DNA of 64,000 nucleotides, from the NCBI GenBank assembly GCA_965215275.1, contig OZ244044.1, positions 1,824,001-1,888,000 on the forward strand, given 5' to 3'. Within the stretch, counting starts at the first letter, position 1. Each line of letters opens with the position of its first letter. The notes below the pieces were generated by a model, which worked only from the letters and a program-made list of their open reading frames with translations, ran no database searches and had not been told where the DNA came from. This document shows, in pieces, positions 1 to 64,000 of the stretch. The translations under genes and the position numbers were made by a program. The stretch comes from Thermodesulfobacteriota bacterium (GTDB lineage Bacteria; Desulfobacterota_D; UBA1144; Nemesobacterales; JAJCZQ01).

Positions 1-349
1 TCTTTATTCCGTTGTCCGTGTAGGGATTGTGCGAGGCTGATATTACCAGTCCGGCATCTGCCTTAATGTCCCTGGTTAAAAAGGCGATCGCGGGAGTTGG
101 TAAAGGTCCTGCCAGATAAACGTTAACTCCCATTGACAGCAGACCGGACGATACTGCATGTTCAAAGATATCACAGGATTCCCTTGTATCCTTGCCAATG
201 ATCACCTTAGGAACGGATGACCTGCGGGAGCTTGTAATAATACATGCAAGTGCTTTTCCCAGAATGAGTGCTACCTCTGGGGTCATAGGGTATTTATTTG
301 CAACGCCTCGTATGCCGTCAGTACCGAACAGGTTTTTTGAACCGGACAA
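1..349 (-). CDS. glmM: Phosphoglucosamine mutase, N-terminal part (runs off the window start)
   Basis: Minus-strand translation from TTG at 349 gives [12 protein letters not shown]...IGKDTR...ISASHNP; follows cdaA-cdaR. Confidence 0.93.
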
Positions 350-362
350 TTTATATTCCAAC

Positions 363-1331
363 TCAGTTGATGTTTATTTCAACTGTTTCAGGTGAGATAC
401 TGCTTAAATGTAAACTATCGGAGTTTGGATAGTCAACTTTTACGGGCAGTTCATATTTGCCGGGCTCGGTGTTTTTCAGGTCGTCAGCGTCAACGTAAAC
501 GGATATATCATCGCTGTTAAGCTTGTTAACGTGGCTGTATGGTCCGTCAAATGCGAGAGTTATTACGGTCGGGCCTGAAGCTGTATACCTGATCTCTTCA
601 AAGTTATTAAAAGAGATGTTCAGGTTGTTGAACTCTTTTATAAGGTTTTCTTCCTTGATGTTCACGTTTATTTTCACAAGGCTTGTACCCTCTAAACTGA
701 ACAGTTCGTTCGGGGACTCCAAAGGGAGTTCAATGGAGAAACTTGATCTTTCTCCCTCCAGGCTTATAAAGCGCGTGTCGATAGTTGTATATTTCCTTAT
801 AAGTTTCCTAGGTCCTTTTACCTTTACTTTAGCAGGTGAGACCTTCGGACTGCCTTCGATCAGGAACCCCCTGTTGGGTTTGCCAAGTACTGGGTTGATC
901 TTCATCGTTTTGGTTACGAGCCTGTCGATCTCTATTGAGATCTCAGAAGGGCTTGTGCTTATGGCCTTGACTTTTTTCGGAAGATTTATATTAGCGGTCT
1001 GAACCTGAACGTTTGACACGCCTGTGCTGAAACTGGACAGGTCGTAAGATATTGGCGGGATCGGATTGTTGAAGGAAAAGATATCATACCTTGGACCTCT
1101 GACGGTAAGGTTAACCCTGTCGGGCGGGTTATTTACTATGATCAGATTTACCGGCAGGTTCGTGTACCTCACGGGAACGGAGAAATTCTTTTCTATATCG
1201 AATTCCAGGTTCGTTGCAAACCAGAGCAGCGTGGCTATTGTGAACGCAATTATTATCTTACCGTAATTATTAAAAAGTGGATTTACGATATTCAGTCCTT
1301 TAAGACGGCTGTGATCGGATTTCAGATGCAT
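363..1331 (-). CDS. cdaR: YbbR/CdaR-family regulator of diadenylate cyclase (start uncertain)
   Basis: N-terminal TM helix, repeated YbbR-like segments (V-x-V-x-G-P); lies between cdaA and glmM. Confidence 0.82.
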
Positions 1332-1338
1332 TGCTGTT

Positions 1339-2142
1339 CTAATTTGTTGATTCTGACAAAGACTGTTTCTCTTTACGTTCTGATGGCTTTATATTAAGCA
1401 GGCTTGCCAGGTTATTATAAAGTGCTGATGGTTCAAGTTTCTGCTTTATCTCTCCCTGTACTGCAAGAGATACGTTCCCCGTTTCTTCTGATACGACGAT
1501 CACGACGGCGTCAGTTTCAGAAGTTAATCCGACCGATGCTCTGTGGCGCGTTCCAAAGCTCTTCTCCAGGGCCGGATCGGTATCTAACGGGAAAAAGGAC
1601 CCGGCGGAGGCGATCTTATTGTTGGAAATAACGATCCCTCCATCATGTAACGGGGATACAGGATTGAATATGCTTATTATCAGTCCCATCGAGATGTCGG
1701 CTTCAAGGCTCGTGCCGAGTTCTATATAGTCCGCCAGGCTGGTATTTCTTTCGATCGCTATGATCGCCCCGATCTTTTTGTCTGCCATGTAAGTGGAAGC
1801 TTTTACCAGTTCATCAACGGTTCTTTCTTCTGACAGTACTTTGCTGAACCTGAGTAAGAACGGCTTCTTTCCTATATTGGTCAGGGCCTTTCTTATATCG
1901 TTTTGAAAAAGTATCACTATAATAAGGATAATAGAACCGAAGAAATGGTTCAGTATCCAGTGCAGTGTAAAAAGTCCCGTACTTTTGGACAGGAAAAACA
2001 AAACGATCAAAGCCATCAGTCCAGACAGCATCTGAGCTGCTTTTGTTCCCTCTATGATCTTCAGGATATAGTAGATCACCAGGGCAACGAGCAGTATGTC
2101 CAGAGGGTCCAGTATGTATCTGAAGTTCGATGCAAGTTCCAA
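1339..2142 (-). CDS. cdaA: Diadenylate cyclase CdaA/DacA
   Basis: Three N-terminal TM helices, PLHDGG and GTRHRA DAC motifs, VVSEETG. Confidence 0.93.
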   Translation of the reverse strand: MELASNFRYILDPLDILLVALVIYYILKIIEGTKAAQMLSGLMALIVLFFLSKSTGLFTLHWILNHFFGSIILIIVILFQNDIRKALTNIGKKPFLLRFSKVLSEERTVDELVKASTYMADKKIGAIIAIERNTSLADYIELGTSLEADISMGLIISIFNPVSPLHDGGIVISNNKIASAGSFFPLDTDPALEKSFGTRHRASVGLTSETDAVVIVVSEETGNVSLAVQGEIKQKLEPSALYNNLASLLNIKPSERKEKQSLSESTN

Positions 2143-2157
2143 TTTTTAATTCCTTTG

Positions 2158-2994
2158 TTAATTCCTGTTGTAGATCGCGTTGGTCATCATAGCGATTAAT
2201 TTCATATGACGGACGTCATGAACCCTTATGATCGAAGCTCCGTTTATGATCGAGATTACCACGCTTGCCGCGGTTCCTTCTAACCTGTCCTGAGGGGGCA
2301 GGTCTCCCAGCAGCTTACCAATGAACGATTTTCTTGAAGTTCCTGTCATTACCGGCCTTCCCAGCTCAGAAAAGCGGGAGAGGTTTCTGATTATCTCAAT
2401 ATTCTGTTCAACCGTTTTTCCAAATCCAATACCTGGATCAACTACAATACTTTCAAATTCAACTCCAAGGGACAGTGCCTTCTGTATCGAGGAATCAAGG
2501 GATGAGATAATGTCTTCGATCAGAGAAGCGTAGCTTACTCTCTGCTGCATATATGCGGGGCGGCCAGACGTGTGCATCAGAACTATCCCGGCTTTGTGCC
2601 GAGCCACCTCTTCCGCTGATCTTTCATCAAAATTAAGTCCGCTTATATCGTTTATTATAGAGACCCCTAATTTGAGCGCCTCTCGGGCAACTGCAGATTT
2701 TGTTGTATCAACTGAAAATATACAGTTAAATCTTTCACTGGCCTTTTCAAGGACCGGCATTATTCTGTCCAGTTCTTCCTGTTCCGTAACGTGACGTGAA
2801 CCGGGACGCGTTGATTCAGCGCCAATGTCGATTATGTCCGCGCCTTCTGAAAGCATTTTATCTATCCTGAATAAACAGTCATCTACCGTTTTGTAAAGAC
2901 CGCCGTCATAGAACGAGTCAGGGGTCACGTTCAGAATACCCATTACGAAAGTCCTCTGACCCAGGTTTATGGTCTTATTCCTTAATTTCAGCAA
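2158..2994 (-). CDS. folP: Dihydropteroate synthase
   Basis: MGILNVTPDSFYDGG, DIGAESTRPG, DPGIGFGK, SRKSF, RVHDV. Confidence 0.97.
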   Translation of the reverse strand: MLKLRNKTINLGQRTFVMGILNVTPDSFYDGGLYKTVDDCLFRIDKMLSEGADIIDIGAESTRPGSRHVTEQEELDRIMPVLEKASERFNCIFSVDTTKSAVAREALKLGVSIINDISGLNFDERSAEEVARHKAGIVLMHTSGRPAYMQQRVSYASLIEDIISSLDSSIQKALSLGVEFESIVVDPGIGFGKTVEQNIEIIRNLSRFSELGRPVMTGTSRKSFIGKLLGDLPPQDRLEGTAASVVISIINGASIIRVHDVRHMKLIAMMTNAIYNRN

Positions 2995-3130
2995 GTCAGA
3001 ATTTCTTTTTTCAATTTGCCTGTTAATAGTGGCTCAACCTGCAACTAAGCTGTCAAATGCCATATATCAATTATATGACATATATCAGCAAAATAAAAAT
3101 AAGCTGTAAGCGTGCGGAACTGATCTGATC

Positions 3131-4957
3131 TTAAGTGGCGGCAAGATCCGGGTTATATTTCAGCACCAGACCGTTCAGTTCCTTGCTGTCGACCACTTCT
3201 TTTTCTAACAGAACGTTGGCAAGTGCATGCAGGATCTCCAGATTATCTTCCAGCAGTTTTTTGGATCTTTTCCAGCACCCGTTCACGATATTTTTAATTT
3301 CTCTGTCAATAAGCACGGCGGTTTCATCGCTGTACTCGGTGTGTCTGGACATCTCCTTGCCAAGGAATACCTGCTCGTCAGCCTTGCCAAAGGTCACGGG
3401 TCCCAGTGCTTCGCTCATTCCCCATTCGCATACCATCTTTCTTGCGATCTCCGTTACCCTTTCAAGGTCGTTACCAGCTCCGCTCGTTCTTTCATTGAAC
3501 ACTATTTCCTCTGCAGCTCGTCCGCCCAGAAGTACCATGATAGTGCTGTGAAGATACGTTCTGGAGTGGGTGTATTTATCTTCTATCGGCAGCTGCTGGG
3601 TAACTCCAAGAGCCATGCCCCTTGGAATGATGGTAACCTTGTGTATCGGGTCTGCTTCCGGCGTGAATTTAGCCACAAGTGCGTGTCCGGCCTCATGATA
3701 CGCGGTAATACGCTTTTCCTTTTCGCTTATCATCATGCTTTTTCGTTCAACGCCCATCATCACTTTGTCCTTTGCGTATTCAAAGTCGTCCATTGCTATC
3801 TTGTCCCTGCCACGTTTTGCCGCGTGAAGTGCTGATTCATTTACCAGGTTCTGAAGGTCGGCCCCTGAAAATCCGGGAGTGGACCTTGCAATAAGTGAAA
3901 GATCAACGTCGCTGTTAATGGGCGTGTTTTTGGAATGGACCTTTAATATCTCTTCTCTTCCTCTGACGTCCGGTCTGGGAACCACGACCTGCCTGTCAAA
4001 TCTTCCAGGTCTTAATAATGCCGGGTCCAGAACGTCTGGTCTGTTCGTGGCCGCCATTACTATTACTCCTTCATTACCTTCAAATCCGTCCATTTCCACG
4101 AGCATCTGATTCAGGGTCTGTTCCCTCTCGTCGTGTCCTCCACCAAGACCAGCCCCCCTGTGCCTTCCAACGGCGTCAAGTTCGTCAACGAATATTATGC
4201 AGGGAGAGTTTCGCTTGGCCTGTACGAACAGTTCTCTCACCCGGGAGGCTCCCACGCCCACGAACATCTCTACAAAATCACTTCCGCTTATTATAAAGAA
4301 AGGAACCCCTGCTTCGCCGGCGATAGCTTTGGCAATAAGGGTTTTACCCGTGCCGGGAGGTCCAACGAGCAGAACTCCCTTAGGGATCTTTCCACCCAGT
4401 TTAGTGAATTTCTTCGGGTCCTTGAGGAACTCCACTATCTCGCTGACTTCCTCTTTTGCTTCGTCAACGCCTGCAACGTCCTTGAACGTGACCTTGTTCT
4501 GACCTTCGGTCAGCATTCTGGATTTATTTTTACCAAACGACATCGCCTTGGTCCCGCCTGTCTGGATCTGTCTCATGAACAGCACCATCAGTAAAATAAG
4601 TATGATCAACGGAGCCCAGTTAAACAGTATCTGCGTCAGCGACCCTTCTTTCTTTTTGGAAAAACTGAAGTTTATATTTTTATCCGTAAGGCGGTTGATC
4701 AGCTTTTCAGTTGATGGTCCAACGGTTTTGAACCTTGTGACGTTCTCTCCTGCTTCCGTGTACCTGAGGTTCCCCTTTATGCTGTTTTCGCTGAACACGA
4801 TATCACTGACGTCGCTTTGTTCCACCAGAGTTAAAAATCTGCTGTAGCTTATATCTTTATGTATTGTCCTTGGTGTGTTTACGAGCTGGTACAGCGCAAT
4901 GATTACAACGAAGATCAAAACCCAGATAGCTAAATTTTTTAATATTGGACTGTTCAT
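3131..4957 (-). CDS. ftsH: ATP-dependent zinc metalloprotease FtsH
   Basis: Two TM helices, Walker [23 protein letters not shown] zinc motif. Confidence 0.98.
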
Positions 4958-5054
4958 CTGCTTATCCTGTTACATGTCTTTATGAAAAATAAGATAATCA
5001 CTTATTATAAACGTTCAATAATAAAAGTTATCACACTATCTGTTTTCTTTCAAT

Positions 5055-5206
5055 GTTCGAAATGCTGAAGGGTCCGGCATGACCATGGAACGGAGACCGT
5101 TATATACGTATCCAGCACAGGTTTTCCTTCAGGAGAAGATCCTTTTTACCGTCTTCATGGCAAGGCCACAGATACCATTGTTGCGGCCGTTCACTTCAGT
5201 TCGAAC
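5055..5206. ncRNA. Candidate structured intergenic RNA / long imperfect hairpin
   Basis: GTTCGAA..CTGAAG pairs with CTTCAG-TTCGAAC; inner CCATGGAACGG pairs with CCGTCTTCATGG. Confidence 0.3.
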
Positions 5207-5258
5207 GCTTTATCATTTATCTGTTTTACGTTCGTCAGTACCCACGTGCGGGAGGGTT

Positions 5259-6194
5259 TTACGAATACGCTGCCACGGTATTTCCCATAACCTCCACGTT
5301 GCTCTGCTTACCGACCGGAGCAGGTGCGATTATCGCAAGTTCCATTCCGGTATTAAAATAGTTCTGAAGTTTTTCCCTGCATTTGGAAGCTGGGCCCGCC
5401 AGTGCAACTGCCTCAACTAGTTCATCAGAAAATACTTCCGCGGGGTTTGCACCACCCTGTATCTGCTCTACTATATCGCCAAACCCGATATTTTTTATCA
5501 GTCTTTGATAGAAGGGGAACCTTGCGTAACCGGAAAGACCTTTTTTAGCGGATTCGATCGCCTTGCCTTCATCTTCTGATACGAAAGAGGGAATTCCATT
5601 TGTTATCGTGATGTCGGAAATGCTCCTGCCTGCTTTTTCCGCCCCTGTTTTAACGTTCCTGATCAGTTCGGTCATATATTCCGGCGGGCACATATACGGC
5701 ATTAACCCGTCGGCTACCTCACCTGCCAGTTCTGCTGCTGACTTTGTCAGGCCTGCTATGTAAACGGGAAGATGTGGCAGCTTTCTCTTCAGTGTCAGTC
5801 TTTCGGAACTTCCATCCGCCAAGGCCCTGACCTCCGTTACATAATTTCTCATATCCTCTACCGGATCACCCATCTCAATTCCGTATCTGCTGTTGACGGG
5901 CTTGTGACTTACTCCCAAGCCAAGTATCATCCTTCCTCCTGTGATCTCCTGAACGGTAAGTGCCGTTGCCGTGGCTACAACGGGCTGACGCATGTATATA
6001 TTTGCTATCCACGTTCCGACTTTAATCTTTTCTGTGGTTTCTGCAAACACCTGTGCATTTGATAAGGCACTGTAAGGAGGAACTTCGGGGGAAAATATGG
6101 CATCTAATCCACCCTCCTCACAGATGCGTGCAAGCGACCTGAGATCTTCCAAGCTGCATCCCCAGACTGGTGAAATCGTGGCGATTTTACTCAT
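5259..6194 (-). CDS. LLM-class (luciferase-like) flavin/F420-dependent oxidoreductase
   Basis: TEKIKVGT, GRMILGLGVSH, LAGEVADG are typical LLM/Mer-family motifs. Confidence 0.85.
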   Translation of the reverse strand: MSKIATISPVWGCSLEDLRSLARICEEGGLDAIFSPEVPPYSALSNAQVFAETTEKIKVGTWIANIYMRQPVVATATALTVQEITGGRMILGLGVSHKPVNSRYGIEMGDPVEDMRNYVTEVRALADGSSERLTLKRKLPHLPVYIAGLTKSAAELAGEVADGLMPYMCPPEYMTELIRNVKTGAEKAGRSISDITITNGIPSFVSEDEGKAIESAKKGLSGYARFPFYQRLIKNIGFGDIVEQIQGGANPAEVFSDELVEAVALAGPASKCREKLQNYFNTGMELAIIAPAPVGKQSNVEVMGNTVAAYS

Positions 6195-6405
6195 TATCGT
6201 TCTCCTTTGGTATTTAGTTTATACATCATTAAGTTGGTTTTTTGTTTCAACGATATAATTATAACACGTTCTTACTGTCATTGACAGAGCAGAAAAGTAA
6301 AATAGTTCATCTACTGGACTTTAACGGTACTCTGCCACGGCTCACCCAGCAGTATCCCATTAATTTACCTTTACAACTCGTTGTTCGTTGTGTACAATTC
6401 AATAA

Positions 6406-6522
6406 ATGTTTGACTTAGAACCACATGAGAAAGAGGGTGCGGTTTACATAGCGGGTGTATTTGTTTTAATTGCCTCGATTATGCTGATAGCGTCACTTAC
6501 GCACGTTATACTTTCACCTTAA
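6406..6522 (+). CDS. Unannotated 38-aa single-TM small protein, probably leaderless
   Basis: MFDLEPHEKEGAVYIAGVFVLIASIMLIASLTHVILSP*; TTTACA-17nt-TACAAT promoter (6370-6398) 7 nt before the ATG. Confidence 0.55.
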   Translation: MFDLEPHEKEGAVYIAGVFVLIASIMLIASLTHVILSP

Positions 6523-6986
6523 CTGATCCCCCATTTTAACACCTGCAAAACTGCATCTTGCGGATCTATCACCTTGTTGGTATTGTCGTAAAATGTAATT
6601 TCGTCCTTGACCTTCTCATATCTCAGGCTTAACAGCTGTACTGTTCTGTGCATGCTCTGTTTTACCTGCGTGCCGTCTCTGGAGGCAAGTCCGTATATAA
6701 ATATGCTGCTTCTGCTCTGGATGACGAAACTGAACTTCTTTTCCGTCCTGATCACAAAACCACTGCAGCGGTCCTGAAAACTGAAAAGGAGCGGGACCAG
6801 ATCTTCGTGCAGTCTGTGCAGTCTGATGGGACAGGCACTGTTCCCGCTGAAATTATCAACTCCTGACCTTGCAATATTGAAAAGTATGTTCAGTGCTTCA
6901 CTGTCTTGTGCCTCGAAGGTCTTGCCTTTTTCAGAAGCCGCTGTCTTTTGTGACATGGCTTTGATCTCTTTTATAAAATCATCCAT
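6519..6986 (-). CDS. Hypothetical protein
   Basis: 155-aa ORF with AAGGA upstream; no recognisable motif. Confidence 0.65.
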   Translation of the reverse strand: MDDFIKEIKAMSQKTAASEKGKTFEAQDSEALNILFNIARSGVDNFSGNSACPIRLHRLHEDLVPLLFSFQDRCSGFVIRTEKKFSFVIQSRSSIFIYGLASRDGTQVKQSMHRTVQLLSLRYEKVKDEITFYDNTNKVIDPQDAVLQVLKWGIS

Positions 6987-7072
6987 TTAAAAAGCCGTTC
7001 CTTTTATTTGCTGCTTCTGGGTTATATAATAGTACCTGATGGTTGCTGCATACATCAGCGAGGTTGTAAAAT

Positions 7073-8713
7073 ATAGAGAATATATACGGTAAAACTTCCG
7101 GATTAACGAGATCCCAGCTCAAGACCGTCTCAAGGCTTTACAGACGCCGGGTTCAGCCAGCCAGTCTTATAAGCAGCGAGCTTGTAAGGACCCTTACTCA
7201 GACCTCTTACGAAATCGGCAGAAAAATATCCCTGTTGATCAACAGAAGGGGCAAGGTCCATTCAGTGTTCCTGGGCGATGCGTATGAGATCGATTATGAA
7301 AAGCTCTTAGGAAGGTTCAGGGAAGCTAAATTCAGATTAAGGGGATTCAAGGTGATCCATTCCCATTTTAACGATTTCAGTTTATCCAGGGACGATCTTG
7401 CCACTCTTATAAAAGAGCGGCTGGATATGATGGGCGTGGTAGAGGTAAAGGAGAACGGACACGCCGGGAGATTGCAGTTTGCACATATATCCCTGTCAAA
7501 CGGTAACCCGGATGAAAAGTGGAAGATCTATTCGTTTGACGACGTAGGCAGGGTAGATATTGAATGGAACTATCTTCTGGACGATATCCAGCGAAAGCTG
7601 GAGAGATCATACAGGCAGTCAGGGGGGAATACCAGTAACGAAGGGGCTTTACTGGTTGCTTTCAGCACTCAGGGCAGAGAAGCGGCCGAACGGTCGGTTG
7701 AAGAACTTAAATCACTTTCTGAATCAAGTGAGAGGAGGGTGCTTGGTTCTGTGTTTCAGATAAGAAAAAGGGTTGACCCGAGGTATCTTATAGGTAAAGG
7801 AAAATTAAGGGAGGTCGTTCTTCAGGCTGAACACATTGGTGCGGGCACCATAATTTTCGACGTGGAACTGACCCCTGCCCAGATCAATCTGATATCGGCG
7901 CAGACCACACTGAACGTTATTGACAGAACTCAGCTTATACTGGAGATCTTTCAAAGGCATGCAACCTCAAGCGAGGGAAAGATCCAGGTCAGACTTGCCG
8001 GTCTTAAATATAATTTACCAAGATTAAGAGGCAGGGGAGTTGAACTTTCTCAGCTCGGTGCAGGTATTGGAACAAGAGGTCCCGGAGAGACCAGACTGGA
8101 ATATCAGCGCAGGACCATAAGAAAGCAGATCGAAAAACTTGAGAAGCAGATAGATAAGATCAGTTTCAGAAGGAAAAGCACTCGTGAAAGAAGGACGTCG
8201 ACCGGTATCAGGTCAGTTTCACTCGTTGGATACACGAACGCCGGTAAGTCCACGCTTTTTAATACGCTTACCAATGACAGGGTCAAGGTACAGGACAGGC
8301 TCTTTTCAACGCTTGGTCCTACCACCAGAAAGATCAGACTTCCTTCAAGGACGGACGTGCTGATAATAGATACCGTGGGGTTTATAAGCAATTTACCGGA
8401 AGATCTGATAAATGCTTTCAGAGCAACACTTGAGGAAATAGGCGAAGCTGATCTTCTTCTTCACGTTATTGACGCAAGTGACCCGATGATCGAGGAAAGG
8501 ATAGGATCTGTGGAAAGTATACTGAACTCCATGGGTTTTGGAGATATTCCCGGGTTAATGGTCTTTAATAAAAGAGATAAGACAGACGAGCAGACTGTAC
8601 GATTCCTTGAAAGGGCATATGATACAACTGTGGTCTCTGCTTTGAGTAAGATAAATATAAAGGGCCTGCTGGAATTGATCGATCGGAATATACAGCAGGT
8701 TTATCACGGTTAG
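7073..8713 (+). CDS. hflX: GTPase HflX, long N-terminal form; start extended to ATA at 7073
   Basis: GIGTRGPGET, GYTNAGKS, DTVGF, NKRD; the frame is open upstream to TAA 7067-7069 and encodes the conserved IENIYGKTSGL N-terminus. Confidence 0.93.
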   Translation: MENIYGKTSGLTRSQLKTVSRLYRRRVQPASLISSELVRTLTQTSYEIGRKISLLINRRGKVHSVFLGDAYEIDYEKLLGRFREAKFRLRGFKVIHSHFNDFSLSRDDLATLIKERLDMMGVVEVKENGHAGRLQFAHISLSNGNPDEKWKIYSFDDVGRVDIEWNYLLDDIQRKLERSYRQSGGNTSNEGALLVAFSTQGREAAERSVEELKSLSESSERRVLGSVFQIRKRVDPRYLIGKGKLREVVLQAEHIGAGTIIFDVELTPAQINLISAQTTLNVIDRTQLILEIFQRHATSSEGKIQVRLAGLKYNLPRLRGRGVELSQLGAGIGTRGPGETRLEYQRRTIRKQIEKLEKQIDKISFRRKSTRERRTSTGIRSVSLVGYTNAGKSTLFNTLTNDRVKVQDRLFSTLGPTTRKIRLPSRTDVLIIDTVGFISNLPEDLINAFRATLEEIGEADLLLHVIDASDPMIEERIGSVESILNSMGFGDIPGLMVFNKRDKTDEQTVRFLERAYDTTVVSALSKINIKGLLELIDRNIQQVYHG

Positions 8714-8866
8714 GGTGTGTTTTGGTCACCGGTATTATTCCTGCAGGAGCGTGATTGTCGTGCAGCAAGGTCTCCGTCCGTCGAGGACATATCTCTGATC
8801 GACAGCCACATATCTGTTAAGGCACACAGCAGATTTCAAACTTAAATCCCTGTGATGGTCTGATAA

Positions 8867-8897
8867 TAAAAAGGGTACGAAAATCGTACCCTTTTTA
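8867..8897. terminator. Bidirectional intrinsic terminator
   Basis: TAAAAAGGGTACGA-AAA-TCGTACCCTTTTTA perfect hairpin with A/T tails between convergent genes. Confidence 0.85.
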
Positions 8898-8920
8898 CCT
8901 ATGATTTTATCTGCTAAAAG

Positions 8921-9112
8921 TTACCAGGGCTTGGATGCGTCGTCCTGACCTTTCAGGTTTTTGATCCATTTGCTATCATCATATATCGATACACCGTAAA
9001 TAATTGCCAGGTTGGCAATTATAAGACCTATATCGGTGTTATTTGTCTGTTCCGCCCTTTTTTTTATCTTATCATGAATAGGGTCGGGAATGTTTATAGT
9101 AATCTCAGCCAT
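8921..9112 (-). CDS. Small protein, possible ribbon-helix-helix fold
   Basis: AGGAGG RBS; alternating hydrophobic N-terminal strand ITINIP followed by helix DPIHDKIKKRA. Confidence 0.6.
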   Translation of the reverse strand: MAEITINIPDPIHDKIKKRAEQTNNTDIGLIIANLAIIYGVSIYDDSKWIKNLKGQDDASKPW

Positions 9113-9136
9113 TTTTAACCTCCTGCTAATTGACGT

Positions 9137-10144
9137 TTAATCGTTAGCGCCAATACCTTTTTCTTTTCTGTAAGTGTCAAGGACCTCTCTTTTAACCGTT
9201 GGATGGAGAGTGAAATCATTTGGCGGTGCGCCCTCTGCAGATGCTTTTACCTCTTCAGGTGAGAGATAGCTGAACTTTGTATCTCCAGCTACTTCGCCCA
9301 GTTGTGAAGGTTCAAGTTTCCAGTCCGTTAAAGCTTCATCGCCAAGACCAAATCTCTTTGTGAGTTTGTTGATCTCTTCAAGTCTGCCTGGCAGCGGACC
9401 TTGAGGCTGGATCAGTCTCAGATCTTCAAGGAGTTTCACCGCTTCCGGGTCCCTGCTGAAGGGATTACCAACTCTTTTCTCAAAGAACATGGTCTCAAAA
9501 GGCGGGCGACATCTCTGACCACCGGCTTCCATGCTTTCTGCTGGATACCCTACGGTCATGAGCCAGCTGAACACATAGGTATCGGGCAGGTTGAACTTTG
9601 ACTTGGTATTTCTTCTTGCTCCGCCGCTGGCACCATTAAGGCAGGTTCCCAGTCCCAGTGCCGTAGCTACCAGTGATGCGTTCTGAATGGCATTCCCCAG
9701 ATCAATTCCCGCAAGCCTGTGCATAATTGCGTCAGGCAGCAGACCCGGCAGGGGGAACAGATTTGATACCCTGTCATACTCCCAGCCATGTGCCTTGTCC
9801 AGTGCTCCGGTCCTCATAAGATCATGGATGGATTGTCCCTGTGTGTCATAATTAGCCATATCGTAGCACCAGAAAATAAGCACAGGTGCCATCTGAGTGG
9901 TTATCTGACTCCAGTCCGAGATAAACTCCCATATTTCAGGGTCTTCATCTCTGTATACTACAATTGCTCTCTGACCATTGAAGTTACCTGCTGATGGTGC
10001 AAGCCTGGAAGCTTCCAGCATTGCCTGGATCTTCCATTTCTCAACCTGTTTATTAGGTTCATACCATCTGATGGACCTTCTGGTGCCAATTGCACTGAAA
10101 GTATCCATTACACTAACTTCGCCGGATGAAGGTAAGTTACTCAT
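9137..10144 (-). CDS. Nitroreductase-family protein
   Basis: RRSIRWY, LAPSAGN, ATALGLGTC, VGYPAE; AGGAGG RBS. Confidence 0.88.
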   Translation of the reverse strand: MSNLPSSGEVSVMDTFSAIGTRRSIRWYEPNKQVEKWKIQAMLEASRLAPSAGNFNGQRAIVVYRDEDPEIWEFISDWSQITTQMAPVLIFWCYDMANYDTQGQSIHDLMRTGALDKAHGWEYDRVSNLFPLPGLLPDAIMHRLAGIDLGNAIQNASLVATALGLGTCLNGASGGARRNTKSKFNLPDTYVFSWLMTVGYPAESMEAGGQRCRPPFETMFFEKRVGNPFSRDPEAVKLLEDLRLIQPQGPLPGRLEEINKLTKRFGLGDEALTDWKLEPSQLGEVAGDTKFSYLSPEEVKASAEGAPPNDFTLHPTVKREVLDTYRKEKGIGAND

Positions 10145-10198
10145 TCCATGTTTCCTCCTTAATATTTACGAATTTAATTATAAATCTGTTTAAGTATA

Positions 10199-10227
10199 AT
10201 GATATTGTTTTATGGTTCATTTGTCAA
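10199..10227 (-). promoter_or_regulatory. Sigma70-like promoter of the nitroreductase operon
   Basis: Minus strand TTGACA-17nt-TATCAT. Confidence 0.65.
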
Positions 10228-10242
10228 GATGTAAGTAAATTA

Positions 10243-10398
10243 GGGAATTATAAAGGAAAGTTGACAAGTTTACCTTAACTGTTCCGAGTGCAGAGTTCCT
10301 CTATCCCCGATCTCTTTTGATCTGATACTCTTAGCACTCATCGGGAGTATTTCTACCTTATTCCCACCCGATATGAAGTCTCCTTCATCAAGAGTATT
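10243..10398 (-). ncRNA. Putative omegaRNA scaffold overlapping the tnpB 3' end and the terminal repeat
   Basis: Starts just after the RuvC-III codons; stems ATACTCTTG/TAAGAGTAT, ATGAAG-GAGA-CTTCAT, GAGTGC/GCACTC, AGAG-GAA-CTCT; covaries with the copy at 62818-62978. Confidence 0.7.
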
Positions 10399-11492
10399 GA
10401 TATTTTTACCTGCATTTATGTCCCTGTCTTCTGAATAACCGCAATACATACAGTTAAAAGTCCTGACTGACAGAGGCTGTTTGGGATTTACCTTTCCGCA
10501 TTCAGAACAGGTCCTTGTTGTATAATGAGCTTTAACCAAAACCAGCTTGCCTCCAGCTATCCCGGCTTTGTAAGCAAACTGACGTTTGATCTTGCCCCAT
10601 TGCTGTTCCGTTATGGATTTAGCAAGATGATGGTTCTTTACCATTCCTTGTATATTCAAATCCTCTAATTTTATATGATTACTCTTCTTTACGGTCTCTG
10701 TTGTTAATCTGTGTATAGCATTATTTTCACGATCGGTAGTTCGTTCCCATTCCTTCGCTAACGATAAAACTTTCTTCTTTCTGCTGTCAGAACCTTTTAC
10801 CGCTCTTGAAACAATTCTTTGCTTTCTTTTCAGTTCCTTCCTGTCTATCCTGATACCGGGAATTTTAGTTCCATCTGAAAAAGCTAATCTGTTTGTTATT
10901 CCAAGATCTATTCCTATGGATTTATCCAAAGGTCTCTTCTTCTCATTTGTAAACTCACACAGAAACTGTATCTTTATTCTTAACGAACTCCTGATTATTC
11001 TTATTACAGTTTTAGGTTGCTTTAAAACAACTCCGTCAGGCATACTACCTTTGAAAGATAACCTCCCAGTCCCTTTATCGTTAAATAAGTCCTTCTGCCG
11101 ATCTTTTCAATGTTTTTATAATTGTTTGTTTCAAAACTTCTGACGGGTCTGTTCGGACCTTTATATTTTGGTCTGCCTACCTTTTTTGCTTTCCTGCCAG
11201 CTTTTTTATTCCTTAAATAATTCAGATAGGGACCGTAAGCATTATCCAGCCTTTCCAGAACGCTTCTTTGAGCTACCACGTTAAACTTTTCAAATTCCCT
11301 GTCCTGCTCCCGGACCTCGGTCAGTTCGTTAAACTGCTCGTATTTGGATACGGTTTTTTCATACCAGTCATAAGACCTTAATCTGTGATACAGGGCACCG
11401 TTGTAAAGATCGGTAAGCTGTTGCAGAAATTCATCCAGCCTTTTATGAAATCCACTATCTGCCTTTACAGTTCTTGTAATCGTTCTAACCAT
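10270..11492 (-). pseudogene. tnpB: RNA-guided endonuclease TnpB, split by a 1-nt frameshift near 11064-11067 (about 407 aa if joined)
   Basis: N-half LYNGAL, GRPKYK; C-half GIDLG (RuvC-I), LEDL (RuvC-II), CSECG/CMYCG zinc finger, DRDINA (RuvC-III). Confidence 0.9.
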
Positions 11493-11498
11493 ATAATA

Positions 11499-11527
11499 AC
11501 ATTACCTTTTTCTATTCTGTTTGTCAA
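11499..11527 (-). promoter_or_regulatory. Sigma70-like promoter for a leaderless tnpB transcript
   Basis: Minus strand TTGACA-17nt-TAATGT, then 6 nt to the ATG; no Shine-Dalgarno. Confidence 0.6.
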
Positions 11528-11583
11528 TTTTTTCTTGTTAACTTATTTTTGTCAACTTTTCTTTATAATTCCCGTAAATTACA

Positions 11584-11612
11584 TTTACAAAATATATCAG
11601 TTAGTTTAAAAT
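11584..11612 (+). promoter_or_regulatory. Sigma70-like promoter of the thiolase gene
   Basis: TTTACA-17nt-TAAAAT, upstream of the AAGGAG RBS. Confidence 0.55.
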
Positions 11613-11644
11613 TAAACATAATTTCATCAAGGAGAGACTAGATC

Positions 11645-12805
11645 ATGAGCGACCTGAAAGATGTTTATATCATAGGGGTAGGAAACACGGCCTGCGGAAG
11701 ATTTCCAGACAAACCGGCACATATCCTTGCAAGGGAAGCGGCCTGGGCAGCGATCAAGGATGCCGATATTCATCCCCGGAAAATAGAGATTGCTTTTTGT
11801 GGTCATGTTTATCAGGGTATGGGAGTGGGACAGAGAGCACTTAAGGAGATCGGTCTTGTAGGGCAGCCCACTATTAACGTTGAAGGGGCGTGCGGAAGCG
11901 GAACGCTGTCGTTCTGGGAGGCATGGAGGACGGTGGCATATGGCCAGTACGACATAGCACTTGCTCTGGGCGTTGAGAACCTGAGCAGGGTACTGTCTGG
12001 CGGGCCGTTACCGCTTGAAGAGGACGATCTTGAGGTTTCATTAGGTATGGGCATGCCGGGACTTTACGCGATAAGAGCAAAAAAATATATGGATGAATAC
12101 GGGGTTACGATGGAGCAGCTCGCCAAGGTGGTCGTTAAGAGCAGGTACCATGCTTCACTGAACCCGAATGCACAGTACAGAAAGACCACAACGGTCGAAG
12201 AAGTACTTGGAGCTCCGATGATCGCGGACCCGCTCACGCGTAACATGTGCTGTCCCGTTGGTGATGCAGCGGCAGCGGCAGTGCTCGTTTCGGAAGATCT
12301 TCTGGAAGACTATGCCAAAAAACTGCCGATCAAGGTACTGGGCTGTATTGCTCAGTCAGGTAAGTACAGCAGTGCGACCGGTCTTACGTGTGACCCGTCG
12401 GAGAACGTTGTCAGAACGTCGAAACTGGCGTATGAAATGGCGGGATTAGGTCCTGAGGATATGGACCTGGCCGAGATACATGATGCGTTCTCCATTGCCG
12501 AGATGATGGTCGTGGAAGCACTTGGGTTTTGTGAAAAAGGAGAAGGTGCAACGCTGATCGACGAGGAAAGTACCTGGCTGGGAGGAGATAAGGTTGCCGT
12601 TAATCCAAGTGGTGGCCTGTTGTCTCGTGGGCATCCCGTTGGTGCGACCGGACTGCTGCAGACCGCCGAACTGGTGTATCATCTGAGAGGAGATGCCGGT
12701 GAACGTCAGGTTCCGGACGCCAAGGTCGGTATTATAGAAACAATGGGTGGAGCTCAGCCGGCAATGGATGGTATAACGTGCGTTGTCAGCATACTGGGTA
12801 AATAA
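11645..12805 (+). CDS. Thiolase-family protein (SCP-x / SCP2-thiolase-like)
   Basis: NVEGACGSG, EIHDAFS, NPSGGLLSRGHPVGATG. Confidence 0.9.
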   Translation: MSDLKDVYIIGVGNTACGRFPDKPAHILAREAAWAAIKDADIHPRKIEIAFCGHVYQGMGVGQRALKEIGLVGQPTINVEGACGSGTLSFWEAWRTVAYGQYDIALALGVENLSRVLSGGPLPLEEDDLEVSLGMGMPGLYAIRAKKYMDEYGVTMEQLAKVVVKSRYHASLNPNAQYRKTTTVEEVLGAPMIADPLTRNMCCPVGDAAAAAVLVSEDLLEDYAKKLPIKVLGCIAQSGKYSSATGLTCDPSENVVRTSKLAYEMAGLGPEDMDLAEIHDAFSIAEMMVVEALGFCEKGEGATLIDEESTWLGGDKVAVNPSGGLLSRGHPVGATGLLQTAELVYHLRGDAGERQVPDAKVGIIETMGGAQPAMDGITCVVSILGK

Positions 12806-12833
12806 ATCAGTTCCCTTAGTTCGTTATTTAACA

Positions 12834-12870
12834 GAGCCGTGCTGCCAGGAACGTGGTAACACGGCTTTTC
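12834..12870 (+). terminator. Probable intrinsic terminator after the thiolase
   Basis: GAGCCGTG...CACGGCTT hairpin followed by a T-rich run. Confidence 0.55.
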
Positions 12871-13057
12871 GTTTTCAGCTGTTATGCCGGTTTTGACAGC
12901 ATTTTTCTGCAGGGACGTATTATCAGGGTAATTTATATAGTTTCAAAGTGAATAACTCTGCTGGATTTTATTGTATAATTGTAAAAAACCACTGATTTCA
13001 ACTGTAAACTATAGAAGTCCTGTATTAATAAATCATATGATCCTCTGATCGTTCGTT

Positions 13058-15286
13058 ATGGCGAAGAATAAAAAACCTATACATAAAGATGGCAGATCCA
13101 CTTTGGTCAGTGAGATACTTTCGGCGATTTTATTTACGACCGGGCTTTTTTCGTACCTGAGCCTGATATTTTACAGTTCAGAATCCGTGTATGACCTTAA
13201 GAACACCATGGGTGCGGTAGGTGTTTTTATTTCCGGGACGTTGGGACACTCGTTCGGAGTTGTTTCCTTTTTGATCCCGTTCGCTATGTTCTGTTCCGCT
13301 TACGTTGTGTTTACGAATAAGCTGCAGGTGATACAGCTTGTAAAGGCGTTGTTCGCCATTATTTTTGTTCTGTCCTTAACGACTTTTGTCGGACTGACCT
13401 TTCAGGGGGACCTCCTTGGATACGAACCGGCCGGTGGTTCGGTCGGGAATTTTCTGGCCTTGAGCATAAAGGATTCATTTGCAGGAACTCTGGGGTCTTA
13501 CATCATAGTAACGGTTTTTCTCCTGTTGAGCCTGATGTTAGTGACCGAGTATAAATTATCCCGTCTTTTTGTTTTATTAAAAGCCCTTACTGTCAGCCTT
13601 ACCAGGACTGCTGTTAATTTAACCGTAAAGATCCCTGAACTTCTGTCCTTTGGAAAAAGCGTTAATGGTAAAACCAGAAGATCAAAGAGCAAAGAGGAAC
13701 AGCCGGCGATTTATTTCAAACGCAGGGACAAGACCGATAAAGCCGTCCTGAGTGATGACGGTGAAGTGGCCTCGTCACCTGAGATCGTGTTGGAACTGGA
13801 TAACGACACCTCAGATCAGAACGGTTCGGGTCAGGTGGACCTGCCACTGAAAAAGGATTTTGAACTTCCTTCTTACAAGCTGCTTGATATGGGTGACGAT
13901 ATCGAGATAAAGGTTGACGAGGAATTTATCTATAAAGAGGCAAAGCTCATTGAGGACAAGCTGAAGGATTTTAACGTTTCGGGCGAAGTGACACAGGTAA
14001 AACCAGGTCCCGCGATCACGATGTTCGAGTACAAACCCGCTCCAGGGGTTAAGATCAGCAAGATCTCTTCTCTGACGAACGACCTTGCAATGGGACTGAG
14101 TGCGTTAAGCGTGAGGATAATTGCACCAATACCCGGCAAGGACGTAATTGGTATTGAAGTTCCAAATCAGAAACGAGATGCAGTTATGATAAGGGACCTG
14201 ATCGAATCCTCTAAATTTATGGAAAAGAGCTCAGCCCTTACTCTTGCACTTGGAAAGGATATTGCAGGCAAGCCATTCTATACCGATCTGAGAAGTGCCC
14301 CTCATTTAATGATCGCCGGGACCACAGGGTCTGGTAAGAGCGTTTTGCTGAACGCAATTCTCGCCAGCCTCGTTTATAAATTAACTCCAAGGGAACTTAA
14401 GTTCATTATGATAGATCCCAAGATGCTTGAACTGTCGATCTACGACGGCATACCTCATTTGCTGCATCCCGTCGTTACAGAACCGGCCAAAGCGGCGGCG
14501 GCACTTAAATGGGCCGTGAACGAGATGGAAAACAGGTACAGGCTGCTTTCCGAGGAAACGGTCAGGGACCTGGAAACCTATAATCAGAAGATCGAAGCCG
14601 AAGACCCTGAAAACAAGTGGGACAGATGGCTTCCCTATATAGTTATTATAATTGACGAACTCGCGGACCTTATGATGGTTGCCCCAAGTGAGATCAAGGA
14701 GTCCATTATCAGACTTTCCCAGAAGGCACGAGCGGCGGGGATCCATCTGATAGTTGCCACTCAGAGACCTTCTGCAGATATTGTGGCCGGGCTCCTGAAA
14801 GCGAACTTTCCTTCCAAGATCTCATTTCACGTGTCATCTAACACCGATTCAAGGATAATACTGGGTAAGGGTGGGGCGGAAAGCCTTCTTGGAAAAGGTG
14901 ACATGCTGTATCTGAAACCAGGGGTTGGTTCACTTATCAGGATCCAGGGAGCTTTAATATCGGACCGGGAGAGAGAAAGGATCACGGAGCATTTAAAGGT
15001 GCAGGGACAACCTGAATATAACAAAAGTATTACGCACATTGAGGATCCCGAGGACGATCAGGATCTCGATGAAGAAAAGGATGAGCTGTATAATGATGCT
15101 CTGAGAGTTGTCGTGGAAACAAAACAGGCTTCTGCGTCCATGCTTCAGAGAAGGCTCAGGATAGGTTATAACAGAGCTGCAAATATAATAGAGATGATGG
15201 AGCGAAAAGGTATCGTGGGTCCGCAGGAATCCGCGGGAAAACCAAGGGAAGTCTATATGGACGCAGATCAGACAGAGAGGCTGTGA
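13058..15286 (+). CDS. ftsK: DNA translocase FtsK
   Basis: N-terminal TM domain, AGTTGSGKS, IDELADLM, ATQRPS, gamma domain LQRRLRIGYNRA. Confidence 0.97.
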   Translation: MAKNKKPIHKDGRSTLVSEILSAILFTTGLFSYLSLIFYSSESVYDLKNTMGAVGVFISGTLGHSFGVVSFLIPFAMFCSAYVVFTNKLQVIQLVKALFAIIFVLSLTTFVGLTFQGDLLGYEPAGGSVGNFLALSIKDSFAGTLGSYIIVTVFLLLSLMLVTEYKLSRLFVLLKALTVSLTRTAVNLTVKIPELLSFGKSVNGKTRRSKSKEEQPAIYFKRRDKTDKAVLSDDGEVASSPEIVLELDNDTSDQNGSGQVDLPLKKDFELPSYKLLDMGDDIEIKVDEEFIYKEAKLIEDKLKDFNVSGEVTQVKPGPAITMFEYKPAPGVKISKISSLTNDLAMGLSALSVRIIAPIPGKDVIGIEVPNQKRDAVMIRDLIESSKFMEKSSALTLALGKDIAGKPFYTDLRSAPHLMIAGTTGSGKSVLLNAILASLVYKLTPRELKFIMIDPKMLELSIYDGIPHLLHPVVTEPAKAAAALKWAVNEMENRYRLLSEETVRDLETYNQKIEAEDPENKWDRWLPYIVIIIDELADLMMVAPSEIKESIIRLSQKARAAGIHLIVATQRPSADIVAGLLKANFPSKISFHVSSNTDSRIILGKGGAESLLGKGDMLYLKPGVGSLIRIQGALISDRERERITEHLKVQGQPEYNKSITHIEDPEDDQDLDEEKDELYNDALRVVVETKQASASMLQRRLRIGYNRAANIIEMMERKGIVGPQESAGKPREVYMDADQTERL

Positions 15287-15966
15287 AACTGATGACAGGG
15301 GTTTATTATCTGATCATGATCTTTGCATTACTTTTCTCCAGCCAGCCTGTTTTATCGGGCGAGAAGGGTAGACTGGATGAAATTGTTGACAGGGTACAGA
15401 AAAAATATAATGGGATAAGTGATTACCGTGCTGATTTTTTGCAGGAGGCTGAAGTGCGTGCACTTGGCAGGACGCAGAAAGCCTCGGGAGAGGTCTGGCT
15501 TAAAAGACCTGACAAGATGAAATGGGTCTTTCAGGGTCCCACGAAAGAAGTTTACATTTCAGATGGGAATAAAGTGCTTTACTACAATGAACGGGATAAT
15601 CAGCTGCTGGAGACGACGTTTGCCGGAATTAACGGCAATACTGATCCTATGATGCTTCTTTCAGGTTTAGGAGAGATCAGGAAACTGTATAAGATAAGAT
15701 TCGCCGATGATAAAGGTTTACGTGTGAAGAATACCGATCTGCTTGAGCTTATTCCAGATGGAGCGAGCGATAACAAGAGCAGGATCTTTATAAATGTAAA
15801 CAGGTCGAGCTCGCTTGTGGATACGATCCACCTTTTTGATCCGTTCGGTAATCAGACCAGGATCTCACTGTCAGAAGTCCGGACGAATACGGATATCCCG
15901 GACGGCGTTTTTGCTTTTAAATCTCCGAAAGGCACGGAAGTGATAAAGCTGCCCATAAAAAGATGA
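15283..15966 (+). CDS. lolA: Outer-membrane lipoprotein carrier LolA family
   Basis: Signal peptide, ADFLQ, KRPDKMKW, SDGNKV, FAFKSPKG; directly follows ftsK. Confidence 0.85.
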   Translation: MKLMTGVYYLIMIFALLFSSQPVLSGEKGRLDEIVDRVQKKYNGISDYRADFLQEAEVRALGRTQKASGEVWLKRPDKMKWVFQGPTKEVYISDGNKVLYYNERDNQLLETTFAGINGNTDPMMLLSGLGEIRKLYKIRFADDKGLRVKNTDLLELIPDGASDNKSRIFINVNRSSSLVDTIHLFDPFGNQTRISLSEVRTNTDIPDGVFAFKSPKGTEVIKLPIKR

Positions 15967-16287
15967 CCTAGGGATACTGAAGTATATAAACCCCGAAAAA
16001 AGCGGGAAGCTGAACAGAAGTAACTGTTTACAGTGCCTGTTTTACCTTTTGCAGGTTGATATAATGCAGCAGTCGATATATAATTTCACTTCAGGTTCAT
16101 CTGTTTTTATGGTTATGATCACAAAGGTTGTTTTATGGTGAGGTGAGTTGATATATCAGGTACAATTAATTAAAGGGAATTAAAGGTTATGGGACGTGAA
16201 CGTGCATTTGGCGTTTTTCTTTTCGTTTATAAAGGTATGAACACCTGCACTCATAAGCTGAACGCATTGTACTTTGAGGTATGAGAT

Positions 16288-18435
16288 ATGGATAATGAGG
16301 TTTTAAATAAGATCGATGAAAGGTTACCCGGACCGGTCCTGAAAGAACTGAACGGTTTTAAGGAAGATATAGAGAGATACAGAACCGGACAGATCGGCGA
16401 GGTGAAATTTCAGAAGATAAGGCTTCAGCTCGGAACTTACGCTCAGAGACAGTCGGGAGTTCAGATGCAGAGGATCAAGATCCCCTACGGCAGGGTGACC
16501 TCTGACCAGATGAGAAGACTGTCCGAAGTTTCAGATAAGTACTCCACGGGGTCTATGCACCTGACAACGCGTCAGGACGTACAGCTTTATTATCTGGACC
16601 TGCAAAGCGTTCCGGACATGATGAAGGAACTGGCCGATGCGGGAATAACCACCCGTGAGGCATGTGGAAATACCGTCAGGAACGTAACAGCTTCTCCTTT
16701 CACCGGTGCTTCTCCTAACGACACGTTCGACGTGACACCCTACGCCGAGGCATTTAAAGAATTTATGCTCCGAAACCCTATATGCCAGAATATGGGAAGA
16801 AAGTTCAAAGTGTGCTTTGAGAGTGACCCGGATGTGGATAATGCCGGGATAATGATCCATGATCTGGGATTCAGGGCAGTGATCAAGGAAGCTGACGGCA
16901 GACGACAAAAGGGGTTTCAGTTGTACGTCGGAGGTGGTCTGGGAGCTTCACCTTCGCTGGGTCATCTGTGGAGCAGCTTCGTTCCGGTCGAGGAGATGAT
17001 CCCCCTGTCAACCTCCATAATAAGGGTGTTTGACAGATATGGTGAAAGAAAGGTAAGAATGAAAGCCAGGATGAAGTTCCTGATCCGGAAACTGGGACTT
17101 GACAGGTTCAGAGAACTCGTTGAGGAAGAAAGAGCTAATTTGGAAGTGGATGCTTCATGGAACGACTATTTAAGATATATTTCAGATAACGAGGTCCCGC
17201 CGGATAAAGAGTATGACCTTGAACCTGTCTCGGGTTCCATTAAGGATGATCCCGATTTTCTGGACTGGAAAGCGGCAAATGTCTCTCCTGCCGGGACCGA
17301 AGGATACTCAGTTGTAACCATCAAGATAAAGCTCGGGGACGTTTCCTCTGATTCAGGCAGATTTCTGGCCGATACAGCCGACAGGTACGCAGATGGGAAC
17401 TTGAGGATAACGATACAGCAGAACCTTCTTATAAGGTGGGTTCCGAATGAAGCAGTACCTTCTCTTTACACTGCTTTGAAAAGTAATGACCTTGCTGACC
17501 CGGGTGCGGATTCGTTCAGGGATATAACCGCCTGTCCAGGTGCCGATACGTGCCGTCTGGGAATTACGTCCGCTAAAGGTCTTGCAACCGAGCTTGCCGG
17601 TCTTATGAATAACGGTCTTGGGAAATATAAACAGACGTGCAAGGACCTGAAGATAAAGATCTCAGGATGTCCTAATTCCTGTGCACAGCACGTTGCGGCA
17701 AGTATAGGTTTCCAGGGAGCTTCCATTACCAAGGACGGAAGATCGGTGCCTGCCGTGATGCTGTTTCTGGGAGGAGGGCTTTACGGGGACGATACACGGC
17801 TTGCGATGCCGATAGGTAAAGTTCCGACAAGAAATGCACCTGAGGTAGTGAACAGGTTGCTTGAGATGTATGAAAATGATAAGGAGAACGGGGAGCATTT
17901 TGATCTTTACGTCAGGAGACTGGGCAGCAAAGCCATTAAAACTGTCCTGAAAGAGTACAGTGATATTCCTTCTTATGAGGATGATCCTGATTTTTACAGG
18001 GATTGGGGGTATGAAGAGGAAAAATTTGAATTACAGCAGGGAGTTAAAGGAGAATGTGCCGGAGTAACGGTTGAAGAAAAAACTCCCACTTTTGCTGACT
18101 CCGAGAAGAGGTTTGAGCAGGCTCAGGCGTTCTTTATTCACGGAGAGTATGAAGACTGCATTAATGAACTCTATCTTGCGTGTTCTGACAGTGCTCATGT
18201 ACCGCTTTATGCAAAACTTGTTGATCCGTTTACCCCTGAGCAGACGATCTGGGAGTTTGAGAACATTCTTGTAAGAACCGGTGATGCAGATAAAAGATGG
18301 ATGAACGTTTCAAAGACCTTCACTGATTACAGAACGGGCAGCTACGGTCCTGAAGATGCAGTTAAGTTCCTTGAACTGGCAAAAGATTTTAATACCGAAT
18401 GCAGAAGAGTTCATTCTGAACTGACCAAAGGGTGA
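16288..18435 (+). CDS. Ferredoxin-dependent nitrite/sulfite reductase (siroheme, 4Fe-4S) with C-terminal extension
   Basis: HLTTRQDVQ, ACGNTVRN, CPGADTC and ISGCPNSCAQH cysteine motifs. Confidence 0.9.
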   Translation: MDNEVLNKIDERLPGPVLKELNGFKEDIERYRTGQIGEVKFQKIRLQLGTYAQRQSGVQMQRIKIPYGRVTSDQMRRLSEVSDKYSTGSMHLTTRQDVQLYYLDLQSVPDMMKELADAGITTREACGNTVRNVTASPFTGASPNDTFDVTPYAEAFKEFMLRNPICQNMGRKFKVCFESDPDVDNAGIMIHDLGFRAVIKEADGRRQKGFQLYVGGGLGASPSLGHLWSSFVPVEEMIPLSTSIIRVFDRYGERKVRMKARMKFLIRKLGLDRFRELVEEERANLEVDASWNDYLRYISDNEVPPDKEYDLEPVSGSIKDDPDFLDWKAANVSPAGTEGYSVVTIKIKLGDVSSDSGRFLADTADRYADGNLRITIQQNLLIRWVPNEAVPSLYTALKSNDLADPGADSFRDITACPGADTCRLGITSAKGLATELAGLMNNGLGKYKQTCKDLKIKISGCPNSCAQHVAASIGFQGASITKDGRSVPAVMLFLGGGLYGDDTRLAMPIGKVPTRNAPEVVNRLLEMYENDKENGEHFDLYVRRLGSKAIKTVLKEYSDIPSYEDDPDFYRDWGYEEEKFELQQGVKGECAGVTVEEKTPTFADSEKRFEQAQAFFIHGEYEDCINELYLACSDSAHVPLYAKLVDPFTPEQTIWEFENILVRTGDADKRWMNVSKTFTDYRTGSYGPEDAVKFLELAKDFNTECRRVHSELTKG

Positions 18436-18451
18436 TCTTATCGGTATTGAT

Positions 18452-18742
18452 CTATCTGAACAGACTTCTGAAAAACCTGTATATTATACCAAAAAAAGTC
18501 GGTTCCTCGGTGTTCTGCAGAGGTACGAAACCCTCTACCGATTGTGCCAGGATATCCTTGGCTTCATTATAATGATTTTCTGGCACGAAAATTGGTTTGT
18601 TATTCAATCCTCCAATAATTGGTCCAACGTACAGGGAGCCAAAATGCTCATTCCTTATGTAGTATGGAATATCAGCGGAATCCAGCAGGCTTCTTATAAC
18701 GGCGAGTTCTGATTCACTGTTAGGCACATATAGCTTTTTCAT
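18452..18742 (-). CDS. DUF2007-like small signal-transducing protein
   Basis: IRSLLDSADIPYYIRNE...IFVPENHYNEAKDIL pattern. Confidence 0.7.
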   Translation of the reverse strand: MKKLYVPNSESELAVIRSLLDSADIPYYIRNEHFGSLYVGPIIGGLNNKPIFVPENHYNEAKDILAQSVEGFVPLQNTEEPTFFGIIYRFFRSLFR

Positions 18743-18836
18743 TCTTTAACGTATATAGGCGAACCTGTTCTGCACTTTCAGGCAATATTGATCATATAAG
18801 AGGGTTTTAATACAAATATCTTTGGGCTTTTACTCT

Positions 18837-19277
18837 TCAGAGACGGTAGCCGCCTTTTATATATTTTTCCAGTTCTCTGATCTGGAACTTCTGATGTTTG
18901 ATAATATGCGTAAGAACGTCCCCTATTGATACAAGTCCTTCAAGCTTTCCATCTTCTATGACGGGCAGGTGCCTTATATGGTTCTCGGACATAAGGGCCA
19001 TACACTTATCAATAGGGTCAACGGGAGTTACAGAGATCACGTTTTTTGTCATAAGGTCACCGACTTCTGTATTGATGGATGACCTGTCCTTTAAGATGAT
19101 CTTTCTTGCATAGTCCCTTTCTGAGAATATACCCACTATCTTTCCTTTCTCGGTAACCACTAATGCACCGATATCTTTTTCCTCCAGTATTTTCAGGGCA
19201 TTGAAAACGGTGGTTTCCGGTGAAATGGAAAAGACCTCTTTACCTTTGACCTTTAATATATCTATTACATTGTTCAT
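18837..19277 (-). CDS. CBS-domain-pair protein
   Basis: IGALVV, GIFSERDYARK, IRHLPV, GLVSIGD. Confidence 0.92.
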   Translation of the reverse strand: MNNVIDILKVKGKEVFSISPETTVFNALKILEEKDIGALVVTEKGKIVGIFSERDYARKIILKDRSSINTEVGDLMTKNVISVTPVDPIDKCMALMSENHIRHLPVIEDGKLEGLVSIGDVLTHIIKHQKFQIRELEKYIKGGYRL

Positions 19278-19763
19278 TTTCTGATTTTTCCCAATACAAC
19301 TTCTTATTACTATTATACTTTAAAAATACTCTGTCAGACAAGGATATTTCAAAATATACTGTGGATACCCGAACTGTACCATTATTCGGCAGTACTGCTT
19401 CCGGAGAAAAATTCGGAATGGATGGTCTTGAGATAACGATGTTCATTAGTGAATGGGCAGACAAGGTCAGTTTATTAACTGACCGCTTATATAAGTTTCA
19501 TTTTTAAGAACCGGCATTACTGCGTTGATCTTATCAATAAAGTTGTGTGTATGGAGATGTTTTCTGATGAGAAAGGCAGGTTTGCAGGTTTTATACATGG
19601 CAGAACGGTGATAGTTCGGGTTGAACCGGAGTTAGCGGTAAAGAAAAACAGTGTAAATACAAGGGGCGTAGTCCCAATGTCGTTGTTGTATTTTGGATTT
19701 AATTCAAGGAAAGTCTGGAAAAGGGACTGCCAGATCTTGTGATAGAAAGTCTTACTTGATATG

Positions 19764-20487
19764 TTACTTTCGTGCTAAAAAGATCCGTTCTCCCATCATT
19801 GCTCCAAATTTTATGATCTCTTTATCCGAAAGGAATGTCTCTGGTGTAACAGTTTCCACGTGAAATCCAGCATCGCGTATTCTGTCTATGTAATCTTTTC
19901 CGCATAATCGGACATGAAGACATTCACCAAAGGTTTTGAGGCGTTCTTCAGGGTCAGTTATTGATGGGTCCTCAAATGTTTTTTGAGTTAAGATCGGGAC
20001 TAGTATTACAGCCATGCCGTCATCCTTTAATACTCTGTACAGTTCACTTATAGCTTTTTTATCATCCTGAATATGTTCCAGTACATGACTGCAGATGATC
20101 AGATCGAAAGACCGGTCTGGATATCTGATGTTCGTTATATCCATTTCTACCATCACGTCCCGGTCACTTAGACCAGCGGATAAGTATCCTTTACCAAAAT
20201 ATTCCTTTAACTTTTGTGCAAGGCACACGGCTGGTGCGATATCAAGCACTTTGATAGATGGAATGGGGGGGGGGATATGTCTTTAAAAGGAAAAGGTATA
20301 TCAAGCGATGTCTTTCATAGGAACCGCATGTCGGGCATTTAGCATTTTTACGACTGTTAATGCGATTATTAATGGGAAGAAACTCTCTGGACGATCTTTT
20401 GCATACTGGGCAATACATTTCTTTTCCACAATGATAATATATTGCTTTTAGAACACTAATGAAATATGTACGAATAAGGTGAAGCAT
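19764..20487 (-). pseudogene. Class I SAM-dependent methyltransferase with N-terminal Zn ribbon, frameshifted in a C10 tract (possibly phase-off)
   Basis: ORFs 20242-20487 (CPVC, CPTC) and 19764-20249 (DLIICSHVLEHI) join if G10 at 20265-20274 is G9; intact paralog at 61805-62515. Confidence 0.85.
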
Positions 20488-20878
20488 AGCCGTTCATTCA
20501 AAGTGATAATACATGGTGAAAAGGTAACTAAAATACCGATTTAATACAGATAATGGACCATCTGATCAATGATGAGAAAAAAGGATACTATAGCTCAGTT
20601 CTGAATTTTTGCAATCAGGTCATTGCTGATAACGCCGTATGCTACCTCTTCCACAGGTTTTTATAGACCAGTCTTCTTTTAAAGGTATAGATCTGGTCTA
20701 GCATTTCCAGATTACGCCAAAGCTGAATACCTTACGAAGCTGGAAGAGTGCCAGAAGTCCAGTAAATACAATGGTAAGGACCGTAGTTCCAATGTCGTTG
20801 TTGTATTTTGGATTTAATTCAAGGAAAATTTGGAAAAGGGACTGCCAGATCTTATGATGGAAAGTCTCACTTGATATG

Positions 20879-21025
20879 TTACTTTCGTGCTAAAAAGATC
20901 CGTGTTCCCTTAAATATTCCAAATTTTATGATTTTTTATCCGAAAGGAATATATCTGGTATAATAGTTTCTATGTGAAATCTAGCATCGCATATCCTGTC
21001 TATATAATTTTCCCCGCATATCCGA
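20879..21025 (-). pseudogene. 3' fragment of a third methyltransferase copy
   Basis: Reverse complement ends KFGIFKGTRIFLARK*, like the other two copies. Confidence 0.75.
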
Positions 21026-21036
21026 AATTATTTCTT

Positions 21037-21957
21037 ATGATAACAGTAGTAATCTGCACCTATAACAGAAGAAGTTATTTAAAGAAGGCAATAGATAGCA
21101 TTATCAACCAAACCTTTGACCCTGACCTGTATGAACTGATCATAGTTGATAACAACTCTACCGATGGAACAAAAGATTTTGTTTTAAACAATTACAGTCA
21201 CTCCAGAGTAAAGGTAAGGTATTTGCATGAACCAAACCAGGGACTTTCACATTGTCGGAATACGGGTCTTCGGAACGCAAGTTTTGAATATATAGCATAT
21301 ATTGACGATGATGGGATTGCTTATCCTGACTGGCTTGAAAATATGGCAAAAGGGATAAAGAATCAGAATGAGAAATTTGCTGGAATAACAGGTGCGATAT
21401 TTCCTATATGGGAAATTCCACGACCAAGATGGCTTTTAGATTTAGATAGGTTGACTATGTTTTACTCAATATATTACCCTGACAAAAGGACTGTTATTGG
21501 TTACGGTTATGTTTTTGGCGGAAACATGGTGTGGAAAAAAAGTCTTTTAATAGAATGTGGTGGATTTAATACAAAATTAGGAAGAGTAAAAAACAATCTG
21601 ATATCAGGAGAAGAAAGTCTTACTGCTGAGAAAATAGAAAAAAAAGGATATGAATTCATATACGACCCAAAGATGAGAATAAAGCACCATATTCACAAAT
21701 CCAGAATAAGTATAATGTGGTTAATTAAAAGATCTTTCTGGGGAGGTTATTCACGTATCGCAATGGAAAATATAAAAACAAAAAAAAGCATTTTAGCAAA
21801 GTTCATACAATCGTTTAAGGAGATTAAAAAAGCACTTTATAACCTTGGGTCAGTTCCTAAATCCATTATATTTGAACCGAGGTATTATTTTTTGATTAAA
21901 ATAGTTGACGCTGTAGATTCATTAGGAAGACTCTATGCTTTAGTAATAATAAAGTAA
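21037..21957 (+). CDS. Glycosyltransferase family 2
   Basis: ITVVICTYNR, VDNNSTD, YIDDD; start inferred from the paralog at 25176. Confidence 0.9.
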   Translation: MITVVICTYNRRSYLKKAIDSIINQTFDPDLYELIIVDNNSTDGTKDFVLNNYSHSRVKVRYLHEPNQGLSHCRNTGLRNASFEYIAYIDDDGIAYPDWLENMAKGIKNQNEKFAGITGAIFPIWEIPRPRWLLDLDRLTMFYSIYYPDKRTVIGYGYVFGGNMVWKKSLLIECGGFNTKLGRVKNNLISGEESLTAEKIEKKGYEFIYDPKMRIKHHIHKSRISIMWLIKRSFWGGYSRIAMENIKTKKSILAKFIQSFKEIKKALYNLGSVPKSIIFEPRYYFLIKIVDAVDSLGRLYALVIIK

Positions 21958-22012
21958 CCTTGCGTTTTTTCCAGTCAGTAAAAATATATCTATAGGCTTT
22001 GGTTTTATTACC

Positions 22013-22828
22013 TAATTCATTAAGAATAAAGTTGTTAACTTATACAAAAAACTAATTAAATACTTCAGTATTTACGCCCACTCAAAGTGTTTTTCAATAT
22101 GGTTTTAACCAATAATGCAATAAAAATACCCTCTCCCTCAATCCATTATCAGTCTGATTTCTGTTCCTTCATGTTGTAAAGGACTTCCAGTAATATTGTT
22201 TATATCATCGGTAATTAAAACTCAATAAATTGTCCTTTAGTTGTTAAGAGAGTATAAAAAATTTTTGACCTGTTATCCATTAAGACTATCCCTGAAAATA
22301 TATTGAACTTCCAGAAAAAGGGTATTACGATATGTTTTACCAAGGATAAGGATATTGGTCCTTACACAAAAATTATTTCAACCTTAACACTTTATCCCAG
22401 TGCTATAATCATCCCTGATCACATTATCTGCTCAAGATACAGAAATATGGTAAAAGAGAGTGAAAACTAACTTATACCGTATAACCATTAGACACTTAAC
22501 TATTGGCTCGAAAACTGCAAATCAAAAATACATGAAATTAATTTGTTCTTTAATTCCGGGTTCGGAACTTTATTTTCACCCCAAAGCCTGCCAACTGTAA
22601 CTGTAGATGAAAAGATCTTTACAGAATTAAAGTCCCTATGCGGATGATGTCTGGTTAAACGCCATGAGACTATTGAATAACGTCAAAGTTAGTTACATAA
22701 AGACACCGCAGTATATCTATTTATACGGACATAAAAATAATAGTAAAGCACCTGACACTCTACATAGTATAAACATGAACAGAAAGCAAGTGTTTAACAA
22801 ATATAATCTATACGAACGGATAAATTAG
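22013..22828 (+). pseudogene. Decayed copy of the 26118-27032 glycosyltransferase-like gene
   Basis: Collinear nucleotide similarity to 26115-27032, with multiple stops, indels and an internal deletion. Confidence 0.85.
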
Positions 22829-22846
22829 TCTGTTATAGAGTGATTG

Positions 22847-23812
22847 TTATCGATAGCCAAATAATGATCTGTATATTAACTTCTGCAGACCTTCAGGGAG
22901 AAATCTCTTGAACACATTAAACCATACCCAAGACATGATTCTGAATAACAGAAAACTTTGTAATCTTCTATGCTGGACTTCTAAATTATTATATTGGGTT
23001 TTCAAATCTCTATTTTCAACCCACCATCTTCTATTTTGGACTGTAGTACTATTAGTTTTCAGATGTTTTGCGGTCATAACCTTCACCCAATGTTTTTCAT
23101 ATAACTTTCTGTGTTTATTTATAATATAAGCATAATAGATATCTGATTTACTGATATTACTCAAATACAATGAATTTTTATGTACTCTATAGTTAAATAA
23201 ATATTCAGGTATTACTTTTATTTTCCATCCATCTTTAGCTATGTTTATCCAGTGCTCCCAGTCTTCATGATTCTTCAAATTTTCATCATACATCCCCACT
23301 TTAACGGATGCTTCTCGTCTGAAACAGGACGATGGTATTATATAACACCATGTTAATATCCTAACTAAACTCGTATTGCCTTTGCTATAACTACGCTTGT
23401 CAACAATATCTCCAAACATATTAAAAAAAGGAGCTACTATCCCAACATCTTTATAGTTTTCAAACACATTCCTTGCTTTCTCTAAATAGGTCGGTTCCAA
23501 ATAATCATCCCCATCAAGACAACATATATATTCAGAGTCTGCCTTCTTTATACCTTCATTACGAGCTGCTGAAACTCCTCTGTTTTTATCCAGTTTTATT
23601 AAGTGAACATTGTTTGAAATCTCATTCAGAACCTTGATCGTCTCAGGGTCGTCCGAGCGATCATCAACTACTATCAATTGCACGTCCTGCAATGTTTGAC
23701 CAAGTACCGAGTTAATTGCCTTCTTCAGCAATTTCCCTTTATTGTAAGAGGTAATTACTACCGTGAACTCGTATACAGATAAACTTCTTGAATTATAACT
23801 GTTTCGTCCCAT
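22847..23812 (-). CDS. Glycosyltransferase family 2
   Basis: VVITSYN, VDDRSDD, CLDGDD, HEDWE. Confidence 0.9.
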   Translation of the reverse strand: MGRNSYNSRSLSVYEFTVVITSYNKGKLLKKAINSVLGQTLQDVQLIVVDDRSDDPETIKVLNEISNNVHLIKLDKNRGVSAARNEGIKKADSEYICCLDGDDYLEPTYLEKARNVFENYKDVGIVAPFFNMFGDIVDKRSYSKGNTSLVRILTWCYIIPSSCFRREASVKVGMYDENLKNHEDWEHWINIAKDGWKIKVIPEYLFNYRVHKNSLYLSNISKSDIYYAYIINKHRKLYEKHWVKVMTAKHLKTNSTTVQNRRWWVENRDLKTQYNNLEVQHRRLQSFLLFRIMSWVWFNVFKRFLPEGLQKLIYRSLFGYR

Positions 23813-24749
23813 GAGATTTTATAAAAAAATTTTTAACCTTCCTGTGTACCCAGTAAGTTATTAATCTGTCTAAAAATAGGTTAAACTTTACTAAATATCC
23901 TTTATTTATTGGATTACTGTTCATTGTATAACTAAAACTAACTATAGATGGGTACTTCAGAGTTAATATATAAGATAAATGTCTATTCCTCTGTTTCTTT
24001 GATAATATATGTTTTAAATTATTATAGTAATTATGAAATAAAACTAATTCCGGATCATAAAGAAAAGAATCCTTGTCATATCCATAGAACTCAACCATTC
24101 TAAAACACAAAAATGTACCCTCGTGTCCCACCATACCATCCTCAAAACCTCCCACCTCAATAAAATCCTTCCTCTTGAACATTGAGACACATTCAGCATT
24201 TATACAGCAAGGAATAACTTCATCTCCTAAATCATAATGACACGGTTCAATTCTAATCAAACCGGTATGGATCTGTTTTACCTTACCTCTAATTGCCACT
24301 AATTTAGCGTCATTCATCAGAACTTGAACCTTATCAAACGCTATGTCCACGTCTTCAAGATAACCATCGGCATCAACAAAAAAAATAACGGGTGCATTGC
24401 AGTATAAACTCCCTATGTTCCTTCCCGTTCCACATCCCACGTTTTTATTCATAACAATATGCTTTAGGGAATAGGACCGTAACTTCTCTTTAGCTGGTTC
24501 GGATAGACCATTATCAACAACTACTATTTCATACGACCCTGATTTGGCACATGTTATAGAACTCAACGCTCTGAATAATAACTCATCTTCATTATAAACA
24601 ACCAGCAAAAAACTTATCCAGGGCTCTTGGATATCTTGCAAATTATATGAATTAACCTCTTCTATACTATCACTATACTTTTCTATTGAGAGCGGTGGCT
24701 TTTTATGCTCTAATTTTAAATCGAGATAATCCTTGAGGTTGTTTTTCAT
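23793..24749 (-). CDS. Glycosyltransferase family 2
   Basis: LLVVYNE, VVDNG, GRNIG, FVDADG, VGGFED. Confidence 0.88.
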   Translation of the reverse strand: MKNNLKDYLDLKLEHKKPPLSIEKYSDSIEEVNSYNLQDIQEPWISFLLVVYNEDELLFRALSSITCAKSGSYEIVVVDNGLSEPAKEKLRSYSLKHIVMNKNVGCGTGRNIGSLYCNAPVIFFVDADGYLEDVDIAFDKVQVLMNDAKLVAIRGKVKQIHTGLIRIEPCHYDLGDEVIPCCINAECVSMFKRKDFIEVGGFEDGMVGHEGTFLCFRMVEFYGYDKDSFLYDPELVLFHNYYNNLKHILSKKQRNRHLSYILTLKYPSIVSFSYTMNSNPINKGYLVKFNLFLDRLITYWVHRKVKNFFIKSHGTKQL

Positions 24750-24769
24750 TTTAACAAAGTCGGTGTATT
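23949..24769 (-). repeat. 821-bp inverted repeat, apparently identical to 63145-63965
   Basis: Both ends and the internal segments I compared match the reverse complement; constant offset, so no net indel. Confidence 0.9.
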
Positions 24770-24915
24770 GTTCTGCCTAACTGTAAATAGTGATAGTAAT
24801 ATCTGTATCCCAGAACAGTATGCATAATTATATATAAATCCTGAAAAGTACATTATGACGGTACAATTTCTACTTTTCATTTCAATCCCGTGGCAAACAT
24901 GGTGTTTTTAGCTGA

Positions 24916-25140
24916 GAGAACAAAACTTTGTTTCATGGAGACAATTTAGATTTTGTACGAGCAATGAATAGTAATAGTGTAGATATAGTAAAAACAGACA
25001 CACCTTTCAATAAAAGCAAAGACTTTTCTGCTGACAGAGCAGTATGGTTTCTGAAGCAAAGGTTTCAGTATAGATGGTCTTGGGATGACTCTGTTCATGA
25101 AAGGTGGTAAGACAAGACCGCTGATAACTTTTCTATTATG
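24916..25140 (+). pseudogene. N-terminal remnant of an N6/N4 DNA methyltransferase
   Basis: ENKTLFHGDNLDFVRAMNSNSVDIVKTDTPFNK (degenerate DPPF motif IV), internal stop, truncated. Confidence 0.7.
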
Positions 25141-25162
25141 TAAAGTTGCGTATATAGTTCCC
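25138..25162 (-). mobile_element. Orphan IS1595-like terminal repeat
   Basis: ATGTAAAGTTGCGTATATAGTTCCC matches the tnpB-element TIR at 17/25; followed by TAATTTAC. Confidence 0.55.
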
Positions 25163-25175
25163 TAATTTACTTCTT

Positions 25176-26102
25176 ATGATAACAGTAATAATTTGCACCT
25201 ATAACAGAAGAAGTTATTTAAAGAAGGCAATAGATAGTATTATCAACCAAACCTTTGACCCTGACCTGTATGAACTGATCATAGTTGATAACAACTCTAC
25301 CGATGGAACAAAAGATTTTGTTTTAAACAATTACAGTCACTCCAGAGTAAAGGTAAGGTATTTGCATGAACCAAACCAAGGGCTTTCACATTGTAGGAAT
25401 ACGGGACTTCGGAACGCAAGTTTTGAATATATAGCATATATTGACGATGATGGGATTGCTTACTCTGACTGGCTTGAAAATATGGCAAAAGGAATAAAAG
25501 ACCAGAATGAGAAATTTGCTGGAATAACAGGTGCGATATTTCCTATATGGGAAATTCCACGTCCAAGGTGGCTTTTAGATAAGTGGCAGATTGCTATATA
25601 TTACTCAATATATAAACACCGTGACAAAAGAATTGTTATTAGTCGAGGTGTCAAGATAGGTGTTTTTGGCGGAAACATGGTGTGGAAAAAAAGTCTTTTA
25701 ATAGAATGTGGTGGATTTAATACAAAATTAGGAAGAGTAAAAAACAATCTGATATCAGGAGAAGAAAATTTTACTGCTGAGAGAATAAAAAATAAAGGAT
25801 ATGAATTCATATACGACCCGAAAATGAGAATAAAGCACCATATTCACAAATCCAGAATAAATATAAAATGGTTAATTAAAAGAGCTTTCTGGGGAGGTTA
25901 TTCACATATAGCAGCAGAAAATATAAAACAAAGCGTTTTAACAAAGTTCATACGATCGTTCAAGGAGATCATAAGAGCACTTTTTCACATTGGGTCAGTT
26001 CCTGCTATCATTATATTTAAACCAAGATATCATTTCCTGATTAACATAATTAACGCTGTAAATTCATCAGGAAGGATCTATGGTTTGTTGAGAATTAAGT
26101 AA
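25176..26102 (+). CDS. Glycosyltransferase family 2 (paralog of 21037-21957)
   Basis: First ~135 aa nearly identical to the 21037 copy. Confidence 0.92.
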   Translation: MITVIICTYNRRSYLKKAIDSIINQTFDPDLYELIIVDNNSTDGTKDFVLNNYSHSRVKVRYLHEPNQGLSHCRNTGLRNASFEYIAYIDDDGIAYSDWLENMAKGIKDQNEKFAGITGAIFPIWEIPRPRWLLDKWQIAIYYSIYKHRDKRIVISRGVKIGVFGGNMVWKKSLLIECGGFNTKLGRVKNNLISGEENFTAERIKNKGYEFIYDPKMRIKHHIHKSRINIKWLIKRAFWGGYSHIAAENIKQSVLTKFIRSFKEIIRALFHIGSVPAIIIFKPRYHFLINIINAVNSSGRIYGLLRIK

Positions 26103-26117
26103 TCTTGGTTTTAACCT

Positions 26118-27032
26118 ATGTTCATGGAGAATAAAGTTGCTAACTTATTTAAAAGACTAATTAAACACTTTAGTACCTATGTCCACTTAAAGTTTTTAAA
26201 TATGTTTTCAACCAATAAGGCAGTAGCCAATATACCTTCTTCAATCCCACCCATTATTATCAGCCTGACCTCTATCCCTTCACGTTTTAAAGAACTTCCA
26301 ATAGTGCTTGAAAGTTTATGCCATCAGTCAGTAAAACCCGATAAAATTATCCTCTGGCTGTCAAAAGAGTATAAAAATAAAAAGTTTGGTCATTTGTCCA
26401 TGAAAACTATCCCTGAAAATATACTGAACTTTCAGAAAAGGGGTATTACAATACGTTTTACGCAGGACATCGGGCCTTACACAAAAATCATTCCAACCCT
26501 GAAACTTTATCCCAATGCCGTTATCATAACCGTCGATGACGACCTTATGTATAAACCAGACCTGGTAAAGTATTTATATGAAAAACACCGGCAATTACCT
26601 GATCATATTATCTGCTCAAGATACAGAAATATGGTCAAAAAGAATGAAAACGAACTTATACCTTATAACAATTGGGAACTCAACTGCTGGCTTGAAAACT
26701 GCAAATCAAAAATACATGAAACTAATTCGTTCTTTAATTCCGGATTCGGAACTTTATTTCCACCTCAGAGTCTGCCAACTGTAACTGCAGATGAAAAGAT
26801 CTTTACAGAATTAAGTCCCTATGCGGATGATGTTTGGTTAAACGCCATGAGATTACTGAACAACGTCAAGGTCAGTTGCATAAAAAAGCCGCAGTATATC
26901 TATTTATACGGACATAAAAATAATAGCAAAGCACCCGACACTCTACGTAGTATAAACATGAACAGAAAGCAAAACGATATTCAGTTAAAGCAAGTATTTG
27001 ACAGATATGATCTATACGAACGGATAAATTAG
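26118..27032 (+). CDS. Glycosyltransferase-like protein (GT-A fold)
   Basis: IISLTSIPSR, DIGPYTKIIP, ITVDDDLMY, ADDVWLN. Confidence 0.8.
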   Translation: MFMENKVANLFKRLIKHFSTYVHLKFLNMFSTNKAVANIPSSIPPIIISLTSIPSRFKELPIVLESLCHQSVKPDKIILWLSKEYKNKKFGHLSMKTIPENILNFQKRGITIRFTQDIGPYTKIIPTLKLYPNAVIITVDDDLMYKPDLVKYLYEKHRQLPDHIICSRYRNMVKKNENELIPYNNWELNCWLENCKSKIHETNSFFNSGFGTLFPPQSLPTVTADEKIFTELSPYADDVWLNAMRLLNNVKVSCIKKPQYIYLYGHKNNSKAPDTLRSINMNRKQNDIQLKQVFDRYDLYERIN

Positions 27033-27050
27033 TCCGTTATGGAGTGATTG

Positions 27051-27968
27051 TCATCTATAGCTAAATAATAATCTGTATATTAACTTCTGCAGACCTTCAG
27101 GGAGAAATTTCTTGAACACGTTAAGCCATACCCAAGACATGGTCCGGAATAACAGGAAACTTTGTAATCTTCTATGCTGGACTATCAAGTTACTAGTTCG
27201 CCGATGTTTTGCGGTTACGACCTCAACCAAATGTTCTTCATATAACTTTCTGTGTTTATTTATAATATAAGCATAATAGATATCTGCCTTACCAATATTA
27301 CTCAAATGTAATGAATGTCCGTGCACTCTGATATTCACTAAATATTGCGGTATTACTTTTATCTTCCACCCATCTTTAGCTATGTTTATCCAGTGCTCCC
27401 AATCTTCATGATCCCTCAAATTCTCATCATACATACCTACTTTAACGGATGCCTCTCGTCTGAAGCAGGATGGCGATATTATATAAAACCATGTTAATAT
27501 CCTAACTAAACTCGTATCACCCATGCTATGACTACGTTTGCCAGTAATATCTCCAAACACATTATAAAAAGAAGCTACTATTCCGACATCTTTATCATTT
27601 TCAAATACGTTCCTTGCTTTCTCTAAATAGGTCGGTTCCAAATAATCATCCCCGTCAAGACAACATATATATTCAGAATCCGCGTTCCTTATACCTTCAT
27701 TACGAGCTGCTGAAACTCCTCTGTTCTTATCCAGTCTTATTACGTGAACATCTTTTGAGATCTGGTTCAGAACCTTGATCGTTTCAGGGTCGTCCGAGCG
27801 ATCATCAACTACTATAAGTTGCACGTCATGCAACGTTTGACCAAGGACCGAGTTAATTGCCTGCTTCAGCCATCTCCCTTTGTTGTAAGAGGTAATTACT
27901 ACGGTGAACTTAAACCCGTAAGATAGTTTATTTGAATTTGAACCGTTATATTCTTTGACAGCCTTCAT
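27051..27968 (-). CDS. Glycosyltransferase family 2 (paralog of 22847-23812)
   Basis: Same motifs and high identity to the 22847 copy. Confidence 0.9.
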   Translation of the reverse strand: MKAVKEYNGSNSNKLSYGFKFTVVITSYNKGRWLKQAINSVLGQTLHDVQLIVVDDRSDDPETIKVLNQISKDVHVIRLDKNRGVSAARNEGIRNADSEYICCLDGDDYLEPTYLEKARNVFENDKDVGIVASFYNVFGDITGKRSHSMGDTSLVRILTWFYIISPSCFRREASVKVGMYDENLRDHEDWEHWINIAKDGWKIKVIPQYLVNIRVHGHSLHLSNIGKADIYYAYIINKHRKLYEEHLVEVVTAKHRRTSNLIVQHRRLQSFLLFRTMSWVWLNVFKKFLPEGLQKLIYRLLFSYR

Positions 27969-28037
27969 AAGGGATCACCAATCCTCAGAGTCATACACTT
28001 AAACTGTTCTGTAACAAAATTTCCCATCTGAAGATAG

Positions 28038-28062
28038 GAGAATTACATAGTTGATTTGACAA
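28038..28062 (+). mobile_element. Degenerate IS1595-like terminal repeat
   Basis: GAGAATTACATAGTTGATTTGACAA matches the tnpB-element TIR at 18/25. Confidence 0.45.
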
Positions 28063-28614
28063 ATTGTATTGCTCATCAGCTTTTCCAGACCTTGGTTTGT
28101 CGTTTTTACTGCCTGAAAAAATATGAATACACAATCAAATCCTATCCAGTTCATCTCAGGCAAACAGTTTCTGATTATTAATATCTGATCTGTCATAGTG
28201 TGAAATAAAACGTTCAGTCAATTGGTTTTATGATCATCAATATTTAGTGTAATGTACAAATTTGTATTGGCAAAAGTCAAATATGTAATGGCACCTGAAG
28301 CACTCAAAGGAAATTATATGCAGTAGTGGGAACGTCTGTGTTGTGAGTTCTTACGCCGTTTTATTTTATGAGAAGTTTTACATTTAAGACAGACAGTTTT
28401 ACCACACCATCTTATTTATTCAGACCAACCGCCTTGCGTTCAACAGTTTTAACTCGTCTTTTTACTGTCTTTATAATACCTGTAATACAGCTAAAAATAT
28501 AATTATATCAAGCAGTTATGACAGATTTATTTAAAATTATTTTAAAGTTTTATGTATTTTTGTATATAGGTTCCCAATTTAACATACGGTTTTTATCAAC
28601 TATAATATGGGTTA

Positions 28615-29886
28615 ATGTACCCAAATATTGAAAGGCTTAATTCAACTGGATTATTCGACATCAGGCCCGGTCTCAACAGAATTAACACGGTCCTTAATTA
28701 TCTTGGAAACCCTCATAACAATATCAGATACGTTCTTATAGCAGGCACAAATGGCAAAGGTTCCGTGGCCTCAATATTATCTAATATACTGATCCATAAC
28801 GGACATAAAACGGGTTTATATACCTCACCTCACTTAACCTCCGTCACCGAAAGAATAAAAATCAACAGTAAGAACATTGATAAAAAGGAGCTGAACAAAG
28901 TACTGGGAAACGTTTTTGAAGCATGTACTGAAACTGATGTAAAACTCAGCTATTTTGAACTGGTCACCGCTGCTGCTTTTTTATACTTTGAGAAGCAGAA
29001 AATCGATACAGGCGTTTTAGAGGTCGGAATGGGTGGCAGGTGGGACGCAACAAACGTCATCATCCCACTTGTATCAATAATTACCAGTATATCAATCGAC
29101 CATACAGACCATCTTGGGTCCACTACTGAACTTATTGCAGGAGAGAAAGCTGAAATTATAAAAAAAACCGTACCCGTGGTATCGGGTGTCATGGGAAAAG
29201 CCCATAGGATAATAATTGATAAAGCAAAAAAGACCAGTTCCGACGTGTTCGTAATACAAAAGGACTTTAACTATGAAAAAGCTGAGGACGGAAAGTTCAG
29301 TTACAGTGGAATTTTCAACAGTATAAACAATTTGACTTCCAGTCTTGCAGGAGAGCATCAGATGACCAACTCAGCCATTGCACTGGCGGCAGCGGAACTG
29401 CTTGACTCAAGATATAAAATAAAGATAGATCTTGAAAGTGTCAGAAAGCCCTTGAGTTCGGTACAGCTGCAGGGCAGATTTGAAATAATAAGTACCCAGC
29501 CTGCCGTAATACTGGACTCCGCTCACAACGTTGGTTCTGCAAATGCACTGATCAATACACTTGATGAGTTCCTGCCGAGCGAAAAATGGGTCTTTCTTCT
29601 CGGGATGTCAAAAGACAAGGATCATAACGGGTTCACCTCGACGATCTCACGCAAGGCCGCCAAAGTGGTTGTAACTACCATCCCGGGAGAAAAAGGTACA
29701 GACGCCCGGACGCTTTTCAAAACGTCAAGGACCCATGTTGAAGATACAGAGATAGTCAGTGACTATAAAAAAGCATTTATATATGTTAAAGGTTTAAACA
29801 TGCCGGTATGTATTACCGGGTCCATTTATCTTATAGGACTTATCAAACGGTTCCTGAAAAGTAAAACCTGCAACGTTCAGGAATAA
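28615..29886 (+). CDS. folC: Folylpolyglutamate synthase / dihydrofolate synthase
   Basis: AGTNGKGS, YTSPHL, EVGMGGRWDATN, LDSAHN. Confidence 0.96.
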   Translation: MYPNIERLNSTGLFDIRPGLNRINTVLNYLGNPHNNIRYVLIAGTNGKGSVASILSNILIHNGHKTGLYTSPHLTSVTERIKINSKNIDKKELNKVLGNVFEACTETDVKLSYFELVTAAAFLYFEKQKIDTGVLEVGMGGRWDATNVIIPLVSIITSISIDHTDHLGSTTELIAGEKAEIIKKTVPVVSGVMGKAHRIIIDKAKKTSSDVFVIQKDFNYEKAEDGKFSYSGIFNSINNLTSSLAGEHQMTNSAIALAAAELLDSRYKIKIDLESVRKPLSSVQLQGRFEIISTQPAVILDSAHNVGSANALINTLDEFLPSEKWVFLLGMSKDKDHNGFTSTISRKAAKVVVTTIPGEKGTDARTLFKTSRTHVEDTEIVSDYKKAFIYVKGLNMPVCITGSIYLIGLIKRFLKSKTCNVQE

Positions 29887-29910
29887 GCTGATCGCACAAG
29901 ACAGAAAATA

Positions 29911-30951
29911 ATGAAGATGAAACGAGTGGGGATCGTAAAAGATGAGCTGTTCTTAAGGCACGTAAACGGCTTTCAGCATCCTGAATGCCCCGAGCGGCTT
30001 GAGTCTATCTACAATATGCTGAAAGAAACGGACATCATATCAAAGCTAAAGATCATGGACCCGGCTGACGCGGCCGATGAGCAGATACTGAAGGTCCACT
30101 CCGAACCTTATTACGAAACGGTAAAAAAGACAAAAGGAACCAGGACGTACAGGTTCGATCAGGATACTTCGTCCAATCCCTACACGTACGAGGCCGCGTT
30201 AAGGGGCTCCGGAGGCTTTATATCGGGATTAAATAAGGTATTAGATAACGAGCTGGACATTGTCTTTGCCCTGCTTCGTCCACCGGGACATCACGCCGAG
30301 TCGGACAAGGCCATGGGTTTCTGCTTCTTTAATCACGTGGCGATCGCAGCAGCACATCTGCTTTCACGAGGAGTAAAAAAGGTCCTGATATTTGACTGGG
30401 ACGTACATCACGGGAACGGCACGCAGCATATATTCTATAAAGATCCCAACGTCCTGTTCGCGTCCATACATCAGTTCCCGTTTTACCCCGGCACGGGGAG
30501 TTTAAACGAGACCGGCAGCGAATACGGCCTGGGATTTACGGTGAATATTCCCGTGCCTCCGATGCTGAACGACAACGATTACAACCACCTGCTTGACGTT
30601 ATAATGTCTCCTGTAATTGAACAGTTCAAACCTGACTTTATTCTTGTCTCTGCCGGGTTTGACGCTTATTACGTTGATCCGCTGGGTGGAATGCATATAA
30701 CCGAAAAAGGTTTTGCACAGCTTACAAGATTTGTGATAAACGCCGCTGAAAAGCATTCAAAAGGAAGACTTGGACTGGTGCTTGAAGGAGGTTATAACGT
30801 TCAGGGACTTGCAGATATAAGCAGGCTTGTTTTTGAAGAACTTCTTGATATGAACAAAACCGAGATCGTTATTCCCGATACTTCACCAAATACCGAGTTC
30901 GTAATCGAAGGAGTTTTAAGCAGCTACTCCTCGTACTGGAAGTTCAAATAA
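29911..30951 (+). CDS. Histone deacetylase family (Zn-dependent amidohydrolase)
   Basis: HPECPERL, RPPGHHA, DWDVHHGNGTQ, SAGFD, LEGGY. Confidence 0.95.
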   Translation: MKMKRVGIVKDELFLRHVNGFQHPECPERLESIYNMLKETDIISKLKIMDPADAADEQILKVHSEPYYETVKKTKGTRTYRFDQDTSSNPYTYEAALRGSGGFISGLNKVLDNELDIVFALLRPPGHHAESDKAMGFCFFNHVAIAAAHLLSRGVKKVLIFDWDVHHGNGTQHIFYKDPNVLFASIHQFPFYPGTGSLNETGSEYGLGFTVNIPVPPMLNDNDYNHLLDVIMSPVIEQFKPDFILVSAGFDAYYVDPLGGMHITEKGFAQLTRFVINAAEKHSKGRLGLVLEGGYNVQGLADISRLVFEELLDMNKTEIVIPDTSPNTEFVIEGVLSSYSSYWKFK

Positions 30952-31012
30952 AAAAAACAGACCTCGACTGCGAACGGCGATCAAGGGACCGCCCTATATC
31001 CTTACCCGCTGA

Positions 31013-31828
31013 TCAGCTAAACGACCTTCGATAATCCGTCCCGTCAATATACATAAAGTCACACATCTCATGAAGTCTGGATAATATGCGCTTTCCTATT
31101 CTTTCCTCCAAGAGCTCGGAGTTTGAAGGATCGTTCCCTGCGTGCTCCCTTGACAGAAAATTGGTCGTGATCAAGGTTTTCTTGGACGTGTTGTACCTAT
31201 CAGAGATCAACTGATCTAAAATGCCCTGCTCCCACTCAGTATTCTTGCCCTTACCCATTTCATCTATTACAAGCACCTCCACCTTCAGCAGGGGCTGAAG
31301 TATGTCTGTTTCATATAAGCCTTGTGAATAAGCCTGCTTGAGTTCGGATAAAAGCAGAAAAAAATCCTTAAATAAACAATCGATCCCTTTCTCTATCGTA
31401 AGTTCTGATATGGTGCCGATCACAAGGTGCGTTTTACCTACTCCCGGAGGTCCCATTAAAACGTAACCTTTTTTATTCTCTGAATACTGGTTTATAAATT
31501 TGTCCTTTATGTGCTTCAAGGCGTTCTGCTGACTTGTGGACTCGGGTTTATAGGTGTCTACCATCAATACTGATGAGAATTTCACGGGTATTTCCGCACG
31601 ATTGTACTTCTTTATATTGCTTCTCAAATAGCCACAGGCCGGACAGGGAAGATACACTTCATAGTTATTTTTATTTTTATCGATTACAGACCCTATACCA
31701 TTACATAACTGACACTCGTCCACACACCTGCATGCTTTAAGGTGAGAGAATTTCTTATGTTTACGAGCAACGTAACCCTGATGACGACAGTCAAGACAGC
31801 CTATTTGTTTTTTGCGCTCGATGATCAC
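31013..31828 (-). CDS. DnaC/IstB-like AAA+ ATPase with Cys-rich N-terminus
   Basis: GPPGVGKTHL, VLVIDEMG, ITTN, RILSRL. Confidence 0.85.
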   Translation of the reverse strand: MIIERKKQIGCLDCRHQGYVARKHKKFSHLKACRCVDECQLCNGIGSVIDKNKNNYEVYLPCPACGYLRSNIKKYNRAEIPVKFSSVLMVDTYKPESTSQQNALKHIKDKFINQYSENKKGYVLMGPPGVGKTHLVIGTISELTIEKGIDCLFKDFFLLLSELKQAYSQGLYETDILQPLLKVEVLVIDEMGKGKNTEWEQGILDQLISDRYNTSKKTLITTNFLSREHAGNDPSNSELLEERIGKRILSRLHEMCDFMYIDGTDYRRSFS

Positions 31829-32457
31829 CGTTTATCAACTTCAAATGGATTAAAAGATATGTACTTTTCTATTATGAGGTTTTTCAAATAAGTATGCAAT
31901 AATTTTTCTTTCGACCGCTCATTGACGTAATCATCACGACTGGCTAAAAACCTTTCCACATCATCTTCGAAAGTCTCACTGTGCACTTCATACAGACACC
32001 TGTATATCCTGTCAAAATACTCCGCCTCCATTTCATTGACCTTTTCAAACACGTTCTTTTCAGAGACGTCCAGCCCTAAAAGCCCTGCCTTGAACTCACT
32101 GTGCAGCTTACGAAGATCAGAGGATCTTTCTGCTTTTATCAATCTGTTGAAGTTATCTGACAGGTCTTTTATATAAAGCCTGACTTCCAGGGAACCAGCC
32201 GCGACGGACCTGCGTTCGTTCAGTTCCGACCCGCTGCTTTCAACCTGCTCCTTACAGTCGCAGATACTTCTGATGTTCTTTCCTGTTTTCTGCTCAAAAG
32301 CATCCGTTATACCCTTGATGACCCGCTCTTTTGATAATCCCATATCCTGCCACTTACTGATGAGGTAATAATCACTGGAAGAGACCATAACCCCTTTTCC
32401 GCAGAGCGTTAAAAAGTAGTTCTCAATATCTTTGACAAACGTATCGGACTGGCTCAT
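31825..32457 (-). CDS. Hypothetical protein, translationally coupled to the DnaC-like ATPase
   Basis: ~210-aa ORF whose stop overlaps the next start (ATGA). Confidence 0.65.
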   Translation of the reverse strand: MSQSDTFVKDIENYFLTLCGKGVMVSSSDYYLISKWQDMGLSKERVIKGITDAFEQKTGKNIRSICDCKEQVESSGSELNERRSVAAGSLEVRLYIKDLSDNFNRLIKAERSSDLRKLHSEFKAGLLGLDVSEKNVFEKVNEMEAEYFDRIYRCLYEVHSETFEDDVERFLASRDDYVNERSKEKLLHTYLKNLIIEKYISFNPFEVDKR

Positions 32458-32495
32458 TCGTACACCGACAGATACAACCCCGCGACCCGGGATCA

Positions 32496-33167
32496 TCAGT
32501 TTATTAATCTTTTCATCTCCGCGATCGTTTCGGAGTAGCTTTGCGTGGAGAATATACCCGACCCTGAAACTATGACCTCCGCCCCGGCATCGGCAACCTT
32601 TCTGACATTGTCCAGTTTAATACCGCCATCCACCTCAATTACAGGTTTTTCAGTTGAATCCATACCGTCAATGATCTCTCTTAATCTTGCTATCTTACCG
32701 GTCGTGGACTCTATGAACTTCTGCCCTGCAAATCCCGGCTCAACGGACATTATCAAGATCAGGTCCACTATCGGCAGGACCTGGTCCAGAACGCTCAGCG
32801 AAGTGGCAGGATTGACAGCTACACCTGCCATGACACCACAGGATCTGATCTTCGAGACCGTACTGTACAAAAGGTCGCTGGCTTCGGCCTGTACAGTAAG
32901 TATCCTGCAGTGAGGAGCGGCAGCTTCTATAAACAACTCCGCAAGCTGATCCGGATTGTCTATCATCAGATGAATGTCCATAGGAGGTGGAGCAATCCGT
33001 GCGAGCGACCTGACCGTGGGAACTCCCATACTTATATTGGGTACAAAATGCCCGTCCATTACGTCAACGTGTATTAAGTCCGCACCGGCTTTTTTCACGG
33101 CACTTACTTCTTCCGCAAGTCTGGAGATGTCTGCTGCCAAAATCGAAGGTGCGATCAGTTTCTTCAT
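32496..33167 (-). CDS. rpe: Ribulose-phosphate 3-epimerase
   Basis: IAPSILAAD, HVDVMDGHFVPN, MSVEPGFAGQ, EVDGG. Confidence 0.97.
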   Translation of the reverse strand: MKKLIAPSILAADISRLAEEVSAVKKAGADLIHVDVMDGHFVPNISMGVPTVRSLARIAPPPMDIHLMIDNPDQLAELFIEAAAPHCRILTVQAEASDLLYSTVSKIRSCGVMAGVAVNPATSLSVLDQVLPIVDLILIMSVEPGFAGQKFIESTTGKIARLREIIDGMDSTEKPVIEVDGGIKLDNVRKVADAGAEVIVSGSGIFSTQSYSETIAEMKRLIN

Positions 33168-33336
33168 TATAAGGGTCCACTTGATTAACTTTCAGGGACT
33201 TAAGATAATACACGAGAAAAAGAAAAAATCTTGTTTTATGAGAATTAATCATATATATATTTCAGGTTTTAATATAACACTCCTGAATTACATATTTTTT
33301 TAAATTCAGCTAAAATTCAAATCGAAAGGAAATCAT

Positions 33337-35774
<2,438 letters not shown>

Positions 35775-35780
35775 AGATCT

Positions 35781-36683
35781 ATGGCGGACAACACCTATGA
35801 GAATATGTTGGAGGCTTATCTGACGTATCTTATAGTTATAAGGGGTTTATCTAAAAATACCGTAAACTCTTATAAAACGGACGTTAAAAAGTTATTTGAA
35901 TTCCTGAAAGCAGCCAACATCAACTCAATGTATGATATACAGCCCGATCATCTGGCTAGATTTATAGCCGATTTGAACGTTAAGGGATTAGGTATCAGGT
36001 CGATAAACAGGTGTACAGTTTCCGTAAAGCAGTTCTTCAGATACTTAATGCTTGAAAATGTCCTTGAAAGTGACCCTGCGAGAAATTTAACAACTCCCAG
36101 AATGAAAAGAGCTCTGCCGGAAGTGCTGTCGGTGGAAGATATTAAAAAGATCCTTGACTCTCCCGACCGGTCAACGTTCGAAGGATTAAGGGACTCCGCG
36201 ATGCTTGAAGTATTGTACGCCTCCGGGATCAGGGTATCTGAACTGGTTAATTTAACCCTTACCAGCTTAAATCAGGACCATGGATACCTTGCAGTGTTCG
36301 GCAAGGGAAACAAGGAGAGGCTGACGCCAATTGGACAACACGCTTTAAAAAAGGTCAGGGATTACTTATCCTTATCCAGACCGCATTTAATAAAGGACAG
36401 GATATCAGACTACGTCTTTATAACAAGACATGGTTCGAAGTTTACAAGACAGGGATTCTGGAAAATAGTAAAAGGCCATGCAGCAAAAGCAGGAATACAG
36501 CAGAATATCAGCCCTCACACCATCAGGCACTCATTTGCTACCCATCTTCTCGAAAATGGTGCCGACCTGAGGTCGATCCAGATGCTGCTCGGACATTCAG
36601 ATATTTCGACAACACAGATATACACTCACGTTGAGAGTAAAAGATTAAAAGAAATTCACAGAAAGTTTCATCCGAGGTCATAA
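35781..36683 (+). CDS. xerD: Tyrosine recombinase XerD
   Basis: YASGIRVSEL, GKGNKERL, TRQGFW, SPHTIRHSFATHLL, LLGHSDISTTQIY. Confidence 0.93.
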   Translation: MADNTYENMLEAYLTYLIVIRGLSKNTVNSYKTDVKKLFEFLKAANINSMYDIQPDHLARFIADLNVKGLGIRSINRCTVSVKQFFRYLMLENVLESDPARNLTTPRMKRALPEVLSVEDIKKILDSPDRSTFEGLRDSAMLEVLYASGIRVSELVNLTLTSLNQDHGYLAVFGKGNKERLTPIGQHALKKVRDYLSLSRPHLIKDRISDYVFITRHGSKFTRQGFWKIVKGHAAKAGIQQNISPHTIRHSFATHLLENGADLRSIQMLLGHSDISTTQIYTHVESKRLKEIHRKFHPRS

Positions 36684-36684
36684 G

Positions 36685-37359
36685 ATGCCCGATCTGAACT
36701 ACAGATTTCTTCTCGTTATTGTACCCGTAATACTTTTTTCTCTGACCATACATGAGTATGCCCATGCATACGTCGCCCATAAGCTCGGTGACGACACGGC
36801 AAAAAGACTTGGCAGGCTCACGCTCAACCCGTTAAAGCATCTGGACGTTATAGGGACCATACTTCTGCTGTTGGTGCATTTTGGATGGGCAAAACCCGTG
36901 CCGGTCGACCCGTCGAACTTTAAAGATCCAAAAAAAGACATGCTTTACGTGGCAATTGCCGGTCCGGTCTCAAATCTCATCACTGCCGTCGTCGCTGCGG
37001 CGTTTTTAAAGCTTATCGTGTTCAATACCTCAATGGGAAGTATCTTCCCGGTCACCGAACCGGTTACTCATATACTTGTATGGTTGATATTCATCAGCGT
37101 GGTACTTGCGGTGTTCAATATGCTGCCCTTCCCTCCACTTGATGGGTCCAGGGTACTTTACGGACTGCTCCCCGATGAAATGAGCCGCCATATAATGAAG
37201 GTCGAAACGTACGGGATATTTATACTGTTTGCAATCATACTGTTCGGAGGGAAATTTTTCTCCTTCATTATCACTTATCCATTCCTTATATTTATAAAAC
37301 TCTGTGAATTCACCAACTATGAGAACTACATAATATTTAACGTGATCTTTAACAGATAA
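36685..37359 (+). CDS. Site-2 protease (peptidase M50)
   Basis: HEYAH, AGPVSN, NMLPFPPLDG. Confidence 0.93.
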   Translation: MPDLNYRFLLVIVPVILFSLTIHEYAHAYVAHKLGDDTAKRLGRLTLNPLKHLDVIGTILLLLVHFGWAKPVPVDPSNFKDPKKDMLYVAIAGPVSNLITAVVAAAFLKLIVFNTSMGSIFPVTEPVTHILVWLIFISVVLAVFNMLPFPPLDGSRVLYGLLPDEMSRHIMKVETYGIFILFAIILFGGKFFSFIITYPFLIFIKLCEFTNYENYIIFNVIFNR

Positions 37360-37372
37360 TCACCCTGCTGAC

Positions 37373-38125
37373 ATGGAACAATTACAACTTCCATACCTTG
37401 TTAAACTTCAGATATATGAAGGCCCTCTTGACCTTCTTATTCAGCTTATAAGGAAAAATGAAGTTGACATTTATGACATTCCAATTGCAAAGATCACGGA
37501 ACAGTACCTTGAGTATCTGGAAATACTGAAAAAATATGATCTGGCAACCGTTGGAGACTATCTGGCACTTGCAGCACAGCTAAGCCTGATAAAATCCCGT
37601 ATGATGCTTCCCAGCCCTCCATCCGAAGAGGATGAAGAAGATCTACGAGATGAACTCGTAAGGCGATTGCTGGAATATGAAAGATACAAGGAAGCAGCGG
37701 AAGAGTTAAATAAAAACGATATTTTAGGTAAGGACGTATTTACAAGAGGATCAAATTACTATGACGAATTCGGACAGCCTACGGAAGAGACCGAAATAGT
37801 AAAAACGGATATATGGTCCCTGGTAGAAGCGTTCATAGAAATAAGAAGAAGAAAAGATTTCAGCCATACAGAGGATATAGTTTATAAGATCGAGGATTAC
37901 CCAATTGAGAAAAAAACAGATGAATTGCTAATATTTATAAAGTTCAGAGGTAAGACCAGATTTAAGGACCTGTTTGTGAAACTTACCTCCAAGATGGAAT
38001 TCATAGTAACCTTCCTGGCCGTCTTGCAGATGGTCAAGAACGATATACTGAACATGGTTCAGGAAGACCACAACGGCGAAATATCGCTGATATGTTCACA
38101 GGATGACAACGTTGCAGAACGATGA
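37373..38125 (+). CDS. scpA: Segregation and condensation protein A
   Basis: YEGPLDLL, DIYDIPI, TFLAVL. Confidence 0.95.
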   Translation: MEQLQLPYLVKLQIYEGPLDLLIQLIRKNEVDIYDIPIAKITEQYLEYLEILKKYDLATVGDYLALAAQLSLIKSRMMLPSPPSEEDEEDLRDELVRRLLEYERYKEAAEELNKNDILGKDVFTRGSNYYDEFGQPTEETEIVKTDIWSLVEAFIEIRRRKDFSHTEDIVYKIEDYPIEKKTDELLIFIKFRGKTRFKDLFVKLTSKMEFIVTFLAVLQMVKNDILNMVQEDHNGEISLICSQDDNVAER

Positions 38126-38660
38126 GATAAAACGGGTCATAGAGGCGATCATATTCGTTTCACCCGCCCCAGTTACCTTAAAGGAGTTAAAGCACTACTT
38201 TAAGAACTGTGAAACAAAGAACCTGAAGAAACTGCTTGAGGAACTCGTCCTGGAGTTTAACGACTTAGACAGGGGTTTTGAACTGGTGGAGATATCAAAC
38301 GGATACCAGTTCAGATCAAAGCCCGAGTTCGCGGAAGAAATAATAGCTTTTAACAAGGAAATCAAAAAGTTCCGCATCAGTAAAGCATCACTTGAAGTAC
38401 TGTCGATCGTTGCCTACAGACAGCCGGTCACCAGAGTGGAGATAGAACAGATAAGAGGCGTGGACTGCTCCGGCGTGATAAACGCCCTTCTTAATAAAAA
38501 ACTTATGGACATAAGGGGAAGAAAGGACGTTCCTGGCAAACCGTTCATCTATGGAACGACCGATGAGTTCCTGGCAACTTTCAATCTTGAAAGTTTAAAT
38601 GATCTTCCCACTTTGAAGGAAATCGAGAAGATCGAAACCAGTTTAGAATCGCAGATATAG
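38103..38660 (+). CDS. scpB: Segregation and condensation protein B
   Basis: IEAIIF, AYRQPVTR, IRGV, YGTTDEFL. Confidence 0.95.
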   Translation: MTTLQNDEIKRVIEAIIFVSPAPVTLKELKHYFKNCETKNLKKLLEELVLEFNDLDRGFELVEISNGYQFRSKPEFAEEIIAFNKEIKKFRISKASLEVLSIVAYRQPVTRVEIEQIRGVDCSGVINALLNKKLMDIRGRKDVPGKPFIYGTTDEFLATFNLESLNDLPTLKEIEKIETSLESQI

Positions 38661-39074
38661 ATCGCACGGTCCATCAAGCAGTTCCTTTTCCTTCTCTCTC
38701 ATTATTCTCCTTTCATTGTGCTTCTTATGATCATAGCCCAGCAGGTGAAGCATCCCGTGGATCAATAATCTTTCAACTTCCTTCTCCACCGTGGTCTTAT
38801 AGATAACGGCGTGCCTCTTTGCCGTCTCAAGGGAAATAACTATATCTCCGAGCAGGTCTCCATCCTGACGGAAAGACAGAACATCGGTAGTTCTGTCAGT
38901 ACCTTTATATTTCTTATTCAGTTCTCTCATAGCCTTATCACTTATAAAAGACACGCATACTTCGGTCTTGTTGGACAATTTCAGGTACTTAAATACTTTC
39001 TCTATGCCTCTTTTTAAATTGAAAATATTCTTTCTACCAATTACATTGTCGTGGTCAACTATATCTATCTGCAT
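38643..39074 (-). CDS. ybeY: rRNA maturation RNase YbeY
   Basis: TDVLSF, LGDIVIS, HGMLHLLGYDH. Confidence 0.96.
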   Translation of the reverse strand: MQIDIVDHDNVIGRKNIFNLKRGIEKVFKYLKLSNKTEVCVSFISDKAMRELNKKYKGTDRTTDVLSFRQDGDLLGDIVISLETAKRHAVIYKTTVEKEVERLLIHGMLHLLGYDHKKHNERRIMREKEKELLDGPCDLYLRF

Positions 39075-39130
39075 ACTGAATTATCTTATCAGATTAAGCA
39101 TATTTATCACGATATGAAGGTTGTACGACT

Positions 39131-40510
39131 ATGAACCATAAAAAACACCGTAAACCACTGGTCGCTATAGTAGGCAGTCCCAACGTCGGTAAATCGACCC
39201 TGTTCAACCGGCTTATTGAGCAGCGAAAAGCAATAGTTGAAGATATACCCGGCGTTACAAGGGACAGAATATACGGCGAGGTCAACTGGAAAGGCAGATA
39301 CTTCTCCGTCGTTGACACGGGTGGCCTGGTGATCAGTCCAGACGATAACAACGAAAAGCTCATAAAGGAGCAGGTTCAGATCGCCATCGATAGTGCGGAC
39401 TTAATACTGTTCGTAATGGACGGTAAAAGCGGACTGATGCCTGAAGACGTTGAAATACTCAACTGCCTGAGAAAATCAAAAACCAATATCATCAACGTTG
39501 TAAATAAAACAGACCACAGTAAACAGGAACTTAAGGCTTATGAATTCTACAGGCTCGGAATGGAGGACTTTATCCCGATCTCGGCACTTCATAACAGGAA
39601 CATCTACGAACTGACAGAAAAGATCGTGGAAAATATTCCAGAAAGCAGATCAGAACGGGTTGAAGAAGAAGACGAAAGCATTATAAATATATCAGTTATA
39701 GGTAAGCCAAACGTAGGAAAATCCACTCTGGTAAACTCGATCATAGGAGAAGAACGCTTTATAACAAGCCCCGTTCCGGGAACCACTCGAGACTCCGTTG
39801 ACACGTCTTTCGTGTTTAACGGAAAGAACTATCTGATAGTAGACACGGCAGGTATAAGAAGAAAATCAAAAATATCGGAACTGCTGGAAAAACACAGCGT
39901 GTTCAGAGCGGTAAGAGCGATCTCAAGATCGGATATCGTTCTGTTCCTCGTGGATGCGGCAGACGGTCCTACCCATCATGATTCACGACTGGGAAACCTG
40001 ATAGAAGGAAGAGGAGCTGCATCTGTCATCTTATTGAATAAATGGGACTTGGCACCCGAGGAAGCAAAGAAGGTAAAAGATATAGATACAATTACAAAAG
40101 AGAGACTTATATCACTGGGTCATTCTCCCGTGTTAAAGTTATCGGCCCTGACAGGCAAAGGGATCCCCAGACTGTTTAAAATTATCAATAAGGTCTATGA
40201 AAACTACGATAGAAAGATCAAGACCAGTGAACTGAACAGGTTCCTTGATGGAATTAAAAATAAATATCCACCCAAGATATACAAGGGCAGTCAACTCAAG
40301 CTCTATTACATGTCTCAGCTTCAGTCCAGACCTCCCACGTTCGTTCTGTTTACGAACGCCCGTAAGGAAATACCGGACAACTACAGGAAATTCATAGAAA
40401 ACCAGCTAAGGATCAGCTTTGATTTTGAAGGTTCTCCTGTAAGATTGATCGTAAGGACCCGGCAGGATGAGAAAAAAGAAGGCGAGAGGAAAAAACTCAC
40501 TCGACGCTGA
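39131..40510 (+). CDS. der: Ribosome biogenesis GTPase Der (EngA)
   Basis: Two GTPase domains (GSPNVGKS and GKPNVGKS; DTGG and DTAG) plus a KH-like tail. Confidence 0.97.
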   Translation: MNHKKHRKPLVAIVGSPNVGKSTLFNRLIEQRKAIVEDIPGVTRDRIYGEVNWKGRYFSVVDTGGLVISPDDNNEKLIKEQVQIAIDSADLILFVMDGKSGLMPEDVEILNCLRKSKTNIINVVNKTDHSKQELKAYEFYRLGMEDFIPISALHNRNIYELTEKIVENIPESRSERVEEEDESIINISVIGKPNVGKSTLVNSIIGEERFITSPVPGTTRDSVDTSFVFNGKNYLIVDTAGIRRKSKISELLEKHSVFRAVRAISRSDIVLFLVDAADGPTHHDSRLGNLIEGRGAASVILLNKWDLAPEEAKKVKDIDTITKERLISLGHSPVLKLSALTGKGIPRLFKIINKVYENYDRKIKTSELNRFLDGIKNKYPPKIYKGSQLKLYYMSQLQSRPPTFVLFTNARKEIPDNYRKFIENQLRISFDFEGSPVRLIVRTRQDEKKEGERKKLTRR

Positions 40511-41732
40511 GTATAATGTTCTCAATATCCTTAGTCCTGTCAGATGCACTGCACATCCTTGCAACTCTTTTCAGCGAATCCTCTCCCATCTTGAGCCTCA
40601 GCTGCTCGTCATCTACAAGAGTGGCAATGTTCTTTGCCATATCATTTATGTCACCTCTGCCGCTGAGATAACCGGTAACGCCTTTTTTCACGGCTTCGGC
40701 GATCCCGCCGATCTCAAAACCCACCACTGGAAGTCCGCAGCTCATTGCCTCGATTACCGATCTTGGGAACGGATCAGGGTAGCCGGATGGTATAACAAAC
40801 AGATCAAAATCATTTAAGTACGGTCTTACGTCATCTTTGTATCCGGTAAATATAAACCGGTCGTCCAGTCCGTTCTCTTCTACTTTCCTTTTCAGATATT
40901 TCAAATGGTCGTACTGAAAAAAATGAGGAGTGTCCCCAACTACCACAAATCTATAATCAGTATTTTTAACCCTGTCTTTAACCTGACGTGCGGCTCTGAT
41001 AAGATTTTCGTAGCCCTTTCTAGGGACCAGCCTGCCCGTGCTTCCAATAACGACCGTTGCAGGACCTATACCGAGTTCTCTTCTTGTCTGCCCACCTTTT
41101 TTAACCGTGCTGTAATCATCTGTATTTATGCCGTTGTACACTACGTGAGTTTTCTCTTTAACTTTATCAAACTGTGCCGCGGTCGCATTTGAAACGCAGA
41201 TTATCTTCTTTACCGTGTCAAACCTTGAAAGAGTGCCGATTATTGTCTTGAGTATAAACGTCTGCTGAATGTTCCTGACGTGCCATACAACCGGCACGTT
41301 GTTATACTTGCCGATAAAAACGCCCACTATCTTGGCAACAGTACCGTTGCAATAAACAACGTCAATCTGATTTGGTCCGACGTGCCTCGAGGACGTAAGA
41401 ACAAGCAGGACAAGTTCAAGGATATTTACTACCGCACAGATAAATTTTTTTATTTTCGTTATAAGGTCAAGGCTGTCACTTCTGCCCGTAAAAGCGTTCA
41501 GACCCAGCCTCGGACGGAATATATTTTCCGGGAACCTGCTCTCTATAATAACGTTCTGATATTTACCTTCCCGTTTCAGGTCTTCGGAAAAAATATCATC
41601 CTTGGGTATCAGAACGAAAGGATTTATCTTTTCCCTGCTTAAATATTTAAGAATATAAAAAAGACTTCTGCCAGGACCCCCGTCCCTTACGGAATGGTTG
41701 ATAAACAGTACGTTCAAAGGTCGGTTTTTCAT
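40497..41732 (-). CDS. Glycosyltransferase family 4
   Basis: GRLVPRKG, DPFPRSVIEAMSCGLPVV. Confidence 0.9.
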   Translation of the reverse strand: MKNRPLNVLFINHSVRDGGPGRSLFYILKYLSREKINPFVLIPKDDIFSEDLKREGKYQNVIIESRFPENIFRPRLGLNAFTGRSDSLDLITKIKKFICAVVNILELVLLVLTSSRHVGPNQIDVVYCNGTVAKIVGVFIGKYNNVPVVWHVRNIQQTFILKTIIGTLSRFDTVKKIICVSNATAAQFDKVKEKTHVVYNGINTDDYSTVKKGGQTRRELGIGPATVVIGSTGRLVPRKGYENLIRAARQVKDRVKNTDYRFVVVGDTPHFFQYDHLKYLKRKVEENGLDDRFIFTGYKDDVRPYLNDFDLFVIPSGYPDPFPRSVIEAMSCGLPVVGFEIGGIAEAVKKGVTGYLSGRGDINDMAKNIATLVDDEQLRLKMGEDSLKRVARMCSASDRTKDIENIILSVE

Positions 41733-41863
41733 AGATTTACGGGACAAGCAACAGCTATCTAAACCAGATATCAAGAGCGTGGAGTGTCAGTTTTACCGTA
41801 CGCTGACAAGATATGGTATAATATAAAGGTACTTTATACAAACCAGCGGGAATTCAATACCTT

Positions 41864-42499
41864 ATGAAAAAATACAAAAACCTTATATACCTTGTCCTGA
41901 CAGCATTCCTGACCATCGGTGGATGTGACGTTGACTTCGGTAATGATGATGAAACGGCAAGCAGTACCTCAACAAGTCGGGTATGGGGAGATATCACAAC
42001 CGTTTTTGACAGTAACGAGGTCGGTGGGATAAGAGTAGTGATACAGAACTCAAACGACGTCACCGGGTCAGACGGGACTTTTAACGTGGAGGGAAGGATA
42101 TCGGGGAATAACGAGGAAATACAGTTTCAGGACACCAATGACGAAAACAGTATTATCGGAAGACTGCGACTCAATATCTGGCCAGGTGCTGAGTTAAACC
42201 TCGGGAGAATAGAAATCAACGAAAATCAGCCTGTAAATATACTTGATGATATTTCAATTGATTTTTCGGGAGAGGTCACCGAGAACAACTGTGACGGCAA
42301 TGCAGGCTCCCTCACGGTGCAAATAGACGACGAGATAGATAGTGAGGTCCTTGTGCAGATAGAGTCTTTAACTGACGTTGAACGCAGTAACGAGGATATA
42401 GAATGCGACGAGATCAAGGAAGGTCAACAATTAGACGTTGAAGGGACCTGCCGTGGTATTGACTGCAACAATGTCAGTGCTGACGGGATTGAGTTTTAG
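41864..42499 (+). CDS. Acidic hypothetical lipoprotein
   Basis: Signal peptide ending in lipobox-like IGG-C; Asp/Glu-rich. Confidence 0.7.
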   Translation: MKKYKNLIYLVLTAFLTIGGCDVDFGNDDETASSTSTSRVWGDITTVFDSNEVGGIRVVIQNSNDVTGSDGTFNVEGRISGNNEEIQFQDTNDENSIIGRLRLNIWPGAELNLGRIEINENQPVNILDDISIDFSGEVTENNCDGNAGSLTVQIDDEIDSEVLVQIESLTDVERSNEDIECDEIKEGQQLDVEGTCRGIDCNNVSADGIEF

Positions 42500-42620
42500 C
42501 ATCCCATGTTCGCTCACCTTTTCGGTCACATTCGGTCACATGGCCTGCTTACTTGACATTTTCTCTAAATAATTGCACTATTTCCTTTTCTGTAAAATCT
42601 TAACTCAGCTTGGAGAGGCA

Positions 42621-43538
42621 ATGTCGGATCACCCCGAATTAATATGGCTGGATGGTAATTTTGTTCCCTGGGCAGAAGCGAACGTTCACGTACTTACACA
42701 TACTCTGCATTACGGACTAGGTGTATTTGAAGGACTGAGAGCCTATAAATGTGAGAACGGACGAACGGCTATCTTTTTGCTGGACCAGCACATCGATCGT
42801 CTTTATAATTCCTGCCACATTGCCGGAATGAAGATACCCTACACCAAGGAAGAGGTTAAGAGTGCGATCAAGGACCTGCTAAATAATAACAAACTCAATG
42901 AGGCATATATAAGACCAATAGTGTTCATAGGTGATGGAAGTTTCGGAGTTCATCCAAAAGATAATCCTATAAGACTTGCGATCGCGGCGTGGTCATGGGG
43001 AACATATCTCGGAGAGGACGGTGTAAATAAAGGTATAAGGACCAAAGTCTCTTCCTTCACCAGAATGGGCGTCAACTCCTTTATGACAAAAGCAAAGATC
43101 TCCGGAAACTATGTTAATTCAATTTTTGCAAAAGTCGAAGCAATAGGACTGGGGTTTGACGAGGCACTGCTGCTCGACAACGAGGGATATATAGCAGAGG
43201 GAAGTGGGGAGAATATCTTTATAATAAGGAACGACGTTATCAAGACCCCGCCCCTGACCTCGATTTTAGAAGGACTTACAAGGAACTGTATTATACAGAT
43301 AGCAAAAGACGAGAGTTACAGCGTCGTTGAAGAAAGATTTACAAGGGACGAACTTTACATATCTGACGAGGTCTTTCTGACCGGCACCGCGGCAGAGATA
43401 ACCCCTATCAGAGAGGTCGACTTTCGCGTAATCGGTTCAGGCAAACCCGGAAAAGTCACAAAGAACCTTCAGAATATTTTCTTTGACGTTGTAAAGGGGA
43501 GGAGTGAAAAGTACTCGTCCTGGCTTGAGTATTTATAA
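42621..43538 (+). CDS. ilvE: Branched-chain amino acid aminotransferase
   Basis: LHYGLGVFEG, AKISGNY, EGSGEN, GTAAEITP; GGAGAGG RBS before ATG 42621. Confidence 0.96.
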   Translation: MSDHPELIWLDGNFVPWAEANVHVLTHTLHYGLGVFEGLRAYKCENGRTAIFLLDQHIDRLYNSCHIAGMKIPYTKEEVKSAIKDLLNNNKLNEAYIRPIVFIGDGSFGVHPKDNPIRLAIAAWSWGTYLGEDGVNKGIRTKVSSFTRMGVNSFMTKAKISGNYVNSIFAKVEAIGLGFDEALLLDNEGYIAEGSGENIFIIRNDVIKTPPLTSILEGLTRNCIIQIAKDESYSVVEERFTRDELYISDEVFLTGTAAEITPIREVDFRVIGSGKPGKVTKNLQNIFFDVVKGRSEKYSSWLEYL

Positions 43539-43619
43539 CCCATCCATTCTTCTGTTCTGAATTTCCTGACGTTTTCGAATATTTTACTGTTCTCATATCC
43601 CAAAAAGCCAAAAGATATC

Positions 43620-43706
43620 TGGTGCCCAGGGCCGGACTCGAACCGGCACGGGATCACTCCCGAGGGATTTTAAGTCCCTTGCGTCTACCAATTCCGCCAC
43701 CCGGGC
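43620..43706 (-). tRNA. tRNA-Leu(TAA)
   Basis: Cloverleaf GCCCGGG...TGGGCACCA, anticodon loop CTTAAAA, long variable arm, encoded CCA. Confidence 0.96.
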
Positions 43707-43733
43707 AACGTTCTATTTTCCAAACACGTTTTC

Positions 43734-43808
43734 TGGAGGCGACGCCCGGATTCGAACCGGGGTATTACGGTTTTGCAGACCGTTGCCTTACCACTTGGCT
43801 ACGTCGCC
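43734..43808 (-). tRNA. tRNA-Cys(GCA)
   Basis: GGCGACG...CGTCGCCTCCA, anticodon loop CTGCAAA, U73 discriminator. Confidence 0.96.
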
Positions 43809-43863
43809 AGTTTTAACAGACACAATAAGGTAGCTTTAAACTATCCTGAAAAAAGTTCATATT

Positions 43864-44670
43864 TCAAACAAAAAATTCTCCCGCTGCGACAATCTTTGCC
43901 TTCCCGCCCAGTACGACGCCGTGTCCGGTAACCTTTACCTTCACTACCCCACCCCTTTTAGATGCCTGATAACCTGCCAGCTCTGATCTTTTCAGCTTTA
44001 CGCTCCAATACGGACCTAAAGCACAGTGTGCCGAGCCTGTAACCGGATCTTCAGGTATGCCAAATCGGGGAGCAAAAAACCGTGAGACAAAGTCACAGCC
44101 TCTGCTTTTGGCAGTGCTTGTGACGATTATACCCCTGCAATCCACTTTTTTTATAATCTCGATATCGGGAACTATATTCCTGACAATATCCTCCGAACCT
44201 ACCTCAATAAAATAGTCAAAGCTGCTCTTACCGGTGTAGACCGGGATGATCTTAAGTCCATCTATGATCTCTGCAGGACAATCTGCAGTATAAGGCACGT
44301 CAGGTGGAAAGTCCATTTCAATACAGCTGTCAACGTTTCTGGCGACCAGCGTTCCGCTTTTAGTGCTGAACCTTGCTGCCTGATCCAGACCCAGCATTCC
44401 TTTTTCCCATAATACATGAGCAGAAGCCAACGTTGCATGACCACACAGGTCAACTTCTCTCACCGGTGAGAACCATCTTAAACTGTAAATATCTTTTTCT
44501 CTGAATAAATACGCGGTTTCAGAAAGGTTCATCTCTGAAGCTATTTCCTGCAAAATATCGTCTGAAATAAGGTCCTCTAAAATGAATACCGCTGCTGGAT
44601 TACCCGTAAAAACCCGTTCAGCAAACGCATCTACAATAAAGTATTGCAATTTATAAAACCTTTTGATCAT
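43864..44670 (-). CDS. PhzF-family epimerase/isomerase
   Basis: VDAF, GNPAAV, NLSETA, LCGHATLA, EDPVTGSA. Confidence 0.93.
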   Translation of the reverse strand: MIKRFYKLQYFIVDAFAERVFTGNPAAVFILEDLISDDILQEIASEMNLSETAYLFREKDIYSLRWFSPVREVDLCGHATLASAHVLWEKGMLGLDQAARFSTKSGTLVARNVDSCIEMDFPPDVPYTADCPAEIIDGLKIIPVYTGKSSFDYFIEVGSEDIVRNIVPDIEIIKKVDCRGIIVTSTAKSRGCDFVSRFFAPRFGIPEDPVTGSAHCALGPYWSVKLKRSELAGYQASKRGGVVKVKVTGHGVVLGGKAKIVAAGEFFV

Positions 44671-44731
44671 ATTAAGATATACTTAAAATAAGTGTAAATA
44701 ACGCAGTTTTAACTGTACATGGAGGATCATT

Positions 44732-46093
44732 ATGTCAAAAGATAATCAAGCCTTGAAGGAAACTGATAATTTTATGAAAGGTCTTATAATGAGAAATCCC
44801 GGAGAAACAGAATTTCATCAGGCAGTGCAGGAAGTCGTCCATGACCTTATACCGTTCATATTGCAAAATCAGAACTACCAACAGAATCAGATACTTGAAA
44901 GAATAACGGAACCTGACAGAACAGTGATGTTCAGGGTGAGCTGGGAAGACGACAGCGGAAATATCCAGGTAAACAGAGGGTTCAGAGTGCAGTTCAGTAA
45001 CTCTATAGGACCATACAAGGGGGGAATGCGATTTCACCCTTCCGTTAACCTAAGCATATTAAAATTCCTGGGATTCGAGCAGATCTTTAAAAACAGTCTG
45101 ACAGGACTGCCAATGGGTGGTGGCAAAGGAGGTTCGAACTTTAACCCAAAAGGAAAAAGCGACAGGGAGGTCATGCGTTTCTGCCAGTCGTTCATGACGG
45201 AGTTCTACAGACACATTGGCCAGGATACCGATATACCCGCGGGAGATATAGGCGTTGGAGGCAGAGAGATCGGTTACCTGTTCGGTCAGTATAAGAGGAT
45301 TAGGAACGAGTACACCGGAACCCTTACGGGCAAAGGACTGTCATTTGGAGGAAGTCTCGTCAGACAGGAAGCCACTGGCTATGGATGTACTTACTTCTGT
45401 GAAGAGATGCTGAATCACAGAGGCGACAGCCTGAAAGGAAAGACCTGCCTTGTGTCAGGGTCAGGTAACGTTGCACTTTACACAGTTGAAAAGGCAACGG
45501 ATATGGGTGCCAGAGTTGTGACCCTTTCTGATTCTTCGGGATTTATTTACGATAAGAATGGAATAGACGAAGAAAAACTTAACTTTATAAAAGACCTGAA
45601 AGAAGTAAAAAGGGGAAGAATTTCAGAATACGCTGACAATTTTAAAGGGGTCAGTTTTCACAAGAACGAAAAACCGTGGAACATTCCTGCGGACGTGGTA
45701 TTTCCAAGTGCCACGCAGAATGAAATATCACTTGAAGACGCTAAAACCATGTTAAAAAACGGCGTCATTGCGGTCAGCGAAGGAGCAAATATGCCTACCA
45801 CGTTCGAAGGAGCAAGTGAGTTCAGAAATGCCAGGATCCTGTACGGACCTTCCAAAGCCGCTAATGCCGGAGGTGTTGCAGTATCCGGACTTGAGCAAAG
45901 CCAGAACTCCCTTCGTCTTTCATGGTCACGTGAAGAGGTAAACTTAAAACTGCAGGAAATAATGAAAAGCATTCACCGGCAATGTATAGAATATGGTAAT
46001 GAAGGAGATGGGTACATTGACTACGTCAGAGGTGCAAACGTTGGAGGATTCGTAAAGGTTGCAGATTCCATGATCGCTTACGGGATCGTATAA
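44732..46093 (+). CDS. gdhA: NADP-specific glutamate dehydrogenase
   Basis: GPYKGGMRFH, GGGKGG, PAGDIGVG, GSGNVA, EGANMP. Confidence 0.97.
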   Translation: MSKDNQALKETDNFMKGLIMRNPGETEFHQAVQEVVHDLIPFILQNQNYQQNQILERITEPDRTVMFRVSWEDDSGNIQVNRGFRVQFSNSIGPYKGGMRFHPSVNLSILKFLGFEQIFKNSLTGLPMGGGKGGSNFNPKGKSDREVMRFCQSFMTEFYRHIGQDTDIPAGDIGVGGREIGYLFGQYKRIRNEYTGTLTGKGLSFGGSLVRQEATGYGCTYFCEEMLNHRGDSLKGKTCLVSGSGNVALYTVEKATDMGARVVTLSDSSGFIYDKNGIDEEKLNFIKDLKEVKRGRISEYADNFKGVSFHKNEKPWNIPADVVFPSATQNEISLEDAKTMLKNGVIAVSEGANMPTTFEGASEFRNARILYGPSKAANAGGVAVSGLEQSQNSLRLSWSREEVNLKLQEIMKSIHRQCIEYGNEGDGYIDYVRGANVGGFVKVADSMIAYGIV

Positions 46094-46171
46094 CTGTATT
46101 TAACCTAAAGTAAGTGGGGAGAATCTGTATTCAGGACAATTTAAGCAGAACTGAACAACTCGGAGAAGAAC

Positions 46172-47644
46172 ATGGCCTTGTTAAAAAAATACAATCCTTT
46201 CATAAACGGGAAAGAAGTTAAACCGTCGGGAGGCAAATACTTTGTGAGAGAAAACCCTGCAACGGAAGAAGAACTTGCCAGAATTGCAGAAGGTAATGAA
46301 AAAGACATTGACAGGGCTGTAAACGCGGCAAGAAAGGCCTTTAAAGGATGGTCGAATGTCACAGCTTCCGAAAGGTCAGGAATCCTGCTGAGGATCGCGG
46401 ACGTTCTTGGAAAAAATCAGAAGCGCCTTGCTTTACTGAACACTCTGGAGACAGGAAAGACCATCAGGGAAAGCATCGCCGTTGAACTTGGAGGTTCGAT
46501 CAGGACTCTTGAGTATTATTCAGGTGCCCATACTCAGCTGAACGGGGAGACCATACCGATAAGCAGGGAACAGTTCTCCATGACCATAAAGGAACCCGTG
46601 GGCGTCGTGGCACATATAATCCCATGGAACTTCCCACTGCTGCTGTCCTTCTGGAAGATCGCACCAGCACTTGCTGCAGGATGTACGGTCGTTTTAAAAC
46701 CCGCGGAACTTACCTCCTGCACTATCATTGAAATAGCCAAGTTATGCTCAAAAGCAGGACTTCCCGATGGGGTACTGAACGTCGTTCCCGGAAAAGGTGA
46801 AGTTGCAGGCTCAGTTCTGGTAAGACATCCCGATATAAATAAAGTGGCGTTCACAGGGTCCACATCGGTAGGGAAAAAAGTTATGCAGGATGCTGCCAAG
46901 TCGGTCAAAAACGTATCTCTGGAACTTGGAGGGAAAGCTCCTTGCATTATCTTTGAAGATGCCGATCTGCAAAACGCCGTGGAGGCATGCCTGAGAGGAG
47001 GTTTCTTCAACCAGGGAGAAAACTGTACCGCGGTCACAAAACTCATGCTCCATAAGAAAATATATAAGAGTTTTTTGGACCTGTACGTTTCAAGGGCAAA
47101 GAAAATAATCGTTGGAGACCCCACGGACCGGGATACTGAAATGGGACCAGTAATATCAAAAGAACACCTTGAAGCTGTTTTAAGCTATATTGACAAAGGC
47201 ATATCAGAGGGAGCAAAAGTAAGAGCAGGAGGAAAAAGCCCCAAGAAATTAAAGAAAGGTTATTATATCAACCCGACCATTTTAGAGAACGTCGACCCAG
47301 AGGCCACAGTAGCCTGTGAGGAAATATTCGGTCCTGTGGTAGCGGTAATACCGTTCAGGGAGGAAGATGAAGCCGTAGAGATAGCAAACGGCACAAAATA
47401 CGGGCTTGCAGGTGGGGTCTGGACAAGGGACATCAATCGTGCAATACGAGTGGCAAAGTCCATAAAGGCCGGGTATTTATGGGTAAACACTTACGGCGGG
47501 ATCATCCCTCAGACCCCATACGGAGGTTTCAAACAAAGCGGTATTGGAAAAGAACTTGGAAAAGAGGGAATTGAAAACTACCTTGAGACCAAAACGATCA
47601 ATATCTACACAGGTGATTCAATACCGAAATGGTATAAAGGATAA
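46172..47644 (+). CDS. Aldehyde dehydrogenase
   Basis: PWNFP, FTGST, LELGGK, NQGENC, EEIFGPV. Confidence 0.95.
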   Translation: MALLKKYNPFINGKEVKPSGGKYFVRENPATEEELARIAEGNEKDIDRAVNAARKAFKGWSNVTASERSGILLRIADVLGKNQKRLALLNTLETGKTIRESIAVELGGSIRTLEYYSGAHTQLNGETIPISREQFSMTIKEPVGVVAHIIPWNFPLLLSFWKIAPALAAGCTVVLKPAELTSCTIIEIAKLCSKAGLPDGVLNVVPGKGEVAGSVLVRHPDINKVAFTGSTSVGKKVMQDAAKSVKNVSLELGGKAPCIIFEDADLQNAVEACLRGGFFNQGENCTAVTKLMLHKKIYKSFLDLYVSRAKKIIVGDPTDRDTEMGPVISKEHLEAVLSYIDKGISEGAKVRAGGKSPKKLKKGYYINPTILENVDPEATVACEEIFGPVVAVIPFREEDEAVEIANGTKYGLAGGVWTRDINRAIRVAKSIKAGYLWVNTYGGIIPQTPYGGFKQSGIGKELGKEGIENYLETKTINIYTGDSIPKWYKG

Positions 47645-47830
47645 AGCGGAGACAAACTCCAGGAACTACATACATAAGGGGATTTTATATTTAATCAGCC
47701 AGGATCAAAACTGATCTGATCTATAAATATAAAAACTGCGTTTTATTACCTTGATCTTCTTGAATTATACAAAAGCTTAATTTACAATAGTCGTTTTTGC
47801 TGTAGTATTTCAGCAGTTTTATCTTATAAA

Positions 47831-48772
47831 ATGGAAAATACAAGAATATTTAGCGGAACGGCGAACCAGCCACTGGCCGAGAACGTCTGTAAATACCTGG
47901 ACGTGGAACTGGGAAAACTGGAAGTGAGACGTTTCAGCGATGGAGAGGTTTTTGCAGATATTTCGGAAAGCGTAAGGAAGAAAGACACATTCATTATCCA
48001 GCCGACCTGCCCTCCGGTCAATGAAAATCTTATGGAACTTCTGATAATCACCGATGCCCTTAAAAGAGCTTCTGCCGGAAGTATATACGCCGTTATACCT
48101 TATTATGGCTATGCCAGGCAGGACAGAAAAGTGTTACCAAGAGCACCTATTACCGCAAAGCTGGTCGCCAACATCATAGTTGGAGCAGGTATAAGAAGGG
48201 TAATAACGGTAGACCTTCACGCCGGACAGATACAGGGGTTCTTCAACGTTCCAGTGGACCACTTGTACGGATTTCCGGTCTTAATGAAATACTTACGAGA
48301 GAAGTATGGCGATGAAAAGCTGGTTATAGTTTCGCCCGACGCCGGAGGCGTGGAAAGAGCAAGAAGGTACGCCAACGGACTGGGAGCCGAACTTGCAATG
48401 GCGGATAAAAGAAGAACAGGGCCAAACGTTGCTGAAATATCCTACGTAATAGGGGACGTTAAGGATAAAACGGCAATAATAGTCGATGATATAGTCGATA
48501 CGGCAAGAACCGCCACATTAGCGGCCAGGATCCTAATGGAAGAAGGGGCAAAAGAAGTGGTTCTGTGCTGCACTCACGGCGTTCTTTCCGGACAGGCAAT
48601 TGACAGAATAAACGACTCTCACTTTGGTGAAGTAATAATAACTAATTCCATTCCACAGCATGAAAACCAAAAAAAATGTAATAAAATAAAAGTTCTCGGA
48701 CTTGCTGATCTGCTTGGCGAATCGATCAAAAGGATAGTTTCAGGCGAATCGATCAGTTCACTTTTCAACTAA
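47831..48772 (+). CDS. prs: Ribose-phosphate pyrophosphokinase
   Basis: YGYARQDR, DLHAGQIQGFF, VSPDAGG, VDDIVDT. Confidence 0.97.
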   Translation: MENTRIFSGTANQPLAENVCKYLDVELGKLEVRRFSDGEVFADISESVRKKDTFIIQPTCPPVNENLMELLIITDALKRASAGSIYAVIPYYGYARQDRKVLPRAPITAKLVANIIVGAGIRRVITVDLHAGQIQGFFNVPVDHLYGFPVLMKYLREKYGDEKLVIVSPDAGGVERARRYANGLGAELAMADKRRTGPNVAEISYVIGDVKDKTAIIVDDIVDTARTATLAARILMEEGAKEVVLCCTHGVLSGQAIDRINDSHFGEVIITNSIPQHENQKKCNKIKVLGLADLLGESIKRIVSGESISSLFN

Positions 48773-48782
48773 GGAGCTTTAC

Positions 48783-49436
48783 ATGGCAAGAAGCACGTTA
48801 AAAGTAAAAAAAAGGTTAAGACTTGGTAAGACAGGCTCAAGACAGGTCAGAAAAGAAGGAAAGATCCCAGCGATCATATACGGTAAGGGAATGGAATCCA
48901 TTCCTTTAATTATTGATCCGGCCGAATTAAAAGGGTCTCTTGACACAGATACCGGAAAAAACACCTTGCTTGATCTTGAAATTGAGACTGAAGGCGAAAA
49001 GATCAGTAAGTTAGGGCTCTTAAAGGACATACAGTTAGACTATATAACGCAAAAACCCATCCATCTTGATTTTCAGGTAATAGATGCTGAGGACAAGGTT
49101 ACAGTAAACGTTCCATTGAACCTGACCGGACGTGCTCTGGGGATCAAGGAAGGCGGGATACTGGAACAGAACATAAGAGAAATAACCGTTGAATGCCTGC
49201 CTGAAAATATACCGCCGGTCATTGAATTTGATATTTCAGATATGCAACTGGGAGATGTTCTGCATATCAGCGATATAAACTTCCCTGAAGGAATTGAAAC
49301 TTTAATAAGTGCCGACAGTCTGGCAGCAAGCATTCAAACGCCAAGAGGAATGGTTACCGACGTGTCTTCAGAAGATACAGAACAGGAGGAGGAAGGAGAA
49401 TCAGAAGAAGCCCCAGTTGAAGAAAAGACCGAATAA
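48783..49436 (+). CDS. rplY: 50S ribosomal protein L25/Ctc
   Basis: IPAIIYGKG, HLDF, GIKEGG; sits between prs and pth. Confidence 0.95.
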   Translation: MARSTLKVKKRLRLGKTGSRQVRKEGKIPAIIYGKGMESIPLIIDPAELKGSLDTDTGKNTLLDLEIETEGEKISKLGLLKDIQLDYITQKPIHLDFQVIDAEDKVTVNVPLNLTGRALGIKEGGILEQNIREITVECLPENIPPVIEFDISDMQLGDVLHISDINFPEGIETLISADSLAASIQTPRGMVTDVSSEDTEQEEEGESEEAPVEEKTE

Positions 49437-49468
49437 GGCTTCTGACCGTAACGTAACGATTACAAAAT

Positions 49469-50044
49469 TTGATGGATTTTTTGATAGTTGGTATCGGCAA
49501 TCCCGGGAAAAAATATGAAGGAACCAGACATAACGTAGGATTTATGGTACTGGACAGTTTCTCGGAAAAAACCGGAATAAATATCTCACGACCAGGGTTC
49601 AAAGGATTATACGGAAAGGGAAAATATCTGAACAATACGCTTTATCTCTTAAAACCTCAGACCTTTATGAATAAAAGTGGTGAATCAGTGAAAGAGATGA
49701 AAAATTTTTATAAAATACCATCAGAGCAGATGATCGTCGTTCATGATGAACTGGACGTCAGTCTTGGAAACATGAAGATCAAAGCAGGTGGTGGAACTGC
49801 CGGACATAACGGTCTTGACTCAATAAAAACACTCACAGGCAGTTTGGATTTTTTAAGAATACGAATTGGAATTGGAAAACCGGACGTTAAAAGCAAAACG
49901 GTCGGACACGTGCTTTCTCCCTTCGGCAAAGAAGAGAGGACTTTATTAAACGAGACAGTGAAAAGAGCAACTGATGCGCTTACCGAAATAGTTTCCAGCG
50001 GCGCATACAGTGCAATGAACAAATACAATAACACCTTACAATAA
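49469..50044 (+). CDS. pth: Peptidyl-tRNA hydrolase
   Basis: GIGNPG, TRHNVGF, KPQTFMN, HDELD, GHNG. Confidence 0.97.
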   Translation: MMDFLIVGIGNPGKKYEGTRHNVGFMVLDSFSEKTGINISRPGFKGLYGKGKYLNNTLYLLKPQTFMNKSGESVKEMKNFYKIPSEQMIVVHDELDVSLGNMKIKAGGGTAGHNGLDSIKTLTGSLDFLRIRIGIGKPDVKSKTVGHVLSPFGKEERTLLNETVKRATDALTEIVSSGAYSAMNKYNNTLQ

Positions 50045-50076
50045 AATTACATTAGTTCAAAAGGAGGAACTTTCAG

Positions 50077-52140
50077 ATGGGTGAAACAGGTCAGATACTA
50101 GCCAGCTATGCAGCAATTGTGGTAGGAGTCATTGTACTGGCTTATGCTTTTATGGTTTACAGAAGCATACAGATACTGCCGGAAGGCAGTGATAAAATGC
50201 GTGAGATCGCAGCTGCAATTTATGAAGGAGCAATGGTGTTTCTCAAAAGAGAATATCAGATCATAGCCGTATTTGTCGTGATAGTTTTTATATTACTCGC
50301 AATTTCAATTAACTTTGAAACCGCAATTGCCTACTTGGGAGGTGCAACGTGTTCTATACTGGCTGGGTTTTTCGGTATGAAGGCAGCGACCACAGCAAAC
50401 GTAAGAACTGCCCATGCCGCTTCCACCAGCGGACAGGGACGAGCTCTTGAAGTCGCATTCAAGGGAGGGAACGTTATGGGGCTCTCGGTAGCAGGTTTGG
50501 GACTTCTTGGAATATCAGTGGCTTTTCTTCTTGGAATTACCGTTGCAGAACTGCCCGGGGAGCAAGCCATGCTGAAGGGAGTTTTAACTGATTTTGGAGG
50601 GATGATCGGTGGATTTGCCATGGGAGCCAGTACGGTTGCACTGTTTGCAAGGATCGGAGGTGGTATATACACCAAGGGTGCCGACGTCGGTGCCGATCTC
50701 GTGGGAAAAGTAGAAGCGGGCATTCCCGAAGACGACCCTAGAAATCCTGCAACGATCGCCGACAACGTGGGGGATAACGTGGGGGACGTGGCAGGAATGG
50801 GTGCTGACCTGTTCGAATCTTATGTGGGAGCAGTGATTGCCACTATTGTTATTGCCGCGACCATGGAAAACAATCAGGTCGCACTGATGGCAATTCCAGT
50901 GATCCTGATAACTATCGGAAGCCTCTCATCCCTTATCGGAGCAAAATCAGTTGGGTGGTTTAAAAATCTGGACCCTCAGATCGTACTGCGAAGAGCGACC
51001 ATGTATTCAGGTATTGCCTATCTTGGACTTTCATTACTGGTACTGATCATAATGGCAGGATTAGATGGTATAGACCTTAAACGGATACTGGGAATTTACG
51101 GAGCCTCTGTGCTTGGTCTTGCAGCAGGCATACTGATCGGAAGAGTTACGGAATATTACACCTCGGGAACACCTATAAAAAAGATCGCAGACGCTTCTCA
51201 GACGGGTGTTGCAACGAACATAATAGAAGGTCTGGCAGTTGGAATGATCAGCACCACGATCCCCGTGCTCACAATTGCCGTCGCGATCGGTATTTCATTT
51301 CTGTTTGCCGGCTTATACGGAATTGGGATCGCGGCAGTAAGCATGCTTGCAACCATTGGAATAACAATGTCCATTGACGCGTACGGACCGGTTGCCGATA
51401 ATGCCGGAGGTATTGCAGAGATGTCCGAACTGGGCGAAGACGTGAGAAAGACCACCGACAAACTGGACTCCTTGGGAAATACAACCGCCGCTATAGGTAA
51501 AGGATTCGCAATTGGTTCCGCCGCTCTTGCCGCACTCGCACTTTTCTCAGCTTATGTAAAAGCGGTTGGACTGGATTCTATCAACATTACGAACAGCAAC
51601 GTCGTTGCGGGAATGCTCGTCGGAGGTACCGTACCTTTCTTACTTGCTGCACTCACGATGGGTGCAGTTGGCAGAACCGCTCAGAAGATGGTTTCAGAAG
51701 TCAGAAGACAGTTCAGGGATATAAGCGGCCTGCTCGAAGGTAAGGAAGGAGTAAAAGCAGATTATGCAAGATGTGTGGCAATAAGCACGGACGCCTCACT
51801 CAGGGAAATGATAATTCCCGGGGTTATTGCAGTGGTTGCACCTCTGGTCATAGGGTTCGTACTCGGTCCCGAAGCCCTGGGCGGATTTCTGGCTGGAGCA
51901 GTTGTTTCAGGTGTAATGCTGGCACTCATGATGGCAAATGCTGGAGGTGCCTGGGATAATGCTAAAAAGTATATAGAAGAAGGAAACATGGGAGGTAAAG
52001 GTTCAGACGCACATAAGGCAGCGGTCGTAGGTGATACTATCGGTGACCCTTTTAAGGATACATCCGGACCAGCCATGAACATCCTTATTAAGCTGATGTC
52101 AATTGTATCCCTTGTAGTTGCACCACTGCTTTTGACTTAA
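50077..52140 (+). CDS. hppA: Membrane-integral pyrophosphatase, K+-dependent type (likely Na+-pumping)
   Basis: [26 protein letters not shown] (Ala marks K+ dependence), [10 protein letters not shown]. Confidence 0.93.
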
Positions 52141-52207
52141 CTGCGTCAGGAAGGGAATTTTATACTGTGTTATTGTTTTACACAGTATATTGAGATTATA
52201 ATAATGA

Positions 52208-52252
52208 CTTGTCGCTCTGAGTTATTCTCAGGGAAAAAACCAAGACAGGAGG
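52208..52252 (+). promoter_or_regulatory. Putative S6:S18 ribosomal leader RNA
   Basis: CTTGTC pairs with GACAGG (sequestering the SD); internal loop with CCA; apical CTGAG/CTCAG stem; directly 5' of rpsF. Confidence 0.55.
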
Positions 52253-52260
52253 TATTTTTA

Positions 52261-52713
52261 ATGGCAACAAAGCCAAATACTTATGAAACCTTATATCTGG
52301 TAAGACCAGATATGGAGACTGACAAATTAACTGCCCTGCAGGAAAGATTAAACAAAACGATCACCGCCAATCAAGGCGAGATAAAAAAGAATGAAAAATG
52401 GGAAGAAAGAAACCTTGCTTACCCTATCAATAAATATAACAAAGGGTCTTATTATATATTAATATACAAGGCCCTTCCAACGGTCATCTCCGACCTGGAA
52501 AAACTGTTTAATTTAAACAAGTCTGATGTTCTCAGATTTATGACCACCCTGAACGAAGAAGAGCAGTTGCAGGTACAGGAAAAAACGAGCAGAGATTCCA
52601 CTGAAGATCAGAACATCTCCGTGTTTCAATCCGCTGTCAATGCTCAGAGCGAACCTGTAAAGTCTGAAAACACCAACGAAAATACCGAAACCGTAATGGG
52701 AGGTAATAATTAA
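52261..52713 (+). CDS. rpsF: 30S ribosomal protein S6
   Basis: YETLYLVRPD, RNLAYPINK, VLRFM; AGGAGG RBS. Confidence 0.95.
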   Translation: MATKPNTYETLYLVRPDMETDKLTALQERLNKTITANQGEIKKNEKWEERNLAYPINKYNKGSYYILIYKALPTVISDLEKLFNLNKSDVLRFMTTLNEEEQLQVQEKTSRDSTEDQNISVFQSAVNAQSEPVKSENTNENTETVMGGNN

Positions 52714-52950
52714 ATGAAACAATCAGAAAGAAGATATAATTTCCGGAAGCGAAAATCCCGCAACCTGGCCAAGGAAGGAAAGAAGATCGATTACAAAGAT
52801 GTTGATCTGCTGTCGCAATTCATTACTGAGAGAAAAAAGATCATGCCAAGAAGGACTACGGGCCTGAATGCAAAAGAGCAGAGAAAGATAGCACAAGCCA
52901 TAAAACGTGCCCGGTTCATGGCACTGCTTCCTTATACCGTACTGCATTAA
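52714..52950 (+). CDS. rpsR: 30S ribosomal protein S18 (no Zn-binding cysteines)
   Basis: [31 protein letters not shown]. Confidence 0.97.
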
Positions 52951-52965
52951 AATCGGAGGAATAAG

Positions 52966-53433
52966 ATGAAAGTGCTTTTTATAGACAACGTTGAGAACGT
53001 GGGAAAGAGAGGAGATATAAAAGAGGTCAAGGATGGATTTGCCCGAAATCATCTTCTGCCAAAGAACTTTGCAATAAGAGCTACAAATTCCAACATAAAA
53101 TCGTGGGAAAAAAGGCTTCATGCATTAAAGCTGCAGGATACGAAAATCCTTGAAGACGCACAGGTAATAGCCAACTCTCTGCAGAACACGACCATTACAA
53201 TTACAGCCAGAGCGGGTGAGGAAGATAAATTATTTGGTTCGGTAAACTCTCAGAATATAGCGGACTCGTTAAATGCAGAAGGACACAATATCTCCAGAAA
53301 AGACATTCAGATCAAGGAACCGATAAAAAAACTCGGAGAATATAGCATTGCCGTGAAAATACATCCCGAGGTAACGGCAAGTATTGCTCTTAAGGTCGTA
53401 AAAGAAGATGAAGTCAAGAGCGAAGAGCAGTGA
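52966..53433 (+). CDS. rplI: 50S ribosomal protein L9
   Basis: VKDGFARNHLLP, KLFGSV, IHPEV. Confidence 0.97.
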   Translation: MKVLFIDNVENVGKRGDIKEVKDGFARNHLLPKNFAIRATNSNIKSWEKRLHALKLQDTKILEDAQVIANSLQNTTITITARAGEEDKLFGSVNSQNIADSLNAEGHNISRKDIQIKEPIKKLGEYSIAVKIHPEVTASIALKVVKEDEVKSEEQ

Positions 53434-53564
53434 ACTCCTTAAGTGAATCTTTACTTTTCGTATCCATTACCAGAAGACGTGGAGTGAACCCCAGGTAAGC
53501 ATTGAATTAATGTTGAGGTATGATATAGTCTGGGGTTTTTAAGTTATCCGGAGGAATAATATTA

Positions 53565-54374
53565 ATGTCAGATAATCAAGAAAAAACAGCATTCGCTCCC
53601 ATTGGAGAAAAAGAAGTGACCCGTGCTATTGTTGAAGGGTTCGCGAATGAGTTTAATGAATATATTGAAAGCGACGTCATTGTTGTGGGAGCTGGTCCAA
53701 GTGGACTGGTAGCAGCCAAGGATATAGCCAAGAAAAAGTATAAGGTCTTACTTGTGGAAAGAATGAACTATCTAGGTGGAGGTTTCTGGATCGGTGGTTA
53801 TCTGATGAATAAAGTCACCGTCAGAGCCCCTGGACAGATGGTCCTTGATGAAATTGAAGTGCCATACGAAGAGGTCTCAGATGGACTGTTCGTTTCAGAC
53901 GGACCTTACGCCTGCTCTAAATTAATTGCCACGACGTGTGAGGCCGGGGCCAAGATCAGGAACATGACCATGTTCGATGACCTCGTATACAGAGAAAACG
54001 GAAGAGTTGCAGGTATTGTCATAAACTGGACACCGATCGCAAATATGCCAAAAGAGATCACGTGCCTTGACCCAATAGCAATTGAGTCTAAACTGGTAAT
54101 TGATGCAACTGGCCACGATGCCTATCTCGTATCCAGACTTTCTCAACAGGGTCTGTATAATAAACTGCCGGGACACGGTTCTATGTGGGTTGAAAAATCC
54201 GAAGAGGCATTAGTTGAATACACGGGAGAAGTTCATCCCGGCTTAATAGCCTGTGGAATGTCCGTAAACACCACTTATGGCTTACCGAGAATGGGACCCA
54301 CGTTCGGTGGAATGCTCCTGTCAGGAAAGAAAGCCGCCGAAGTAGCGGTCAATATCCTTAAAGAAATGGATTAG
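53565..54374 (+). CDS. thi4: Thi4-family thiazole synthase
   Basis: GAGPSG, GGGFWIGG, CLDP, ATGHD, PRMGPTFGGMLLSG. Confidence 0.93.
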   Translation: MSDNQEKTAFAPIGEKEVTRAIVEGFANEFNEYIESDVIVVGAGPSGLVAAKDIAKKKYKVLLVERMNYLGGGFWIGGYLMNKVTVRAPGQMVLDEIEVPYEEVSDGLFVSDGPYACSKLIATTCEAGAKIRNMTMFDDLVYRENGRVAGIVINWTPIANMPKEITCLDPIAIESKLVIDATGHDAYLVSRLSQQGLYNKLPGHGSMWVEKSEEALVEYTGEVHPGLIACGMSVNTTYGLPRMGPTFGGMLLSGKKAAEVAVNILKEMD

Positions 54375-55132
54375 CGTTCGTTACGAAGCGATCTGCTGCA
54401 TCTATCGCAGACAACTTTTTTACACTGCAGAGCCAGCACTTCTTCCTGCCAGTGCGAATTATAAAGGCAACAGTTCGTGTTCTCGCAGAAAGGGATTCCG
54501 TCGATCCTGTTCTTGATCTGCTGAAGAGCATAGGAGCAAACGATTTCTGTCATCCTGTGATCATCGTAATCAATAAACCTGTCTTTATAGATCTCATCCA
54601 GCTTGTCAGTTTTTTTACCCATGCCGAGAAGGTTGGCCTTTACAAAATAGTATTCCCGCGGCCTCGCCGGTGCCTCAACGATACCAGAAGTGGATATTAA
54701 TGACGGTTCCCCAGTCAGAAGGACCCTTGCATGATATCTTTTATTTTCGTAAGTACCGAACAGCTTGCCGGTTATGGTCAAATGCAAGTGCCTGTCGGAA
54801 AGATCCACGAGCGGATTTTTAAACATATATGAAAACAACCTTCTTTGAAGCCAGTAGCCATCTATAAAATCCTCTCTTACGTCCAGATCGGCACCATTAT
54901 CGATATCTTCTTTACTGATGAGGTCATCCAGAGGCCTTTCCAGATCTCTTATTTTTATGGTTTTTATATAGTCATCAAGATCATGCAGTTCTCTCTTATC
55001 TAATCTCAGATAGTTAAAAAAATCACCCCTGTTAATTACCTGAAAATCGAAACCGTTTAAAAGGAAGGCTTTTAACTTATCTACGTTGAAGGACTTTGAC
55101 GGTCTGTCAGTATAAAGGAATACCTTAATCAT
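54371..55132 (-). CDS. Hypothetical protein, DUF6775-like putative metallopeptidase
   Basis: RYHAR, ISTSGIVEAPARPREYY, CCLYNSHWQEE, C-terminal Cys cluster. Confidence 0.6.
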   Translation of the reverse strand: MIKVFLYTDRPSKSFNVDKLKAFLLNGFDFQVINRGDFFNYLRLDKRELHDLDDYIKTIKIRDLERPLDDLISKEDIDNGADLDVREDFIDGYWLQRRLFSYMFKNPLVDLSDRHLHLTITGKLFGTYENKRYHARVLLTGEPSLISTSGIVEAPARPREYYFVKANLLGMGKKTDKLDEIYKDRFIDYDDHRMTEIVCSYALQQIKNRIDGIPFCENTNCCLYNSHWQEEVLALQCKKVVCDRCSRSLRNER

Positions 55133-55586
55133 TAAGCTCAGCTATTATTTCCACCTCAACCGGGGAATTCATAGGAAGCCCCGGTACGCCCGTTACGGCT
55201 CTGGCATGTACGCCCTTTCTGCCAAATACCTCATAATACAAGTCAGAAGCACCATTTATTACACTTGCCTGATCATAAAAACCCTTTGAACATGCAACGT
55301 AACCGGTAACCTTGACTATCTGCTCAACCCTGCTTAAATCACCTGTTTCATCTTTTATTATGCTCAAAGAATTGATCGCACATTGCCTTGAAGCTTTTAT
55401 TGCCTGCTCCAGTGACACATCAGAACCAACTTTGCCTTCAAAAAGCAACTTCCCGTCCTTGATCGGTAGCTGACCTGATATGAAAAGCAGATTACCCGAA
55501 ACAACAGATGGTCTGTAAGAACCAAGAGGTCTGGGAGAGGCGTCCAGAACAATTCCAAGTGATTTCAGTTTTTTTTCAATGCTCAT
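55125..55586 (-). CDS. RidA/YjgF family protein
   Basis: FISGQLP, NGASDL, HARAV, PVEVE. Confidence 0.92.
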   Translation of the reverse strand: MSIEKKLKSLGIVLDASPRPLGSYRPSVVSGNLLFISGQLPIKDGKLLFEGKVGSDVSLEQAIKASRQCAINSLSIIKDETGDLSRVEQIVKVTGYVACSKGFYDQASVINGASDLYYEVFGRKGVHARAVTGVPGLPMNSPVEVEIIAELND

Positions 55587-55657
55587 GACAGATCAACTCT
55601 CGTATTTAAGTAAAACATAAATAACACTGCTTTTTCTCTTAAGTAACAAAAGAACGT

Positions 55658-56875
55658 TTATATTGGATCTTTCAGGAGATGGTCCCAGTATTTATAAACC
55701 AGATTGTTCGAGTAAGCCTTCAGCACATAGTCCCTGATATTTGAAAACAACCTGTTGTTCGAATAAACAAGTTTACTCATCATCCTTGATTGATTCTGGA
55801 CTTTATTAACTCTCGGTCTTCTTCTTAACTCGTATTGCTTAAGTGCATGGGAAATGTACCTGGAATCAGCTCTGCACAGTTCCTCAGCTATTACTGCCGC
55901 CGACTCCATTGCCATGGACACTCCAGCTCCCGCGTTAGGAAGAACTGCGTGAGCAGAATCTCCAACCAGAACCACTCTGTTATTGTGCCAGCTGTCCATT
56001 TGAAGGTCGTTATAGGAATCAAAATATATATCTTCAGGATCTGAAAGATGTTTAAGCATCTCAGGCACTATACCACCGAAGTCCTTGAAGCATTCCTTAA
56101 TTCTGTCGATCCTGGTATCTGGATCATCCTCATTATCTTCTACCATCTTGACACTTGTAAATACTGAAAGCCTGCCCTTCGTCGGCCAAACGCCAATGAA
56201 CTTACCTTTCCCCCAGTATTCCACTATACCGTCAGATTTTGAAATATAGGGGTCCACCCAGAATCCCCATCCTGACATTCCGCTGTACGTCAATGGAACG
56301 TCCCCAAAGACCTGGCTTCTTGTTCTGGACCTGATCCCGTCACACCCGATCACCAGATCATATTCTTCAGATACGCCACCATTGAAGTGAACCTCTACAA
56401 CGTCCCTACCCTGCTCTATTTTCTCAACGGTCGAGTTCATATTAAGGACTTCAGGATCAACTGCCTTTACAAGCGTGTCTATGAGTTCAGGTCTGTATAT
56501 GCTTATTATCGGACCATATTTTTCAATAACAGGGTCTATGGTGTAAGTCTTTATCATCTCCCCTTTGTAATTTGACACATAATAACTGGTGAACTGGCAA
56601 CCTTCTTCAAGTAAACGTTCATAGATACCAAGCCCTTTAAGAACTCTGCTTCCCGAAGGCCAGATCACTATTACATAGCCAGCCTTTCCATATTCAGGAG
56701 TTCTCTCCACCAACTTGGGAGCAAACCCTCTTCGTTGAAGCAGTCCAGCAAGAGTTAATCCTGCAACCCCACCTCCTATGATGAGTATCTTCATGTCAGG
56801 ACCATACCTCACTCCCCTATTTGAACCGGTCTTACCTGTGCCGCTGTTCTGCATAACAAAACAATTATACCACAT
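55658..56875 (-). CDS. FAD-dependent monooxygenase (true start probably further downstream)
   Basis: IIGGGVAGL, GCDGIRS, LVGDSAH, GAGVSMAME. Confidence 0.9.
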   Translation of the reverse strand: MWYNCFVMQNSGTGKTGSNRGVRYGPDMKILIIGGGVAGLTLAGLLQRRGFAPKLVERTPEYGKAGYVIVIWPSGSRVLKGLGIYERLLEEGCQFTSYYVSNYKGEMIKTYTIDPVIEKYGPIISIYRPELIDTLVKAVDPEVLNMNSTVEKIEQGRDVVEVHFNGGVSEEYDLVIGCDGIRSRTRSQVFGDVPLTYSGMSGWGFWVDPYISKSDGIVEYWGKGKFIGVWPTKGRLSVFTSVKMVEDNEDDPDTRIDRIKECFKDFGGIVPEMLKHLSDPEDIYFDSYNDLQMDSWHNNRVVLVGDSAHAVLPNAGAGVSMAMESAAVIAEELCRADSRYISHALKQYELRRRPRVNKVQNQSRMMSKLVYSNNRLFSNIRDYVLKAYSNNLVYKYWDHLLKDPI

Positions 56876-56942
56876 GAGATCGACTTTCCTCTAACCACAA
56901 CTGACTTTTTCCTTTGTAAATACCGTGATAAAATACTCCATT

Positions 56943-57485
56943 ATGTCTTCTGTACTGGAGATCGTCGAACTTGGAAATCCAATACTCAGAGAAACAGCAA
57001 AAGAGGTTAATAATATTGATGCCCCTGAGATCCAAGAGTTGATCGACCATATGATGCTTACAGTTAAAAAAGTTAACGGCGTAGGTCTGGCTGCCCCACA
57101 GGTCAATAAAAATTTGAGAATTTTTGTAATGTCACCTGGTCCAAACCCAAGATATCCGGATGCTCCTTACATGGCACCACAGGAAATAATAAATCCTCAC
57201 ATAACGAAAAAGTCAGCAGATACAGAAAGTATTGAATGGGAAGGTTGTCTCAGCATACCCGGCATACGCGGTCTTGTCCCAAGGCACAGGGAAATACAGG
57301 TAAGGTATTTAAACAGACACGGAGAGGAAAAATTTGATATTTTCAGTGATTTTATTGCCCGGATCTTTCAACATGAACTCGATCATCTGAATGGTCTGGT
57401 TTTTCTGGACAGGATTAGAAGTAACAAGGATATCATTACAGAAAGTGAGTACATTAAACTTATTAAAACAAGAGAACGACAATGA
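56943..57485 (+). CDS. def: Peptide deformylase
   Basis: GVGLAAPQ, EGCLS, QHELDHLNG. Confidence 0.97.
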   Translation: MSSVLEIVELGNPILRETAKEVNNIDAPEIQELIDHMMLTVKKVNGVGLAAPQVNKNLRIFVMSPGPNPRYPDAPYMAPQEIINPHITKKSADTESIEWEGCLSIPGIRGLVPRHREIQVRYLNRHGEEKFDIFSDFIARIFQHELDHLNGLVFLDRIRSNKDIITESEYIKLIKTRERQ

Positions 57486-57658
57486 AAGACAAAAACCGAC
57501 ATTATGCACTTCTCAGCAAGTTACTGCCTAAAAAACCTTGCTTCTGATCAAGTATTGCTGGAATTTCAGAAATATAACGTCACTGGTTTACTGAACGAGA
57601 ATAAAAACTATCTATTTAAGTTGAGAATAATTGATAATCATATAAAATTGAGTTCTAT

Positions 57659-58987
57659 ATGAGTGACTACCCTCCCGGATTAGATTCCGCAATCAATCAT
57701 AATTTTTTTGATGCAGTATTTCAGAGAAGGTCCCGAAGGTTCGGGCTCGGCATGGAGATAGAAAAAGGGCCCCTTAAATATAGATCGAAGCACGAACCTT
57801 TTCCTCTCAGTGAACTTGAAGAGGCAATAATCGTCTGGACAGGATTAGGAATTAAGAATATAAACCTCTCTGATTTTCCTCCTCATGTAGGACTTGATCT
57901 CGAGATGCAGTTTACAAGTAAAACTATTCCTGCACTTGGAGATGTTCACAGAACTGAACTTTTTTATACCAACGACAACGGCCTGTACATGGTCAAAATG
58001 CACGACAAACTTGCTCATGAATTTGAAGGCTTAGAGAAAATGACAAGGTCCCGGAGAATTGACAAAATACTTGAACTATTTAAAGAATCACGAATAAAAC
58101 TCCAGGATGGAAGAGCTGATCTGCCAACTCAGCCACCGGGAATTGCGGCACACAACCTCTGGAACGTCAATAAGCCTGGTACCACGCTTTTCATGCCAGT
58201 AACGGACCTTTCTGCTTGTATTATTAATTTGTACTTTTTCTATATGAGAGCTGACCACAGATTTAACTTTGTGGACGAACTTCATGGATTAAGACATCCG
58301 GGAACTTCCGAATGGATAAAAAGAGGCTTAATTGACGAAGGTAAAAGAATGCCGCTCGTTGAAGCGGAACTGCGATTTGCCAATGGATATATAGCCGAGC
58401 AGGCATTTATGGGACAGAACATGGTGCTTACCCTGCAAACACTTGGACTTGGAGGATGGCTGTTCAGTGGATTTGCCAGCATGTTCATGCTTGGAGGAAC
58501 TCCGTTCAATAAAGGACTTGGATTCAGATTTATAACCCCTGATATAAAAGGAAACACAGGAAATCCAAATCCAGTGGCAGTTGGCAGAGACGACCTGTTC
58601 CATTCATTCTGCCCACCTTACTACAAGGACATGAATGAAGCCGTTGAAGCTTTCAATGATCTAAAGTGGACTAACTGGGAATCGCATCCAATGCCTTATA
58701 AAAATCCCGAAGCAGTTATAAAGGATATTGAAAGACCTTCCAGGGAAGAAATACAGATCGTTAAGGACATCTGCAGCTATATCTACGACACTTATGGCAG
58801 ATTTCCAGCTTTCTCTGACCCTATGTTTCTACGGTTCATGGTTCAGGCACATCATCTTGATCTCGATTTTTACGATAAATTTTATCCTCCCGGAGCATAC
58901 ACCGAAACGCACAAAGATCATTTCAAACTCTGGCACCCTGAAGTTAAAGACCCCTTTTCGGGTGATAATATAGAACAAAGCAACTAA
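57659..58987 (+). CDS. Hypothetical protein, possibly nitroreductase-like fold
   Basis: QRRSRRF near the N-terminus and QNMVLTLQTLGLGGW resemble nitroreductase motifs. Confidence 0.6.
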   Translation: MSDYPPGLDSAINHNFFDAVFQRRSRRFGLGMEIEKGPLKYRSKHEPFPLSELEEAIIVWTGLGIKNINLSDFPPHVGLDLEMQFTSKTIPALGDVHRTELFYTNDNGLYMVKMHDKLAHEFEGLEKMTRSRRIDKILELFKESRIKLQDGRADLPTQPPGIAAHNLWNVNKPGTTLFMPVTDLSACIINLYFFYMRADHRFNFVDELHGLRHPGTSEWIKRGLIDEGKRMPLVEAELRFANGYIAEQAFMGQNMVLTLQTLGLGGWLFSGFASMFMLGGTPFNKGLGFRFITPDIKGNTGNPNPVAVGRDDLFHSFCPPYYKDMNEAVEAFNDLKWTNWESHPMPYKNPEAVIKDIERPSREEIQIVKDICSYIYDTYGRFPAFSDPMFLRFMVQAHHLDLDFYDKFYPPGAYTETHKDHFKLWHPEVKDPFSGDNIEQSN

Positions 58988-59799
58988 AGCCCTTGTTCAT
59001 AATCCTTTACTATCCTGCTCACCGTCGAGTAGTGTAGTGAAAAATGATCAGCCAGCTGTTTAAGTGTGTAATCACCACTCAGATATGCTCTTGCAATTGC
59101 GATCTCTTTTGAATCCGATGAACTTACATATTGCTGAATTAAAGCAGACCTCTGTACCTTTGGTATTTCCGTTATATTTTTTTCCTTATCTATATACCTC
59201 TGCACATCATTTATAAACTTCTCATCTCCCAGGAAAACCTGTTTTGTTACCTGATTCAAAATATCTTCCTTTGAACCCACTTTGTCTGAAAATTCTGCTC
59301 TCACGTCATTAAAAAGTCCATTCACATAATTTTTATCAAACCAGTCTGGACATTCTTCTTTATCAAACATGTACTTACAACTGCTCCATTTAAACTGATG
59401 AGGCAACCTTACAAATCCTGATCCCACAGGACAAAATAAAATATATTTAATTAAATCTGCAAGGTACTTATCTTTCTGGATCAGAACTGATTCATACCGG
59501 CCTCGAAAAACGTGTCCATCCCTTCCATGCCTTCTGTTAAAGTTCTGTGTATAAATACCGTTTAACTGTCTCATCCCCTTGGACAGAGTGGGCTTTGGCG
59601 TTTCAATAACTACCATGTACTTATAGCTCATAAGACAATAGGAATAGCAAATCCAGCCAAATCTGCTGCAAACATTCTTAAAAACTTCTAACCATGCTTT
59701 AGCGTCTTCCGACCCCAGGAATATTTCCTGCGAAGCATTACCCTTTGAAGTAATAAAATAAACAGCACCGGGAAACTCTATTCTTAATGGACGTGCCAT
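58984..59799 (-). CDS. RAYT-like Y1 tyrosine transposase homolog with C-terminal HTH; HUH motif degenerate
   Basis: MARPLRIEFPGAVY, YTQNFNRRH, GHVFRGRY, WSS; YCLMSYKYM in place of YCLMxNHxH. Confidence 0.85.
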   Translation of the reverse strand: MARPLRIEFPGAVYFITSKGNASQEIFLGSEDAKAWLEVFKNVCSRFGWICYSYCLMSYKYMVVIETPKPTLSKGMRQLNGIYTQNFNRRHGRDGHVFRGRYESVLIQKDKYLADLIKYILFCPVGSGFVRLPHQFKWSSCKYMFDKEECPDWFDKNYVNGLFNDVRAEFSDKVGSKEDILNQVTKQVFLGDEKFINDVQRYIDKEKNITEIPKVQRSALIQQYVSSSDSKEIAIARAYLSGDYTLKQLADHFSLHYSTVSRIVKDYEQGL

Positions 59800-59941
59800 A
59801 GGTCTATATTAACCAATAATGTATTTAACAGAAAGACTTGACCCCTAATATACCACACATTTATAATTATGAACATGATTATAATACTGTTCTGCATTCG
59901 ACAGATAACACACCATAGTACAGATAAATAAGTGTCTTTTT

Positions 59942-61207
59942 TTAGAAATTTGAAATATTCAGATTAAATGCAATAAGGTTATCATTAAGAAAATCAAGGT
60001 CTTTAGGCAGTATATCCGTGTCAAGCTCCTGAAGGTCTCCCCATCTATTTGCGAACTGAAGTGCCTCCCTTGTATTTCCTCTGCTAAAGATCTCCATCAT
60101 CTTCTCACATAATTCATCTATATCATCAGACAGACGTTCGAAATCAATAAAATGAACGTTATTTCTTTTAATTTTTATTGCTCCGCTATCCAGAAAGTAT
60201 TTATAAGCCAGATAAGCTGAACCTCCATCGGTATATTTTAGGAAGTTTCCTCTTCTCATGTACCTGAAAGCCTCGGCAAGAAATACCATAAAAACGATCT
60301 CTAGTTCACTCTTATCAAGCAGCTTTTCATAGTTGTTCTTAAGTATATGTAGAGACACGATATCTGATTTCAGTTCATGCAGGACGTAATAAATTCTTCT
60401 ATTGTCCCGCATATTATCAACAAAATTATCCTCTCCGAAGAAATGACCGAGATCATGCCCTCTGAGCCAGAAAATAAGAATTCTGTTCAACGTTTGCTGA
60501 CTTATATTCCCCAGATCATAAAAGTTCTCTATAAATTTACTGCCGAGTCTCTCGGATATGATTTTGTATCTTTTATAATAGACGTTAGTAAATAACACCA
60601 CATGAAACTGCGACAATGATGGCTTTGATCGGTAACCGGAGTAAAAAATTGATATAGGCTTATAGTACTTATTGAACTCTCCTCCAAATGCAATAACATC
60701 AATGCAGGTAATTTCAGACTTGTTTTTCAAAAAAAACTCTCTGCTCTTATCTGCAATGAAAGGAAATCTTAAATATGCATTCTCGGCAATTTTATCGTAT
60801 CTTTGAAGTAACCTGACAGACTCTTCGTTTTTAATTCCAAAAGCCCCTCCAAACCTTTTTCTATAATTGTTCTCAGGAGAAAAAACTTTTCCAAATACGA
60901 GACCCAAAGACATTGATGGATAGTTTATTAACTCAATATCAAACGTTCCAGCGGCAATCTTATCAAGCTTGTGACCTAACTTTACTTGGTCACTCTTATC
61001 AATTCCTTCTATTCCATCTCTTATTGTCTCAATTATTTTTCCGTAGTAATAATCTTCCCAGTTCAGAGATTGTCTGTCCTGTTTGCCCAGTTCGTTCAGA
61101 ATATTAAGATAGCCCAATACGCGGTAGAGAGAACTCAAGGTCCTTTGATTGAGGTTATCAAGGTTGTAGTTAAAGGTTACATTGGAGGTCAGTTTGTAAC
61201 TATTCAT
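59942..61207 (-). CDS. Hypothetical protein, possibly peptidase M49-like
   Basis: GHDLGH followed by LHELKSDI, resembling HExxH...EExKAD. Confidence 0.5.
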   Translation of the reverse strand: MNSYKLTSNVTFNYNLDNLNQRTLSSLYRVLGYLNILNELGKQDRQSLNWEDYYYGKIIETIRDGIEGIDKSDQVKLGHKLDKIAAGTFDIELINYPSMSLGLVFGKVFSPENNYRKRFGGAFGIKNEESVRLLQRYDKIAENAYLRFPFIADKSREFFLKNKSEITCIDVIAFGGEFNKYYKPISIFYSGYRSKPSLSQFHVVLFTNVYYKRYKIISERLGSKFIENFYDLGNISQQTLNRILIFWLRGHDLGHFFGEDNFVDNMRDNRRIYYVLHELKSDIVSLHILKNNYEKLLDKSELEIVFMVFLAEAFRYMRRGNFLKYTDGGSAYLAYKYFLDSGAIKIKRNNVHFIDFERLSDDIDELCEKMMEIFSRGNTREALQFANRWGDLQELDTDILPKDLDFLNDNLIAFNLNISNF

Positions 61208-61804
61208 CAGATGATTATATGAAAACTGGTTTATAGGAAAAGAAAACTCATCCGCAGAATGTAGCTATATACCAGTTCTTTTCAACAAACTAATAATTAA
61301 TATAAAAAACCAAGCTATAAACTTTCTAGGCTTGCCATTAATAAGGATATATAGATCTTTTCCATTGAAAACATACACTATTTGACGTCATTCTTCCAGC
61401 AATGACCGATAGGCATGTTACTTGAAAAATTAGTTTTTTTTCAACGCCTTTAAAGGAATCACATCACCATGTTTTTATGTGAGACATTACTTCCGTTCAT
61501 CGTTTGGCATTGGAGTCACAATTGCTGTTATTCGTATCTTGGCCTTCAACATCATTCGTTCGTCAAGTTCAAGACTAGGCAAAAACTGCTTCGACCTTCA
61601 TGAAAATGTATTGAAGTTCAGATAAAAAAGACCTGTGGAAGAGGTAGCATAAGGCGTTATCGGCAATGACTTGCTTGCAAAAATTCAGAAATGAGCTATA
61701 ATATTTTTTTCTCATCATTAAACGATTCATATAAAATACTATCTATATTAAACTGATATTTTAGTTATGTTTTTACCATTTATTATCACTTTGAATGAAT
61801 AACT

Positions 61805-62515
61805 ATGCTTCACCTTATTCGTACGTGTTTCAGTATTGTTCTAAAAGCAATATATTATTGTGTAAAAGGAATGTATTGCCCAGTATGCGAAAGATCATCC
61901 AGAGAGTTTATTCCTATTAATAATAGAAAAAATGTTAAATGCCCAATATGCGGTTCCCGTGAAAGGCATCGCTTTTTATATTTTTTCCTTTTAAACATAT
62001 ATCTTACCCCCCCCCTTCCATCCGTAAAAGTGCTTCATATTGCCCCAGAGGTGTGCCTTGCACAAAAGTTAAAGGAAAAGTTTGGTAAAGGGTACTTGTC
62101 CGCTGGTCTAAGTGACCGAGACGTGATGGTAGAAATGGATATAACTAACATCAAATATCCAGACCGGTCTTTTGACCTGATCATTTGCAGTCATGTACTG
62201 GAACATATTCAGGATGATAAAAAAGCTATAAGCGAACTATACAGAGTACTAAAGGATAACAGCATGGCTATAATACTATTTCCGATCTCAACTCAAAAAA
62301 CATTTGAGGACCCATCAATAACCGACCCTGAAGAACGCTTCACAACCTTTGGTCAACATAATTATGTTCGGATATGCGGAAAAGATTATATAGACAGAAT
62401 ACGCGATGCTGGATTTCACGTGGAAACTGTTACACAAGATATACTTTTTTCGGATACGGAGATTATAAAATTTGGAATACCTAAGGGAACACGGATTTTT
62501 TTAGCACAAAAATAA
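61805..62515 (+). CDS. Class I SAM-dependent methyltransferase with N-terminal Zn ribbon (in frame through a C9 tract)
   Basis: CPVC/CPIC, VLHIAPE, DLIICSHVLEHI; C9 at 62007-62015. Confidence 0.9.
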   Translation: MLHLIRTCFSIVLKAIYYCVKGMYCPVCERSSREFIPINNRKNVKCPICGSRERHRFLYFFLLNIYLTPPLPSVKVLHIAPEVCLAQKLKEKFGKGYLSAGLSDRDVMVEMDITNIKYPDRSFDLIICSHVLEHIQDDKKAISELYRVLKDNSMAIILFPISTQKTFEDPSITDPEERFTTFGQHNYVRICGKDYIDRIRDAGFHVETVTQDILFSDTEIIKFGIPKGTRIFLAQK

Positions 62516-62778
62516 CATGCCAAGTGAGACTTTTCACCATAAGATCTGGCAGTCTCTTTTCCAAATTTTCTTTGAATTAAATCCAAAATACAACAACGAC
62601 ATTGGGACTACGACCCTTACCCTTGTATTTACTAGACTTCTGGCACTCCTCCAGTTTCGTAAGGTCTTCGGTTTCGGCGTAGTCTGGAAATGCTAAATCA
62701 GATTTATAACTTTAAGAGAAGACTGGTCTATAGAAATGAAAGGATCTGTGGAAGAGGTAGCATATTTAATTAATCAGT

Positions 62779-62807
62779 TTGGCAAGTAAATAGCAATTAG
62801 TTATATT
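62779..62807 (+). promoter_or_regulatory. Sigma70-like promoter directly upstream of the orphan omegaRNA-like scaffold
   Basis: TTGGCA-17nt-TATATT; scaffold homology starts 11 nt later. Confidence 0.5.
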
Positions 62808-62813
62808 AAAACT

Positions 62814-62978
62814 AATGAATATTCTTATATAAAGGAAACTTTATATGGGGTGGGACAGCTAAAATGGGGAATAACGCTCCCGATGGTTGCTAATAATATT
62901 TAAAACAGAAGGGAATTGAGGGACTCTGTACTCATAACGATATAGGTAGATTTTTGTCAACTCTCCCATATAATTCCC
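62814..62978 (+). ncRNA. Stand-alone omegaRNA-like scaffold ending in the tnpB-element terminal repeat
   Basis: Collinear homology to the reverse complement of 10243-10398; compensatory stem changes; TIR at 62954-62978 matches 21/25; no tnpB ORF upstream. Confidence 0.68.
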
Positions 62979-63086
62979 TTTCTATGGAAGAGGTAATGGA
63001 TGCTATATTTGTTAAACAAAAGGCTATTATCAAGGCAAGAAAACTTAAAAATAAATTAAAAGTTAATGATAACAAGTAGTTAGAGC

Positions 63087-63111
63087 TTTTGGGTAATTAA
63101 ATATAGTCCCC
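63087..63111 (-). mobile_element. Possible orphan IS1595-like end of a different subtype
   Basis: Reverse complement GGGGACTATATTTAATTACCC; similarity to the 24.8-kb GT upstream region begins immediately beyond it. Confidence 0.4.
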
Positions 63112-63164
63112 TTATTATTATCACTATTTACGGTTAAGCATAATAATACACCGACTTTGTTAAA

Positions 63165-64000
63165 ATGAAAAACAACCTCAAGGATTATCTCGATTTAAAA
63201 TTAGAGCATAAAAAGCCACCGCTCTCAATAGAAAAGTATAGTGATAGTATAGAAGAGGTTAATTCATATAATTTGCAAGATATCCAAGAGCCCTGGATAA
63301 GTTTTTTGCTGGTTGTTTATAATGAAGATGAGTTATTATTCAGAGCGTTGAGTTCTATAACATGTGCCAAATCAGGGTCGTATGAAATAGTAGTTGTTGA
63401 TAATGGTCTATCCGAACCAGCTAAAGAGAAGTTACGGTCCTATTCCCTAAAGCATATTGTTATGAATAAAAACGTGGGATGTGGAACGGGAAGGAACATA
63501 GGGAGTTTATACTGCAATGCACCCGTTATTTTTTTTGTTGATGCCGATGGTTATCTTGAAGACGTGGACATAGCGTTTGATAAGGTTCAAGTTCTGATGA
63601 ATGACGCTAAATTAGTGGCAATTAGAGGTAAGGTAAAACAGATCCATACCGGTTTGATTAGAATTGAACCGTGTCATTATGATTTAGGAGATGAAGTTAT
63701 TCCTTGCTGTATAAATGCTGAATGTGTCTCAATGTTCAAGAGGAAGGATTTTATTGAGGTGGGAGGTTTTGAGGATGGTATGGTGGGACACGAGGGTACA
63801 TTTTTGTGTTTTAGAATGGTTGAGTTCTATGGATATGACAAGGATTCTTTTCTTTATGATCCGGAATTAGTTTTATTTCATAATTACTATAATAATTTAA
63901 AACATATATTATCAAAGAAACAGAGGAATAGACATTTATCTTATATATTAACTCTGAAGTACCCACTTATAAAAAATTTTTGTCATTATTATGTAAATAA
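63165..64000 (+). CDS. Glycosyltransferase family 2, partial; duplicate of 23793-24749 with a different C-terminus
   Basis: Matches from MKNNLKDY to LTLKYP, then LIKNFCHYYVN (open to the window end) versus SIVSFSYTMNS. Confidence 0.9.
   Translation, partial: MKNNLKDYLDLKLEHKKPPLSIEKYSDSIEEVNSYNLQDIQEPWISFLLVVYNEDELLFRALSSITCAKSGSYEIVVVDNGLSEPAKEKLRSYSLKHIVMNKNVGCGTGRNIGSLYCNAPVIFFVDADGYLEDVDIAFDKVQVLMNDAKLVAIRGKVKQIHTGLIRIEPCHYDLGDEVIPCCINAECVSMFKRKDFIEVGGFEDGMVGHEGTFLCFRMVEFYGYDKDSFLYDPELVLFHNYYNNLKHILSKKQRNRHLSYILTLKYPLIKNFCHYYVN

Follow-up and report, generated by a model that had tools for sequence, protein, structure and literature searches.

A tnpB gene between IS1595-type ends

The window, that is the whole stretch of 64,000 nucleotides analysed here, carries a tnpB gene enclosed by inverted ends of IS1595 type and flanked by an 8-bp duplication (Table 1). 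The encoded protein contains the PF01385 and PF07282 domains, with the RuvC motifs GIDLG, KLEDL and EDRDINA. TnpB scores of 164-251 bits against NF040570 lie above the cut-off of that model (100), and the scores against the models specific for IS200/IS605 (NF038281, 154-205 bits, cut-off 425) and IS607 (NF038280, 93-115 bits, cut-off 350) fall far below theirs. tnpB is the only gene between the TIRs, and a DDE transposase of its own is absent, which distinguishes the element from an autonomous IS1595. Likewise, the presence of TIRs and of an 8-bp TSD, together with the lack of a TnpA, separates it from IS200/IS605 elements (hairpin ends, Y1 TnpA, neither TIR nor TSD), and the TSD separates it from IS607 elements (serine recombinase, core dinucleotide, no TSD). 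It has the traits of a non-autonomous IS1595 derivative, namely TIRs common to IS1595-transposase elements and an 8-bp AT-rich TSD, as well as those of an RNA-guided (OMEGA) TnpB: the domain set, a TAM-like motif 5' of the left end and, from comparative evidence only, a structured RNA with a pseudoknot. The right TIR is identical at 24 of 24 positions to that of an IS1595-transposase element in another genome (L218 in G060) and at 23 of 24 to the one at G000:17470 in the source genome, G000. The latter contains 28 matches to the IS1595 transposase (PF12762), many of them inside ends of the window's TIR type.

Relatives of the element in the source genome comprise seven full-length sisters (85-89% DNA identity) and one internally deleted copy. 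The window tnpB lacks an intact reading frame, and the seven sisters each have tnpB in one frame. A programmed frameshift was discarded, the window copy alone being split among eight, and so was an assembly error: the same allele is found in a contig of another study (X5 record 13) that spans the site without a difference, and the break is therefore real. The RNA of the window copy could thus work only with a sister TnpB acting in trans. The D-E-D triad of RuvC and the zinc finger motifs are kept in all five sister TnpBs that were translated, and a dN/dS of 0.17-0.31 (five of the seven sisters compared) indicates purifying selection.

Table 1. Observed and predicted features of the window
Feature	Positions	Strand	Remarks
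tnpB-only non-autonomous element, IS1595-type ends, 1,331 bp	10243..11573	-	inverted arms 10243-10279 / 11537-11573; 8/8 TSD
tnpB, frameshifted	10270..11492	-	two ORFs; 1-nt deletion near 11069; stop codon 27 nt before element end
Right TIR (tnpB sense)	10243..10268		predicted 3' strand of pseudoknot in outer five bases
Left TIR	11548..11573		one mismatch to right TIR across outer 18 nt
8-bp TSD GTAAATTA, copy at RNA end	10235..10242
8-bp TSD GTAAATTA, copy at left end	11574..11581		first base 11581 (T, minus strand) may belong to TAM
Predicted TAM core (A)TG, immediately 5' of left TSD	11582..11584	-	G at -1 in 42/42 clean copies; present at G001 empty site
Predicted guide, host flank from TSD base 1 (10242) or base 2 (10241)	10223..10242	-	conservation drop at element end
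Predicted omegaRNA scaffold	10243..10390 (5' limit approximate)	-	overlaps tnpB 3' end, reaches last TIR base; 59 right ends aligned
Loop GGGAA, predicted 5' strand of pseudoknot	10361..10365	-	columns 49-53 vs 178-182 paired in 94.6% of cells
Terminal hairpin, spacer 10269-10278 with TIR positions 9-17	10251..10278	-	contains first ten bases of the guide that would start after GTCAA
Second, decayed omegaRNA-like copy, ends in TIR, without tnpB	62830..62978	+	72% identity over 147 nt

Distribution of the family

In the source genome, 19 tnpB elements in such ends were catalogued and divided into subfamilies A (which includes the window copy), B, C and D. Of the 36 genomes of genus g10, which belongs to the same order, 23 contain relatives, and none was found with the same query in four genomes of the same family (80-99% complete). 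From 159 gathered loci, 68 distinct ones passed the TIR score; with the copies of the source genome these gave 63 A-lineage elements (9 from G000, 54 from relatives), of which 42 have a TSD of 7/8 or better, the window copy having 8/8. In a quick tree, used for grouping only, A, B, C and the relatives form one group (SH-aLRT 100), and D as well as a further lineage, E, fall elsewhere.

Lineage E (L238-L267 and L014-L029, genus g10) is a second, distant TnpB lineage inside IS1595-type ends. Its loop UGGGAAU can pair with a terminal AUUCCC followed by a flank A, which is found in 18 of 18 cases. Lineage E is likely an independent capture that arrived at the same solution. In the sister TnpB group, a tnpB element of about 1.2 kb (L048) lies between different inverted ends (GGTAGTGT...) with an apparent 8-bp duplication; the CACTAC end of that group may itself be a TIR, in which case TIR hosting would predate the capture by IS1595 ends.

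The TIR as predicted end of an RNA scaffold

The RNA 3' sequence quoted in the preliminary description is genuine and corresponds to the reverse complement of window positions 10223-10271. The evidence for the existence of such an RNA is comparative. Published TnpB RNAs have a pseudoknot directly before the guide (PMC10711439, parts covered), and the right ends of the family suggest a similar arrangement. We aligned 59 of the 70 available right ends and found that 90.4% of the cells of 21 named pairs are standard pairs, compared with 83.5% in shuffles and 29-53% when slid. The helix formed by the spacer (after GAACAG) and TIR positions 9-14 shows two-sided changes in five of its six pairs and is 82% paired. 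Cognate arms have a mean folding energy of -4.3 kcal/mol (56 distinct tails of 70) versus -1.6 kcal/mol for 2,208 swaps, and among 26 arm types 3.69 of 5 pairs are Watson-Crick versus 2.70 +/- 0.15. The count of pairs changed on both sides does not exceed the shuffle control (121/500), and kin in the alignment are not independent. The window sequence taken singly folds no better than shuffles (z = -0.45), a plain RNAalifold consensus of the mixed alignment is weak (-3.1 kcal/mol) and no Rfam family matches positions 9900-11900 (0 hits at E up to 1). G-U pairs overwhelmed an all-against-all column scan, which was excluded.

The hairpin helix always leaves the last 8 nt unpaired, and the final five of these complement the loop GGGAA. 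Two pairs of this putative pseudoknot between GGGAA and the terminal UUCCC are invariant, two-sided changes are found in 1 and 3 cells, and 13 of the 59 sequences do not form the fifth pair; its support thus comes mostly from invariance, with covariation from few events. In the nearest TnpB group without IS1595 ends the loop reads GTAGTG and the end CACTAC, and L058 has a compensated pair with both sides changed, which argues that loop and element end evolve together.

The two RNA copies of the window bear on the same stem. Their TIRs differ at TIR positions 11, 12, 16 and 26, and it had been noted that the differences fall inside the outer 18 nt, which is true for three of the four (11, 12 and 16). 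Those at 11 and 16 are compensated in the upstream spacer (U-A to A-U and U-A to C-G, respectively), and the one at 12 becomes a mismatch. Compensated differences of this kind suggest a paired scaffold stem rather than a guide.

A guide within the TIR had nevertheless been considered: with a scaffold ending at GTCAA, the outermost 18 nt of the TIR would serve as a fixed guide directed at IS1595-like ends. TCAA is a common terminus of IS605 right ends; the length of the segment suits a guide, variation within the element end is highest at TIR positions 11-17, and the window segment has 24 matches (up to 3 mismatches) in the source genome, mostly in TIRs. However, TCAA precedes the segment in 28 of 63 copies only (TCTA in 21, TGTA in 8), it is also present in 9 of 29 TnpB-free TIRs, and it is the reverse complement of the TIR's own TTGA. 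The variation of the segment, which is paired in the covarying hairpin, is compensated in the spacer and mirrored in the left TIR (8.1/10 versus 5.4 between elements), as would be expected for a transposase site. Moreover, 26 of 63 copies have 0-1 mismatch between the segment and the left TIR of the same element, and 46 of 63 have an identical 5-nt context there, so that an active nuclease could not separate self from other; because the sisters keep the RuvC triad under purifying selection, such a guide would expose the element's own ends. We therefore regard a TIR-derived guide as extremely unlikely.

A scaffold ending further inside, at the ancestral GAACAG(TA) (10279-10284), with the spacer and the inner TIR as guide, is suggested by the alignment of GAACAGTA with GACACTAC/GACAGTAC at the terminus of the nearest TnpB group without IS1595 ends, after which cross-family identity falls. 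It seems very improbable, as this guide would be a self-paired hairpin and the loop is now GGGAA, complementary to the TIR end (central pair in 54/59, outer two in 59/59). The reading that we favour, a scaffold that includes the whole TIR, implies that the guide would be host flank starting at the TSD.

A one-sided G outside the left end

A guide taken from the flank predicts a TAM at the far side of the element, and a guide taken from the TIR predicts nothing there. Among the copies with a clean TSD (at least 7/8; 42 of 63 in the A lineage), G stands directly 5' of the left TSD in 42 of 42 and at the mirror position on the right in 8 of 42. When shared sites are merged by flank similarity, G occupies -1 at 40 of 40 independent sites, with TG (26), GG (9), CG (3) and AG (2) as the dinucleotides at -2/-1. 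A further 21 copies were set aside because their TSD is not clean; 19 of them have the G at the default or at a 1-nt-corrected boundary. The two others are A3 and L082, and the latter has an 8/8 TSD after a 1-nt shift, with A at -1. Both guides lying within the element end, whether in the outer TIR or in the spacer and inner TIR, leave this G unexplained.

Same-end elements that lack tnpB are mostly without this G. As controls we used 27 TnpB-free TIR elements with a clean TSD (11 from G000 and 16 from relatives, two nested duplicates having been removed from 29): G is present at either end in 7 of 27 (Fisher p 1.5e-11 versus TnpB copies), a comparison in which the controls are few and their transposases may differ from those that moved the TnpB copies. 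Oriented by the transposase, they have G in 4/24 cases on the left and 3/24 on the right. Among controls sharing at least 22 of 24 TIR bases with a TnpB element, two of nine have the G. L218, the TnpB-free element whose TIR equals that of the window copy, has C and A at the two flank positions.

These few controls, together with the broken window copy, leave some room for a transposase absent from our sample that has a one-sided target preference of its own, the RNA being no longer functional. We find this very unlikely: the G is kept across at least seven TIR subtypes and is missing from seven of nine controls with the same TIR, sister tnpB genes are under purifying selection and the scaffold covaries. 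A second TnpB lineage in IS1595 ends of the same genomes has another motif, which argues that the motif tracks the nuclease: in lineage E (18 clean copies of 29, same genomes and ends), position -1 is split between A and G (9:9), G occupies -2 in 13/18 and A is the first TSD base in 18/18.

The preliminary description had proposed AAATG (minus strand, 11582-11586) as the TAM of a precise empty site, which is too long, since nothing past -2 is fixed and only the G at -1 (40/40) and, mostly, a T at -2 (26/40) are conserved. Its other suggestion was TTTAC, the end of the first TSD copy, which would serve as TAM if both TSD copies remained. DDE excision can indeed leave both copies. TTTAC is not a motif, because TSD positions 4-8 have no base above 53% in the 42 copies, as in the controls, and the conserved base lies outside the TSD; this variant is hardly credible.

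The empty site and the predicted start of the guide

In the congener G001, the nitroreductase and thiolase genes are present without an intervening element. The site consists of ATG, one TSD copy matching at 7/8 positions and the right flank, and it matches the predicted 20-nt guide at 18 of 20 positions. As the ATG is already in place at this empty site, the motif is host sequence that predates the insertion. In eight DNA runs searched for an empty allele, no joint skipping the whole element was found, and an IS1595 excision restoring a one-copy empty site was not found described in the literature examined.

Matches to the 16-nt flank guides of the 19 elements in the source genome are confined to the elements' own flanks, where they are preceded by CCC. 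The window guide has one further match in G000, of 11 nt, preceded by CTT. At a solo TIR in the window (25139-25172), with a glycosyltransferase-like ORF just after it, the outer flank has 10 nt (TAATTTACTT) in common with the predicted guide; at this solo TIR (25162) the shared flank is preceded by CCC, which is not a TAM. The region's best promoter-like site (10199-10227, 11/12) lies upstream of the nitroreductase gene and overlaps the distal part of the predicted guide.

The left-side G at 40 of 40 sites and the G001 empty site support the first of the two registers proposed earlier, a guide from the flank starting at the TSD and aimed at the empty site, and we hold a flank-derived guide, all variants taken together, to be highly probable. 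The proposal that this guide begins with the TSD stands as regards its origin in the flank; the start may lie one base later, because TSD base 1 is constrained by TnpB clade. Over 63 copies, conservation is 95-100% at positions -3 to -1 and 56% or less from +1 onward. TSD base 1 is T in 16/16 right flanks of subfamilies A, B and C of the source genome, which have several TIR subtypes (controls 8/22, p 3e-5), and T in 10/12 of one clade of relatives (controls 5/32); it is A in 21/22 of the remaining relatives (controls 21/32, p 0.017). This base tracks the protein tree better than it does the TIR subtype (FastTree, support values not considered), and part of its bias could come from the transposase. 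The balance tips slightly to a guide that starts at TSD base 2, with TGT as TAM and, as in IS607, a scaffold that takes up one flank base; a start at TSD base 1, with TG as TAM, has somewhat less than an even chance.

Possible sorting or steering of insertions

We read the anatomy of the element, the ends that it shares with transposase elements, the one-sided G, the covariation of TIR and spacer and the empty site of the congener, all of them observed, as follows. It is likely that the whole TIR forms the last part of the scaffold, that the guide is host flank from the 8-bp TSD and that TnpB cuts the empty site beside TG(T). An IS1595 transposase would move the element in trans. Transcription would run through tnpB and the TIR, the transcript would be trimmed 15-20 nt into the flank, and the pseudoknot between GGGAA and the terminal UUCCC would form. 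TnpB would then cut alleles that have an adjacent TAM and match the guide, i.e. the empty site, and repair would copy the element in. The filled site would be self-protected, since the guide match there follows CCC and not a TAM.

The motif is most likely the product of sorting after insertion, TnpB filtering which insertions persist: copies that landed beside a TAM would cut empty alleles and be copied in (homing), and others would be lost more often. As elements with the same ends but no TnpB do not select G, sorting accounts for the motif most simply. Against it stands the size of the enrichment, as G must rise from about 15% to near 100%. Such near-total, one-sided occupancy across many TIR subtypes speaks for a different scenario, in which the TnpB-RNA complex, before or during integration, helps the IS1595 transposase to choose TAM sites and orientation, and the TG beside broken or deleted copies (the window copy, A8mite and L107) points the same way. 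On the other side, no TnpB-transposase fusion or operon was seen, L082 is a possible insertion without G and sorting by homing requires no new biochemistry, so that we consider such steering unlikely. If true, TnpB would do more than clean up as a nuclease: together with an RNA that carries the end sequence of the transposase, it would direct an otherwise indifferent IS1595 transposase to TAM-flanked sites in a single orientation, which would make the system a minimal TnpB-assisted DDE transposon.

Sorting after insertion thus remains our preferred explanation, and the value of the system is that the TAM is apparently not supplied by the transposase. In IS605 and IS607 the transposase itself chooses the TAM, and conservation of the TAM is therefore uninformative on the natural role of TnpB. 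Here, elements with the same ends and no TnpB ignore the motif and TnpB copies lie nearly always beside it, which amounts to a natural experiment and bears on why cut-and-paste elements keep TnpB. The system also places two constraints on one 26-bp stretch, transposase site and predicted RNA scaffold, and leads us to expect compact nucleases whose TAM is very short.

Relation to known TnpB systems

Both the association of TnpB with DDE elements and a motif located 8 bp beyond the element end are already in print. In the parts covered, Altae-Tran et al. 2023 (PMC10691335) describe TnpB branches associated with DDE transposases (DDE-1 to DDE-6) as well as solo TnpB with matching ends, and one line of the supplement gives a TA motif 8 bp upstream of the element end for DDE-5 systems. 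Like these branches, the window element has TnpB between inverted repeats with its 3' end near the element end, and would be moved in trans. The 8-bp geometry of DDE-5 is the same, with TA there and G or TG here; the two lineages, compared by description only, may be identical. Within those parts of the paper, IS1595 appears only in the list of search models, and RNA structure, register and a transposase control are not given. According to a 2026 review (PMC13565253, in part), TnpB on DDE elements is rare, with ISL2, IS630 and IS1031 as partners, and its benefit is open. No description of TnpB in IS1595 ends was found in the literature searched, which includes few subscription papers.

A loop-guide-proximal pseudoknot and a TIR within the RNA are likewise described for the IS607 element ISXfa1 and for Fanzor2*/Fanzor1 in TIR transposons (Yoon et al. 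2023, PMC10711439, parts covered). A flank base that is fixed in IS607 is part of the scaffold and lies outside the guide, and a flank base or TSD can be absorbed (PMC10711439, same parts); in Fanzors the TSD goes into TAM and scaffold (PMC13565253, in part). The difference is that in IS607 and Fanzor systems, as far as PMC10711439 was covered, the transposase fixes the TSD or core base, which enters TAM and scaffold. In the window lineage, by contrast, the 8-bp TSD varies, the guide seed would include seven or more of its bases and the main base of the TAM is located beyond the TSD. Restorative homing by IS200/IS605 (PMC13565253, in part) likewise uses a right-flank guide, a left TAM and the empty site as target. 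However, IS605 has neither TIR nor TSD and its transposase selects the TAM (same parts of the review), whereas the window lineage has IS1595-type ends and elements with the same TIR do not select G. Finally, the IS1595 element ISEc69 (PMC7835479, in part) has similarly short TIRs and 8-bp AT-rich duplications; the window element differs from it in having no transposase, in its tnpB cargo and in an end that doubles as predicted RNA scaffold.

Other copies and neighbouring sequences

In subfamilies C and D of the source genome (e.g. C1:202418-203706 and 735945-737502), A lies directly outside the left TSD in 5/5 clean copies. Subfamily D has TA at this place in 3/3, like the DDE-5 remark in the supplement of PMC10691335 (one line), which is too few against an AT-rich background. 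Downstream of the match, L008 and L009 have TnpB/Cas12-like genes followed by short direct repeats resembling CRISPR arrays.

Some sites have a more complex history. For copy A6 (G000:C1:1441464), a contig of another strain (run X6) has the identical left flank but a left TIR of the window subtype, and L079/L128 and L005/L106 have common sites with different TIR subtypes. Shared sites with differing TIR subtypes reflect either a swap of element bodies or ends at occupied sites or repeated hits of the same TAM sites.

No partner TIR was found for the decayed RNA copy at 62830..62978 of the window. The sequence behind it (62979-62995) resembles, at 14 of 16 nt, the stretch at 62744-62760, which lies 220 bp upstream and recurs inverted at 20638-20656; the likeness of 62744-62760 and 62979-62995 is probably a relic of local duplications. 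Tandem and inverted duplications (79-99% identical) of glycosyltransferase-like and methyltransferase-like genes occupy 19661-27466 and 61627-63986, with IS1595-type ends nearby. Elsewhere in the source genome the RNA region is present in at least eight further copies that are decayed or lack tnpB (G000:C1 494676, 655990, 767682, 794444, 1484859, 1742862, 1790312 and 1953603), and the one at 1742862, of 326 bp, retains TIRs, an 8/8 TSD and the TG.

What the first reader, a model, noticed from the sequence alone, without database searches (positions are those of the whole stretch)
10235..11581. TnpB carried by a TIR + 8-bp-TSD (IS1595-like) element instead of an IS200/IS605 element
Seen: tnpB is the only gene between 25-bp inverted repeats (GGGAATTATAAAGGAAAGTTGACAA at 10243-10267; inverted copy at 11549-11573, 1 mismatch). 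These are flanked by an exact direct repeat, GTAAATTA (10235-10242 and 11574-11581). The stop codon ends 2 nt from the TIR, and a leaderless promoter lies just inside the other end. Known: the canonical TnpB carriers (IS200/IS605 with HUH TnpA, IS607 with serine recombinase) have no TIRs and make no 8-bp TSD. 8-bp TSDs and ends starting ggnnatTAT are described for the IS1595 family (ISNwi1 group). Inference: an OMEGA nuclease has been captured as the sole cargo of a non-autonomous DDE-mobilised cassette, with the TIR built into the guide RNA 3' region. I do not know this architecture as a characterised system.
Basis: partly seen in the sequence, partly recalled or inferred. Interest (0 to 1): 0.92.

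Follow-up and report, generated by a model that had tools for sequence, protein, structure and literature searches.

The report
TnpB nuclease in IS1595 transposon shell
A small mobile element carries only the gene for a predicted RNA-guided DNA cutter (TnpB) between the inverted ends of an unrelated transposon family (IS1595), is likely moved by a transposase encoded elsewhere, and its copies almost always sit beside a one-sided TG motif that is likely the cutter's recognition signal; the general arrangement is in print in outline, but I did not find this partner family named.

Summary
Observation confirmed: 25-bp inverted repeats (1 mismatch), an exact 8-bp duplication, and one tnpB gene (frameshifted in this copy). 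It is not a one-off. The genome holds 8 full copies plus 1 deleted copy, each at a different site with its own 8-mer. 20 of 23 TnpB hits lie between such ends, and IS1595 transposases share them. A same-genus genome has the empty site with one 8-mer. Related cassettes occur in a sister family and in Alpha-/Gammaproteobacteria and Binatia records, in two TnpB clades. TnpB keeps D-E-D and dN/dS is about 0.2. The right repeat is folded into a predicted guide-RNA scaffold: a co-varying stem plus a pseudoknot in the ISDra2 register. The base just outside the left duplication is G in 9/9, 35/36 and 18/18 copies, against 0/11 and 4/23 in IS1595 elements without tnpB. This is a likely TAM, most likely fixed by homing after insertion. 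Altae-Tran 2023 already reports TIR-bound DDE-TnpB branches, solo copies moved in trans, and a TA motif 8 bp upstream (DDE-5); IS1595 is not named there as a partner. New variant of a known kind. This scan found it before in other genomes. Nuclease activity is untested.

The parts
10227..10242 (-). Predicted guide (16 nt): the right 8-bp duplication plus 8 nt of host flank, upstream of the nitroreductase promoter
   Evidence: Inferred from the pseudoknot register; its first 14 nt occur once in the genome, preceded by TCCC
10235..10242 (.). Target-site duplication, right-end side (GTAAATTA on +)
   Evidence: Exact repeat of 11574-11581; single copy at the empty site in G001
10243..10267 (-). 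Right terminal inverted repeat, IS1595 type; last 25 nt of the predicted omegaRNA scaffold
   Evidence: identical to both ends of transposase element L231; inner part forms a co-varying stem
10243..10372 (-). Predicted omegaRNA scaffold (about 130 nt): stem 1 10372-10367 with 10345-10340; loop GGGAAU 10365-10360 pairing with terminal AUUCCC 10248-10243; stem 2 10339-10334 with 10291-10286; repeat-derived stem about 10276-10253
   Evidence: (96% of cells paired, 26 two-sided changes, 0 of 500 shuffles); the single sequence alone is no more stable than shuffles (z -0.46); no Rfam match in 5 related loci
10270..11492 (-). tnpB, about 407 codons in intact paralogues, frameshifted in this copy near 11069; RuvC D/E/D codons start at 10908, 10665 and 10422; C4 zinc finger present
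   Evidence: paralogue A6 aligns to ISDra2 TnpB, E 5e-27; NF040570 over cut-off
11499..11527 (-). Candidate leaderless promoter (perfect -35, weak -10, ATG 6 nt on)
   Evidence: Read from the sequence and the paralogue alignment; not listed
11549..11573 (-). Left terminal inverted repeat, IS1595 type
11574..11581 (.). Target-site duplication, left-end side
11582..11583 (-). Predicted TAM (TG, read on the minus strand directly 5' of the duplication); host DNA, not part of the element
   Evidence: TG in 8 of 9 and G in 9 of 9 family-A copies; also present at the G001 empty site

Best explanation
This is a non-autonomous IS1595-type cassette whose only gene is tnpB; it is likely moved in trans by an IS1595 DDE transposase, and its TnpB with a predicted omegaRNA likely cuts empty copies of the insertion site so that repair puts the cassette back. 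SHOWN: inverted ends, variable 8-bp duplications, many sites, an empty orthologous site, shared ends with transposase elements, intact D-E-D, purifying selection, a one-sided flank motif. INFERRED, step by step. (1) The transposase recognises the 25-bp ends and inserts at AT-rich 8-mers without a strict motif. (2) Transcription through tnpB and the right repeat gives an omegaRNA whose last stem and pseudoknot use the repeat, so the guide starts at the first base of the duplication. (3) At an empty allele the order is TG, 8-mer, right flank, which is a full target; at the filled allele the guide match is preceded by CCC and is spared. (4) Cutting of empty alleles (sister chromosome after insertion, excision products, incoming DNA) followed by recombination fixes or keeps only insertions that landed beside the motif, which would explain the bias. 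(5) This frameshifted copy would rely on TnpB from its 7 intact paralogues.
For: Mobility: 8 full copies at 84.6-100% identity plus one 326-bp deleted copy, with 9 different 8-mers: 5 exact, 2 with one mismatch, 2 with two. Empty site in G001. Transposase: 28 PF12762 matches in the genome against 1 weak Y1 match; family D ends match the transposase element at 1516018-1519071. Nuclease: D-E-D and zinc finger in all intact copies; dN/dS 0.17-0.34 in 21 of 21 family-A pairs. RNA: the exact 5-nt complement of the terminus lies 85-135 nt inside the right end in 71 of 109 TnpB elements, 5 of 109 left-end mirrors and 2 of 47 control right ends. The right end folds more stably than the left in 45 of 47, 35 of 40 and 14 of 16 TnpB elements, but in 13 of 25 and 6 of 15 controls. 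3 of 5 pairs of the repeat-derived stem show two-sided changes in 37 sequences. The ISDra2 pseudoknot uses -6 to -2 with -102 to -106 (PMC10097598). Motif: G at -1 of the left duplication in 9 of 9 (G000 family A), 35 of 36 (genus g10 clade I) and 18 of 18 (G120), mirror side 2 of 9, 7 of 36 and 4 of 18; IS1595 elements without tnpB 0 of 11 and 4 of 23. No guide has a second 14-nt match at another site. Retention by cutting empty sites is shown for IS605/IS607 (PMC10690162 passages).
Against: No cleavage, RNA or transposition data. The motif is only 1-2 nt, and it is weak for families B, C and D (A at -1 in 7 of 7, against 5 of 11 in controls). The controls pool many transposase subtypes, and the exact mobilising enzyme is unknown. 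One end type in G067 has G at -1 in 5 of 11 left ends (mirror 4 of 10, read), and 3 of 4 left ends first seen in g10 had G. The closest transposase element to family A in this genome (1100815-1102101) is itself frameshifted. The pseudoknot core is nearly invariant (no two-sided change in 37 g10 sequences; 3 in family C), and GGGA loops also occur in canonical TnpB RNAs, so it is not proof of new adaptation. Related genomes are not independent. A near-100% bias in young copies (G120, 93-99.8% identical) needs very efficient filtering, which homing alone may not give.
Confidence: 0.66

Rival explanations
1. Direct steering: the TnpB-RNA complex made by the cassette helps the IS1595 transposase choose sites beside the TAM, so the bias arises at insertion, not by later selection.
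For: 18 of 18 young copies in G120 have G and 15 of 18 TG; the fixed 8-bp offset equals the stagger of the transposase cut.
Against: Elements with related ends but no tnpB in the same genomes show no bias although TnpB is present in trans (0 of 11; C at -1 in L376 and L377). No adaptor gene; no locus of 401 holds both genes between one pair of ends. The nuclease site is intact.
Confidence: 0.12
2. The motif is the target preference of a particular IS1595 transposase that co-evolved with TnpB (as TnpA and TnpB did in IS605); homing still operates but does not create the bias.
For: Convergence of transposase and nuclease motifs is the rule in IS605 and IS607 (PMC10690162). Some g10 transposase elements have G or TG at the left end (L225, L241, L248, L252).
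Against: Best-matched transposase elements lack it: L231 (ends identical to the window) has C, L223 C, L224 T, L244 A; three G000 cargo elements with family-A-like ends have no G on either side. The motif changes with the TnpB family (TG against A/TA) while the ends stay alike.
Confidence: 0.14
3. tnpB is passive cargo, like the methylase, ABC-transporter and TPR genes that IS1595 elements carry in this genome; the nuclease has no role in the element's life cycle.
For: IS1595 elements here carry many kinds of passengers; this copy is frameshifted.
Against: dN/dS about 0.2, one-sided motif only in tnpB elements, right-end-only stem that co-varies with the repeat, the same layout in two TnpB clades.
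Confidence: 0.06
4. One-off nesting of an IS605-type element inside a MITE.
For: TnpB scores closer to the IS200/IS605 model than to the IS607 model, both under cut-off.
Against: 20 of 23 TnpB hits in the genome and most in genus g10 are bound by these ends; the stop codon is 27 nt from the end, leaving no room for a separate IS605 right end.
Confidence: 0.01

Closest known systems
DDE-transposase-associated TnpB branches DDE-1 to DDE-6, and solo TnpBs with matching ends (Altae-Tran et al. 2023, PMC10691335; passages and SI text read, Fig. 4 and Additional files 10/11 not seen)
   Same: TnpB between inverted terminal repeats, 3' end close to the element end, solo copies proposed to move in trans. 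The SI says DDE-5 systems have a TA motif 8 bp upstream of the predicted end, the same offset as here and the same letters as families B-D.
   Different: IS1595 is not named as a partner: 0 hits in the main text and 1 in the SI, in a list of profiles. A 2026 review lists ISL2, IS630 and IS1031 (PMC13565253). DDE-5 is described among plasmid-borne branches with a rearranged catalytic site; these elements are chromosomal with canonical D-E-D, and plasmid matches are distant (30-32% where most of the protein is covered). I cannot exclude that one DDE branch is IS1595. No RNA-structure or control analysis was seen there.
IS200/IS605 TnpB-omegaRNA (ISDra2; PMC10097598 passages; PDB 8H1J, 8EXA)
   Same: Protein domains and D-E-D, omegaRNA overlapping the gene 3' end and the right end, pseudoknot at the last 6 nt, guide from the flank, TAM beside the left end.
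   Different: No HUH TnpA, no hairpin ends, no scarless junction. The TAM is separated from the element by an 8-bp duplication, is 1-2 nt, and does not appear to be set by the transposase.
IS1595 family with passenger genes and non-autonomous cassettes (family traits from PMC8101967 passages; 'tIS/MIC' terms and the ISNwi1 end signature recalled, not from a call)
   Same: About 25-bp ends starting GG, 8-bp duplications, transposases with N-terminal zinc finger and DDE_Tnp_IS1595 in the same genome.
   Different: The passenger is wired into the end (the repeat is part of its RNA) and appears to bias where copies persist.
Fanzor1 in eukaryotic DDE transposons (PMC13565253 section 6.2, read whole)
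   Same: TnpB homologue in TIR/TSD elements.
   Different: There the 5' duplication is part of the TAM, the 3' duplication is in the scaffold and the pseudoknot is lost. Here the duplication varies and is predicted to be the guide seed, the TAM lies outside it, and the pseudoknot appears kept.

Membership tests
IS1595-family non-autonomous element | Terminal inverted repeats of about 25 bp shared with IS1595 transposase elements | tested here: met
   (L231 identical 25/25 to the right repeat)
IS1595-family non-autonomous element | 8-bp target-site duplication that differs between copies | tested here: met
   empty site
IS1595-family non-autonomous element | Mobilisation by an IS1595 transposase in trans | not testable with these tools
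   Inferred from shared ends; the nearest family-A-type transposase in G000 is frameshifted
ISNwi1 subgroup of IS1595 | End signature and transposase catalytic-motif spacing of the subgroup | not tested
   The end fits the recalled 'ggnnatTAT'; no subgroup reference was retrieved (not held)
RNA-guided TnpB nuclease (OMEGA) | RuvC D-E-D triad and C4 zinc finger | tested here: met
   this copy is frameshifted upstream, 7 paralogues are intact
RNA-guided TnpB nuclease (OMEGA) | Structured omegaRNA overlapping the gene 3' end and ending at the element end with a pseudoknot | tested here: met
   Comparative only; stems co-vary, pseudoknot core invariant
RNA-guided TnpB nuclease (OMEGA) | Conserved TAM next to the left end that adjoins the guide target at the empty site | tested here: met
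   As a sequence motif; its use by the enzyme is untested
RNA-guided TnpB nuclease (OMEGA) | RNA expression and guide/TAM-dependent DNA cleavage | not testable with these tools
   Needs RNA reads and an assay
IS200/IS605 or IS1341 element | No inverted repeats, no duplication, hairpin ends, HUH TnpA | tested here: not met
   definition in PMC13565253
IS607 element | No inverted repeats or duplication; serine recombinase | tested here: not met
   Repeats and duplications are present; NF038280 far under cut-off; a serine recombinase was not searched for
DDE-5 branch of Altae-Tran 2023 | TA motif 8 bp upstream of the end | tested here: inconclusive
   Same offset; TA or A in families B-D, TG in family A
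DDE-5 branch of Altae-Tran 2023 | Placement in that branch of their tree | not testable with these tools
   Their tables and Additional files are not held

The most novel reading that the evidence does not exclude
TnpB has been rewired, at least twice, onto a transposon whose transposase has no fixed target, evolving a 1-2-nt TAM and a guide RNA built from the inverted repeat, and the TnpB-RNA complex itself steers the IS1595 transposase to insert exactly beside that TAM: a minimal two-protein coupling of an OMEGA nuclease to DDE integration.
Probability: 0.12. Interest if true: 0.92.

Novelty: new variant of a known kind. Interest (0 to 1): 0.64.

Why it matters
A 2026 review notes that OMEGA nucleases are rare on prokaryotic DDE transposons and asks what they gain there (PMC13565253). 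This family makes the question testable with natural controls: the same ends occur with and without tnpB, and only the tnpB copies show the flank motif. If the reading holds, the motif is imposed by the nuclease after insertion, not by a matched transposase, and these roughly 400-aa enzymes would have very short TAMs (TG, G or purine), which is of direct use for compact genome editors. It also shows how a guide RNA can take over an unrelated transposon end, a step thought to underlie Fanzor spread.

Tried and rejected
Metagenome scan with the single protein found nothing. A loose RNA-to-end pattern over 120 class genomes was too noisy to count; it only gave leads. No RNA holder listed, so expression is open. 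Four DNA runs showed no joint skipping the whole element; contigs drop rare variants. Single-sequence folding gave z -0.46, and Rfam gave nothing for 5 related loci. My first pair count used a mis-registered structure string and is void; one search is the corrected count. Empty-site searches for three other copies: the A4 site in G001 lacks the element but the spacer is too diverged to show one 8-mer; A5 and A3 gave no usable junction. An autonomous element with both genes was not found in 401 loci; 3 loci hold both genes, in separate or decayed elements. A 9-bp duplication as the cause of the G was rejected because the right side never begins with that G. Self-targeting of the repeat was rejected on the pseudoknot register (inferred). 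Literature: TnpB + IS1595 + TIR + RNA-guided 0 papers; TnpB + IS1595 9 papers, none on this by listing; further searches listed nothing on this pairing. Most subscription journals are not covered, and the original IS1595 family paper was not seen.

Full report
Observation. The described features are in the sequence: a 25-bp inverted repeat with 1 mismatch (10243-10267; 11549-11573) flanked by an exact GTAAATTA, and one tnpB on the minus strand whose stop ends 2 nt from the right repeat. The gene is split by a single missing base near 11069 relative to 7 of 7 full-length paralogues. A contig of run X5 spans the place without difference from the window, so the break is probably real. The promoter is a perfect -35 with a weak -10 and no room for a leader; the consensus scan did not list it.

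It is a mobile family. The 1.99-Mb genome has 8 full-length copies of this element (84.6-100% identity) and one 326-bp internal deletion. All 9 sit at different sites with different AT-rich 8-mers: 5 exact, 2 with one mismatch, 2 with two, one of these after a 1-nt shift of the left end. Of 23 PF07282 matches in the genome, 22 were examined and 20 lie between such ends, in four families: A (9), B (4), C (4), D (3). The other two examined are fragments. A, B and C are 42-66% identical to each other; D is about 25% identical to them. The genome has 28 IS1595-domain matches and one weak Y1 match. Four transposases tested pass NF033547, and their elements end in the same GGGRAYTAT type of repeat with 8-bp duplications. 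In the same-genus genome G001 the two flanks join with an overlap of exactly 8 bp, and the 8-mer is present once with 7 of 8 letters the same.

Distribution. TnpB was found in 35 of 120 genomes of the class, 29 of 36 in one genus (g10) of a sister family. I fetched nearly all listed matches; 26 unlisted ones were not seen. Most g10 copies have the same kind of ends and duplications; those of G070, G075, G032, G047 and some of G033 have no such ends. Trees place the repeat-bound proteins in two distant clades: I (A, B, C and 60 g10 tips) and II (D and 45 g10 tips) (FastTree, midpoint root, deep nodes weak). This points to at least two captures. A scan of named genomes returned 72 loci, titled mostly Ca. 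Dadabacteria/Thermodesulfobacteriota, and also Hyphomonadaceae (23 loci from one genome), Arenicellales, Azotimanducaceae and Binatia. These latter four carry IS1595-type ends, with exact 8-bp duplications in the Hyphomonadaceae, Azotimanducaceae and Binatia loci, and fall in clade I (support 1.0). The host is therefore probably a Dadabacteria relative (inference). No locus of 401 holds tnpB and a transposase between one pair of ends.

The nuclease looks maintained. The RuvC D, E and D and the zinc finger align with ISDra2 TnpB. Pairwise dN/dS, with the RNA-overlapping tail removed, is 0.17-0.34 for 21 of 21 family-A pairs and 0.20-0.58 for 10 pairs of B, C and D. Pairs share history and are not independent.

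The right repeat is part of the predicted RNA. In families A-C, a structure of 22 pairs is formed in 96% of cells with 26 two-sided changes, and 0 of 500 shuffles reach it (17 sequences). In 37 of the 61 g10 clade-I right ends, picked to limit near-duplicates, 94.6% of cells pair, with 59 two-sided changes. The helix between the inner repeat and the arm just upstream has two-sided changes at 3 of 5 pairs: when the repeat variant changes, the arm follows. Relatedness inflates such counts, so I used an internal control. Both ends carry the same repeat, but only the right end folds better: 45 of 47, 35 of 40 and 14 of 16 TnpB elements, against 13 of 25 and 6 of 15 controls. A hairpin loop GGGAAU about 120 nt inside is complementary to the terminal AUUCCC in both clades. 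An exact 5-nt complement is present in 71 of 109 right ends, 5 of 109 left-end mirrors and 2 of 47 control right ends. ISDra2 forms its pseudoknot between -6..-2 and -102..-106 (PMC10097598 passages), so the guide would begin at the first base of the duplication. Against over-reading: the pseudoknot core hardly varies, and canonical TnpB RNAs in the same data also have GGGA-type loops, so the fit may be a pre-existing match that eased capture. The window sequence alone folds no better than shuffles.

A one-sided motif where a TAM should be. Counting only elements with paired ends and at most 2 mismatches between duplications, the base directly 5' of the left duplication is G in 9 of 9 family-A copies (TG 8 of 9; 8 of 9 G without the 1-nt shift), 35 of 36 g10 clade-I elements (2 same-site rows dropped) and 18 of 18 G120 copies (TG 15 of 18; 6 of 24 loci failed the filter). 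The mirror position at the right end gives 2 of 9, 7 of 36 and 4 of 18. One row, the 1295-bp element in L120, was filed under clade I by a name clash and belongs by length to clade II; moving it gives 34 of 35, and the same clash touches one or two rows. Clade II shows a purine in 28 of 29 against 12 of 29. IS1595 elements without tnpB show G in 0 of 11 (G000; 14 examined, 3 failed the duplication filter) and 4 of 23 (g10; 60 regions fetched, 26 passed, 3 dropped as same-site, 6 of 26 with them); Fisher p 1e-10 for 35/36 against 4/23, overstated by kinship. The best-matched controls lack the motif (L231, L223, L224, L244; L376, L377). Against: one end type in G067 has G in 5 of 11 left ends (mirror 4 of 10; read), 3 of 4 left ends first seen in g10 had G, and the A/TA motif of families B-D is weak against an AT-rich background. 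The TG is also present at the G001 empty site, so that site is a complete predicted target. None of the 20 guides has a second 14-nt match at another genomic site.

Mechanism. Most likely (0.66): the transposase inserts in trans at AT-rich 8-mers; each copy makes a guide against its own empty site; only where a TAM happens to precede the 8-mer can TnpB cut empty alleles, and repair from a filled copy keeps or spreads those insertions. Retention by cutting empty sites is established for IS605 and IS607 (PMC10690162 passages), and drive among DNA copies for IS200/605 on plasmids (PMC11870625 abstract). Its transfer to this element is inference, and whether IS1595 excision leaves a single 8-mer is unknown. 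Rivals: a co-evolved transposase preference (0.14), direct steering by the TnpB complex (0.12), passive cargo (0.06), one-off nesting (0.01).

Relation to what is known. It works like an IS605 OMEGA system but is not a member of IS200/IS605 or IS607. It is a non-autonomous IS1595-type element by ends and duplication (family traits: PMC8101967 passages). Altae-Tran 2023 (PMC10691335; passages; SI searched; SI part 3 read) reports inverted ends for six DDE-linked TnpB branches, solo TnpBs with matching ends, and, in one SI line, a TA motif 8 bp upstream of the end in DDE-5. That anticipates the layout and the offset. IS1595 is not named as a partner in the text I could read, and a 2026 review (PMC13565253; abstract, passages and section 6.2) names ISL2, IS630 and IS1031. 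Fig. 4, Tables S1-S2 and Additional files 10-11 were not visible and may bear on this. Ten searches listed no paper on TnpB with IS1595. The ISNwi1 label and the tIS/MIC terms are recalled. Earlier notes of this scan describe the same kind of element in other genomes; I read them after my own tests, they are not independent support, and one is marked as partly fallen without detail.

Verdict. Real, repeated, cross-phylum and well controlled by comparative tests; a new variant of a known kind; activity untested. Interest 0.64.

Noticed in passing
window 62866-62978 (+): Orphan omegaRNA-like sequence ending in an IS1595-type repeat, with only a decayed tnpB tail upstream and no left end found; a possible stand-alone guide or a relic.
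   Followed up: partly
G000:C1:1742862-1743187: 326-bp deletion derivative of family A that keeps both ends, an exact duplication, the RNA region and the TG motif; a candidate guide-only cassette.
   Followed up: partly
G000:C1:1616480-1619604: Two family-B TnpB cassettes lie back to back, left ends 16 bp apart.
   Followed up: no
L225, L226, L230, L235: IS1595 transposase elements with different ends and lengths in four g10 genomes sit at the same site, inside a palindrome that looks like parS (recalled consensus): a possible insertion hot spot.
   Followed up: no
L092/L142/L169, L019/L167, L112/L199: Cassettes of the two different TnpB clades occupy the same (or 1-bp shifted) site in different g10 genomes: hot spots, or replacement of one cassette by another through shared ends.
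   Followed up: no
G000 families B and C (B2, C2, C3, C4): Left and right 8-mers do not match in several copies, suggesting rearrangements between copies or adjacent deletions.
   Followed up: no
G000:C1:17470-21955, 1028600-1033127, 1897941-1900957, 1002026-1005187: Elements with the same kind of ends carry other cargo: ABC-transporter-like and TPR-like genes, a 1187-aa ORF, a DNA-methylase-like gene (names read from the sequence starts).
   Followed up: no
L318:1534-1950 and L364: The G120 cassettes have about 420 nt of conserved sequence without a clear ORF between the left end and tnpB; a 558-bp derivative keeps it, the RNA 3' part and the TG motif.
   Followed up: partly
window 10199-10227 (-) and 11584-11612 (+): The element sits exactly between the -35 boxes of the divergent nitroreductase and thiolase promoters and leaves both intact.
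   Followed up: no

Follow-up and report, generated by a model that had tools for sequence, protein, structure and literature searches.

The segment at 62765-62978 of the analyzed window, a stretch of 64,000 nucleotides, is probably the immobilized and decaying remnant of a non-autonomous transposable element whose coding part was deleted. On homology and covariation, the part at 62814-62978 is a real gene-less copy of a TnpB omegaRNA scaffold (hereafter the orphan), with helices P1-P5 and a terminal hairpin at 62818-62978 on the forward strand and a 25-bp right terminal inverted repeat (TIR) of IS1595 type at 62954-62978. It is 72% identical to the scaffold copy at 10243-10402 of the window and 71-74% identical to the group A scaffold copies, and a BLAST comparison with the 3′ end and right TIR of the tnpB in the window gave 71% identity over 178 columns (E 1.6e-18), which bears out the homology and the TIR end at 62978 proposed in the original prediction. 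Every letter quoted there was found in the sequence, namely the promoter-like TTGGCA (62779-62784) and TATATT (62802-62807) separated by 17 nt, the P1 strands AATATTCTTA (62818-62827) and TAATAATATT (62891-62900), in which C-G has become T-A at one pair and a single position is a C.T mismatch, and ATAAAG-GAAA-CTTTAT at 62829-62844 with its G-C to A-T swap. The statement that homology begins at the first stem holds roughly, but not to the nucleotide, the BLAST alignment running from 62807, slightly upstream. As predicted, tblastn searches with TnpB (four query proteins) detected no coding remnant in the 400 nt before the orphan. An Rfam search of the window returned two tRNAs only, the scaffold matching no family. 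The right TIR agrees at 21/25 positions with the left ends of tnpB elements, at 23/25 with the ends of passenger cassettes and at 17/25 with those of autonomous IS1595 elements, while no left TIR motif occurs within 350 nt of the orphan.

Since minimum free energy folding of single copies gave inconsistent structures (z -1.2 for the tnpB copy in the window), the scaffold structure was taken from covariation. Among tnpB-borne copies, covariation is seen in P1, P2, P3, the pseudoknot P4, P5 and the terminal hairpin; P4, for instance, reads GAGTGC/GCACTC in group A and GCAAGC/GCTTGC in lineages B and C, and the 5′ strand of the terminal hairpin tracks each TIR variant. In an alignment of 15 rows, 21 of the 41 pairs have two-sided changes and 91% of cells are paired, compared with 37-49% in slid controls; the structure was derived from the same 15 rows, so these values favor it over the slid controls. 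The same layout was recognized by eye in 19 elements of related genomes. The proposal that covariation supports the scaffold structure is thus upheld across the family. In the orphan the helices fall at 62818-62827/62891-62900 (P1), 62829-62844 (P2), 62845-62850/62879-62884 (P3, with a G.G mismatch), 62885-62890/62928-62933 (pseudoknot P4, with one mismatch and two G-U pairs) and 62917-62927 (P5). GGGA at 62852-62855 and TCCC at 62975-62978 are complementary, but nearly invariant across the family; a fifth pair at this position, C.T in the orphan, shows covariation solely in three copies of group C. By analogy with ISDra2, these strands may form a terminal pseudoknot next to the guide.

The elements from which such scaffolds derive encode TnpB and no transposase, and are bounded by inverted repeats of 22-25 bp starting GGGAATTATA and by AT-rich 8-bp duplications. 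The same outer ends flank elements encoding an IS1595 transposase (NF033547, E 3e-47; PF12762). IS1595 elements with DNA methyltransferase-HNH passenger genes lie at 675417-678070 and 1812584-1815955 of contig C1 of the genome. TnpB of the family belongs to NF040570 and is homologous to solved TnpB chains. Six full-length group A proteins carry the RuvC D-E-D motifs. The window itself holds one such non-autonomous element on the reverse strand at 10243-11573 (10235-11581 with its duplications), with the duplication TAATTTAC preceded by TG; its tnpB is frameshifted by a one-base deletion, leaving parts of 156 and 257 aa. This 2-Mb genome contains at least 14 TnpB genes of full length. TnpB homologues were found in 35/101 genomes of the order, including 30/36 in one genus, and those examined share the ends. 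A DNA search of 30 relatives returned TIR matches only, neither a TnpB query in a genome contig collection nor a degenerate scaffold pattern in genome and metagenome contig collections gave a match (the source genome being possibly excluded from these), and tblastn of plasmids with TnpB yielded just 27-30% matches among the 15 listed.

A one-sided motif distinguishes these tnpB elements from other elements with the same ends. The nucleotide directly 5′ of the left duplication is G in 31/31 IS1595-ended tnpB elements, comprising all eight group A elements of the genome itself and all 23 relative loci with a recognizable duplication, out of 30 examined (L062-L101), of which two share a site and the kin are not independent. 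The preceding dinucleotide is TG in 20 and AG in 3 of the 31. On the opposite side G occurs in 9/31, and in 11 control elements with IS1595 ends and no tnpB it occurs on 0/22 sides. Since the G is invariant at the left duplication of tnpB elements and lacking in the controls, we infer that the TAM of the family is NG, mostly TG, that the guide starts with the duplication, and that insertions are retained in a TnpB-dependent manner. Group D TnpB elements have TA in 3/3 cases, and a more distant clade has GG, GA or AG. A guide inside the element was considered and rejected, because the variable segment in question forms pairs with the TIR and the motif sits directly at the left duplication.

Applied to the orphan, this rule would put its guide at 62979-62998, comprising the surviving target duplication TTTCTATG and flank, the position following from the G motif at -1. 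The 3′ flank (62979-63111) comes from a different IS1595 element, being the right end into which the parent inserted. Homology to five related, uninterrupted copies in the genome begins at or within 3 nt of 62979. On the other side the orphan block is joined to a duplicated block (62500-62764, forward strand) consisting of a methyltransferase 3′ end, a spacer and a DapF-like 3′ fragment, the latter named from motifs of its ORF. This block is 87% identical to genome positions 1844894-1844638 and 88% identical to 557977-558027, and breaks off at 62763/62764, where loose ends are also seen in other sequencing runs. Larger duplicated blocks with a DapF-like 3′ fragment and a methyltransferase lie at 61626-62764 and 19764-20894 of the window, in a glycosyltransferase-rich region.

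Between the duplicated block and the scaffold lies a promoter-bearing module (62765-62814), which probably stems from the inside of an IS1595-type left end whose outer left TIR is missing. Its boxes match the consensus at 10/12 positions. The claim that the orphan has a promoter of its own does not stand on the motif alone, since three such motifs were found in the region and 3.0 expected, but the placement before the scaffold is better than chance: for any given intergenic point, a 10/12 promoter so placed is expected with p 0.005-0.009, and promoters of score 10 lie 10-11 nt before P1 in 2/16 orphans of the genome (P 0.003-0.008). The second of these (L054, 494610-494818 of contig C1) retains the left TIR and has a decayed right end; its extended -10 box TGGTATAAT resembles tnpB promoters of a related genus, and its scaffold starts 11 nt later. 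Among 25 left ends and upstream regions compared with the module in the window, two align significantly (0/300 shuffles each); both adjoin S8-peptidase genes, and in one of them a left TIR of IS1595 type lies some 60 nt upstream. A derivation from a present tnpB left end is unsupported, just these S8-gene segments aligning out of the 25. An ATG lies 7 nt after the -10 box of the orphan, compared with 5-12 nt after the -10-like box in tnpB left ends, and opens the reading frame M-N-I-L-I-stop (62815-62832), a likely deletion junction in which 62815-62829 (ATG-AAT-ATT-CTT-ATA) joins a start codon to the N-I-L codons of TnpB. The promoter has the look of a left-end module that a deletion brought up to the scaffold, and a deletion between the start codon and look-alike I-N-I-L codons would give a tidy boundary without selection.

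The pairing state of the orphan points to decay. The original prediction overlooked the pair-breaking changes at 62847 (G.G in P3), at 62887 and 62929 (P4), at 62917 (P5) and in the terminal hairpin. Compared with group A, the orphan differs at 10 paired columns and shows two compensatory swaps, two new G-U pairs and 4/33 broken core pairs (terminal hairpin excluded), so that its core helices are not intact in the way those of active copies are, whereas the tnpB-borne lineages B and C differ from group A at 19 and 21 paired columns with 0/33 broken. The C-G pair of P3 that is G.G in the orphan is kept in 17/17 tnpB-borne copies. Statistically, breakage among the stem changes alone is not below the neutral expectation (P 0.16); counting against decay, when all differences of the orphan from group A are treated as neutral, 4 pairs are broken where 8.9 would be expected (P 0.008), and the two swaps have P 0.024. 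The fold, too, is better than that of shuffled sequences (z -2.3), and 36 of the 41 modelled pairs form in the orphan as aligned. Covariation as a sign of function of the orphan itself is not supported: a decayed tnpB relic of the same genome has five compensatory swaps alongside seven breaks. Since this relic carries swaps and lineages B and C no breaks, the swaps of the orphan were presumably inherited from a tnpB-bearing ancestor, and are best read as a record of that ancestor under selection and not of present function. Its RNA may still be transcribed, but with these pair-breaking changes accumulated it probably no longer guides cleavage. The terminal branch leading to the orphan is 0.21, compared with under 0.05 for most group A copies. 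The allele of the orphan across 62847 recurs in short contigs from three studies (runs X1, X5 and X6). In run X1, where related scaffold ends with other flanks are also found, related contigs have the pairing letters C62847, G62887 and C62929. Against decay, one X1 contig, about 12% diverged, shares the promoter-scaffold junction and has intact P3 and P4 letters; to go by equal depth, it has apparently gained another compensatory swap, along with a newly broken pair.

The favored history of the remnant can be put as follows. The IS1595 transposase would move the parent elements in trans, the RNA of the parent family would run to the end of the TIR with a guide beginning with the duplication, and cleavage of vacated NG sites by TnpB would favor retention. 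The ancestor of the orphan would have inserted at an AG|TTTCTATG site in the right end of another IS1595 element; a deletion would then have brought the promoter-bearing left-end module, with its start codon, up against the N-I-L codons with which the scaffold starts, and a later rearrangement would have removed the left TIR together with the left half of the host element. That the locus might be the leftover of a deleted full element had been named in the original prediction as the scenario opposing its own reading, and this scenario fits: the left end is missing, and relatives carry imprecise deletion derivatives. Two of these (L103 and L105) are deletion units with both ends, leftover tnpB codons and imprecise junctions.

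Against this history stands the reading closest to the original prediction, that the orphan is a functional stand-alone omegaRNA with its own promoter, loaded in trans by an intact TnpB and cutting or blocking the right ends of other IS1595 elements. The scaffold homology, the structure and the promoter placement behind that prediction have stood; covariation is not supported as a sign of function, and core pairs are broken. In addition to promoter placement, pairing at 36/41 positions and an intact TIR end, the six D-E-D group A proteins would supply an effector, and the guide has a 17/17 match in the genome, at another IS1595 end behind AG, which is the sole such match among 24 guides and follows a G. 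There are two perfect 12-nt seed sites behind AG for the orphan guide (17 and 14 nt match), compared with 1/18 other guides with a seed site behind a G. For ISDra2 TnpB, Nakagawa et al. (2023; PMC10097598) describe a seed of 12 nt and cleavage at a distance of 15-21 nt from the TAM. Given a seed rule of this kind and the AG-flanked matches, an active orphan RNA would likely cut the host chromosome. Yet the matched site is the multi-copy site of the element's own insertion, and the targets persist beside the orphan; a contig with the uninterrupted target is present at about the depth of the orphan in runs X2-X4, which are possibly the source samples. AG is the rarest accepted context in the family (3/31), and the self-targets may be poor substrates; because AG is possibly a weak TAM, the persisting targets lower the probability of function without removing it. 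The invariant P3 pair and a P4 pair are broken, and at 72-74% identity to the nearest TnpB-borne scaffolds, compatibility with their proteins is unproven. Taken together, present function of this kind is unlikely. A fuller version, in which a promoter-driven, protein-free omegaRNA uses the duplication as guide seed, was fixed in the host against other IS1595 right ends and possibly also lies behind the break upstream, is less likely still. The break enters through a 14/17 near-match to the guide at 62743-62759, preceded by AAAG, which has the left junction of the block at its position 21-22, the TnpB cut distance. The chance of this is about 8e-4, noticed post hoc, and cleavage there is made doubtful by mismatches in the seed (positions 1, 2 and 6).

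The orphan is not a second copy, as had been claimed, but one of many. The genome scan for further orphans that had been suggested was run with a covariance model built from 15 copies, orphan included. With 150 of about 900 candidates scored, the model recovered 35 hits from the 1.99-Mb genome at a threshold of E 0.001; iterated nhmmer, with a threshold of E 1, recovered 48. Seventeen of the 35 directly follow tnpB (one truncated), two follow decayed tnpB fragments and 16 have no tnpB, among them the orphan of the window. In related genomes, a second model gave 58 hits, ten of them not beside a listed tnpB match; a scaffold match in one relative (G001) was rejected as an orphan, since it follows a tnpB 3′ end at a contig edge. 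Eight of the 16 orphans lie within 700 nt of members of a family of large S8-peptidase/Ig-repeat genes. Dozens of S8 peptidase, P-domain and Ig-repeat genes occur genome-wide (e.g., at L119), several of them bounded by IS1595-type ends or followed by scaffold relics, and the set looks like a gene family expansion driven by transposons. The genome also contains a tandem array of a 40-bp AT-rich unit in at least eight copies (391531-391861 of contig C1).

These copies bear on a further reading, doubtful and lower in our estimate than either version of a functional RNA, that the orphan was formerly a mobile omegaRNA-carrying MITE, an IS1595 equivalent of the PATEs described below, whose structure was maintained by TnpB in trans and which lost its function with the deletion of the left end. 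Left-TIR motifs are found 32-65 nt upstream in 5/16 orphans. A relative harbors a gene-less unit of 257 bp (L107; G048 contig C1, about 1922216-1922472) with both TIRs, a 7/8 duplication behind TG, an intact-looking scaffold and no tnpB remnant, and in the genome itself the copy at 1484802 has 1/33 pairs broken. The latter is the best-kept gene-less scaffold, lying in a 221-bp unit (contig C1, 1484743-1484963) with a left TIR and a 6/8 duplication; as a candidate stand-alone RNA with a function, it surpasses the orphan of the window. The scaffold ends with other flanks in run X1 also agree with mobility. Yet the genome holds no near-identical multi-copy version of the orphan sequence, and in-place deletion explains single copies with duplications equally well; as for the features of a mobile IS1595-type MITE, the orphan has a related TIR, but lacks two TIRs with an 8-bp duplication. 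That the orphan is a transcribed decoy, kept by the host to bind TnpB without productive targeting and so to damp its activity, is very improbable, since the breaks sit in core helices, no orphan match was found in G001-G003 (G001 being 80% complete) and no conservation was detected beyond very close strains, even if the promoter, the largely preserved fold and the many full-length TnpB genes could favor damping.

As summarized by Altae-Tran et al. (2023; PMC10691335), stand-alone omegaRNAs of OMEGA systems were evidently mobilized and have demonstrated activity in trans; there, as here, an effector-less scaffold resides in an effector-encoding genome, and the orphan too would have to act in trans, but its left end is gone, some of its core pairs are broken and its ends are TIRs of IS1595 type. 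PATE-like protein-free IS200/IS605 elements encode an omegaRNA (Meers et al., bioRxiv 10.1101/2023.03.14.532601), and the orphan likewise derives from a tnpB element, of which it retains the RNA-encoding right end without the gene. The PATE-like elements have Y1-type hairpin ends and no duplication, whereas here inverted repeats are combined with an 8-bp duplication that forms the predicted first 8 nt of the guide; classification of the orphan as an IS200/IS605 PATE therefore fails, its parents having TIRs of 22-25 bp and 8-bp duplications. Elsewhere in the window, a 271-aa ORF on the reverse strand (58984-59799) with weak Y1_Tnp and HTH Pfam matches is a candidate REP-associated or IS200-like tyrosine transposase. 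In ISDra2 the RNA overlaps the tnpB 3′ end, as in the family described here, and the last scaffold bases before the guide form a pseudoknot (Nakagawa et al., 2023; PMC10097598) like the one that GGGA and TCCC may form in the orphan; sequence and helix layout are different, and the terminal hairpin is built here from the TIR of a DDE transposon.

Closer to the parent family are the DDE-associated TnpB branches DDE-1 to DDE-6, which have inverted-repeat ends and include solo tnpB elements mobilized in trans (Altae-Tran et al., 2023; PMC10691335). In DDE-5, according to the same source, a TA motif lies 8 bp before the transposon end as predicted. Group D resembles DDE-5 in this respect, whereas the motif of group A is G, mostly TG; DDE-5 may or may not be IS1595. 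The DDE transposon partners of TnpB named in the relevant passages of these sources are IS630 (PMC10691335) and ISL2, IS630 and IS1031 (PMC13565253, section 6.2), with IS1595 not among them. A literature search that covered few subscription papers found no description of a TnpB with IS1595 ends.

In itself, the orphan is probably common transposon debris of a familiar sort; if it worked, it would be an RNA guide with the ends of other transposons as its targets. Its family matters more, since it places TnpB within the cut-and-paste ends of IS1595. Whether TnpB selects or retains insertions of DDE transposons is treated as open in a 2026 review (PMC13565253), and the one-sided G/TG motif is genomic evidence that it does. 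The same motif predicts a compact nuclease with a very short TAM.
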